Source: Candidatus Saccharimonadota bacterium
Lineage (GTDB): Bacteria > Pseudomonadota > Gammaproteobacteria > Enterobacterales > Enterobacteriaceae
Assembly: GCF_964059045.1 (NCBI RefSeq)
Contig: NZ_OZ060402.1
Location: 450,001-482,000 of the forward strand
DNA length: 32,000 nucleotides
Direction: 5' to 3'
Positions 1 through 32,000 of this stretch are shown one piece after another. Each line of letters opens with the position of its first letter. Positions within the stretch are counted from its first letter, which is position 1. Under the pieces are notes generated by a model, which saw only the letters and a program-made list of their open reading frames with translations, searched no databases and was not told where the DNA came from. Both the position numbers and the translations under genes were made by a program.

Positions 1-89
1 CTAAAAATTTAATAGGAAAAATTATTAATGTTAAAATTATAAAAATTCATTCTTATTCTCTCAAAGGTCAAATGATAACCTCGCAATAA
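1..89 (+). CDS. miaB: 3' end of miaB (tRNA methylthiotransferase), C-terminal TRAM-domain tail; the 5' part lies outside the window
   Basis: Frame 3 reads KNLIGKIINVKIIKIHSYSLKGQMITSQ* with stop TAA at 87-89. This is colinear with the E. coli MiaB TRAM segment [23 protein letters not shown]. Its position upstream of ybeY-corC matches the enterobacterial miaB-ybeZ-ybeY-corC cluster. It is absent from the ORF track because no start codon lies in the window. Confidence 0.55.
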   Translation, partial: KNLIGKIINVKIIKIHSYSLKGQMITSQ

Positions 90-392
90 AAATTTATTAT
101 CTGAATAATGATATTTTAATGTTTTATATGTTTTTAGCATCACAAATAAAAAAATTAAATATTTAAAATTAATATTATTAATTTTATAATATATAAATAT
201 CAAAAATAAATTATTAAACATTTTTAAAACAAAATATTAATTGTTTTAAAAATACAATTATTATACTAATTAATAAAAATATAAACTATAATATTAATGA
301 TTAATATTAATTAATAGATAAAAATTTTAAAATATGATAAACAATAATATAATTATATGAACAAAAAATAAAAATCATGATTTTTTAAAATT

Positions 393-857
393 ATGAATAT
401 ATTACAATTAAATTTACAAATTATATCTTGTGATAATAGTTATATACCAAAAAAAAAATATTTTAAAAAATGGTTAATAATAGTTTTAAAAAACCAATCA
501 ATACATGCAAAAATTACAATTAGAATTGTTAATGAATTAGAAATAAAAAAATTAAATAAACAATATAGAAAACAAAATAAAATTACAAATATACTATCTT
601 TTGCTTATTTTATACCGTATAAAAAAAATCAATGTTTGATTGGAGATTTAGTTATCTGTAGTAAAAAAATTCAAGAAGAATCAATCAAACAAAAAAAATC
701 ATTTAAATCTCACTGGGCTCATATTATCATACATGGAATTTTACATTTACTCGGTTATAATCATATTAAAAAACTTGATCGTGTTTATATGGAATTAATC
801 GAAATAAATTATTTATATCATTTTGGATTTAAAAATCCATATATATCAAAAAAATAA
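393..857 (+). CDS. ybeY: Endoribonuclease YbeY (16S rRNA 3'-end maturation factor)
   Basis: 154 aa versus about 155 aa in E. coli. The zinc motif HGILHLLGYNH (H..H.....H) is intact, GDLVIC and HWAH are conserved, and the gene is followed by corC as in E. coli. Confidence 0.9.
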   Translation: MNILQLNLQIISCDNSYIPKKKYFKKWLIIVLKNQSIHAKITIRIVNELEIKKLNKQYRKQNKITNILSFAYFIPYKKNQCLIGDLVICSKKIQEESIKQKKSFKSHWAHIIIHGILHLLGYNHIKKLDRVYMELIEINYLYHFGFKNPYISKK

Positions 858-934
858 TTTTTTAAAATTATTCTATATCAAATTTATAAAAAAAATTTCA
901 AAATTAACTATTATGAGAAAAATAATTAAAAAAA

Positions 935-1804
935 ATGAGCAACGACTATTCAGAACAGAAAAAAAAAATAAACAAAAAAAGTTTTTTTTCCAATTTACTT
1001 AATCAACTCAGAACAGAAGAACCAAAAAATAAAGAAGAACTCCTTTTAATGATTAGAAAACTAGAAAAAAATTCAATTATTGATCACGATACTAGCGATA
1101 TGTTAGAAGGAGCAATAGATATTACTAAAAAAAAAGTTAAAGATATCATGATTCCAAGAACACAAATGATAACTTTAAAAATAAATTATGACTTTAATAC
1201 TTGTATTAATATTATTATTCAATCTGCTCATTCCAGATATCCCGTGATGAGCATTGATAATAATTATGTAGAAGGATTATTAATAGCCAAAGATTTATTA
1301 CCATTTATGAAAAAAAAACTAGATAATTTTTGCATTAAAAAAATAATGCGAACATCAATTATTGTACCTGAAAGTAAGAATGTAAATCGCATGTTAAAAG
1401 AATTTAGATCAAAACACTACCATATGGCTTTAGTTATTGACGAATTTGGAGCAGTTTCAGGATTAGTAACAATTGAAGATATATTAGAATTAATAGTGGG
1501 AAATATTGAAGATGAATATGATACAAATTCAGTGCTCCAAGTTCATCAAATCAATCAGAATTCTTTTGCAATTCCAGCATTAACTGAAATTAAAGAATTT
1601 AATGAAATGTTTAAAACTAATTTAAATGATAAAGAGGTAGATACTATTGGTGGTTTAGTTATGACTAAATTAGGATATTTACCTATAAAAGGAGAATCTA
1701 TTAATATTAAAGGATATATATTTAAAATATCAATTGCTGATAGTAGAAAAATTATACAAATTCATGTTACTATTCCTAAAAATAAAATAAAAAAAATAGA
1801 GTAA
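935..1804 (+). CDS. corC: CorC/YbeX-family Mg/Co efflux-associated protein (CBS pair plus CorC_HlyC domain)
   Basis: 289 aa. The segments DIMIPRTQM, HMALVIDEFGAVSGLVTIEDILELIVG.IEDE and GGLV are typical of YbeX/CorC, and the gene sits directly after ybeY. Confidence 0.88.
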   Translation: MSNDYSEQKKKINKKSFFSNLLNQLRTEEPKNKEELLLMIRKLEKNSIIDHDTSDMLEGAIDITKKKVKDIMIPRTQMITLKINYDFNTCINIIIQSAHSRYPVMSIDNNYVEGLLIAKDLLPFMKKKLDNFCIKKIMRTSIIVPESKNVNRMLKEFRSKHYHMALVIDEFGAVSGLVTIEDILELIVGNIEDEYDTNSVLQVHQINQNSFAIPALTEIKEFNEMFKTNLNDKEVDTIGGLVMTKLGYLPIKGESINIKGYIFKISIADSRKIIQIHVTIPKNKIKKIE

Positions 1805-2428
1805 ATTATTTATCATGATAAAACAATAAAATTAAATATAATATTGTTCTGATAATTTCTATTGTTGATTAAACCATCAAGAATTTATTTTGATATTATA
1901 TCAATAGAATAAATAATTATATTTAATATTTTATATTAAAAATATATGTCAAAAAAATAGACATATTTTAAAATTATTTAAAATACAATAATTTTTAATG
2001 CATTTTTTATCTTTTTATGCAATATTTTAAAAATAATTCAAAATTTATAAATTCTATTTAAAAAAATAAATAATTTTTATTATTTTATTAATTCAATGAT
2101 TATTAAAAATTATTTTTATAATCAACAATATTTTTTAAAATTAATTATTTATCAATCTTAATTGATTATCTAATAATAAATTTATATATAAAATATTTTT
2201 TAAAATTTTTAATAAAAATATAATTTTATTTTCAAAAATAATTATTATTAATTAAAAGTCAATTATAAAAATATATATATATATAAAATTATATTAAAAA
2301 AATAATATATTTTTTATAAAAAAAATGTATTTATATAATTTTTAAAAAATTATATTTTCATTAAAAATTATTTTATATAAATTAACATTATTCATTAACA
2401 ATATATCATTAAAGTGCTCAATAAAAAT

Positions 2429-5029
2429 ATGATTAACAATTATAATCCAGCAGAAATAGAAAAATTTGTTCAAAAATATTGGAAAAAAAATAATACATTT
2501 CAAGTTACAGAAGATCAAAAAAAAGAAAAATATTATTGTTTATCAATGTTGCCATATCCATCTGGAAATTTACACATGGGACATGTAAGAAATTATACAA
2601 TTAGTGATGTCATTTCTAGATATCAAAGAATGATAGGTAAAAATGTTCTACAACCAATAGGATGGGATGCTTTTGGATTACCTGCTGAAGAAGCCGCTAT
2701 TCAAAATAAAATCAATCCTGCAGATTGGACTAAAAAAAATATACAATCTATGAAAAAACAATTATTACTATTAGGATTTAGTTATGATTGGAACCGAGAA
2801 ATCAATACTTCAAATCCAGAATATTATCGTTGGGAACAATGGATATTTAAAAAATTATATCAAAAAAAAATCGCATATAAAAAAACAGCCCTGGTTAATT
2901 GGTGCCCTAATGATAATACAGTTTTAGCTAACGAACAAGTAATTGATAAAAAATGTTGGAGGTGTAATTCATTAGTTACTCAAAAAAATATTTCCCAATG
3001 GTTTTTAAAAATAACTCATTATGCTGAAGAATTATTAAATCATTTAGATAAACTAACTGGATGGCCGAAAGATGTAAAACAAATGCAAAAAAATTGGATT
3101 GGAAAATCACAAATAATAGAAATTAATGTATTTGTTAGTCATAATAATGAAAAATTAAAAGTATATACTAATCGATTAGATTATCTTATGGGAGCTACTT
3201 TCATAGCTATTTCTACTTGTCATCCATTGTCAAAAAAATTAAAAAAAATAAATAAAAATATTAATTTTTTTTTAAAAAATTCTTGTTCTAATTTAGATTA
3301 TGCTAGTAATCAAAAAGAATTTAATAAAAAAGGAATTAATACTAATCAATTTATTATACATCCATTAACAAATCATTTAATACCAATATGGATTGCAAAC
3401 TTTGTTTTAAAAGAATATTCAGTTAACTCAATTATTTGTACTCCAGCACATAATCAAACTGAATGGGCTTTCGCAAAAGAAAATAAAATATTAATCAAAT
3501 CAGTGATTCTTGATATTAATAATGAAAACCCAGATATTACTCAAAAAGCAACAATAAATACAGGAATTTTATATAATTCTCAACAATATAATGGTTTAAA
3601 TAATAAAACAGCATGTGCTGTAATATTTCAAACATTAAAAAATAAAAAAATAGCAAAAAAAAAAATAATTTTTAAAATTAAAGATTGGGGGGTATCAAGA
3701 CAAAGATATTGGGGAACCCCTATACCAATGGCTATTAGTGAAGATGGTACTATACATACTATACCTGATGATCAATTACCAGTAATGTTTCCAAAAATAA
3801 AATACACAAATCAAATCAAAAATAAATTAAAACCATATAAACTCTCCGAATGGAAAAAAATATTAATTAATAATAATCAAGCATTAAGAGAAACAAATAC
3901 ATTCGATACATTTATAGAATCTTCATGGTATTATGCTCGTTATACTTCACCTCATGATCAAAAATATATGATTAATCCTATTGCAGAAAAATATTGGTTA
4001 CCAGTAGATCAATATATTGGTGGAATAGAACATGCTACAATGCATTTAATATATTTTAGATTTTATCATAAATTATTAAGGGATTTTGGATTAGTAACAT
4101 CGGATGAACCAGTAAAAAATTTATTATGTCAAGGAATGGTATTATCAGATGCTTTTTATTACTTTGATGATAATAATAAAAAAATTTGGATCTCGCCTAA
4201 CCAATTAAAAATTGAAAAAGACAAAAAAGAAAAAATTATTCAAATTACACATAAAAATAAAAAACAAATTGTTCATGCAGGTATGATTAAAATGTCTAAA
4301 TCAAAAAAAAATGGCGTTGAACCAGAAAAAATTATTCATCAATATGGAGCAGATACACTAAGATTATTTATTATGTTTGCAGCACCAATAGAAATGTCTT
4401 TAGAATGGAAAGAACCAGGAATTAATGGATTACATCGTTTTTTAAAAAAATTATGGAAATTAACACATGATTATATTAATCTAAAAAATATTTACATTAA
4501 TTTAAATTGGAATAATCTGAATGATTTTCAAAAAAAAATAAAAATAAAAATTAATCAAACAATTATAAAAGTAACAGATGATATTGATCGCAGAAAAATA
4601 TTTAATACTGCAATTGCTGAAATTATGAAATTAGTTAATATATTAACTAAAATACCATTAATTGAAAAACAAAATAAAAATTTAATGTATTACGCTTTAA
4701 TTAATATTATAAAAATGTTATATCCATTTACACCTCATATATGTTTTATAATGTGGAAAAAAATAACAGGAAAATATGATATTGATAATCATAGATGGCC
4801 TAATACTAAAAATCTCATTATTAAAAATAATAATTATTCTATTATTTTTCAAGTTAACGGGAAAACACGTCAAATTATTAATGTTGATCAAGAAAACATA
4901 ACACAAGAAAAAATTATATCCATAGCTATTAATGAACCAAAAATTAAACAACAAATTGAAAGTTATAATATAAAAAAAATTATTTATATTAAGAATAAAT
5001 TATTAAATATAGTACTTATTAAAAAATAA
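2429..5029 (+). CDS. leuS: Leucine--tRNA ligase (LeuRS)
   Basis: Colinear with E. coli LeuRS over the whole length. HIGH (HMGH) and KMSKS motifs are present, as are WGVSRQRYWG and FDTFIESSWYY. I chose ATG 2429 because MINNYNPAEIE aligns residue for residue with E. coli MQEQYRPEEIE. The ORF-track GTG at 2414 is an alternative start. Confidence 0.95.
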   Translation: MINNYNPAEIEKFVQKYWKKNNTFQVTEDQKKEKYYCLSMLPYPSGNLHMGHVRNYTISDVISRYQRMIGKNVLQPIGWDAFGLPAEEAAIQNKINPADWTKKNIQSMKKQLLLLGFSYDWNREINTSNPEYYRWEQWIFKKLYQKKIAYKKTALVNWCPNDNTVLANEQVIDKKCWRCNSLVTQKNISQWFLKITHYAEELLNHLDKLTGWPKDVKQMQKNWIGKSQIIEINVFVSHNNEKLKVYTNRLDYLMGATFIAISTCHPLSKKLKKINKNINFFLKNSCSNLDYASNQKEFNKKGINTNQFIIHPLTNHLIPIWIANFVLKEYSVNSIICTPAHNQTEWAFAKENKILIKSVILDINNENPDITQKATINTGILYNSQQYNGLNNKTACAVIFQTLKNKKIAKKKIIFKIKDWGVSRQRYWGTPIPMAISEDGTIHTIPDDQLPVMFPKIKYTNQIKNKLKPYKLSEWKKILINNNQALRETNTFDTFIESSWYYARYTSPHDQKYMINPIAEKYWLPVDQYIGGIEHATMHLIYFRFYHKLLRDFGLVTSDEPVKNLLCQGMVLSDAFYYFDDNNKKIWISPNQLKIEKDKKEKIIQITHKNKKQIVHAGMIKMSKSKKNGVEPEKIIHQYGADTLRLFIMFAAPIEMSLEWKEPGINGLHRFLKKLWKLTHDYINLKNIYINLNWNNLNDFQKKIKIKINQTIIKVTDDIDRRKIFNTAIAEIMKLVNILTKIPLIEKQNKNLMYYALINIIKMLYPFTPHICFIMWKKITGKYDIDNHRWPNTKNLIIKNNNYSIIFQVNGKTRQIINVDQENITQEKIISIAINEPKIKQQIESYNIKKIIYIKNKLLNIVLIKK

Positions 5030-5115
5030 AAATTTAAAAACATCGCAATTTAAATTTAATTTTTAAAAATATTTATAAAAAAATTTTTATTTTAAACATT
5101 AAAAAAGTTACCATC

Positions 5116-6081
5116 ATGACTATTTTTTATGACAATCTTGATATTAATTTACAAAAAAAATTATATTCTTGTTATATTCTACAAGGGAAAGAAATCATTT
5201 TGTGCCAAGATAGTGAAGAATTAATAATTCATTACGCAAATAAAAATGGCTATTATAAAATAAAATATTTTTATCCAAATAACAAATTAGAATGGGAAAA
5301 AATATTTTCAATGAATATTAACAAAAATATTTTTGTAGAAAAAAAAATATTAATTATAAACATTTCTCTCCATGAAATGAAAAATAATAATTATAAAACG
5401 ATTAATACATTAATCCATACATCAAATAACTACACCTTATTAATAATAAAATGTTATCAAGATTTTTACTTTAATACAAAAAAAATTTTTTATACAAATC
5501 CATATAATAATGGATTATTAGTTAATTGCACTATCTTGAATCATATTAGTTTTAAAAAATGGTTTGATAATAAAATCAAAAAAAATAAAATAATTATTAA
5601 TAAAAATATTCAAAAAATATTATGCTCATATTATGAAAATAATTTATTATCATTATCAAAAATATTAGATGTACTATCTTTAATATATTTTAATTCTGAA
5701 GTACAAATAACAGAAATTTATAATATAATTAGTGATGAATGTTTATTTAATGTATTCCAATGGTCAACATCAATTTTAAGTGGAAATGGTAAAAAATCTG
5801 TTAAAATTTTAAAAAAACTTATTGATAGCCATTATGAACCAATTATTTTAATTAGAGTTTTACAAAAATCAATATTAAAAATCATTCAAACACAGTATTT
5901 AATGACGAATATGTTGTCAAATATTAAAAAAACAAATACAATTAAATTATTTGATAAAAATAATTTTTTAAAATTATATAAAATAATAAAATTATTATCA
6001 AAAATAGAAATCAATATAAAAACCCATAAAAAAAATTCTATCTGGATTCAATTAAAAATATTATCATTAACTTTTAATTAA
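5116..6081 (+). CDS. holA: DNA polymerase III delta subunit
   Basis: 321 aa and divergent, but colinear with E. coli HolA. LYSCYILQGKEIILCQDSEE matches LRAAYLLLGNDPLLLQESQD, YYENNLLSLSKILDVLSL matches CYEGNLLALAQALERLSL, and EPIILIRVLQK matches EPVILLRTLQR. It lies between leuS and nadD as in E. coli. Confidence 0.85.
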   Translation: MTIFYDNLDINLQKKLYSCYILQGKEIILCQDSEELIIHYANKNGYYKIKYFYPNNKLEWEKIFSMNINKNIFVEKKILIINISLHEMKNNNYKTINTLIHTSNNYTLLIIKCYQDFYFNTKKIFYTNPYNNGLLVNCTILNHISFKKWFDNKIKKNKIIINKNIQKILCSYYENNLLSLSKILDVLSLIYFNSEVQITEIYNIISDECLFNVFQWSTSILSGNGKKSVKILKKLIDSHYEPIILIRVLQKSILKIIQTQYLMTNMLSNIKKTNTIKLFDKNNFLKLYKIIKLLSKIEINIKTHKKNSIWIQLKILSLTFN

Positions 6082-6111
6082 TATTAACAATAATTACATA
6101 GACAGTTATTT

Positions 6112-6755
6112 ATGAATTCAATATATGCAATATTTGGTGGTTCATTTGATCCTATTCATTATGGACATTTAAATATAATAAATAAAATTATCAAAGAAAT
6201 AAAACTTAAAGAAATAATAATTTTACCTAATTATAAACCAATATATCGAAATAAATCGATTACGAATATTATTCATCGAATTAAAATGATCAAATATGCT
6301 ATATCTAATCAGATTCAATATAAAATTAATTTAATTGAAGTAAAAAAAAAATTATTTTTACTATAAACACATTAAAAATAATAAGATCAGAAATAGGAGC
6401 AAAAAAACCTATTGTTTTTATCATAGGAGAAGATAATTTAATTAATATACAAACTTGGAAAGAATGGAACAAATTATTAAACTTTTGCCATTTAATAATT
6501 TGTCCTAGAAAAAATAACAACTTAAAATTAAATCAAATATTAAAAAAATGGATCCAGAAAAATAAAATTACTAATATAAATTTATTAAAAAAAAGTGCAT
6601 CTGGATATATTTTTTTTTCAAAAATTAATTGTATTAATATTTCTTCAACAGTAATCAGAAATATGTATTATCAAAATCAAAATGAAAAAAATTTAGTACC
6701 TCAAAAAGTTTTAAACTATATAAAAAAACATAATCTATATCAAGATCCTTCATGA
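6112..6755 (+). pseudogene. nadD: Nicotinate-nucleotide adenylyltransferase NadD, split by a frameshift inside an A10 run (6342-6351) and possibly still expressed via slippage
   Basis: The N-terminal 84 codons (6112-6366, GGSFDPIHYGH motif) stop at TAA 6364-6366. The rest of the protein continues without stops in the frame whose codons start at multiples of 3. It reads KKKIIFTINTLKIIRSEIGAKKPIVFIIGEDNL...NISSTVIRN...VLNYIKKHNLYQDPS* with TGA at 6753-6755. One extra A gives about 214 aa, against 213 in E. coli. Confidence 0.9.
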
Positions 6756-6829
6756 TATATATAAAAAATAAAAATTTTCACTGAAAAATTCTATTTATTT
6801 TTAACATTATTTAATATAAAACATGATTT

Positions 6830-7060
6830 ATGATAAAATATAATAAAAAAATCAATATAGTAGGTTTGTTCTGTCCGGATCCTATAATACTTATTCGCCA
6901 TACTTTAAGAAAAATGAACAAAAATAATATATTACTAATAATAGCTGATGACCCTACAACAAAAAGAGAAATTCCAATATTTTGTCATTTTATTGGACAT
7001 CAACTATTAAAAAAAAATATTAAAAATATACCATATCAATATTTTATACAAAAACGTTAA
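6830..7060 (+). CDS. tusA: Sulfurtransferase TusA (SirA/YhhP)
   Basis: 76 aa. GLFCPDPIILIR, LLIIADDPTTKREIP.FC and IPYQYFIQK match E. coli TusA GLRCPEPVMMVR, LLIIADDPATTRDIPGFC and LPYRYLIRK. The catalytic Cys in the CPxP motif is present. Confidence 0.9.
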   Translation: MIKYNKKINIVGLFCPDPIILIRHTLRKMNKNNILLIIADDPTTKREIPIFCHFIGHQLLKKNIKNIPYQYFIQKR

Positions 7061-7250
7061 AAAAATCATTTTATATAATTAATGTATATAAAATTGATAT
7101 GAAATATTATCAACAGAAAAATTAAACAAATGCAATATTTATATTATCAAAAATAATATTAAAAATTAATATGATTAATATATTTTTATACTGTAATAAT
7201 AAAAATTATTAATAATCTATTTAAAATAGATATTTAATTTAAAAATATTT

Positions 7251-8369
7251 TTATATGGTTTTTTTTAATATTAATAATATTCTTCTTAATGGTTCAGCAG
7301 CTCCCCAAAGTAATTGGTCACCAACACTAAAAACAGATAAATAATCATTACCTATAGTCATTTTTTTAATTCTACCTACCAATATATTTAAAGTACCACT
7401 AACTTTAAGAGGATTTAAATTATTAATTGTATCTTCATAGTTATTTTCAACAACTGATACCCAAGTATTATGATTTTTTAATATTGTTTTTACATCAATA
7501 ATAGAAATATTTTTTTTTAATTTAATAGTAAATGATTGACTATGGCAACGCAAAGATCCTATACGAACACATATTCCATCAATTGGAATAATTTTTTTAG
7601 AACCTAAAATTTTATTAGTTTCAACTTCTCCTTTCCATTCTTCTTTAGTTTGACCATTACTCATACTAATATCAATCCAAGGAATTAAACTAGTTGCTAA
7701 AGGAACAGAAAATTTACTGACTGGAAAATGATCAGTTTTAATAATATTAGCTACAGTACGTTCCATATCTAAAACAGAACAAAATGGATTTTTTAAATCT
7801 GTTGAAACTGAATTATACAATACTCCCATCTGAGATAATAATTCCACCATATGACCAGAACCACTACCTGAAGCAGCTTGATAAGTCGATACTGAAATCC
7901 ATTCAATTAAATTTTTCTGAAACAATCCACCTAAAGCCATTAACATTAAACTAACTGTACAATTTCCTCCAACAAATGTTTTGATACCTTTATTTATAGA
8001 ATCGATAATTATATTATAATTAACAGGATCTAATACAATTATAACATCAGATTTCATACGTAATACTGAAGATGCATCAATCCAATATCCTTTCCAATCT
8101 AATTTTTTTAATTTAAAATAAATATCATTAGTATATTTCGATCCTTGACAAGTAATAATAATATCTAAATTCATTAATAAATCAATATCATAAGCATTTT
8201 TTAATATACCATACGAAATATTATTAATTGTTGGAGCTTGATTACCAAAATTAGAAGTAGAAAAAAAAATTAAATTTATATCAGTAATATCATTTTCTTC
8301 AATCATTCTTTTTAATAAAACTGAACCTACCATGCCACGCCAACCAATAAATCCAACATTTTTTTTCAT
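7251..8369 (-). CDS. asd: Aspartate-semialdehyde dehydrogenase
   Basis: 372 aa. MKKNVGFIGWRGMVGSVL, the active-site GGNCTVSLMLM, YQAASG.G, SLIPWID, EEWKG..ETNKIL, LRCHSQ.FTIKLKK and GDQLLWGAAEPLRR are near-identical to E. coli Asd. Confidence 0.97.
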   Translation of the reverse strand: MKKNVGFIGWRGMVGSVLLKRMIEENDITDINLIFFSTSNFGNQAPTINNISYGILKNAYDIDLLMNLDIIITCQGSKYTNDIYFKLKKLDWKGYWIDASSVLRMKSDVIIVLDPVNYNIIIDSINKGIKTFVGGNCTVSLMLMALGGLFQKNLIEWISVSTYQAASGSGSGHMVELLSQMGVLYNSVSTDLKNPFCSVLDMERTVANIIKTDHFPVSKFSVPLATSLIPWIDISMSNGQTKEEWKGEVETNKILGSKKIIPIDGICVRIGSLRCHSQSFTIKLKKNISIIDVKTILKNHNTWVSVVENNYEDTINNLNPLKVSGTLNILVGRIKKMTIGNDYLSVFSVGDQLLWGAAEPLRRILLILKKTI

Positions 8370-8457
8370 TTCTTCAGTATCACCAACTGTTATTAAATTT
8401 TATTTTCAAAAATATTATGTATAATTTTATTATGTTATAATAATTAATAATTTATTT

Positions 8458-8509
8458 AATTATTAATTATTATCAGTAATTAATAATTATTAATTATTAA
8501 TTATTAATT
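8458..8509. repeat. Short degenerate tandem array of the heptamer AATTATT in the asd-yhgN divergent spacer
   Basis: Read directly. There are two copies at 8458-8471, one degenerate copy (AATTAAT) at 8478-8484, and three copies plus a partial at 8485-8509. It is low-complexity AT sequence. Confidence 0.6.
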
Positions 8510-9011
8510 GATATAATAAATATAAATATTAATAGTTTCAATAAAATATTAAAAAATATTTTTTTAAAAAAATCATAAAGATAAATATTATCTTTAATTA
8601 AATTAATATGTAGAATACATTATAAAATAAAATATAAATATTTATATATATTTTAAAAATTCATAAAATAATCAATGTATATTAATTATAAAAATAATTA
8701 TTATAATTAATATATTTATGTTAAGTTTTCAATACACAGTATCAAAAAAAAATTAATCAATATTATCATTATTGTATTTTTTTTTAAAATATATCATAAA
8801 AACAAAAATATTTAGTATTCTATGATTTGTTTATAATAATGATCAAACTTTTAATTCAAAATAATAATTTTGTATATATTTTATATAGTATCTAATTATT
8901 ATTTATAAAATATTAAAAATTTTTATTGTGCATTTCAATGTTATATTTGAAACAATAAAATAGATATATATATTTGATATATTTATACTAATATATTTTA
9001 GGATAAAATAA

Positions 9012-9605
9012 ATGGATGAAATGATTTCTACTACTATACTACTCATATTTATTATGGATCCAATAGGTAATTTACCTATTTTTATGTCTATATTAAAAAA
9101 TATAGAACCAAAAAGAAGACAATTAATATTAATAAGAGAAATGATAATAGCTTTATTAATCATGTTATTATTTTTATTTGGAGGAGAAAAAATATTATTA
9201 GTTTTAAATTTAAAAACTGAAACTATTTCTATATCAGGAGGAATTATTTTGTTTTTAATAGCAATAAAAATGATTTTTCCAAATGAAGAAAATAATAATC
9301 AAACTGTGATGAATCAAGATGAACCTTTTTTAGTTCCATTAGCTATACCATTAGTAGCAGGTCCTTCATTACTAGCAACATTAATTTTATTATCTCACCA
9401 ACATCCTACTCAATTGTTTTACTTATCATCATCATTACTTATCGCATGGAGTATTACTGTAGTAATATTATTATCATCAGGATTTTTTTTAAGAATATTT
9501 GGAGCCAAAGGAATTAATGCTTTAGAACGACTGATGGGATTAATTCTTATTATGTTATCTACTCAAATGTTTTTAGAAGGTATAAGAACATGGTTTAAAA
9601 ATTAA
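9012..9605 (+). CDS. yhgN: MarC-family inner membrane protein (YhgN)
   Basis: 197 aa, the same length as E. coli YhgN. LLI.IMDP.GNLPIFMS.LK..EPKRR, SISGGIILFLIAIKMIFP, EPF.VPLAIPLVAGP and NALERLMGLIL are conserved. It is divergent from asd as in E. coli. Confidence 0.9.
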   Translation: MDEMISTTILLIFIMDPIGNLPIFMSILKNIEPKRRQLILIREMIIALLIMLLFLFGGEKILLVLNLKTETISISGGIILFLIAIKMIFPNEENNNQTVMNQDEPFLVPLAIPLVAGPSLLATLILLSHQHPTQLFYLSSSLLIAWSITVVILLSSGFFLRIFGAKGINALERLMGLILIMLSTQMFLEGIRTWFKN

Positions 9606-9871
9606 TTTAAATTATTATTTAAATCATAAATAATTTTAATTAATTCAATAAAAATATTCTTTTTAAAATAAATATTCATAATAATTAATCATATAATATT
9701 ATTTATATCATAAATATATAAAATATATATAACCAATAAAGTATTATACTTTATAGATATTGATCTATGTATTATTTTTTAAATAAAAATACTCATTAAA
9801 AATAATAATTAAAAATAATATAAATATTTAATTATAATTCATATCACCTAAATATATATAAGGATTTTACC

Positions 9872-11032
9872 ATGCCTCTCAAAACTATTTCAGAAATTGA
9901 TATTTATAAGAAAATAGTATTAATTCGTGCTGATTTAAACGTACCTATAAGAAATAATGTTATTGAATCTGATGCTAGAATTCTTGCAACATTACCTACG
10001 ATTCAATTTGCGCTTCAAAAAAAAGCAAAAGTAATTATTATGTCTCATTTAGGTAGACCAAAAGAAGGTATCATTGATAAAAATTTTTCTCTATATCCAA
10101 TATTTGAATATTTTAAAAAAATATTACCAAATCATAAAATTAAATTTTCTAATACATATTTAAATGAAATTAATAAAGATTTTCAAGAATTAACGATTTT
10201 AGAAAATGTAAGATTTAATTTAGGCGAAAAAAATAATGATACGTTACTTGCTAAAAAATATGCATCATTATGTGATGTTTTTGTCATGGATGCTTTTGGA
10301 TGTGCTCATAGAAAACAAGCATCTACTCACAAAATCATTCAATATGCTAAACAATCGTGTGCTGGTTTATTATTTATGAAAGAAATAAATTCACTAACAA
10401 CAAATTTAATTAATCCAGAACGCCCTATGGTGGCAATTATAGGAGGATCAAAAGTATCTACAAAATTTAATGTATTAAAATCAATAACAAAAATAGCGGA
10501 TACTACAATTGTCGGTGGAGGTATTGCTAATACATTTATTGCTATTAATAATAATATAGGACAATCTCTATATGAACCAGAATTTATTAATGCAGCCAAA
10601 AAATTAAAAAATAAATATAATATTCTAGTACCTATTGATTCACATGTAAAAATAAATCAAAATCAAAATTTCACATCTACGATAAAAAAAATATCAGATA
10701 TCAATGAAAACGAAGAAATTATGGATATGGGAACAGAAAGTATTAAAAACATGATCAAAGTTCTAAAAAACGCTAAAACTATCTTATGGAATGGTCCTGT
10801 TGGTGTTTTTGAAATATTAAAATTTAGAACAGGAACTGAAGCTCTAGCAAAAACTATAGCTGATAGTCATGCTTTTTCTATTGCTGGAGGAGGTGACACA
10901 TTATCCGTCATTGATATGTTTAATATTAAAAAAAATATTTCTTATATCTCTACAGGAGGAGGTGCTTTTTTAGAATTTATTGAAGGTAAAAAATTACCTA
11001 CTATTTCTATTTTAGAAAAATATAAATTATAA
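9872..11032 (+). CDS. pgk: Phosphoglycerate kinase
   Basis: 386 aa. IRADLNVP, SHLGRP.EG, LENVRFN.GEK, CDVFVMDAFG.AHR, RPMVAI.GGSKVSTK, VGGGIANTF, ILWNGP.GVFE and SIAGGGDT...ISYISTGGGAFLEF match Pgk. An AAGGA Shine-Dalgarno sequence lies upstream. Confidence 0.97.
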   Translation: MPLKTISEIDIYKKIVLIRADLNVPIRNNVIESDARILATLPTIQFALQKKAKVIIMSHLGRPKEGIIDKNFSLYPIFEYFKKILPNHKIKFSNTYLNEINKDFQELTILENVRFNLGEKNNDTLLAKKYASLCDVFVMDAFGCAHRKQASTHKIIQYAKQSCAGLLFMKEINSLTTNLINPERPMVAIIGGSKVSTKFNVLKSITKIADTTIVGGGIANTFIAINNNIGQSLYEPEFINAAKKLKNKYNILVPIDSHVKINQNQNFTSTIKKISDINENEEIMDMGTESIKNMIKVLKNAKTILWNGPVGVFEILKFRTGTEALAKTIADSHAFSIAGGGDTLSVIDMFNIKKNISYISTGGGAFLEFIEGKKLPTISILEKYKL

Positions 11033-11104
11033 TTCATGATATTTAATCATATCTTTATTATTTGATATTTTAAAATTATTATATTCACTAAAAACAGGAC
11101 AACC

Positions 11105-12196
11105 ATGTGTCATAGTATTGATTATTTTAAACCAGGAGTTTTATCTGCTCATAAAGCACAAGAATTATTTAAAATTGCTAAAAAAAATAATTTTGCATTA
11201 CCAGCTGTTAACTGTATAGGAAATGATTCAATAAATACAGCTTTAGAAACTGCCTCATTAATGCAATCAGCAATTATTATTCAATTTTCTTATGGAGGAT
11301 CTATTTTTATTTCTGGTTTAGGAATAAAAAATAAAAATCAAACAGAATTGGCTACTTTAGGATCTATTTCTGGAGCACAACATGTTCATTTATTAGCTAA
11401 ACATTATAAAGTACCTGTTATATTACATACCGATCATTGCCATAAAGATATATTACCTTGGATAGACCAATTGTTAGAAGAAGGTAAAAAATTTTTTAAA
11501 AACAATGGAAAACCATTATTTACTTCTCATATGATAGATTTATCAAAAGAAAACATTAAAGATAATATACAAACTTGCACTCAATATTTTGAAAAAATGA
11601 ATAAAATTAATATGATGTTAGAAATAGAATTAGGATGTACAGGAGGGGAAGAAGATGGAATAGATAATAGTTCAATAAATATAGAATCTTTATATACTAA
11701 ACCAGAAGAAGTAAATTATGCATATCAAAAATTAAAATGTATCAGTCCTAATTTTACAATAGCTGCTTCATTTGGAAATGTTCACGGAGTTTATAAAACA
11801 GGAAACGTTCAATTAATCCCTTCTATTTTAAAAAAATCTCAAAAATTTGTTAAAGAAAAAAATTATTTATCTTGTTCTAAACCATTAAATTTTGTTTTTC
11901 ATGGAGGATCGGGATCATCAATTAATGAAATCAAAAAATCAATTAATTATGGAATTATAAAAATGAATTTAGATACAGATATGCAATGGGCTACATGGAA
12001 TGGAGTTCTAAAATTTTATAAAAAAAATAAAAATTATTTACAAGGTCAATTAGGGAATCCAGAAGGAATTCATGTTCCAAATAAAAAATATTATGATCCT
12101 AGAAATTGGATTCGAGAATCACAAAAATCTATGTCAATAAGATTACAAAATGCATTTAAAATACTTAATTCAAATCATATTTTTAAACGAAAATAA
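11105..12196 (+). CDS. fbaA: Fructose-bisphosphate aldolase, class II
   Basis: 363 aa. NFALPAVNC, PVILHTDHC, LPWID, LFSSHMIDLS-like LFTSHMIDLS, LEIELGCTGGEEDG.DNS, FTIAASFGNVHGVYK.GNV, NFVFHGGSGS and KMN.DTD.QWA match E. coli FbaA. It follows pgk as in the pgk-fbaA operon. Confidence 0.97.
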   Translation: MCHSIDYFKPGVLSAHKAQELFKIAKKNNFALPAVNCIGNDSINTALETASLMQSAIIIQFSYGGSIFISGLGIKNKNQTELATLGSISGAQHVHLLAKHYKVPVILHTDHCHKDILPWIDQLLEEGKKFFKNNGKPLFTSHMIDLSKENIKDNIQTCTQYFEKMNKINMMLEIELGCTGGEEDGIDNSSINIESLYTKPEEVNYAYQKLKCISPNFTIAASFGNVHGVYKTGNVQLIPSILKKSQKFVKEKNYLSCSKPLNFVFHGGSGSSINEIKKSINYGIIKMNLDTDMQWATWNGVLKFYKKNKNYLQGQLGNPEGIHVPNKKYYDPRNWIRESQKSMSIRLQNAFKILNSNHIFKRK

Positions 12197-12222
12197 TATT
12201 GATATGATCAATATATTTTTTT
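12196..12222 (+). terminator. Candidate intrinsic terminator of the pgk-fbaA unit
   Basis: An 8-bp perfect stem ATATTGAT (12196-12203) pairs with ATCAATAT (12207-12214) around a 3-nt loop. It is followed by A then T7 (12216-22). It starts at the last base of the fbaA stop codon. The stem is short and AT-rich (one G-C pair), so it is weak thermodynamically. Confidence 0.4.
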
Positions 12223-12373
12223 GTGTAACAAAATAAATGATATATATATCATAAATATTATTTAAATTTTTATAATTCAAATATAAAACGTGATACATAA
12301 AAATATTTTATAGATATATAAATTATTTTTTATAAATAAAAAAATAATATAAAATATAAGAATAACAAAAATA

Positions 12374-12412
12374 ATAATATGAATTATAATTACAATCTAT
12401 AATTCATATTAT
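12374..12412. repeat. 15-bp perfect inverted repeat (hairpin with a 9-nt loop) in the fbaA-mscS spacer
   Basis: 12374-12388 (AATAATATGAATTATA region) pairs base for base with 12398-12412. The loop ATTACAATC occupies 12389-12397. I checked this position by position. Its function is unknown. Confidence 0.55.
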
Positions 12413-12492
12413 AAAAAATAATTTTTATTTTATTTTTACAATATGATTTAAATTGAAAAATTTAATATTATTATTTACTATCAGGAATAAAG

Positions 12493-13338
12493 ATGGAAGA
12501 TTTAAATGTAGTAAATGATATCAATCATGCAGGAAATTGGATTATTCGAAATCAAGAATTACTACTCAGCTATTTAATTAATTTTACATCAGCTATTATT
12601 ATTTTAATTGTAGGAATGTTTGTAGCCAGAATAATATCTAATGGTGTGAATAAAATATTAATTACTAGACATATAGATGCTACTATTTCTGGATTTTTAT
12701 CTGCTTTAGTAAGATACGTTATTATTACATTTACATTAATTGCTTCGTTAGGTCGTATAGGTGTACAAACAACATCTGTTATAGCCATTTTAGGTGCTGC
12801 TGGCATGGCAATTGGATTAGCATTGCAAGGATCATTATCTAATTTTGCTGCTGGGGTACTGCTTGTTACATTAAGGCCTTTTCGAACTGGAGAATACGTA
12901 GATTTAGGAAATGTAGCTGGTACTGTTTTAAACGTACATATTTTTTATACTACTTTAAGAACTTTAGATGGAAAACTTGTTGTAGTTCCAAACGGGAAAA
13001 TTATCTCTGGTAATATTATTAATTATTCTCGTGAACCAGTTAGAAGAAATGAATTTATTATTAGCGTTAGTTATAATTCCGATATTGATTTAGTAATTCA
13101 AGTTCTTAGAAATGTCATCGAACAAGAAAAAAGAGTCTTAAAAGAATTAGGTGTAATCATTGGATTAAGTGAATTAGCACCTTCTTCTCTAAATTTTATA
13201 GTCAAATGTTGGAGCAATACTGATGATTTAAATATGGTTTATTGGGATTTAATGGCACAATTCAAAAAAGCATTAGATAATAATAATATTAATATTCCAT
13301 ATCCTAAAATGGATGTTTATTTGCATAAATCAAAATAA
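12493..13338 (+). CDS. mscS: Small-conductance mechanosensitive channel MscS (YggB)
   Basis: 281 aa and strongly conserved. MEDLNVV, LLLSY, DAT...[66 protein letters not shown] and [14 protein letters not shown] match E. coli MscS. It follows fbaA as in E. coli. Confidence 0.96.
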
Positions 13339-13365
13339 TTTTTTTAACACAATAAATTAGTATTA

Positions 13366-13441
13366 ATTATGACTAATATATTCATTAAAATCATAGTAAT
13401 AGTGTTATTAATTATAGATATAACAATATATTAGTCATAAT
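13366..13441. repeat. 17-bp perfect inverted repeat separated by 42 nt in the mscS-recC spacer
   Basis: 13366-13382 (ATTATGACTAATATATT) is the exact reverse complement of 13425-13441 (AATATATTAGTCATAAT). The arms include G/C positions (GAC/GTC). I verified this base by base. Its function is unknown. Confidence 0.6.
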
Positions 13442-13538
13442 AAATATTATGTAATATAATATAAAAATAAAATATAATATTTTAATTTATCTAAACATTA
13501 AAAAACAAAATTAATTATTAAACGATTTTATAAAAAAT

Positions 13539-16500
13539 ATGTTAATTATATATAAATCAAATCAATTTAAAAAATTATTAAATAAAGTATGTCAAATTAT
13601 ACAAAAAGAACCACTTAAAAATCCTTTGCAAAATGAATTATTTATAGTCAATAACAAAGAAACAGAAAAATGGATGAAAATCCTTATTGCAAAAAAGATT
13701 AGTATTTGTTCTAATATTCAATTTTATCAACATGAAGCATTCATATGGAAAATAATACATCGTCTCTTACCTGAAGATTATCAAAAATATAATTTTCATC
13801 GGGATATGATTTTTTGGAAAATATTATCTATCATTCAAAAATATAATAATAAATTTATTTTTGATACAAAAATAAAAAACAAAAAAATACAAAAATTTAA
13901 TTTTGCATATTATATGTCTTATTTATTTCATCAATATTTAATTTATAGACCAGAATGGATTAATTGTTGGGATAAAAATATTAATATAAATATTTCATCT
14001 AAATCTCAATTATGGCAAAAAAAACTTTGGACCATGATATTAAAATATAATCATAAAATTAATCAAAACAATAATCATTTTTACTATATAAAAAAAAAAA
14101 TTATTGATATATTTAATCATAAAAAAAATATTATCAAAAATTTTTTACCTATGCGAATATTTATTTTTAATACATCAAATATTCCTCATAATTATATAAA
14201 AATAATAAATTCAATGAGTAAAATATATAAAATATATATTTTATTAAATATAAATCATAATTATAATATCAACTATCAAAAAAAAATAAAAAATGAAAAT
14301 AATTTATTTTTATATGAAAAAAAATATATTTTTAATCATATTCAATATTTATATTCTATGAATCATAAAACATATAATTTATTTTCAAAAATAAAAAAAA
14401 ATAATTTACTACAAAAAATACAAAAAAAAATTTTATGTAATCAATATAATAACACAATTAAAAAAAAATATATTCATCCAAAAATAGATACATTCCTTTC
14501 AACTGATAATTCAATTAGTATACATATTTGTCATTCTTTAAAAAGAGAAATAGAAATATTACATAATAACTTACTAAATATATTACAAAAAAATAAGATT
14601 ATTCATCCTCAAGATATTATAGTATTATCTATCGATATCAATATTTATGTACCATTCATTCATGCAATATTCAATTCTGCTCCAAAAAATTATTTTATAC
14701 CATTTACAATAGCTAATTCATGTATATCTAAAAAAAATACAATATTTTATACATTTGAAAAACTGTTAAATATTGCTAATAGCATATTTGAAAATGAAGA
14801 AATATTATCATATTTGTCATTACCAATATTATTAGAACAATTTAAAATTAATTTAGAAGAATTAAAAATATTAAAAAAATGGATAAAAAATACCAATATA
14901 AAAATAGGATTTGATAAACAACATTTAAATCAAATATTAAATATAAATACAAATTACAATAGTTGGAATTTTGGAATTGATCGCATGCTTCTAAATTATG
15001 CTATTAATAACAAAAAATTCATATGGAAAAATACTGTTCCTTACAATGAAATTAATTATGAACGCTCTGAATTAATTTCTAAGCTAAACCAATTTATAAT
15101 TTTATTAAATAAATGGAGAAAAATACTTTCCATTCCTAAAACTCTTAAAAAATGGTTACCATTACTATCAGAAATAATTGAAGATTTTTTCCCTATTAAA
15201 TATTTGCAAAATAAAGAAATACTTTTTTTAAAAAAAATATGGAATAACATTATTTCTAATGGACTTAAATCTCATTTTGAAAAAAAAATTACAATAACAA
15301 TATTGCAATCAATGATTGCAAACCAATTGAATAAAAAAGAAAATTATTCTAATTTATTTTCAGGAAAAGTAAATTTTTGCAATATAAATTTATTAGAAAA
15401 TATACCATTTCAAGTTATATATTTAATAGGTATAAATGAGGATGTTTACCCTAGAAAAATTGATTCTATATCATTCAATTTAATAAAAAAATTCCCAAAA
15501 ATAGGAGATAAAAATCATAGATTATATGATCATTATATATTTCTAAATTATTTATTAAATGCACAAAAATATTTTTACATTAGTTGTATAAATTTAAAAC
15601 AACAAAATATAAATAATATTTCTTCATCAATCCTCATTGAACAACTAATTAATTGTGTTACTAACCATTTTCAATTAATTGATCAAAATTATATAACAAA
15701 TCAATATTTTAATAAAATAAATGACAATAAAAAAAAAATTATTAATCATTTATATCATTTTGACAATATTCCTTATGGTGAACAAGATAATTTTAAAAAA
15801 CAACATTTTAATCAAAATTTTAAAAATCAAAATTGCAATATAACATATATTCAAAAACAAACAGAAAAAAAAACAGATCAAAAATTATTCATCATTAAAT
15901 CTAATAAAATTGATATAATAAATTTTATACAATTTTGGAAAAATCCTATAAAATTTTTATTCTTTAATCTTTTAAAAATAAAAACAAAAATAATAAATAA
16001 AAAAGAATGTAATATAGATTATTTTTCTATAAATTCTAAAAATATTTATTGTATTAAACAAAAACTATTAGATTATTTAGTCTATAATAAAAACATAAAA
16101 ACCCTCTATGAATTTTATAAAAAATCAGGCATATTACCATATGGTAATTTTGGACAATATATTTGGGATCAAATAAAAAAAGAAATGATTGAAATATATA
16201 AAATGATATTCAAATTAAGAAATCAACCTGAAAAAAAAATAATCAATATTAAAATCAATCAATATCAGTTATATAATTATGAATTAAAAGAAATACATAA
16301 AATAGGATTAATACGTTGGAAACCACATGTAATTAATATTCAAGATAAAATGTCTTTGTGGATTGAACATTTAATATATTGTTTTTTAAATGGTGAAGGA
16401 AATAGTTATATCTTTGGTAATAAAAAAAGTAATTGGGTTTATTCAAATTTATCTTCAAAAAAAGCATTTGATTATTTAGAAAAATATATTAAAGGTTATT

Positions 16501-16781
16501 TAATAGGAATTAATCAACCATTAATGCTAACTCAATCCGGTTTTGAATGGATAAAATCCCAATACGACAAAAAAAATAAAATAATTTTTAATAATGAAAC
16601 TAAAAATAAAATGAGCAAAAAAAAATTTTTTAATGAATGGAATGGAAATATAAATAAAAATGGTGAAAAAGATAATATATTTATTAGAAAAATTATTACA
16701 GAAATAAATAAAAATGATTTTATTAATTTATGCAATATTGCTAAACAATGGTTTTTACCTATATTAAAAAATCAATTGTAA
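13539..16781 (+). CDS. recC: Exodeoxyribonuclease V gamma subunit RecC
   Basis: 1080 aa and colinear with E. coli RecC. MLIIYKSN matches MLRVYHSN. FIW, YL.YRP.W, SI.ICHS..REIEILHN.LL, P.DIIV...DI..Y.PFI.A.F.SAP, GIDR/LTRMLL.YA, the region around the FxxVxLIGxNEDVYPR-like FQVIYLIGINEDVYPR, and the C-terminal WIEHLIYC are also conserved. Confidence 0.93.
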   Translation: MLIIYKSNQFKKLLNKVCQIIQKEPLKNPLQNELFIVNNKETEKWMKILIAKKISICSNIQFYQHEAFIWKIIHRLLPEDYQKYNFHRDMIFWKILSIIQKYNNKFIFDTKIKNKKIQKFNFAYYMSYLFHQYLIYRPEWINCWDKNININISSKSQLWQKKLWTMILKYNHKINQNNNHFYYIKKKIIDIFNHKKNIIKNFLPMRIFIFNTSNIPHNYIKIINSMSKIYKIYILLNINHNYNINYQKKIKNENNLFLYEKKYIFNHIQYLYSMNHKTYNLFSKIKKNNLLQKIQKKILCNQYNNTIKKKYIHPKIDTFLSTDNSISIHICHSLKREIEILHNNLLNILQKNKIIHPQDIIVLSIDINIYVPFIHAIFNSAPKNYFIPFTIANSCISKKNTIFYTFEKLLNIANSIFENEEILSYLSLPILLEQFKINLEELKILKKWIKNTNIKIGFDKQHLNQILNINTNYNSWNFGIDRMLLNYAINNKKFIWKNTVPYNEINYERSELISKLNQFIILLNKWRKILSIPKTLKKWLPLLSEIIEDFFPIKYLQNKEILFLKKIWNNIISNGLKSHFEKKITITILQSMIANQLNKKENYSNLFSGKVNFCNINLLENIPFQVIYLIGINEDVYPRKIDSISFNLIKKFPKIGDKNHRLYDHYIFLNYLLNAQKYFYISCINLKQQNINNISSSILIEQLINCVTNHFQLIDQNYITNQYFNKINDNKKKIINHLYHFDNIPYGEQDNFKKQHFNQNFKNQNCNITYIQKQTEKKTDQKLFIIKSNKIDIINFIQFWKNPIKFLFFNLLKIKTKIINKKECNIDYFSINSKNIYCIKQKLLDYLVYNKNIKTLYEFYKKSGILPYGNFGQYIWDQIKKEMIEIYKMIFKLRNQPEKKIINIKINQYQLYNYELKEIHKIGLIRWKPHVINIQDKMSLWIEHLIYCFLNGEGNSYIFGNKKSNWVYSNLSSKKAFDYLEKYIKGYLIGINQPLMLTQSGFEWIKSQYDKKNKIIFNNETKNKMSKKKFFNEWNGNINKNGEKDNIFIRKIITEINKNDFINLCNIAKQWFLPILKNQL

Positions 16782-16880
16782 TATTTTATTAAAAATAATA
16801 TTCAATTATTATTATAAACAAATATTATAATAAATAATTACTAAAATAATCTCTTTTAACAATTCAAAAATATAAATTAT

Positions 16881-19800
16881 ATGAATTCTCAATCATCTCC
16901 TATAAATGTTTTTAATTTTAATTTTAACCAAAATACATTAATTGAAGCTTCTGCTGGAACAGGAAAAACTTTTACAATAGTAATATTATATTTACGATTA
17001 TTATTAGGATTAGTTAATATAAACCATGTATCTTCAAAATTATCTATAGAAAAAATATTAATTGTTACATTTACACAAACAGCTAAAGAAGAAATAAAAG
17101 ATAGAATTAAAAAATATATTCATGATTTAAAAATAGCATGTATTGAAAAAAATACCAAAATATTTATTTTACAAAAAATCATGAAAGAAATTAAAAATTT
17201 TAAAAAAGCAATTATGATATTAAGTCAAGCAGAAAAAAAAATTGATTTAGCTGCAATTTATACTATTCATGGTTTTTGTCATAAAATATTAAAAACTCAT
17301 TATTTTTATTCAAAATTATTAATACATGATCATTTTATAGAAAATAATTACAAAATATATTTAAAAGCAACTAATATATTTTGGAAAAAACATTGCCATT
17401 TATTACCATATGAAATTTCAAAAATTATTTATCAAGAATGGTTAAATGAAGAGAAACTATTAAAAATTATTTATCCATTATTCAAATTTTCATCAATCAA
17501 ATTAAATACTAATATATTAAAAAACACAAATATTATATTGTTTCATAAAAATTTAATTATAAAAATTAAAAAATTTAAAATACTATGGTTGAAAAATATA
17601 ATTCAAATTAATAATTTTTTTCATAATTTAAAAATCAACTTATATATTTATAATAAAACAAATTTAAATAGATGGATTAATATTATTAATAAATGGTCAA
17701 ATAATTCTACTGAAAACTATATAGTTCCATCTGTATTAAATTATTTTAACTATATTACTATAAAAACCAATATTTTAAATAAAAATGAAAAAATACCAAT
17801 TTTTTTTAAAAAAATCCAATATTTTTTAAAAATAAATTTTTCAATTAAAGAAATTATAATAGTGAATGCATTACAAAAAATACCTGAAATTATTCAAAAA
17901 GAAAAAAATAAAAAATTATTTTATGAACATAACGATTTGATTATTTTTTTAAATAAATTTCTTAAAAACAAAAATATAATTAATAATATACAAAAACAAT
18001 ATCCTATTGCTTTTATTGATGAATTCCAAGATACTAATTTAGAACAATATAAAATATTTAAAACAATATATCATCAATCTAAAAAATCAAATTTAGTTAT
18101 TATTGGTGACCCAAAACAAGCAATTTATAGTTTTCAAGGTGCTGATATTTTTGCTTATATCAAAGCAAAAAATGAAACTAAAAAACATTATTATCTTACA
18201 ACTAATTTCCGTTCATCAAAAAATATGGTTCTTAGTGTAAATATGTTATTTTCAAGAATGAATAATCCATTTATATTTAATCAGATATTATTTCAACCAC
18301 TATTATCTAATACAGAAAACCAAAATATAAATTTTACAATAAATGGATTATTACAACCTGCATTAAATCTTGTCATAGAACCAACAATAAATAAAAAAAA
18401 ATATCCATATTGGACAGCAAGACAATGTGCAGTTAATATTTTTAATTGGATAAATTATTCTAAAACAAATCTATCTAACATTCAAATTCACAAAAAAATT
18501 CATAAAGTCACTGAAGAAGACATAGTTATTCTTGTTAGAAATAAAAATGAAAGTAAAATAATACAATTGGAATTAGATAAAATTAATATTAATTCTATAT
18601 ATATATCTAATAAAAATTGTATTTACGACATACCAGAAGCTATAGAAATATTATATATATTAATATCATTATTAGATTTAAGAAATGAACAAGCATTTAT
18701 AAATGCCTTTTCTACAAGTATCATGCAAAAAACTATTCAAGAAATAAAAAATGTCCAATATATTCATAAATATCGATCTATTTGGATAAAAAAATTTTAT
18801 ATATATTTATCAATTTGGAATAAAAATGGAATTTATGCCATGTTGAAAAAAATTACTGAAGAACAAAAAACTTCTTTAACACAAAAATGTTTAAAAAAAA
18901 CCAAATCCACTATTAATAATATTTTACATATAGGAGAATTACTACAAACTAAAGAGATAGAAAATGTAGATAAATATAATTTAATACAATGGTTCAAAAA
19001 AAAAATTAAAAATAAAAAAGAAATTATTTCAAAAGAAGAAATATTAAGACATCATAATATAAAAAATGCTATTAAAATTATTAATATACATGCATCTAAA
19101 GGATTAGAATTTTTTATTGTTTGGATACCATTTGCAATAAATTATATTAAATCACAATATCCAATTTATCATGATCAAAATCATAATTTAATTTATGATT
19201 TAAAAAATAAAAATAATAGTATAAAAAATGCGGAAAAAGAAAGAATAGCAGAAGATATCAGATTATTATATGTAGCTATAACTCGATCTATAGTACATTG
19301 TTGTATAGGAATAGAAACATCAAAAATCAAAATAAAAAAAAATACCAATACAACCGATATACATTGTAGTGCAATAGGATATATTTTACAATTAGGTAAA
19401 AAACTAAATAAGCAACAATTTGATACTATTATTAATAATTTAAAAAAAGAAACATGGATTAAAATAACCACAAAAGAACAATATTTGCAAAAACAATATA
19501 AAAATAATCATATAAATATTAATAATCATATTCCAGAAAAAAAATATAATATTAATAAAATATGGACTATCACTAATTACACGCAATTAAAAAAAGAAAA
19601 TGAAATTATACTGAATACTAAAAACCAAAATATTATAGATATAAAATTTAAAAAAAATAAAATATTAAAAAATGATTTATATAACAATCACAATTTTATA
19701 AAAGGATCATTATCCGGTCAATTATTGCATAATATATTAAAAAAAACTAATTTTTCAGAAAATATGCAATCTGAAACAATTTGCAAACAATTAAAAAAAT

Positions 19801-20381
19801 ATAATTTCAATATAAATTTAGAACCATTACTATCATCTTGGATATACAATATTTTTCATACAATATTAGACAATAAAAATTTTTCTTTATCTCATTTAAA
19901 AAAAAACGAATATATAAAAGAATTAGAATTTTTATTACCTATTCAAAAAACATTAAACTCTAGTCAATTAAATTATATTACAAAAAAAAATGATCCAATA
20001 TCAATTGCATCTCCTAATTTAACATTTAACAATAAAAAAGGCATGATTAATGGATTCATTGATTTAATATTTTATCTCAATAAAAAATATTATATATTAG
20101 ACTACAAATCTAACTGGCTAGGTGAAAATAATAAATACTATTCATCATTAAATATAAAAAATGAAATGATTAAACATCGATATGATTTACAATATCAAAT
20201 ATATTCTATAGCTTTGCATAGATATTTAAAACAAAGAATTAAAAATTATACATTTAAAAATTATTTTGGGGGTATTTTTTATTTTTTTATCAGAGCTGCT
20301 GATGGAAGTAATAAAAATAATGGGATTTTTTATCAAGCTATACCAAAAAATTTAATTCAAAAATTAAATCAAATAATATAA
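16881..20381 (+). CDS. recB: Exodeoxyribonuclease V beta subunit RecB (helicase-nuclease)
   Basis: 1166 aa. Helicase motifs are present: Walker A IEASAGTGKTFTI, AFIDEFQDTN, IGDPKQAIYSF.GADIF, TNFRS and IHASKGLEF. The nuclease motif GFIDLIF....KYYILDYKSNWLG and RYDLQYQIYS.ALHRYL are intact. Confidence 0.95.
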   Translation: MNSQSSPINVFNFNFNQNTLIEASAGTGKTFTIVILYLRLLLGLVNINHVSSKLSIEKILIVTFTQTAKEEIKDRIKKYIHDLKIACIEKNTKIFILQKIMKEIKNFKKAIMILSQAEKKIDLAAIYTIHGFCHKILKTHYFYSKLLIHDHFIENNYKIYLKATNIFWKKHCHLLPYEISKIIYQEWLNEEKLLKIIYPLFKFSSIKLNTNILKNTNIILFHKNLIIKIKKFKILWLKNIIQINNFFHNLKINLYIYNKTNLNRWINIINKWSNNSTENYIVPSVLNYFNYITIKTNILNKNEKIPIFFKKIQYFLKINFSIKEIIIVNALQKIPEIIQKEKNKKLFYEHNDLIIFLNKFLKNKNIINNIQKQYPIAFIDEFQDTNLEQYKIFKTIYHQSKKSNLVIIGDPKQAIYSFQGADIFAYIKAKNETKKHYYLTTNFRSSKNMVLSVNMLFSRMNNPFIFNQILFQPLLSNTENQNINFTINGLLQPALNLVIEPTINKKKYPYWTARQCAVNIFNWINYSKTNLSNIQIHKKIHKVTEEDIVILVRNKNESKIIQLELDKININSIYISNKNCIYDIPEAIEILYILISLLDLRNEQAFINAFSTSIMQKTIQEIKNVQYIHKYRSIWIKKFYIYLSIWNKNGIYAMLKKITEEQKTSLTQKCLKKTKSTINNILHIGELLQTKEIENVDKYNLIQWFKKKIKNKKEIISKEEILRHHNIKNAIKIINIHASKGLEFFIVWIPFAINYIKSQYPIYHDQNHNLIYDLKNKNNSIKNAEKERIAEDIRLLYVAITRSIVHCCIGIETSKIKIKKNTNTTDIHCSAIGYILQLGKKLNKQQFDTIINNLKKETWIKITTKEQYLQKQYKNNHININNHIPEKKYNINKIWTITNYTQLKKENEIILNTKNQNIIDIKFKKNKILKNDLYNNHNFIKGSLSGQLLHNILKKTNFSENMQSETICKQLKKYNFNINLEPLLSSWIYNIFHTILDNKNFSLSHLKKNEYIKELEFLLPIQKTLNSSQLNYITKKNDPISIASPNLTFNNKKGMINGFIDLIFYLNKKYYILDYKSNWLGENNKYYSSLNIKNEMIKHRYDLQYQIYSIALHRYLKQRIKNYTFKNYFGGIFYFFIRAADGSNKNNGIFYQAIPKNLIQKLNQII

Positions 20382-20409
20382 TTATATTATAAAAATAATG
20401 ATAATATCT

Positions 20410-22238
20410 ATGAATATAAAAAATATATTAATATTGACTTTTAAAAAAAAAAAATTAGATCTATTGATCTATATTTTGCATTATATATTGGACAAAAACA
20501 ACATAATTTAATTATACTGGCTGCAGCATTAACAAGTTATGCAATTGGAAATGGTCATATTTGTTTACCAATTAAAATTCTTAAAAAAAATATTCTTAAT
20601 TTAGAACATGTTTTATTATTAAAAAATAAAATATCTAATTTAATTGGACCTGAAAAGTTATGGCATGAAATTTTTTTAAAAAGTGATACTATTGGTAATG
20701 AATTTATAATAAAACCATTAATTTTATATAATAATTGTTTATATTTATATAATACTTGGAAAGCCGAACAATCAATATTAAATTTTTTGTATCAAAAAAA
20801 TAATATATATATTCAAAATCCTATCCAATATAAAAAAATATTAAACAATTTATTTCAAGGTGATAAAAAAAATTTTCAAAAAATAGCTGTTGCTATGGCA
20901 ATGATGCAAAAAAAATTATTTATTATTGGAGGACCTGGTACAGGAAAAACTACTATTATTGCTAAAATTATTATAGCATTAAATAAAATAAATTTAAAAC
21001 CAATTAAAATAAAACTAGCTGCTACCACAGGTCAAGCCGCTTCTCATTTAACGCAATCATTAAACAATACATTATTGCAACATTCATTAAAAAACAATAC
21101 TAAAAATTTAATCTATACAGCTACAACCATTCATAAATTAATAGGAATTAAATCTGATTGTAATCGTGTAAAATTTCATAAAAAAAACACAATAGATGTT
21201 GATACTTTAATTATTGATGAAAGCTCTATGATTGATTTATTTATCATGGAAAAAATAATTCAAGCATTACCAAAAAACGCACAAGTAATTTTTTTTGGAG
21301 ATATAAATCAATTACCAGCAATAGGAAATGGGACAATTTTAAAAGATATTTGTTGTTTTGCTCAAAATAAATTTAATAAAATTTCAAATTTATTAAATTT
21401 AATCACTAATTATAATATAAAAAATAATAAAAATTCTAATTTTATTAATGATCATGTTTGTATTCTAAAAAAAAATTATAGATTTAACAATAATTCTGGA
21501 ATTCATAAATTATCACTATCTTTAATGAATCAAGATCAAAAAATATTTTTAAAAATAAAAAATAATTATTTTAAAAATGTCAAAATATATACAATTAATT
21601 CTCAAAAAAAATATATATATATGTTAAACAATATTATTAAACAATATTCTATTTATTGGGAAAAAATTTTTAATCAGGAACCAATTAAAAAAATAATTAA
21701 AACTTTTTATGAATATAGATTAATAGGTGCAATACGTCATGGTATATTTGGAATTGAAGATATCAATAAAAACATAGAAAAAAAAATGCAAAAAGAAGGA
21801 TTTATTCAATATAAAATTAAAAATAATTATATAGATTACTTAGGAAAACCTATTATCATTACTAAAAATAATAAAATGTTAGGATTATTAAATGGAGATA
21901 TTGGTATTATGCTCTATAATCATAACAATTTAGAAGCATGTTTTTTGTCAAACAATGATAAAATTAAAAAAATACCAATAAATATTCTGCCAGAATATGA
22001 AACAGCCTGGGCTATGACAATACATAAGTCCCAAGGTTCAGAATTCCTACATACTGCATTAATTTTACCTAATATTATGAATTTATTATTAACAAAAGAA
22101 TTACTCTATACTGGAATTACTAGATCTAAAAAAACATTAATCATATATTCTGAAAAAAAAATATTATTACAAACCATGAAACAAAAAACGAAACGTTTTT
22201 CTCAAATTTCTAATAATATATTAAAATATCAATCATAA
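20410..22238 (+). pseudogene. recD: Exodeoxyribonuclease V alpha subunit RecD, split by a frameshift inside an A12 run (20443-20454) and possibly still expressed via slippage
   Basis: ATG 20410 opens a 33-codon ORF (MNIKNILILTFKKKK...) that stops at 20509-20511. From the A-run onward, the frame with codons starting at multiples of 3 is open to TAA 22236-22238. It reads IRSIDLYFALYIGQKQHNLIILAAALTSYAIGNGHICLP...GGPGTGKTT...IIDESSMIDL...TIHKSQGSEF. With one extra A the N-terminus aligns without gaps to E. coli RecD (R17, D20, F23-A24-L25 coincide). The total is about 609 aa against 608. The ORF-track start (TTG 20787) is an internal Leu codon. Confidence 0.9.
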
Positions 22239-22247
22239 TATTCAAAA

Positions 22248-22294
22248 AATTTTAAATTATTTAAAAATTAAAAAATTTTAAATAATTTAAAATT
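22248..22294. terminator. 19-bp perfect A/T-only inverted repeat between convergent recD and argA; candidate bidirectional terminator hairpin
   Basis: 22248-22266 pairs perfectly with 22276-22294, with the 9-nt loop ATTAAAAAA at 22267-22275. I verified this base by base. It occupies nearly the whole 60-bp gap between the recD stop (22238) and the argA stop (22299). There are no G-C pairs, so stability and function are uncertain. Confidence 0.35.
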
Positions 22295-22298
22295 AAAA

Positions 22299-23630
22299 TT
22301 AATTTATAATATCTAACATTAATATTTTAGATTTTCTTTGATAATTGTACATTTTTTTCTTACTTTCTGGTAATAAATTTAAATCAATTGGAATAAAACC
22401 TCTTTCTTGAAACCAATGAATACTTTGAATAGTTAAAACAAAAATTTTTATTAAACCTAATATTTGAGCACGATATATTATTTTTTTAAGTAAAATATCT
22501 CCTCTAGAAGAACTTCTATAATCTGGATGAACAACTAAACATGCCATTTCTCCAATTTTATCTTCCATAAAAGGATATAATGCAGCACAACCAATCGTTA
22601 AATTATCCTGTTTAATAATAGTAAATTTATTAATTTCAATTTCTAATTGTTTTCTTGAACGACGAACTAAAATACCTTGTTTTTCTAAAGGACGAATTAA
22701 ATCTACAATACCTCTAATATCATGTATAGTAGCTAACCTTACCTGTTCGGTAGATTCCATCACAATTTGCGTTCCAATACCATCTCTTGAAAATAATTCT
22801 TGTACTAAAGCACCATTAGTTTTATAACTAATTAAATGACTACGTCGAACCCCTTGTTTACAAGCTTCGATTGAACCACGTAAAAACTTTACTGTACTAG
22901 AAAAAAAATCTTGTTTTTTTTTTAATAATTCTAATATTTTTATGACTTCATTAGGAAATAATTCAGAAATAATAACATTATTTTTATCTAAAACCCCTTG
23001 TTCACTACAAAAACCAATCATTTTTTCTGCTTGCAATTGTATGGCTAATTGTGTCGCAATTTCTTCAGAAGTTAAATTAAAACTTTCCCCTGTCACTGAT
23101 GATGCTATTGGACCAATTAAGACAATCGAACGATTTTTTAATTGACTAAATATAGTTTTTTTATCAATTCTTCTTACACGACCACTATGACAATAATCAA
23201 CACCATTATCAATACCCAATGGTTGAGCAATTATAAAATTACCACTAACAACATTAATACGAGCACCTTGCAAAGGAGTATTGCTAAGACTCATAGATAA
23301 TCTAGCTGTAATTTCTAATTGTAATCTACCTGCTTCTTGTTTAATACATTTCAGAGTATCAATATCAGTCACACGTGTATATTTATGATATACTGATTTC
23401 ATATTAAATTGAGATAAATTAGCGTTAATTTGTGGTAAAGCACCATAAACAACAATTAAATTAATACCTAAACTATGCAACAATCCAATATCATTTATAA
23501 TTTCTGTAAAATTTTCATGGTTAATGACTTCTCCTCCTAACATAATTACAAATATTTTTCCTCTATGAGCATTAATATATGGAACTATATGTCGAAAACC
23601 ATTTACTAATTCTGTACTTCTATTTTTCAT
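22299..23630 (-). CDS. argA: N-acetylglutamate synthase (amino-acid acetyltransferase)
   Basis: 443 aa, the same length as E. coli Arg[126 protein letters not shown] and [10 protein letters not shown] are near-identical. It is convergent with recD as in E. coli. Confidence 0.97.
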
Positions 23631-23845
23631 AAAAATACCTATATTTACAATTTAAAACAAATACGTATCTATGAAATAAAAATAAATTAAAAATAATTTT
23701 TTAATATTATTTAAATTCATATTAAAAATTAAATATAATTTTATAAATTATTATGAACGATTAAAAGAAATAATTTTATGGACTGTTATTTATTAAAAAT
23801 GAAGAAAAATTGAAAAGAGATATTATTTTTTAATATTTTTAAATT

Positions 23846-23922
<77 letters not shown>

Positions 23923-24171
23923 ATATATATATACTATATAATATTTATTAATGCAATAAATATTTTATATTTAAATCATTTTTATTGAAAAATTAAATAA
24001 TGATGCATTTAAATTACTATTTTTGTCATCCATTATAAAAATATATGTGTATATATTTATAATAAAAAATAGTAATATAGTAAATATATATTTTTTAAAA
24101 AACAAATTTAATGAATTAAAATATATATTAATATATATTCTCTAATATTAATTTTAAAAAAAAGAGATCAA

Positions 24172-24642
24172 ATGAAAATTATACAAGCAGGAATTACAGT
24201 TAATAATGAATCTATTGCTATAATTATATCTAGATTTAATGATTTTATTAATAAAAATTTACTATCTGCTGCAATTGATACATTACATAGAATAGGCAAA
24301 ATAAAAAAAGATAAAATAAAAATATTTCAAGTACCTGGATCATACGAAATACCAATCATTGCTAAAAATATAGCTGATACTAATAATTATAGTGCAATAA
24401 TTACTTTAGGTACTATTATAAAAGGAAATACATCACATTTTGAATATATTGCAAAAGCAATCACAAATGGTTTAATGAAAATTAGCATTGAAAATGTTAT
24501 TCCTATTACATATGGAATATTAATTACCAATACTATTGAACAAGCCATTGAAAGAGCTGGGACAAAAATGGGAAATAAAGGCTATGAAGCAGCACTATGT
24601 GCATTAGAAATGATTAATCTTATAAAAATAATTAAACAATAA
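24172..24642 (+). CDS. ribH: 6,7-dimethyl-8-ribityllumazine synthase
   Basis: 156 aa, the same length as E. coli RibE/RibH. IAI.I.RFN.FIN..LL..AID.L.RIG, VPG.YE.P, LGT.I.G.T.HFEY.A and IEQAIERAGTK.GNKG.EAAL.ALEMIN are conserved. Confidence 0.95.
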   Translation: MKIIQAGITVNNESIAIIISRFNDFINKNLLSAAIDTLHRIGKIKKDKIKIFQVPGSYEIPIIAKNIADTNNYSAIITLGTIIKGNTSHFEYIAKAITNGLMKISIENVIPITYGILITNTIEQAIERAGTKMGNKGYEAALCALEMINLIKIIKQ

Positions 24643-25105
24643 CATAATAATTATAAAATATTTGTCATCAAAATATTATTTCATGTGTATCATCACTACA
24701 CAATAATTATATTTTTATATCAATCATACAGATTATTTTAATAATCAATATATAAAAAAAAATAATTTATCTTTCATTTTAAATATTTAAAAAACTTTTT
24801 TAAAATTAGTAATAATAAATTTTTTGATTACAGATATTAATATTAAATATATTAATTATCTTTTTATTCAATATAATAAATTATTTCATTTTAAAAAAAA
24901 TAATATTTAAATTAATGTCAAAAAATATATGAAAAAATTTTTTAATTTTTATATTTCAACATCGATGTATAATTAGGACTAAATAATTCATATATATAAA
25001 ATATTTTTAATATAAAAATAATTTTTTAAATAAAAAAAAATAATACATTGTATTATTTTAAAGTAATATATTAAGATTATTAATATTTTTACAAAAGAGA
25101 TAATT

Positions 25106-26218
25106 ATGAATGATATTTTTTATATGAAAGAAGCACTCAAATTAGCTGAAAAAGGAAAATTAACGACTGCTCCTAATCCAAACGTAGGATGTATTATTGT
25201 AAAAAACAAAAAAATAATAGGAATGGGATGGCATAAAAAACCTGGTGATTTACATGCAGAAATTATTGCTATAAATATGGCAAAAGAAAATACATTCGGA
25301 TCCACAGCATATGTAACATTAGAACCATGTAATCATTATGGAAAAACTCCACCATGTTGTCAAAAGTTATTAACTTCTGGTATTCAAAGAATTGTAATTG
25401 CTACTATTGATCCAAATCCAAAAGTATCAGGAAAAGGAATAGATTTTTTAAAAAAAAATGGAATTATTATTAATTATGGAATTATGGAAAAAGAAGCAAA
25501 AGAAATTAATAAAAATTTTTTTAAAAGAATGAAAACAGGATTACCCTGGACACAATTAAAGTTAGGTGTTTCTCTTGATGGAAGAATTGCATTAAATAAT
25601 GGAGAAAGTAAATGGATTACATCTCATACTTCAAGAAAAGACGTACATAAATTTCGATCTCAAAATCAAGTTATTTTAAGCAGTAGTAAAACTATTATAA
25701 ATGATAATCCATTACTAAATGTAAGATACAAAAATATTAATGAAAACAAAGAAATGGAAATTATTAATCAACCCATTCGTATTATTATAGATAGTAAAAA
25801 TAAAATTCAACCAAATCATCCAACAATAAAAATGTCAAAAAATAAAATATGGTTAATTAGAATCAAAAAAGATAATCAACAATGGCCAAATCATGTAAAA
25901 CAAATAATTTCATGTCAAATTAAGAAAAAAATTGATTTATTAAAATTATTATTATTAATAGGAAAAAATGAAATTAATTCTGTTTGGATAGAAGCAGGTT
26001 CTTCTTTATCAGGATCATTAATAGAAAAAAATTTAATTGATGAATTAATTTTATACATGTCGCCAAAATTACTAGGTCAAACAGCAAAACCCATGTTTAT
26101 TTTTAAAAAATTTTTAAAAATCAATCAAACAACACAATTTTTATTTCATAAAATAGATCAATTTAATACAGATATTCGTATTATTTTAAGAAAAAATAAA
26201 AATTTTATTGTAAAATAA
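25106..26218 (+). CDS. ribD: Bifunctional riboflavin biosynthesis protein RibD (pyrimidine deaminase / uracil reductase)
   Basis: 370 aa as a single fused ORF. The deaminase zinc motifs HAE and PCxxxxxxPPCC (YVTLEPCNHYGKTPPCC) are present. NPNVGC, the reductase part LKLG.SLDGR.A...GES.WITS and S.WIEAG..L.G.L are also conserved. Confidence 0.95.
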   Translation: MNDIFYMKEALKLAEKGKLTTAPNPNVGCIIVKNKKIIGMGWHKKPGDLHAEIIAINMAKENTFGSTAYVTLEPCNHYGKTPPCCQKLLTSGIQRIVIATIDPNPKVSGKGIDFLKKNGIIINYGIMEKEAKEINKNFFKRMKTGLPWTQLKLGVSLDGRIALNNGESKWITSHTSRKDVHKFRSQNQVILSSSKTIINDNPLLNVRYKNINENKEMEIINQPIRIIIDSKNKIQPNHPTIKMSKNKIWLIRIKKDNQQWPNHVKQIISCQIKKKIDLLKLLLLIGKNEINSVWIEAGSSLSGSLIEKNLIDELILYMSPKLLGQTAKPMFIFKKFLKINQTTQFLFHKIDQFNTDIRIILRKNKNFIVK

Positions 26219-26320
26219 AAATATTGATTTATTTATTTATAAAAATATTATATATTTTATATAATCATCTATTTTTGTAAAAAAATTATTAATATTGATT
26301 TTTAATATATCAGGAAAAAC

Positions 26321-26761
26321 ATGAAACCATTATTCCGTAGAAAAGCACGTGAAAAAGCTATACAAGCATTATACGCTTGGCAAACTTCAGGAAATAGTAT
26401 CAAAAAAATTGCATCGCAATTTTTAGAAGATCAAAATATGAATAATGTTGATTTAGAATATTTTAATAATTTGATTACAGGTGTATCAACAGATTATAAA
26501 TATATAGATAATACAATTGAACCATATCTATCAAGAACACCCAATCAACTAGATCCAATTGAAAAAACTATACTTAGGATTGCTTTTTATGAATTATTAA
26601 AAAGAAAAGATATTCCTTATAAAGTATCTATTAATGAAAGTATTGAATTAGCCAAAATTTTTGGATCTAAAGATAGTCATAAATTTATTAATGGTGTTCT
26701 AGATAAGGCAGCAATTAAAATTAGATCTAATTTTAATAATTCAAAAACAAAAATTTTATAA
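26321..26761 (+). CDS. nusB: Transcription antitermination factor NusB
   Basis: 146 aa. [48 protein letters not shown] match E. coli NusB. An AGGA Shine-Dalgarno sequence lies upstream. Confidence 0.95.
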
Positions 26762-27052
26762 TAAAAATATATTAATATATCAAAATTGTTTTTAAAAAAT
26801 ATATCAATATAATTCATTCATATTAAAAAAATTTTTTAAATACCAATAAAAAATTTTTTATAAAATATACTATATAGGAATGAATATAAAAAATAATTTA
26901 TTTTAAATAATTTAATTCATTTTGAAATCAAAATATAAATTTAACATAAAATTAATATTTCTTGATAGATAAAAAATTAAAATGCTATTGTTAAAAATAA
27001 ATAAAAAATTATTCATGAATATAAGTTAAAAAAATTAATTTTAAAATAGTTA

Positions 27053-28243
27053 TTATATTAAATAATTTTTTATACAATATGTAAAAATTAAGATTAACCA
27101 TAAAAAACATAATCCGATAATAATGTATAAAATCATATTCAGACCATAAAGATATAATACCCAACCACCAATTCCTCCTCCTATAGCTGAACCAATAAAC
27201 TGACTTGTAGAATATATACCCATAATTAAACCTTTAGACTGACTAGAAATAATTTTACTTAAAGTAGAAGGAATAAAAGATTCTAAAAAAACAAATGCTA
27301 TAAAAAAAAATTGTATAGATAAAAATAACAAAATAATACTATTATAAGAAAATAAAAAAATCAATTCAGATATTGTTAATAAAAAAATGAATGAAAACAA
27401 TAAAAATATTTTAGAAAATTTCTTTTCTAAATAATGAATCATAAAAATAATTAATAAAAAAGAAATCAAAATAGTTAAAAAATAGATTTTCCAATGATCA
27501 GATAAAACTATACCAAGCAATAATAATTTCTTAGGGAAAATAATAAAATTAAACATTAATATAAAATGCAAACAAAAAATGCTAAAAAATAAAATGTATG
27601 TATCAAAATTTAAATTACTTTTAATAGAATCAAAAATATTTTTTCTTAATATGATTTTTTTAATATTTAAATTTAAAGTTGAAGGAAAAAATAACAAAAC
27701 AATTAATATAAAAAAAATAATTAATATTGAAATAAAAAAAAATAATTTTCGAAAACCATAATGATTTAAAATAAATGGTCCTAAGATAATTGATAAAGCA
27801 AAAGAAAAACCTAAAAATATACCTAAAAAAAATATTACTTGTGTTCTATTTTTTTCTTCAGTGATTTCTGATAAATATGCCATAATTGTTGAAGAAATAG
27901 CACCTAATCCTTGTAAAAAACGACTAAAAATAAATTGCTCAATAGAATTACTCATAGCTGCACAAAGACTACCTAATAAAAACAAAAACAAACACAATAT
28001 AATAACTAATTTTCGTCCTATAAAATCAGATAAAATACCTAATGGAATTTGAAATAAAGCTTGAAATAATCCATATATACCTACTGCAATACCTATCAAA
28101 AACGTATTAGCATGTTCCAAATTTAATCCAGTAATAAATATAACTGGAAGTATCATGAACATTGAAAATATTCTTAAAGCAAAAATCATATATAATATAA
28201 CAATAATATATAATTTATGTATTGCTACTTTATTTTTATTCAT
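27053..28243 (-). CDS. yajR: Major facilitator superfamily transporter, YajR-like
   Basis: 396 aa and highly hydrophobic, with about 12 predicted TM stretches. LR.....FM.LPV, LIGIA.GIYGL.QA.FQIP.G.LSD.IGRK (MFS motif A), FLQG.GAI, EHW/DHWK.Y and GMG.YSTSQF.G.AIGG..GGW are colinear with E. coli YajR. Confidence 0.8.
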   Translation of the reverse strand: MNKNKVAIHKLYIIVILYMIFALRIFSMFMILPVIFITGLNLEHANTFLIGIAVGIYGLFQALFQIPLGILSDFIGRKLVIILCLFLFLLGSLCAAMSNSIEQFIFSRFLQGLGAISSTIMAYLSEITEEKNRTQVIFFLGIFLGFSFALSIILGPFILNHYGFRKLFFFISILIIFFILIVLLFFPSTLNLNIKKIILRKNIFDSIKSNLNFDTYILFFSIFCLHFILMFNFIIFPKKLLLLGIVLSDHWKIYFLTILISFLLIIFMIHYLEKKFSKIFLLFSFIFLLTISELIFLFSYNSIILLFLSIQFFFIAFVFLESFIPSTLSKIISSQSKGLIMGIYSTSQFIGSAIGGGIGGWVLYLYGLNMILYIIIGLCFLWLILIFTYCIKNYLI

Positions 28244-28494
28244 AAAAAACCTGTTATAATATTTTTATTATTAATATATTCTTAAACATTCAAAATATAT
28301 TAAAAAAATTTAATAAAAATATAATAATATATGATTTATAAAAAATATATTAATTTATTTTATAAAAAATATTTAAAAATATTTAAATTAAAATAATAAT
28401 TTTTAAAATAATTTTTTTTAATATATATATATATAAACAAATTAATCTAATAAATTCAATTTTTATTGAGTTTTTATTAATAAAAAGATAAAAA

Positions 28495-28827
28495 ATGAAA
28501 TATTTTTTAAAAAATTCTAATATTCAAATAGATCAAGAAGGTTATCTATACAATCATCAAGAATGGAATATAAAAATTGCAGAAAAAATAGCTGAACAAG
28601 AATCTATTCAGCTAACTTTTGAACACTGGGAAATAATATACTTTATTAGAAATTTTTACTTTAAATATCAAACTACACCATCTATGAGAATGTTATTCAA
28701 AACAATACAAAACACCAATAAAGAAAAGAAAATTACCAGTATATATTTATATAAATTATTTCCAAAAGGACCAGCATATCAAGCTAGTAAAATTGCCGGA
28801 ATTCCTAAACCATATCATTGTTTATAA
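28495..28827 (+). CDS. tusE: Sulfurtransferase TusE (DsrC family, YccK)
   Basis: 110 aa. D.EGYL, W, L..EHWE...F.R.FY....T.P..RML, YLY.LFPKGPA.QA.KIAG.PKP..C with the conserved C-terminal Cys match E. coli TusE (109 aa). Confidence 0.9.
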   Translation: MKYFLKNSNIQIDQEGYLYNHQEWNIKIAEKIAEQESIQLTFEHWEIIYFIRNFYFKYQTTPSMRMLFKTIQNTNKEKKITSIYLYKLFPKGPAYQASKIAGIPKPYHCL

Positions 28828-28897
28828 AAAAAATATTTTTAATACCAATTATTAAATTTTTTAAAAAATATTTCTATTAAAAATATTTGTTAAAAGT

Positions 28898-29752
28898 TTA
28901 ATTAATATAATTAATTGAAATCATAATACTTAAATTAATTATTACAACAATAGAAAAAAAAAATAATATTTTTGATATAAATAAATAATAAATAGATTTC
29001 GGAAAAATTAATAAAGAAAAATAAAACCATATAAGATTTAAAAAAAGATTACTGAAAAAATATAATCTACCAGTATATCCAAAAACAGTTAATAAAGAAG
29101 AACTAAATAAAAACAATAAAATATAAATACTAATATGTTTTTTAGTAACAATAATTCCTTTTTTTAATGAAAAAATTGGAATTTTAGCTTTTTGATAATC
29201 TTTTATATAGCGAATACCAATTGAATAAAAATGTGGAATTTGCCATATAAAAGAAATAAAAAATAAAATAAAAGAACATAAATCTAATACTTTAGAAACA
29301 ACACAATAACCAATGACTAATGGCATAGCTCCTGCAATACTTCCTATAAAAATTGAATTAAAAGTACTTCTTTTAGTATATTTAGTATAAAATAATACAT
29401 AAAATATAAATGCAATCACAACTTCTATAAAAACAAGAAAATTTAAAAAAAAATAAAAAATTAAAAAACCAAAAAAACCTAATAATATTGAATAAATTTT
29501 AGCTAAATATAAAAAATGAGGCTTGATAACTAATAATCTATTTTTAGTACGATTCATATACTGATCAATATCGCGATCTATAATGTTATTAATAATACAA
29601 CTTGCCGCTATTACTAATGATAATCCTAAAATTGTTAAAAATAATAAAGAATAATTAATATTGCCTTTAGAAGCTAAAAAAAAACCACCAATCATAGAAA
29701 ATAAATTACCAATAATAATACCTGGCTTTATTAACTGAATATAATATGACAT
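28898..29752 (-). CDS. cyoE: Protoheme IX farnesyltransferase (heme O synthase)
   Basis: 284 aa. KPGII.GNL.S.IGGF.LASKG.I.Y, NN.IDRDID..M.RTKNR.LV, GS..GA.P.VIGYC.V, W.Q.PH.Y.I.I...KDYQ.A.IP are conserved. It is the last gene of the cyo operon. Confidence 0.93.
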   Translation of the reverse strand: MSYYIQLIKPGIIIGNLFSMIGGFFLASKGNINYSLLFLTILGLSLVIAASCIINNIIDRDIDQYMNRTKNRLLVIKPHFLYLAKIYSILLGFFGFLIFYFFLNFLVFIEVVIAFIFYVLFYTKYTKRSTFNSIFIGSIAGAMPLVIGYCVVSKVLDLCSFILFFISFIWQIPHFYSIGIRYIKDYQKAKIPIFSLKKGIIVTKKHISIYILLFLFSSSLLTVFGYTGRLYFFSNLFLNLIWFYFSLLIFPKSIYYLFISKILFFFSIVVIINLSIMISINYIN

Positions 29753-29763
29753 ATAATATAATT

Positions 29764-30099
29764 TTAATGAATCATCAAATGATGATTTAAATTATACATA
29801 ATCCAGATAGAACCAGAAATAATAATTAATATAACTATAATAGTAAAAATAATAAAAACTATGCTCCAAATGTCATAATCAATTGTATTAAAATTAAAAA
29901 AATATCGAAAATGAACTAAAATTTGCAAAAAACAAAATATTAAAATAATACTGATTATTATTATTTTTGATAAATGATATTTTGTTACTAAATAAAATGG
30001 AATTAAAGTAAAAATCATTGATAATAATAATCCTATACAATAAAATTTTTTTAAATCATTAATTAATTGTAAAGAATAATTATTTTTTTTAAAATTCAT
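29764..30099 (-). CDS. cyoD: Cytochrome bo3 ubiquinol oxidase subunit IV
   Basis: I trimmed the 138-aa ORF-track call to the internal Met (MNFKKNNYSLQ...), giving 111 aa against 109 in E. coli. The C-terminus GSIWIMYNLNHHLMIH matches GSIWIMWNLNYNMMVH. This ATG (30099-30097) overlaps the cyoC stop in a TAATG junction, so the upstream 27 codons lie inside cyoC. Confidence 0.85.
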   Translation of the reverse strand: MNFKKNNYSLQLINDLKKFYCIGLLLSMIFTLIPFYLVTKYHLSKIIIISIILIFCFLQILVHFRYFFNFNTIDYDIWSIVFIIFTIIVILIIISGSIWIMYNLNHHLMIH

Positions 30100-30698
30100 T
30101 AACAAACTCCAAATAAATATACAAAAGTAAATAAAAAAATCCATATAATATCTAAAAAATGCCAAAATAAACCCAAACATTTCATTCTAGTATACATGAC
30201 ATTATTTAAACCTATTTTTTTTAATTGTAATAAAATCACTATAATCCATATTAATCCTATTATAATATGTATTGCATGTAATCCAATTAAAGTAAAATAA
30301 GCAGACAAAAAACCACTTCTCTGAGGTCCATAATTTTTAGATAATAATTTACAAAATTCATATATTTCAATACTAACAAAACATAAACCAAACAAAAAAG
30401 TGTTAGACAACCAAAAATAAATTATTTTTTTTTTAGATTCTAAAAAACTAATAACAGCCATACCAAAAAAAAACGAACTAAATAATAAAACAAAAGTTTC
30501 TGCTAACACCAATGGTAAATTTATGATGATCATTCCATAAATGTTGTAATCTAAATCATTTAACAATACTGCATAAACAGCAAACATCGTTGAAAAAATA
30601 ATACAATCACTCATTAAATACAACCAAAAACCTAATAATATTTTTTTATTGACAACATAATTACTATTCAAACTATTATTTTTATTTAAAAATTGCAT
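30099..30698 (-). CDS. cyoC: Cytochrome bo3 ubiquinol oxidase subunit III
   Basis: 199 aa against 204 in E. coli. GFW.YLMSDCI.F...FA.Y, ET..LL.SS...G.A, YF.L.G.H..H...G and LFWHFLD.IWI are conserved. It lies between cyoB and cyoD. Confidence 0.92.
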   Translation of the reverse strand: MQFLNKNNSLNSNYVVNKKILLGFWLYLMSDCIIFSTMFAVYAVLLNDLDYNIYGMIIINLPLVLAETFVLLFSSFFFGMAVISFLESKKKIIYFWLSNTFLFGLCFVSIEIYEFCKLLSKNYGPQRSGFLSAYFTLIGLHAIHIIIGLIWIIVILLQLKKIGLNNVMYTRMKCLGLFWHFLDIIWIFLFTFVYLFGVC

Positions 30699-30720
30699 AT
30701 TGATTTTTTTGTCCTATTAT

Positions 30721-32000
30721 TTATAATTTTGATTTTTCTATTAATTCTATTTGTTTTGATGAAATAAAATAATCATGTTTTTGATTAAAACTATTTAAGA
30801 TAACAAAATATATTATTAATAATAATGATAAAATTAATAACCACCAAATATGCCAAATAGCAGAAAAACCAAAAAAAATAGCTAAAACACCAATTATAAA
30901 ACCAATATTATTATTTTTAGGCATATAAATATCTTGATAAATAATATTTTTTAATTGTTGTTTAGAAGATTTAACTCTCCAAAAATCATCTCTAGAAAAA
31001 ACAATTGGTAATACTGCAAAATTATATAAAGGAGGTGGAGATGAAGTCGACCATTCTAAAGTTCTAGCATTCCAAGGATCTCCTGTATTATCAACATATT
31101 TTTTTCTATCACGTAATGAAACATAAAATTGTATACATTGACATATAATTCCAATCAAAATAATGAATACTCCAAAAGCAGCAATTGATAATAAAAAATG
31201 AAACTCACTATCTATATTCTGACTTAACCTACGAGTCATACCCATTAAACCTAATATATACAATGGTATAAAAGCAAATAAAAAACCAATAATCCAAAAC
31301 CAAAATGCTCGTTTTCCCCATAATTCATTAAGCATAAAACCAGATATTTTTGGAAACCAATATGTTATTCCAGAAAAACAACCAAAAACAACACCACCAA
31401 TAATTACATTATGAAAATGAGCAACTAAAAATAAACTATTATGAAGTACAAAATCTACACTTGGTAATGATAATAATACACCTGTCATTCCTCCAATAGA
31501 AAAAGTAATAATAAAACCAATAGCCCATAGCATTGAAGAATGCATTCTTACACGACCTTGATACATCGTAAATAACCAATTAAATATCTTTACTCCTGTT
31601 GGGACAGCAATAATCATAGTAGCAATACCAAAAAAAGCATTTACATTAGCACCAGCACCCATAGTAAAAAAATGATGCAACCAAACCATAAAAGACAAAA
31701 TAGTAATTGATATTGTAGCCCAAACTAAAGATACATACCCAAATAAAGATTTTTTAGAAAAAGTAGCCACTACTTCAGAAAAAACACCAAAAACAGGCAA
31801 TATTAAAATATATACTTCAGGATGTCCCCAAATCCAAATTAAATTCACATACATCATCATATTTCCTCCATTTTCAAATGTAAAAAAATGAAAGTCTAAA
31901 TAACGATCTAGTGTTAATAAAAAAAGAGTTAGTGTTAAAACTGGAAATGAAATTAATATTAAAATATTTGTACATAATGCTGTCCAAGAAAAAATTGGCA
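30721..32000 (-). CDS. cyoB: Cytochrome bo3 ubiquinol oxidase subunit I, C-terminal part; the 5' part lies beyond the window end
   Basis: The ORF-track start ([17 protein letters not shown]) is internal. The same frame stays open to position 32000, reading ...[45 protein letters not shown]. This matches E. coli CyoB ...[44 protein letters not shown]. The [16 protein letters not shown] and HFHNVIIGG heme/Cu ligand motifs are present. Confidence 0.95.

Follow-up and report, generated by a model that had tools for sequence, protein, structure and literature searches.

The leuS gene in the window analysed here, a 32 000-nucleotide stretch of a Buchnera genome, encodes a leucyl-tRNA synthetase (LeuRS) with multiple substitutions in its CP1 editing domain. 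This raises the question of whether the enzyme can still hydrolyse mischarged tRNA-Leu, and whether the changes are specific to the editing pocket. A preliminary description of the locus had argued for such specific decay from an alignment made by eye, including a natural equivalent of the T252Y substitution engineered in E. coli.

The leuS gene and its synthetic site

The leuS gene (leucine--tRNA ligase) lies at positions 2429–5029 of the forward strand, with an open reading frame that is intact over 866 codons from the ATG at 2429. An in-frame GTG at 2414, taken as the start, would add five residues. The 866 aa product is 100% identical to a deposited NCBI protein from Buchnera aphidicola (Eriosoma grossulariae), so that the organism had been guessed correctly as Buchnera from the DNA itself. 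GC content across the window is 19.7%. HMMER searches matched the leuS product to the E. coli LeuRS structures 3zgz/4aq7 (E = 0, 1027 bits), with the match spanning residues 5–868 of the 871 aa LeuRS query. The Pfam domains PF00133, PF13603, PF09334 and PF08264 were all detected, giving a LeuRS architecture of catalytic core, inserted CP1 (PF13603) and anticodon-binding domain. The structure was modelled with AF2 at a pLDDT of 90, yielding a TM score of 0.93 with E. coli LeuRS (5omw/4aq7; Foldseek); as the alignment includes intact homologues, AlphaFold confidence speaks here to the fold and not to catalysis.

Both signature motifs of the aminoacylation site, HMGH (HIGH-class, 2573–2584, forward strand) and KMSKS (4289–4303, forward strand), are intact in the translation, in agreement with the preliminary description, and identify a bacterial-type class Ia LeuRS. 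HMGH is invariant in 15 Buchnera sequences (the same holds for H49, G51 and H52 in a 65-sequence alignment), and KMSKS shows no variation across Buchnera. A neighbouring gene, nadD, is frameshifted at a poly(A) run. No other editing synthetase was found within the window, and the only antisense open reading frames beneath the altered region of leuS are two of 39–44 aa, neither of which overlaps the altered codons.

Substitutions in the CP1 editing pocket

The CP1 editing domain (residues 226–415, positions 3104–3673, forward strand; PF13603, E = 1.7e-52) is full length with a conserved scaffold, and was modelled with pLDDT values mostly of 89–97 throughout. With the start at ATG 2429, residue numbers in CP1 are the same as those of E. 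coli LeuRS. The HMMER alignment with the E. coli enzyme is gap-free across both editing motifs, placing VYTNRLDYLMG opposite VYTTRPDTFMG and KEYSVNSIICTPAHNQTEWAFA opposite the 22-residue E. coli block that contains GTG, D342 and D345. MAFFT alignments of 12, 58 and 154 sequences gave the same register. The register drawn by eye was thus right, with Tyr at T252 and Glu at D345, and translation of the window showed every residue and coordinate reported for the pocket to be correct.

Each of the three sequence features of an editing-competent CP1 is altered, all on the forward strand. The threonine-rich peptide T247-T-R-P-D-T252 reads TNRLDY (3167–3184; T248N, P250L and T252Y), the TAT codon at 3182–3184 providing a natural counterpart of engineered T252Y. 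The GTG loop, which binds tRNA A76 in active enzymes, is replaced by SVN (3419–3427). At pocket positions 336–338, ICT is found for MAV (3434–3442; M336I and V338T), while DQRD has become NQTE (3452–3463; D342N, R344T and D345E, with the Asn342 codon at 3452–3454 and that of Glu345, in place of the universally conserved Asp, at 3461–3463). T247, R249, D251, Y330 and H341 are kept. The substitutions listed in the preliminary description all stand, but the list missed M336I, V338T and R344T, which also fall at pocket positions.

These positions have well-described roles. The editing site is defined by three motifs, including the GTG loop (PMC3747510). D345 forms a salt bridge with the substrate amino group and its mutation inactivates post-transfer editing (PMC3017609), while T252Y lowers proofreading (PMC11327963); the functions given earlier for these two residues are therefore backed by the literature. 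Our literature search found no D345E data for LeuRS and no published data on editing by Buchnera LeuRS.

Rarity of the pocket changes

We assessed conservation of the pocket in a panel of 150 cluster representatives covering diverse LeuRS. Of these, 136 have Thr at position 252 and none has Tyr; at position 345, 146 have Asp and none has Glu. Counts at other altered positions are 135/150 for T248, 140/150 for D342, 138/150 for R344 and, in the GTG loop, 137/150 for G331, 121/150 for T332 and 140/150 for G333. P250 is Pro in only 91/150 members, so the P250L change noted earlier is real but carries little weight. Across 13 pocket positions, LeuRS of the E. grossulariae symbiont has 10 changes, compared with none in 103 of the 150 panel members; the few others with at least six are mostly AT-rich proteins or have a deleted or truncated CP1. 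No other sequence among approximately 47 of Buchnera type, and none in the 150-member panel, has Tyr252. A homologue search with CP1 alone gave just three fragments. All 39 LeuRS loci yielded by a whole-protein scan of genome contigs were distant ones in unrelated MAGs, with none from Buchnera, and these were left out.

Decay is confined to the pocket

CP1 is 33% identical to its E. coli counterpart, against 62–69% for the core. We rejected this raw divergence as proof of specific relaxation, as in Serratia, too, CP1 shows roughly double the divergence of the core. Raw domain identity being uninformative, we replaced it with tests at panel-conserved positions. Where at least 90% of the panel agree, 8 of 18 positions are changed in CP1 versus 3 of 102 in the rest of the protein (Fisher p = 6.7e-6). 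Within CP1, only 3 of 13 pocket residues are retained versus 17 of 23 scaffold consensus residues. The decay of CP1 is confined to the pocket, as had been proposed, and the fold is retained. The suggested comparison of dN/dS between domains was also run: against the symbiont of E. harunire, CP1 gave a value of approximately 0.40 and the rest of LeuRS approximately 0.27 (NG86), although these are rough figures only, since dS is about 0.8 and probably saturated at 20% GC.

Pocket variation across Buchnera lineages

Comparison of the two Eriosoma symbionts, for which the E. harunire DNA was taken from the contig encoding its LeuRS, revealed differences at 7 of 13 pocket positions. This is close to the figure for variable sites in CP1 (50/100) and far above that for conserved sites outside it (8/154; p = 1.3e-5), a pattern indicating that the Eriosoma pocket now evolves as if unconstrained. 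D345E, D342N and the losses of R344, G331 and G333 are common to both symbionts. At position 252, the E. harunire symbiont has ACG (Thr), at least two nucleotide changes away from TAT. Because the sister enzyme has Thr252 yet shares all of these other changes, Tyr252 probably arose late and by drift in this one lineage, in an already compromised pocket, and not as a selected block. AT-rich codons specify half of the changed pocket residues (5/10), these being Asn, Tyr or Ile.

Elsewhere in Buchnera, position 252 is variously L, I, V, A, K or Y, with Thr in some lineages, and H, A or E occupies position 345. These distributions point to independent losses of the pocket in other lineages (T252L; D345H or D345A). 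The Aphis clade, on the other hand, has kept 11 of the 13 pocket residues, although it too carries D342N and lacks R344. A plausible order of events would begin with D342N and the loss of R344 in or before the Buchnera ancestor, where they were apparently tolerated. Loss of the GTG loop, M336I, V338T and D345E may then have followed in the Eriosoma lineage, with T248N, T252Y and T332V arising on the E. grossulariae branch only.

Probable loss of editing and alternative explanations

Taken as a whole, the sequence comparisons make it reasonably probable that relaxed purifying selection and AT-biased mutation have led to decay of the hydrolytic pocket of CP1 while the aminoacylation core was conserved, and that editing has most likely been lost. 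Changes are present in all three active-site elements: the threonine-rich peptide, the A76-holding GTG loop and the Asp to which the alpha-amino group of the substrate binds. Since these define the site, hydrolysis of mischarged tRNA-Leu would most likely be absent or very poor, and Tyr252 would additionally fill the amino-acid pocket. The CP1 fold may be kept because it supports enzyme structure and takes part in handling tRNA, a role also suggested for CP1 of the mammalian mitochondrial enzyme. Fidelity could still be guarded by pre-transfer editing in the synthetic site, known from CP1-deletion studies. Loss of hydrolytic editing is likely, and mistranslation may follow from it. The species left unhydrolysed would be chiefly norvalyl-tRNA-Leu. 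Misincorporation of isoleucine, methionine and norvaline had been predicted at the outset; the error to be expected is mainly norvaline and not isoleucine, as an E. coli D345A strain places norvaline at 10% of Leu positions under microaerobic growth with no misincorporation of Ile (PMC4932531). The precedent cited for such errors, that Mycoplasma and microsporidian LeuRS mistranslate, is borne out by PMC7373986.

Some observations run against a loss of editing. Glu345 retains a carboxylate and is shared by the two Eriosoma symbionts, making residual or altered hydrolysis possible; a CP1 dN/dS below 1 is also expected of a domain that still functions; and what Tyr252 does is known from the E. 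coli pocket, whereas that of the E. grossulariae symbiont is remodelled. It is conceivable, though unlikely, that the pocket has been remodelled yet works, with Glu345 anchoring the amino group alongside T247, R249 and D251, perhaps with altered specificity, and with Tyr252 acting as a stricter gate against cognate Leu. Retention of those three residues together with Y330 and H341, the carboxylate shared by the sister enzymes, the CP1 dN/dS of around 0.4 and the tolerance of some substitutions implied by the Aphis clade would all fit such an enzyme. However, Asp to Glu is a conservative, one-step change and yet occurs in none of the 150 panel LeuRS, which argues that Glu is not equivalent. Furthermore, the A76-binding GTG loop is replaced (PMC3747510), T252Y lowers proofreading in E. 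coli (PMC11327963), and the sister pockets differ as often as unconstrained sites do.

Editing could instead have been lost through positive selection, either for adaptive mistranslation (a 'statistical proteome') or for charging that is quicker or less costly, Tyr252 being fixed as a block of the site. Proposals of this kind exist for host-restricted parasites (PMC7373986, PMC10057733), and the recurrence of bulky or hydrophobic residues (L, I, V, Y and K) at position 252 in several Buchnera lineages would agree with it. We nonetheless regard it as quite improbable: outcomes are mixed, with Ala or Thr also found at 252 and H, A or E at 345, five of the ten changed residues have AT-rich codons, as drift would produce, Tyr252 postdates both D345E and the loss of the GTG loop, and antigenic variation would seem to bring no obvious benefit to a vertically inherited mutualist. 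An artefact deserved consideration, given an initial alignment made by eye, an extremely AT-rich genome and the frameshift in nadD: the register could be wrong, the sequencing or assembly faulty, or leuS a pseudogene. The likelihood of this is negligible: it is refuted by the concordant, gap-free HMMER and MAFFT alignments, by an intact 866-codon reading frame identical to the deposited protein, by changes that are multi-nucleotide codon replacements and not indels, and by the presence of most of them in the sister genome. Decay of the pocket under relaxed selection, with probable loss of editing, is thus the explanation that we carry forward.

Implications and comparison with known systems

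Loss of LeuRS editing is already known as a class of phenomenon, in host-restricted bacteria, Mycoplasma and mammalian mitochondria. What is described here is a well-documented added case of proofreading decay in obligate intracellular bacteria, viewed at residue resolution, with a pocket that drifts within a conserved scaffold. It also points to several independent losses inside one symbiont genus, with one clade keeping its pocket. That clade contrast offers a way to ask which factors maintain LeuRS editing, for example exposure to norvaline, and how far a chaperone-buffered symbiont proteome tolerates mistranslation. The natural Tyr252 enzyme likewise offers a comparison for the engineered T252Y used in non-canonical amino acid incorporation. 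One might go further and see Buchnera as a natural LeuRS editing series, with near-intact pockets in the Aphis clade and independently dead ones in Eriosoma and Macrosiphini, all in a leucine-making symbiont whose pathway yields norvaline, the physiological target of editing; this broader proposal is speculative and we consider it doubtful. If editing has truly been lost in Eriosoma, norvaline should either be measurable in the symbiont proteome or never accumulate in bacteriocytes. In the latter case, its absence would be the condition that released LeuRS editing from selection.

With pocket residues lost and the synthetic site conserved, the enzyme would fall among the natural editing-defective LeuRS of reduced genomes and organelles. 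Host-restricted bacteria commonly show decay of editing sites (PMC7373986 and PMC10057733, summarising Melnikov et al. 2018 PNAS). Like the cases in those summaries, ours concerns a host-restricted bacterium with a small genome, in which the editing site of a synthetase is mutated and the synthetic site kept, and the link to AT-rich proteins of reduced genomes is reproduced in our 150-member panel. Decay of pocket and not scaffold, parallel losses within Buchnera and the near-intact pocket of the Aphis clade are details that come from our analysis. Mycoplasma LeuRS (Li et al. 2011) is likewise bacterial, from a reduced genome and naturally defective in editing, and mistranslation of Leu codons is reported for Mycoplasma in the accounts given by PMC7373986 and PMC10057733. 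The M. mobile enzyme (3ziu, 637 aa) lacks CP1, however, and has a TMq of only 0.60 to our model, whereas the Buchnera CP1 is complete with decay only in the pocket; the lineages also differ, being Mollicutes and Enterobacterales, respectively.

The E. coli mutants T252Y and D345A were engineered at positions that are also substituted in the LeuRS of the E. grossulariae symbiont. They are single changes in an otherwise intact pocket, unlike the Buchnera enzyme, which differs at 10 of 13 positions and has Glu, not Ala, at 345. Buchnera carries a leucine pathway that produces norvaline; mitochondria, in contrast, are reported to have no free norvaline (PMC10500172). The closest analogue is nonetheless mammalian mitochondrial LeuRS, whose degenerate CP1 is described in published accounts as devoid of proofreading and as serving structure and aminoacylation (Lue & Kelley 2005; Ye et al. 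2015; PMC10500172). In both enzymes, CP1 is retained and catalytic residues are lost, as judged for Buchnera from its sequence, while by the same accounts the mitochondrial CP1 also has peptide deletions and that of Buchnera is full length.

Genomic context of leuS

The altered codons lie in a long open frame on the forward strand (2414-5029) whose product is 100% identical to the annotated leucine–tRNA ligase (LeuRS) of Buchnera aphidicola from the aphid Eriosoma grossulariae; the annotated start is the ATG at 2429, giving a protein of 866 aa. Pfam matches cover the class I core, the editing domain (PF13603, E = 1.7e-52) and the anticodon-binding domain. Window GC is 19.7%, and ybeY-corC-leuS-holA-nadD-tusA-asd lie in that order ahead of further genes, recCBD among them. 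No synthetase gene other than leuS was found within the window, and the opposite strand beneath the altered leuS region held nothing notable.

Several features of the neighbourhood deserve mention. The corC-leuS spacer (1805-2428; 625 bp) is extremely AT-rich and has no ORF, and the sister symbiont, that of Eriosoma harunire, has a spacer of comparable size in the same place (667 bp; L040:2335-3000, L040 being the DNA of that symbiont). In E. coli, lnt follows the corC homologue; the spacer may be what is left of an eroded gene, or it may serve as a promoter region. Downstream, one frameshift (frame +3 to +2, approximately 6345-6366) divides nadD (6112-6755, +) directly after a poly(A) run encoding ‘EVKKK’; NadD of the E. 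harunire symbiont is intact (L040:6709-7371), and each half shares 54-56% identity with it. The gene may be a pseudogene; alternatively, the shift may be an assembly error in the homopolymer, or polymerase slippage along the poly(A) run, a process described in Buchnera, may rescue the gene. For recD (20445-20787, +), translation from TTG 20787, the first canonical start, gives a product whose match to the RecD profile begins only at position 141 of 619, and the frame stays open for approximately 114 codons further upstream, to a stop adjoining a poly(A) run. Our impression is that this stretch could be the missing RecD N-terminus; recD may in fact begin at a non-canonical start, or its start may be disrupted.

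The editing pocket is altered within a conserved enzyme

LeuRS was aligned to E. coli LeuRS structures (3zgz, 4aq7 and others) using HMMER (E = 0, 1027 bits), with PDB chain numbering corrected for a 20-residue tag offset before residues were paired. The alignment was gapless in both motifs, three independent MAFFT alignments gave the same register and, with the ATG start, residue numbers equal E. coli numbering. The E. coli peptides given in the preliminary description proved correct, as did its register for T252Y, GTG to SVN, D342N and D345E. In the threonine-rich peptide, T247, R249 and D251 are unchanged, while T248 is Asn, P250 is Leu and T252 is Tyr (TAT, 3182-3184). G331-T332-G333 reads Ser-Val-Asn (3419-3427), M336 is Ile, V338 is Thr, D342 is Asn (3452-3454), R344 is Thr and D345 is Glu (3461-3463). 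The HMGH (2573-2584) and KMSKS (4289-4303) motifs are intact, as had been claimed.

To place these changes, we searched 1.84 billion cluster representatives exhaustively with HMMER and took as a panel the best 150 LeuRS sequences, clustered at 50% identity. Position 252 is Thr in 136/150 and never Tyr; position 345 is Asp in 146/150 and never Glu; G333, D342 and R344 are conserved in 140, 140 and 138 of the 150. At positions conserved in at least 90% of the panel, the Buchnera enzyme is altered at 8/18 within CP1 (the editing domain, residues 226-415) versus 3/102 outside (odds ratio 26, p = 6.7e-6), compared with 0/18 and 2/102 for E. coli LeuRS. Across 13 pocket positions of the CP1 editing site, 103 of the 150 panel members show no change and the E. 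grossulariae symbiont shows 10. Six or more pocket changes are seen in few panel members, most of which are AT-rich proteins (KNIYF fraction mostly 0.36-0.57) or lack part of CP1 through deletion or truncation.

Identity to E. coli LeuRS is 33% in CP1 and 62-69% in the core; this raw divergence was dropped as an argument for specific decay, CP1 being the faster-evolving domain in free-living relatives too. Separately, the conserved zinc-domain motif DGCCWRC reads DKKCWRC (residues 174-175, 2948-2953), and NKKCWRC in the E. harunire symbiont. Outside CP1 only three panel-conserved positions are altered: G174, which lies in this motif, N88E and L454F. C159, C176 and C179 are retained.

Conserved CP1 scaffold residues are kept at 17/23 sites versus only 3/13 in the pocket (T247, R249 and Y330), which, with the panel counts, bears out the earlier claim of pocket-specific decay. 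The two Eriosoma symbiont enzymes are 65% identical and differ at 7/13 pocket positions, the same rate as at the least conserved CP1 sites (50/100), but at 5/23 scaffold sites and 8/154 conserved non-CP1 sites (p = 1.3e-5). A dN/dS comparison of CP1 with the catalytic core, proposed in the preliminary description, gave Nei-Gojobori values for this pair of approximately 0.40 for CP1, 0.27 for the rest and 0.32 for the C-terminal domain, all rough as dS is approximately 0.8 and probably saturated. CP1 as a whole is clearly not evolving neutrally. An AlphaFold2 model (65-sequence alignment; pLDDT 90, pTM 0.86, CP1 mostly 89-97) superposes on E. coli LeuRS with a TM score of 0.93; this shows a predicted fold that is retained, and is silent on catalysis.

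Probable order of pocket loss within Buchnera

A Buchnera-profile search recovered approximately 47 Buchnera-type LeuRS sequences, which were aligned and placed on a neighbour-joining tree built from non-CP1 columns; this comparison, also suggested at the outset as a way of dating the changes, points to a probable order. D342N and loss of R344 are found in every Buchnera, and also in LeuRS of other symbionts such as Erwinia haradaeae (P0070) and Profftia (P0312), and in sequence P0080. The two changes recur across several symbiont lineages with otherwise intact editing pockets. Aphis-clade Buchnera (sequences P0286-P0297) keep the remaining 11 pocket residues (FTTRIDT ... YGTGAVMSVPGHNxND), so these two changes are apparently compatible with continued constraint. 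The pattern suggests that positions 342 and 344 decay earliest, and that their loss need not free the remaining pocket from constraint.

Heavy decay set in independently several times: in the Eriosoma pair (8 and 10 of 13 positions altered), in Macrosiphini-type sequences (6-10 changes, typically T248N, T252L and G333N) and in two other clades. D345 has given way to at least three residues, to Glu in Eriosoma, to His in several clades and on one occasion to Ala, and position 252 has become L, I, V, A, K or Y. Both Eriosoma symbionts have E345, N342, I336 and T338 and have lost G331 and G333, while that of E. harunire retains T248, T252 (ACG) and T332. Tyr252 (TAT) therefore originated along the E. 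grossulariae branch; at least two nucleotide changes separate it from ACG, and it would postdate the pocket's loss of its conserved Asp and A76-binding loop.

Consequences for editing

The Asp equivalent to E. coli D345 forms a salt bridge with the amino group of a non-cognate amino acid bound in the site, and its mutation inactivates post-transfer editing in several LeuRS (PMC3017609); T252Y lowers proofreading by the E. coli enzyme (PMC11327963). Because the threonine-rich peptide, the GTG loop and the Asp, all three elements of the site, are altered and pocket positions are drifting, the best reading is a decayed pocket in which hydrolytic post-transfer editing is probably lost or severely impaired. 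CP1 would owe its retained fold to a structural role in aminoacylation, an argument already made for mammalian mitochondrial LeuRS (PMC10500172). The substitutions would then be produced by mutation pressure on unconstrained sites, which fits their tendency towards AT-rich codons (Asn three times, plus Tyr and Ile).

An artefact was excluded as the source of the pocket changes. The main rival, a remodelled pocket that is still active and uses Glu345, appears unlikely: Glu is a one-step, conservative change from Asp, and its complete absence from the panel argues against equivalence of the two residues. Selection for the loss of editing is less plausible still and lacks specific support.

Buchnera retains the leucine pathway, feeding its host. 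Norvaline is a by-product of this pathway (PMC4932531), and LeuRS editing is considered to have it as its physiological target (PMC10500172). When an E. coli D345A strain was grown microaerobically, norvaline took the place of 10% of the Leu residues measured; isoleucine was not misincorporated, harsh conditions included (PMC4932531). The error expected from a decayed pocket is therefore mainly Leu to norvaline, conditional on norvaline accumulation; this corrects the mistranslation first predicted at Leu codons, which would involve norvaline rather than isoleucine for the most part.

Decay of synthetase editing sites has been published for host-restricted, small-genome bacteria (Melnikov et al. 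2018, as summarized in PMC7373986 and PMC10057733), and is known for Mycoplasma (PMC10057733) and mammalian mitochondrial LeuRS (PMC10500172). Our literature search, which covered Melnikov et al. 2018 through summaries, yielded no account specific to Buchnera LeuRS editing. The Buchnera pocket is thus a verified, well-resolved new case of a known phenomenon, with three modest additions: a natural Tyr252, a pocket that behaves unlike its scaffold, and parallel losses that arose independently in one genus beside one pocket-retaining clade. The most interesting point raised is norvaline exposure; in retaining the pathway that is its source, Buchnera differs from mitochondria.

Follow-up and report, generated by a model that had tools for sequence, protein, structure and literature searches.

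A frameshift within a poly(A) tract of nadD in Buchnera of Eriosoma grossulariae: slippage rescue or gene loss

The nadD locus and its two reading frames

The window, the whole 32-kb stretch of DNA analysed here, has a GC content of 19.7% and carries the gene order ybeY-corC-leuS-holA-nadD-tusA-asd-...-pgk-fba-mscS-recCBD-argA, as in other Buchnera; the segment leuS-holA-nadD-tusA-asd is also seen in the Buchnera loci L081-L091 and L094. Pgk (9872-11032) shares 100% of its residues with that of Buchnera aphidicola (Eriosoma grossulariae); the Buchnera of E. lanigerum, at 73%, and of E. harunire, at 66%, come next. The likely source of the genome is a study that included E. grossulariae Buchnera, sequenced by Illumina HiSeq2500 2x251, and in which genes frameshifted at A/T homopolymers were annotated as functional, after Tamas et al. 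2008 (bioRxiv 10.1101/2022.08.28.505559). No NadD product from E. grossulariae Buchnera was found in the protein collection, though its Pgk was present.

Between holA and tusA, nadD is divided over two reading frames that meet at a run of ten A residues (Table 1). The ORF list and its translation show the 5′ frame ending in ...LIEVKKKLFLL at a premature stop codon, and the extent of this 84-codon ORF, the position of the A10 run and both stop codons were as the first-pass annotation had given them. Across the run the zero frame reads GTA AAA AAA AAA T, with a slippery heptamer A_AAA_AAA in phase from 6342. In the −1 frame, TGA 6336-6338 is followed by 138 open codons that start at 6339, with the translation SKKKIIFTINTLK...NISSTVIRN...VLNYIKKHNLYQDPS. 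Both frames are open across 6339-6363 only, a segment of 25 nt in which A10 is the sole long homopolymer and a T5 run is also present; the frameshift was thus rightly placed in A10, whereas the overlap of the two frames is wider than the A run to which it had been said to be limited. Just 11 tracts of at least 10 nt occur in the whole window, and by our own arithmetic a random 25-nt segment is expected to hold one about 1% of the time, so that the coincidence of the frame change with A10 is not a matter of chance.

Table 1. Features of the two frameshifted genes in the window
Feature	Coordinates	Strand	Description
nadD 5′ reading frame	6112..6366	+	ATG 6112; 84 codons, of which 80 true NadD and 4 out of frame (LFLL); premature stop TAA 6364-6366
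A10 tract, frame-change site	6342..6351	+	context GT-AAAAAAAAAA-TT
nadD 3′ part, −1 frame	6339..6755	+	134 NadD codons past the tract, then TGA 6753-6755
recD 5′ frame	20410..20511	+	ATG 20410; A12 at 20443-20454; out-of-frame stop 20509-20511
recD body, −1 frame	20445..22238	+	597 codons open

Insertion of one A in the A10 run gives a protein of 214 aa, and a −1 slip on A_AAA_AAA yields the same protein as one extra A in the mRNA; this equivalence, proposed in the first-pass annotation, is supported. The junction of the 214-aa protein runs ...IEVKKKIIFTINTLK..., with ...EVKKKIIFTINTLK... as the predicted junction peptide and ...INLIEVKKKIIFTINTLK... as the stretch that such peptides would span; the junction reads EVKK-KIIFTINTLK, and relatives have ETKKNKTFYTIDTLK at the equivalent place. 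In the 3′ frame the first ATG, GTG or TTG codon is ATG 6663, which comes after 108 codons and from which 30 aa remain. Since the 3′ part is without a usable start codon, it is expressible only via a frame change. The possibility that it forms the independently translated half of a split enzyme was rejected because no canonical start is found for 108 codons.

The frameshifted gene is, judging from profile and structure-based comparisons, nadD, encoding nicotinate-mononucleotide adenylyltransferase. With the frame repaired, the 214-aa protein reaches 202.7 bits on NF000839, the NCBIfam equivalog model for NadD, whose cutoff of 187 is reached only with one A added, 175.7 against TIGR00482 (cutoff 112.45), and matches Pfam PF01467 with E = 1.4e-24, whereas the ORF encoded by the DNA as it stands covers residues 1-80 only. 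The alignment of the repaired protein to the E. coli NadD structure 1k4k pairs residues 1-211 with 1-213 and has only one gap, of one residue, beside the junction. The (T/H)xGH motif is kept as GGSFDPIHYGH (6136-6168), aligned to GGTFDPVHYGH of 1k4k, and the ISxTxxR ATP-binding motif, encoded in the −1 frame, is kept as ISSTVIR (6639-6659), aligned to ISATIIR of E. coli NadD. In an alignment with 27 other Buchnera-type NadD proteins, all 20 invariant columns are retained. The conserved blocks quoted in the first reading of this DNA are present, these two motifs included, and its view that the gene has no other lesion agrees with the end-to-end alignment to 1k4k and with the retention of motifs and invariant columns: apart from the frameshift, nadD has neither premature stops nor indels, and no motif is lost.

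Tract length, a possible recoding site and a second frameshift, in recD

It could be that no fixed frameshift exists, the tract having been under-called by one base through a sequencing or assembly error, or A10 and A11 genomes being mixed in the polyploid Buchnera population, of which the assembly would show one state. A second gene of the window, recD, is likewise out of frame at a long A tract (Table 1), where the addition of one A gives MNIKNILILTFKKKKIRSIDLYFALY... / MNIKNILILTFKKKKIRSIDLYFALYIGQKQH... and an N-terminus colinear with the intact RecD of the Buchnera of E. lanigerum (MKIKYILEQAVKKNKIRCIDLNFALY...) and E. harunire. Both genes need exactly one extra A in a long tract, the A12 of recD being the longest of the window, and the probable source libraries were PCR-amplified (12 cycles), all of which would agree with such a reading. 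In another Buchnera species, holA, an essential gene for the DNA polymerase III delta subunit, has a tract near position 711 that is A10 in three assemblies (L084-L086), where the gene is split into 79 + 223 aa, and A11 in a fourth (L087), where an intact protein of 331 aa is encoded; this variation within one species represents either tract polymorphism or assembly variation, and tract length therefore varies between samples or assemblies. On the other hand, the probable source data are manually curated Illumina 2x251 reads, and of the 44 coding tracts of at least 9 nt in the window 42 are in frame, including two A11 and seven A10 or T10, so that nadD and recD are the only exceptions. Frameshifts of like type in nadD of other Buchnera, described below, moreover recur over many independent data sets. 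We consequently consider it quite unlikely that the nadD frameshift is an error or a mixture of tract lengths.

The presence of A_AAA_AAA in the correct zero-frame phase, where a −1 shift would lead to the same 214-aa NadD, also raises the possibility of programmed −1 ribosomal frameshifting helped by cis-acting stimulators. The model for such a mechanism is dnaX of E. coli, in which the slippery heptamer (A_AAA_AAG) is likewise made of lysine codons and the shift likewise goes in the −1 direction. dnaX has a Shine-Dalgarno-like element ahead of the slippery site and a hairpin after it, and its shorter product is made on purpose. The nadD locus differs from dnaX in that such stimulators were not found and in that a shift would lead to the complete protein, not to a truncated one. 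The 80 nt past the tract (6352-6431) fold at −6.8 kcal/mol (z = −0.76), and 50 of 200 shuffled sequences fold at least as well; no Shine-Dalgarno-like element was seen 10-14 nt upstream of the slippery site when the sequence was read by eye; and the slippery tract is not conserved in NadD orthologs. Programmed frameshifting of the dnaX type is thus highly improbable, and it was rejected as the main mechanism at nadD for want of a stimulatory RNA structure.

nadD in other Buchnera

Within the aphid genus Eriosoma, nadD has met different fates. In the Buchnera of E. lanigerum (OZ060395.1; L092/L093), the closest relative available, the gene is wholly gone from between holA and tusA, and the slot is occupied by a 534-nt spacer of 9.2% GC (L093 6355-6888) in which no NadD similarity was detected by tblastn or by Smith-Waterman alignment against shuffled controls; the protein search returned no NadD from E. 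lanigerum Buchnera either. The Buchnera of E. harunire, in contrast, encodes an intact NadD of 220 aa without a lysine run (EINNQFIY at the position of the tract), and the A10 tract is, on this comparison, specific to the lineage of E. grossulariae. With an intact gene in E. harunire, a shifted one in E. grossulariae and an erased one in E. lanigerum, three states of nadD are therefore found in one aphid genus. A second sequence of E. grossulariae Buchnera was not found by exact-protein look-ups with the 84-aa ORF, Asd and Pgk, and a pattern scan of metagenome contigs over the nadD tract, allowing a variable length of the A run, gave no match.

The outright loss of nadD in E. lanigerum Buchnera implies that its absence is tolerated in this clade. 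It also makes the term "essential", which the first-pass annotation had applied to NadD, unsafe here, and a pseudogene that has just been born becomes a serious rival explanation for the gene in the window. According to this explanation, A11 contracted to A10 recently and in reality, NadD is no longer needed, any slippage product is incidental, and the frameshift is the first step on the path already taken by E. lanigerum Buchnera. The lineage-specific nature of the A10 tract, with EINNQFIY in its place in E. harunire, and the occurrence of a second poly(A) frameshift, that of recD, within the same 32 kb would both be in keeping with it, and homopolymer indels have been called key events in the inactivation of endosymbiont genes (PMC3017870; PMC5574713).

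A protein search returned four fragments from other Buchnera (P0024-P0027) that hold the N-terminal 143-148 aa of NadD. In the corresponding loci (L081-L083, L084-L087, L088 and L089-L091; nadD at 1501-2150 in most), nadD is shifted at a different site, a PRxHKKK motif encoded by an A9 or A10 tract at codons 136-139, the tract of the window being at codons 78-80. All four lineages need exactly one extra A, after which the remaining 76-79 codons are open to the natural stop. Three of the four frameshifts were found again in independent assemblies (JGI and Logan), with P0026 on 20 contigs, and the fourth, that of P0025 (L088), is known from one contig. Neighbour-joining placed three lineages together in a clade and the remaining one as sister to intact orthologs. 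One member of the clade has a Pgk identical to the sequence named for the Buchnera of Hyperomyzus lactucae and can be assigned to it.

The PRxHKKK frameshift appears to be common to the three lineages of this clade, between which pairwise dS amounts to 0.5-0.66 and dN/dS to 0.12-0.17 before the shift and 0.25-0.37 after it. Under neutrality, at a d of ~0.25 per lineage, each of the tails would have remained open with a probability of about 0.015-0.035. The parsimonious reading is that the shift is ancestral to the clade, although repeated toggling of the tract would weaken the argument. If it is ancestral, purifying selection has acted on the out-of-frame tail, which must therefore be translated. 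The shared shift with its open tail thus argues that rescue works for nadD, and the recurrent frameshifts of nadD in these other Buchnera lineages appear to be selectively maintained. Gene, synteny, an A9 or A10 tract, the need for one A and an intact downstream frame are the same in the Buchnera of Hyperomyzus lactucae and the three Aphidinae-type lineages as in the window; the tract, however, is another one, and its clade-wide sharing, with recovery from more than one assembly in three of the four lineages, supports long-term maintenance there, unlike the tract of the window, which belongs to a single lineage. These apparently maintained frameshifts elsewhere in Buchnera may be of more interest than the case in the window itself.

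At least three independent contractions at two lysine-codon tracts can be counted in nadD, in E. grossulariae Buchnera, in the Hyperomyzus-type clade and in the L089 lineage, and the downstream frame is intact in all of them. One could imagine from this that nadD is a recurrent slippage-dependent gene in which the poly(A) shift is tolerated, or even favoured, as a crude attenuator, with tract length toggling its expression. We think this rather unlikely. If true, NadD output would be lowered in this way in bacteria that have lost almost all transcriptional regulation, and the change between A9, A10 and A11 would act as a toggle on expression in the course of evolution or from one genome copy to another.

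Selection and possible slippage at nadD

Whether the nadD of E. grossulariae Buchnera is decaying can be approached from its tail. If nadD is a pseudogene it must be very young, because a neutral tail would soon gain a stop codon. The 134-codon tail offers 86 possible single substitutions that create a stop, and in a neutral simulation with the intergenic composition of the window (~9% GC) it stayed stop-free with a probability of 0.62 at d = 0.01, 0.10 at 0.05 and 0.014 at 0.1 substitutions per site. A young pseudogene would thus need the shift to have occurred under about 0.05 substitutions per site ago, and this on a long branch. Since synonymous sites are saturated between the window and E. 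harunire (55% amino acid identity, ~20% GC), a Tajima relative-rate test on amino acids with eight outgroups was chosen over dN/dS to compare the NadD of the window with the intact NadD of E. harunire. Lineage-specific amino acid changes numbered 12-18 in the former versus 23-30 in the latter (e.g. 15 versus 25), a pattern that holds in both halves of the protein, and the Pgk control, with 22-30 versus 37-44 changes (e.g. 29 versus 40), gave a ratio resembling that of NadD. No acceleration of nadD relative to E. harunire was hence detected by this test in either half. The GC content of nadD is 18.3%, as against 9.2% in the neutral spacer that replaces the gene in E. lanigerum, and no sign of decay was found in motifs, rate, composition or stops. 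This lack of rate acceleration and of compositional decay, together with the persistence of frameshifts with open and constrained tails at a different tract in other Buchnera, speaks against the pseudogene explanation, to which we nevertheless leave a substantial minority share of probability. The first-pass claim that the gene is still under selection holds up to the recent past, given the absence of acceleration and the 10% neutral chance of a stop-free tail at 0.05 substitutions per site.

The reading that we prefer, if with no better than even confidence, is that nadD is still in use through NadD made by leaky slippage. A run of lysine codons in nadD would have become a long poly(A) tract in the E. 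grossulariae lineage, and this tract would then have shrunk by one A, from A11 to A10, most likely through replication slippage, resulting in a real genomic frameshift. The 84-residue product encoded by the DNA is presumably inactive, because it is without the second ATP-binding motif. The most likely route to an active enzyme would be RNA polymerase slipping backward on A10 and adding one A in some transcripts, so that only these would give the full-length 214-aa NadD (...EVKKKIIFT...); a minor share might come from unassisted ribosomes sliding −1 on A_AAA_AAA. As full-length NadD would stem from the slipped fraction only, nadD would be expressed at a reduced, leaky level. Both the slippage at the nadD A10 itself and the need for the NadD product are inferred.

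Slippage of the kind proposed here is known from Buchnera and Blochmannia, as the first-pass annotation had stated and as PMC3017870 and PMC5009743 relate with reference to Tamas et al. 2008. For long poly(A) runs of these two endosymbionts, PMC5009743 gives 12-50% frame-corrected transcripts, after Tamas et al. 2008, and PMC3017870 cites about 30%. Of 157 insertions in Buchnera transcription, 151 lay in homopolymer runs and most were of single bases, and the rate of such errors at A/T runs climbed exponentially as the runs lengthened, up to 11 nt (PMC5574713). A one-base insertion, the dominant error at Buchnera runs, is in the direction that nadD needs. However, the same CirSeq study saw no Buchnera transcript in which an error had restored the reading frame (PMC5574713), and rescue by slippage may for this reason lie far below the 12-50% obtained by RT-PCR cloning. 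A further counter-point to rescue is that the recD lesion, 14 kb off, fits ongoing erosion equally well; in our view, recD is dispensable in a reduced genome.

The case in the window resembles the slippage-rescued endosymbiont genes that have been described, such as dnaX, dnaG, pth and others of Blochmannia vafer, in that the bacterium is an extremely AT-rich obligate endosymbiont, the indel is of a single base and lies in a sense A run of at least 9 nt, the gene is otherwise intact and one extra A restores the frame (Tamas et al. 2008; Wernegreen et al. 2010; PMC3017870). It differs from this class in that the closest relative is without the gene and in that it is known from one genome sequence. 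A poly(A) frameshift in pheA, conserved across the Buchnera of Periphyllus and Chaitophorinae, shares with it the bacterial species, the reasoning on rescue, the likely authors and the annotation policy; the verdict of rescue for pheA was based on the conservation of its frameshifted tract across related strains (bioRxiv 10.1101/2022.08.28.505559). Our literature search found no description of a frameshift in the nadD gene or at this tract. Given that the class of poly(A) frameshifts is well known in Buchnera and routine for annotators, nadD in the window is a credible but ordinary further example, and it reveals no new mechanism. The call made for nadD decides whether the Buchnera of E. grossulariae is credited with making NAD from nicotinate mononucleotide, and the case bears, more generally, on whether the metabolic capacity of reduced symbionts is underestimated when pseudogenes are called automatically at homopolymers. 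Along the series formed by the intact gene of E. harunire, the shifted one of E. grossulariae, the erased one of E. lanigerum and the shifted but constrained genes of the Macrosiphini clade, one could measure for a single enzyme how slippage rescue and gene loss balance each other.

Several other features of the region were recorded in passing. Three unusually long spacers of the window (1805-2413, 8370-9011 and 24643-25105; 460-640 nt) gave no ORF, tRNA or Rfam match and may be the remains of eroded genes; as examples, lptE is absent between leuS and holA, and ribH-ribD are in another order than in E. coli. In E. harunire Buchnera, recC (L094 13796-16958) is called as two pieces of 726 + 298 aa with no homopolymer of at least 9 nt at their junction; recC is a single gene of 1080-1081 aa in the window and in E. 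lanigerum Buchnera. On the minus strand, at 29764-30698, the ORF list gives two putative genes that share 82 nt, named by us cyoD (29764-30180, 138 aa) and cyoC (30099-30698) on the basis of sequence and gene order; the upstream start of the shorter ORF, labelled cyoD, is probably not the real one.

Follow-up and report, generated by a model that had tools for sequence, protein, structure and literature searches.

The recD gene of Buchnera aphidicola (Eriosoma grossulariae), an aphid symbiont, contains a single frameshift that lies inside a run of 12 A, and the addition of one A to this tract restores a RecD protein that is colinear with E. coli RecD. The shortfall of one nucleotide is probably real, and the gene is probably kept alive by RNA polymerase slippage, which would give rise to full-length RecD. 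This reading of recD as a maintained gene is based on the anatomy of the lesion, a conserved leader, a body that is open and has evolved without acceleration, a comparable lesion in nadD, the recurrence of the lesion at the same site, the published literature, and the annotation of the submitters. As such, the recD lesion belongs to a textbook class for AT-rich endosymbionts, described in Buchnera in 2008, and its novelty was overrated in the first-pass annotation. What the present analysis adds is modest, namely that three Buchnera lineages independently lack one A in this tract of recD, each time with an ATT start in RefSeq.

The recD locus and its frame break

The window is a 32,000-nucleotide stretch of the symbiont genome with a GC content of ~19%; coordinates refer to positions within it, and all of the features described lie on the + strand. 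It contains ybeY, corC, leuS, holA, nadD, asd, yhgN, pgk, fbaA, mscS, recC, recB, recD, argA, tRNA-Met, ribH, ribD, nusB, an MFS transporter gene, tusE, and cyoEDCB. Directly upstream of recD and co-oriented with it are recC (13539-16781) and recB (16881-20381). Both of these genes are intact, and their products exceed the cut-offs of the corresponding models (TIGR01450, 621 bits, for recC; TIGR00609, 909 bits, for recB). The start of recD lies 29 nt past the recB stop, completing a recC-recB-recD arrangement. A scan of 20100-20700 for promoters and terminators gave nothing above shuffled sequences.

Translation of the recD region reveals two frames that meet at the tract. The leader (20410-20454), in frame 0, consists of an ATG and 14 codons (MNIKNILILTFKKKK), with the tract at its end; the open reading frame containing ATG 20410 reads MNIKNILILTFKKKKLDLL... 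and has a second in-frame ATG at 20398. The tract itself, an uninterrupted run of 12 A (20443-20454), specifies four lysines at RecD codons 12-15 and is the site of the frame break. Downstream of the tract, the unshifted frame ends at a TAA (20509-20511), so the uncorrected product is only 33 aa. The -1 frame is closed immediately 5' of the tract by a TAA (20442-20444; translation ...INIDF*KKKIRS...) and then remains open as the recD body (20445-22238), which has 597 codons plus a stop (TAA, 22236-22238). By ORF inspection, the first ATG, GTG, or TTG in the frame of the body is TTG 20787. The body carries the helicase motifs: Walker A (GGPGTGKT, 20928-20951), DESSM (within 21213-21230), and TIHKSQGSEF (22017-22046). 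Reading the tract as A13 joins leader and body in one continuous frame. Thus, the layout proposed in the first-pass annotation, with an ATG 20410 frame that ends at 20509-20511, a frame one base back that is shut by the TAA at 20442-20444 and then open to 22238, and no second lesion in the gene, agrees with the translation in each respect.

The tract had also been singled out as the longest homopolymer of the window, and this is correct; the next longest are runs of A11 at 3655 and 14090. However, given a base composition of 45.6% A, 1.4 to 2.7 runs of at least 12 A are expected per 32 kb and one is observed, and the presence of an A12 run alone is therefore not unexpected. The non-random feature is that the sole frame break of recD falls inside this run, which is what replication slippage predicts.

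A second lesion in the window, which had been reported as being of the same kind, is indeed so: an A10 tract (6342-6351) splits nadD (6112-6755), and the addition of one A gives a NadD of 214 aa that fits nadD models over its entire length and equals CAL4324338.1, while the RefSeq entry for nadD is only a 110-aa fragment. In E. coli, nadD, which functions in NAD synthesis, is essential. A third candidate frameshift, at the overlapping open reading frames 29764-30180 and 30099-30698, was rejected; these are cyoD and cyoC, and the overlap is due to an over-extended ORF call.

The restored protein and its public records

With one A added to the tract, recD encodes a protein of 609 aa. Its residues 5-600 align with residues 5-600 of E. 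coli RecD (PDB 1w36_D, 608 aa) with an E value of 2e-114, and within the N-terminal ~60 residues the alignment has zero offset and zero gaps. The full-length colinearity (609 versus 608 aa) and the coincidence of R17, D20, F23, A24, and L25 with the E. coli residues, both of which had been noted from the sequence at first reading, hold in this alignment. The restored protein scores 510.5 bits against the TIGR01447 recD model (cut-off 310; residues 12-601). With PRK10875, residues 2-604 align to positions 2-614 of 619 at 566 bits, which is under the strict cut-off of 671 for that model. Passage of the TIGR01447 cut-off together with full-length colinearity with 1w36_D identifies the protein as RecD, the exodeoxyribonuclease V alpha subunit. 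Predicted peptides of the restored protein include a junction peptide (LTFKKKKIRSIDLYF), a tryptic peptide (IRSIDLYFALYIGQK), and an N-terminal peptide (MNIKNILILTFK).

Protein searches returned two public RecD products from a single contig and assigned the window to Buchnera of E. grossulariae. The first, CAL4324514.1 ("RecBCD enzyme subunit RecD", 609 aa), is letter-for-letter equal to the A13 restoration. The second is the RefSeq product WP_367676830.1 (594 aa, MRSIDLYF...), whose start is the ATT at 20454-20456, read as Met. Since CAL4324514.1 is the A13 restoration, the finding is already on record, and the recD frameshift is already captured by the annotation of the submitters. E. grossulariae is part of the data set of Manzano-Marin et al. 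(bioRxiv 10.1101/2022.08.28.505559), in which genes frameshifted at A/T homopolymers were annotated as functional, after Tamas et al. 2008. Curation of such tracts was manual, and the frameshift was kept; the text of the preprint makes no mention of recD (bioRxiv 10.1101/2022.08.28.505559). No Logan or other independent contig with at least 90% identity to RecD was returned by the protein search. A contig search with the restored RecD gave Actinobacillus and Myxococcales loci, with Buchnera absent among the matches listed.

The leader and the start codon

The RefSeq model implies that AUU 20454 initiates a 594-aa RecD that is missing its first 15 residues, and that no recoding occurs. AUU is a genuine, although rare, bacterial start codon (as in E. 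coli infC), and initiation is possible on A-rich leaders. This is also the form in which the gene is annotated in WP_367676830.1. Nevertheless, such a start is very unlikely for recD. Among 121 homologues, 114 have at least 10 residues before the column of the RefSeq ATT (median 13), and the exceptions are either fragments or two other ATT-start models at frameshifted tracts; thus, the 15 residues lost in the AUU model belong to a conserved N-terminus. These residues are encoded by the upstream-frame ORF; its ATG start is conserved, and its product shows homology to the RecD N-termini in Buchnera of Eriosoma lanigerum (MKIKYILEQAVKKNK) and Eriosoma harunire (MKNIIIQAFQKKQ). Identity between the leader and the E. 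lanigerum sequence is 8/15 residues, similar to the 60% identity of the whole protein. AlphaFold modelling of the E. lanigerum RecD orthologue (mean pLDDT 90.7) predicts with confidence that residues 2-12, which the AUU model would omit, form a helix, and places the lysine tract in a loop preceding a helix at residues 18-28. Furthermore, there is no Shine-Dalgarno-like motif upstream of the ATT, and an in-frame ATT is common by chance (~5% per codon from base frequencies). The conserved leader and the predicted helix argue for ATG 20410 as the true start, and the ATT start is judged to be a work-around of the annotation pipeline. The same ATT-start device is repeated by RefSeq in both of the other frameshifted Buchnera recD genes, those of Pemphigus populi and Protaphis terricola.

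The tract in other Buchnera

A comparison of tract length among strains, which the first-pass annotation had called for, was extended across Buchnera. The nearest relatives are Buchnera of E. lanigerum (60% identity) and E. harunire (56%). In both, the site is in frame and the run is an interrupted A8: GTT AAA AAA AAC AAG ATT AGA in E. lanigerum and TTC CAA AAA AAA CAA ATT ACT in E. harunire. The corresponding site in the window, ACT TTT AAA AAA AAA AAA TTA GA, is one nucleotide shorter, and at the level of codons the window falls 1 nt short of both relatives exactly at the tract. The lesion is thus a single indel within an uninterrupted sense-strand A run, and the run exceeds the approximately 9-10 nt that delimit the class of Tamas et al.

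In two other Buchnera, recD is also one A short at this position. The frame requires 11 A in Buchnera of Pemphigus populi, which has A10 followed immediately by a TGA, and 12 A in Buchnera of Protaphis terricola, which has A11; in both, the rest of the gene is intact. Elsewhere, the tract is long and in frame, with A11 at the same position in the Buchnera genomes L007 and L008 and A14 in L009. Because the homologous tract is one A short in distant lineages and exists as an in-frame A11 or A14 in others, the recD lysine tract is, as judged from these sequences, a recurrent slippage hot spot, with at least three independent lineages one A short.

Distant lineages have unbroken runs of 10-14 A at a shared loop position, and this recurrence could also be read in another way, namely that codons 12-15 act as a hypermutable "dosage dial" that has switched repeatedly across Buchnera. 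If so, keeping RecD, and hence exonuclease V, at low levels limited by slippage would be tolerated by selection, or even favoured, in symbionts that do not have RecA. All four lesions considered here, the three in recD and the one in nadD, are one A short, and an added A is the commonest direction of error for Buchnera RNA polymerase. Such a dial is quite improbable.

Conservation of a frameshift among relatives has been used as an argument for selection (Wernegreen et al. 2010, as cited in bioRxiv 10.1101/2022.08.28.505559). Neither of the two closest sequenced relatives has the recD frameshift; in both, the tract is interrupted and keeps the frame. Consequently, this argument does not extend to recD, and the lesion could be very recent.

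A lesion of a single A within the longest homopolymer of the window raises the issue of a miscount. In this case, the genome would truly contain A13 and recD would be an ordinary gene, the frameshift having been created by PCR or Illumina stutter together with the assembly. The library was of the Illumina 2x251 type, with 12 PCR cycles, and was assembled by SPAdes with --only-assembler (without read correction). In addition, a single A is missing from nadD and from each of the three frameshifted recD genes, all of these sequences were produced by one project and pipeline, and the leader and body of recD are without any decay. However, other long sense-strand runs of the same assembly keep the frame, namely the A11 of leuS, that of recC, and all but one of the seven A10 runs within coding sequence, and L007, another genome of the same project, has its in-frame A11 at this very site in recD. 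Thus, systematic under-calling is not seen. The frameshift was also retained through the manual curation of the submitters. Taken together, a miscount is unlikely.

Is recD maintained?

With the deletion taken as real, recD could be a recent pseudogene, in which slippage does not usefully correct the frame and RecD is being lost, leaving the symbiont with RecBC alone or with no exonuclease V. E. coli recD null mutants are viable. Buchnera is without RecA (PMC1193525), making any role in recombination moot; for this reason, the function of RecBCD in Buchnera is presumably that of an exonuclease V/helicase. Indels in poly(A) tracts are described as a classic first step of Buchnera gene erosion (PMC3017870, citing Moran et al. 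2009), and relative to the two Eriosoma relatives the lesion is limited to this lineage.

Nevertheless, loss of recD is distinctly unlikely. In a window of ~19% GC, whose base composition gives a random stop frequency of ~1 codon in 10, the body is open for 597 codons with no additional stop or indel; the recD models are matched at full length and the helicase motifs are kept. The rate of protein evolution was compared using three taxa. Because identities of 52-60% imply that synonymous sites are saturated, the share of protein branch length was used instead of dN/dS. The share of the three-taxon tree that belongs to the window is 0.24 for RecD, as compared to 0.26 for RecB and 0.20 for RibH, indicating no acceleration of the RecD branch, although at this divergence a three-taxon test is weak and a recent relaxation of constraint would escape it. 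In every Buchnera recovered by protein search, including those with genomes of 424-442 kb, recD is near full length (562-620 aa). Moreover, the same single lesion, with the rest of the gene intact, is present in three independent lineages, and published rates predict that some in-frame mRNA is made from an A12 template (PMC5574713, PMC5009743). These results favour a recD gene that is maintained despite its frameshift.

Proposed origin and rescue of the frame

A maintained recD could have arisen and could be expressed as follows. Substitutions would first have turned an interrupted tract, of the A8-C-AAG-A type present in the relatives, into a pure homopolymer. Replication slippage would then have left A12, one short of the 13 nt that the ancestral frame requires. 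During transcription, RNA polymerase would slip on the 12-nt run, generating a pool of mRNAs with tracts of mixed length. In transcripts with one additional A (A13), and also in those of the -2 or +4 classes, the leader from ATG 20410 and the 597-codon body would share one frame and so specify a RecD of ~609 aa. The identical protein would come from tRNA-Lys slipping by -1 on A AAA AAA during translation, which may contribute. Unslipped transcripts would give only the 33-aa peptide, and the dosage of RecD would consequently be reduced. This RecD would assemble with RecB and RecC made from the intact upstream genes.

The addition of one A to the mRNA, or a -1 ribosomal slip, is the accepted interpretation of such tracts in Buchnera and Blochmannia, and by analogy would apply to recD. 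In summaries of Tamas et al. 2008, the fraction of corrected transcripts at long poly(A) tracts of Buchnera and Blochmannia is given as 12-50% (PMC5009743) or as about 30% (PMC3017870). In Buchnera transcripts, errors within A/T runs are predominantly single-base insertions; 151/157 insertions lie in homopolymers, and their rate climbs exponentially as the run lengthens, up to 11 nt (PMC5574713). Given this exponential rise, an A12 template should yield appreciable A13 mRNA. Against such a rescue, Traverse and Ochman found zero frame-restoring transcription errors in Buchnera LSR1 (PMC5574713).

The same tract contains a slippery heptamer, A AAA AAA, and the shift needed is -1. Thus, recD could in principle have a dedicated -1 site like that of dnaX, evolved as a regulated recoding signal for programmed ribosomal frameshifting. 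Directly 3' of the tract there is also a 6-bp hairpin (20456-20471; AGAUCU...GAUCUA region). However, a search for a frameshift stimulator gave just this hairpin, whose arms are not complementary in the sequences of the relatives, and the fold of the 106-nt region is no better than that of shuffled sequences (z -0.74). The hairpin is therefore probably incidental. Furthermore, there is no GGAG or AGGA, which would resemble a Shine-Dalgarno-like stimulator, in the 30 nt upstream, and the nearest relatives are in frame. A programmed signal is most improbable. Since a stimulator typical of programmed frameshifting is lacking, non-programmed slippage by the polymerase is the somewhat favoured mechanism, with a ribosomal contribution possible.

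Implications for annotation

If recD and nadD are indeed rescued by slippage, the annotation of Buchnera from E. grossulariae should count both as present, slippage-dependent genes. They would then be neither pseudogenes nor the ATT-start truncation (recD) and fragment (nadD) of RefSeq, and deductions on the DNA repair and the NAD metabolism of this symbiont would change accordingly. Where the genome of a symbiont is extremely AT-rich, whether a gene with a long poly(A) tract counts as intact or as frameshifted is a quantitative matter, and recD adds to the catalogue of genes that show this. The three lineages that are one A short at recD provide a convenient natural set for relating slippage to tract length; they open no new question.

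Comparison with known systems

E. coli dnaX shares with recD a lysine slippery heptamer (A AAA AAG in dnaX; motif as given in PMC1851650) and the -1 direction of the shift. However, dnaX has an upstream Shine-Dalgarno-like element and a downstream hairpin and yields two functional products, whereas recD is without a significant or conserved stimulator and its 0-frame product is a 33-aa peptide. A parallel to the rescue proposed for recD is tssM of Citrobacter rodentium, as reported in PMC4256274, a prematurely interrupted gene whose expression is restored when the polymerase slips on a homopolymer. In contrast to recD, tssM belongs to a free-living pathogen, has been demonstrated experimentally, and comes in two length variants.

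The poly(A) cases of Buchnera and Blochmannia described by Tamas et al. 2008 and Wernegreen et al. 2010, which include the same genus, resemble recD in having a single indel in a sense-strand A run of at least 10, within a conserved and otherwise intact gene of an extremely AT-rich genome, and in the presumed mechanism. The cases of this class that have been tested, as summarised in PMC5009743, are cell-wall genes of an aphid endosymbiont and a histidine-biosynthesis gene of an ant endosymbiont, whereas here the gene is recD. The Blochmannia cases are ancient; in contrast, the closest relatives do not share the frameshift of recD. From the same group, data set, and annotation policy as recD comes a poly(A) frameshift in pheA, found in Buchnera of Periphyllus and other Chaitophorinae (bioRxiv 10.1101/2022.08.28.505559). 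The pheA frameshift is conserved within its clade, while that of recD is lineage-specific and yet recurs independently in three distant lineages. Finally, dnaX, dnaG, and pth of Blochmannia vafer, genes of replication and protein synthesis, have single indels in poly(A) or poly(T) tracts (PMC3017870). The symbiont genus and the genes differ from those considered here. However, the B. vafer genes display no rate acceleration and have been read as slippage-corrected at reduced dosage (PMC3017870), and the rate result for recD is the same.

The recD tract in other genomes

The homologous lysine tract of recD is one A short in two other genomes, those of the Buchnera of Pemphigus populi and of Protaphis terricola. 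In the Pemphigus populi symbiont (locus L005, recD at 1501-3329), the tract at 1527-1536 is A10 and 11 are needed; in the Protaphis terricola symbiont (locus L006, recD at 1501-3320), the tract at 1526-1536 is A11 and 12 are needed. Apart from this shortfall, both genes are intact. An in-frame A11 is present at the same recD tract in other Buchnera (loci L007 and L008). A Logan contig (ERR13998916; L009), presumed to derive from Buchnera and encoding a RecD homologue with 46% identity, carries at the same position a pure A14 (327-340) that codes for KKKK in frame, the longest tract among those compared at this site.

For each of the three frameshifted recD genes, RefSeq places the start of the protein model on an ATT codon within or adjoining the tract: at 20454-20456 in the window (MRSIDL...), at 1524-1526 of L005 (MKKKMIND...) and at 1512-1514 of L006 (MKIFRKKKII...). 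This repeated choice appears to be a work-around applied systematically in annotation rather than a sign that translation initiates at AUU. Directly 3' of the tract in the window, the codons AGA TCT ATT GAT CTA form a 6-bp hairpin (20456-20471), which is neither significant nor conserved.

Gene content and non-coding gaps

In the window (22299-23630) and in the Buchnera of E. lanigerum, the interval between recD and ribH is occupied by argA. The corresponding interval in the Buchnera of Eriosoma harunire (locus L004, 4834-6893) has no called gene; in this symbiont argA may have been lost or may be a pseudogene. The window also contains three non-coding gaps of ~500-640 bp (1805-2413, 6756-7250 and 8370-9011), in which no tRNA or Rfam matches were found, and an 86-aa ORF on the minus strand (8903-9163) with no family match. 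The gaps and the ORF may be remnants of eroded genes.

nadD and A runs across the window

A second frame, that of nadD (6112-6755), is broken by an A10 run at 6342-6351. With one A added, the gene encodes a NadD of 214 aa, which aligns with nadD models from end to end and is identical to the restored protein deposited by the submitters (CAL4324338.1); the RefSeq entry consists only of a 110-aa fragment. Within genes of the window, 2 of the 10 sense-strand runs of at least 10 A break the frame. Across the window as a whole, there is an excess of A runs with a length of at least 8 (85 observed versus 32-48 expected) and of at least 9 (42 versus 15-23), but no excess of runs of at least 10 (9 versus 7-11) or at least 11 (3 versus 3-5.5). 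An excess at the two shorter thresholds that is absent from 10 upward would fit selection against slip-prone run lengths.
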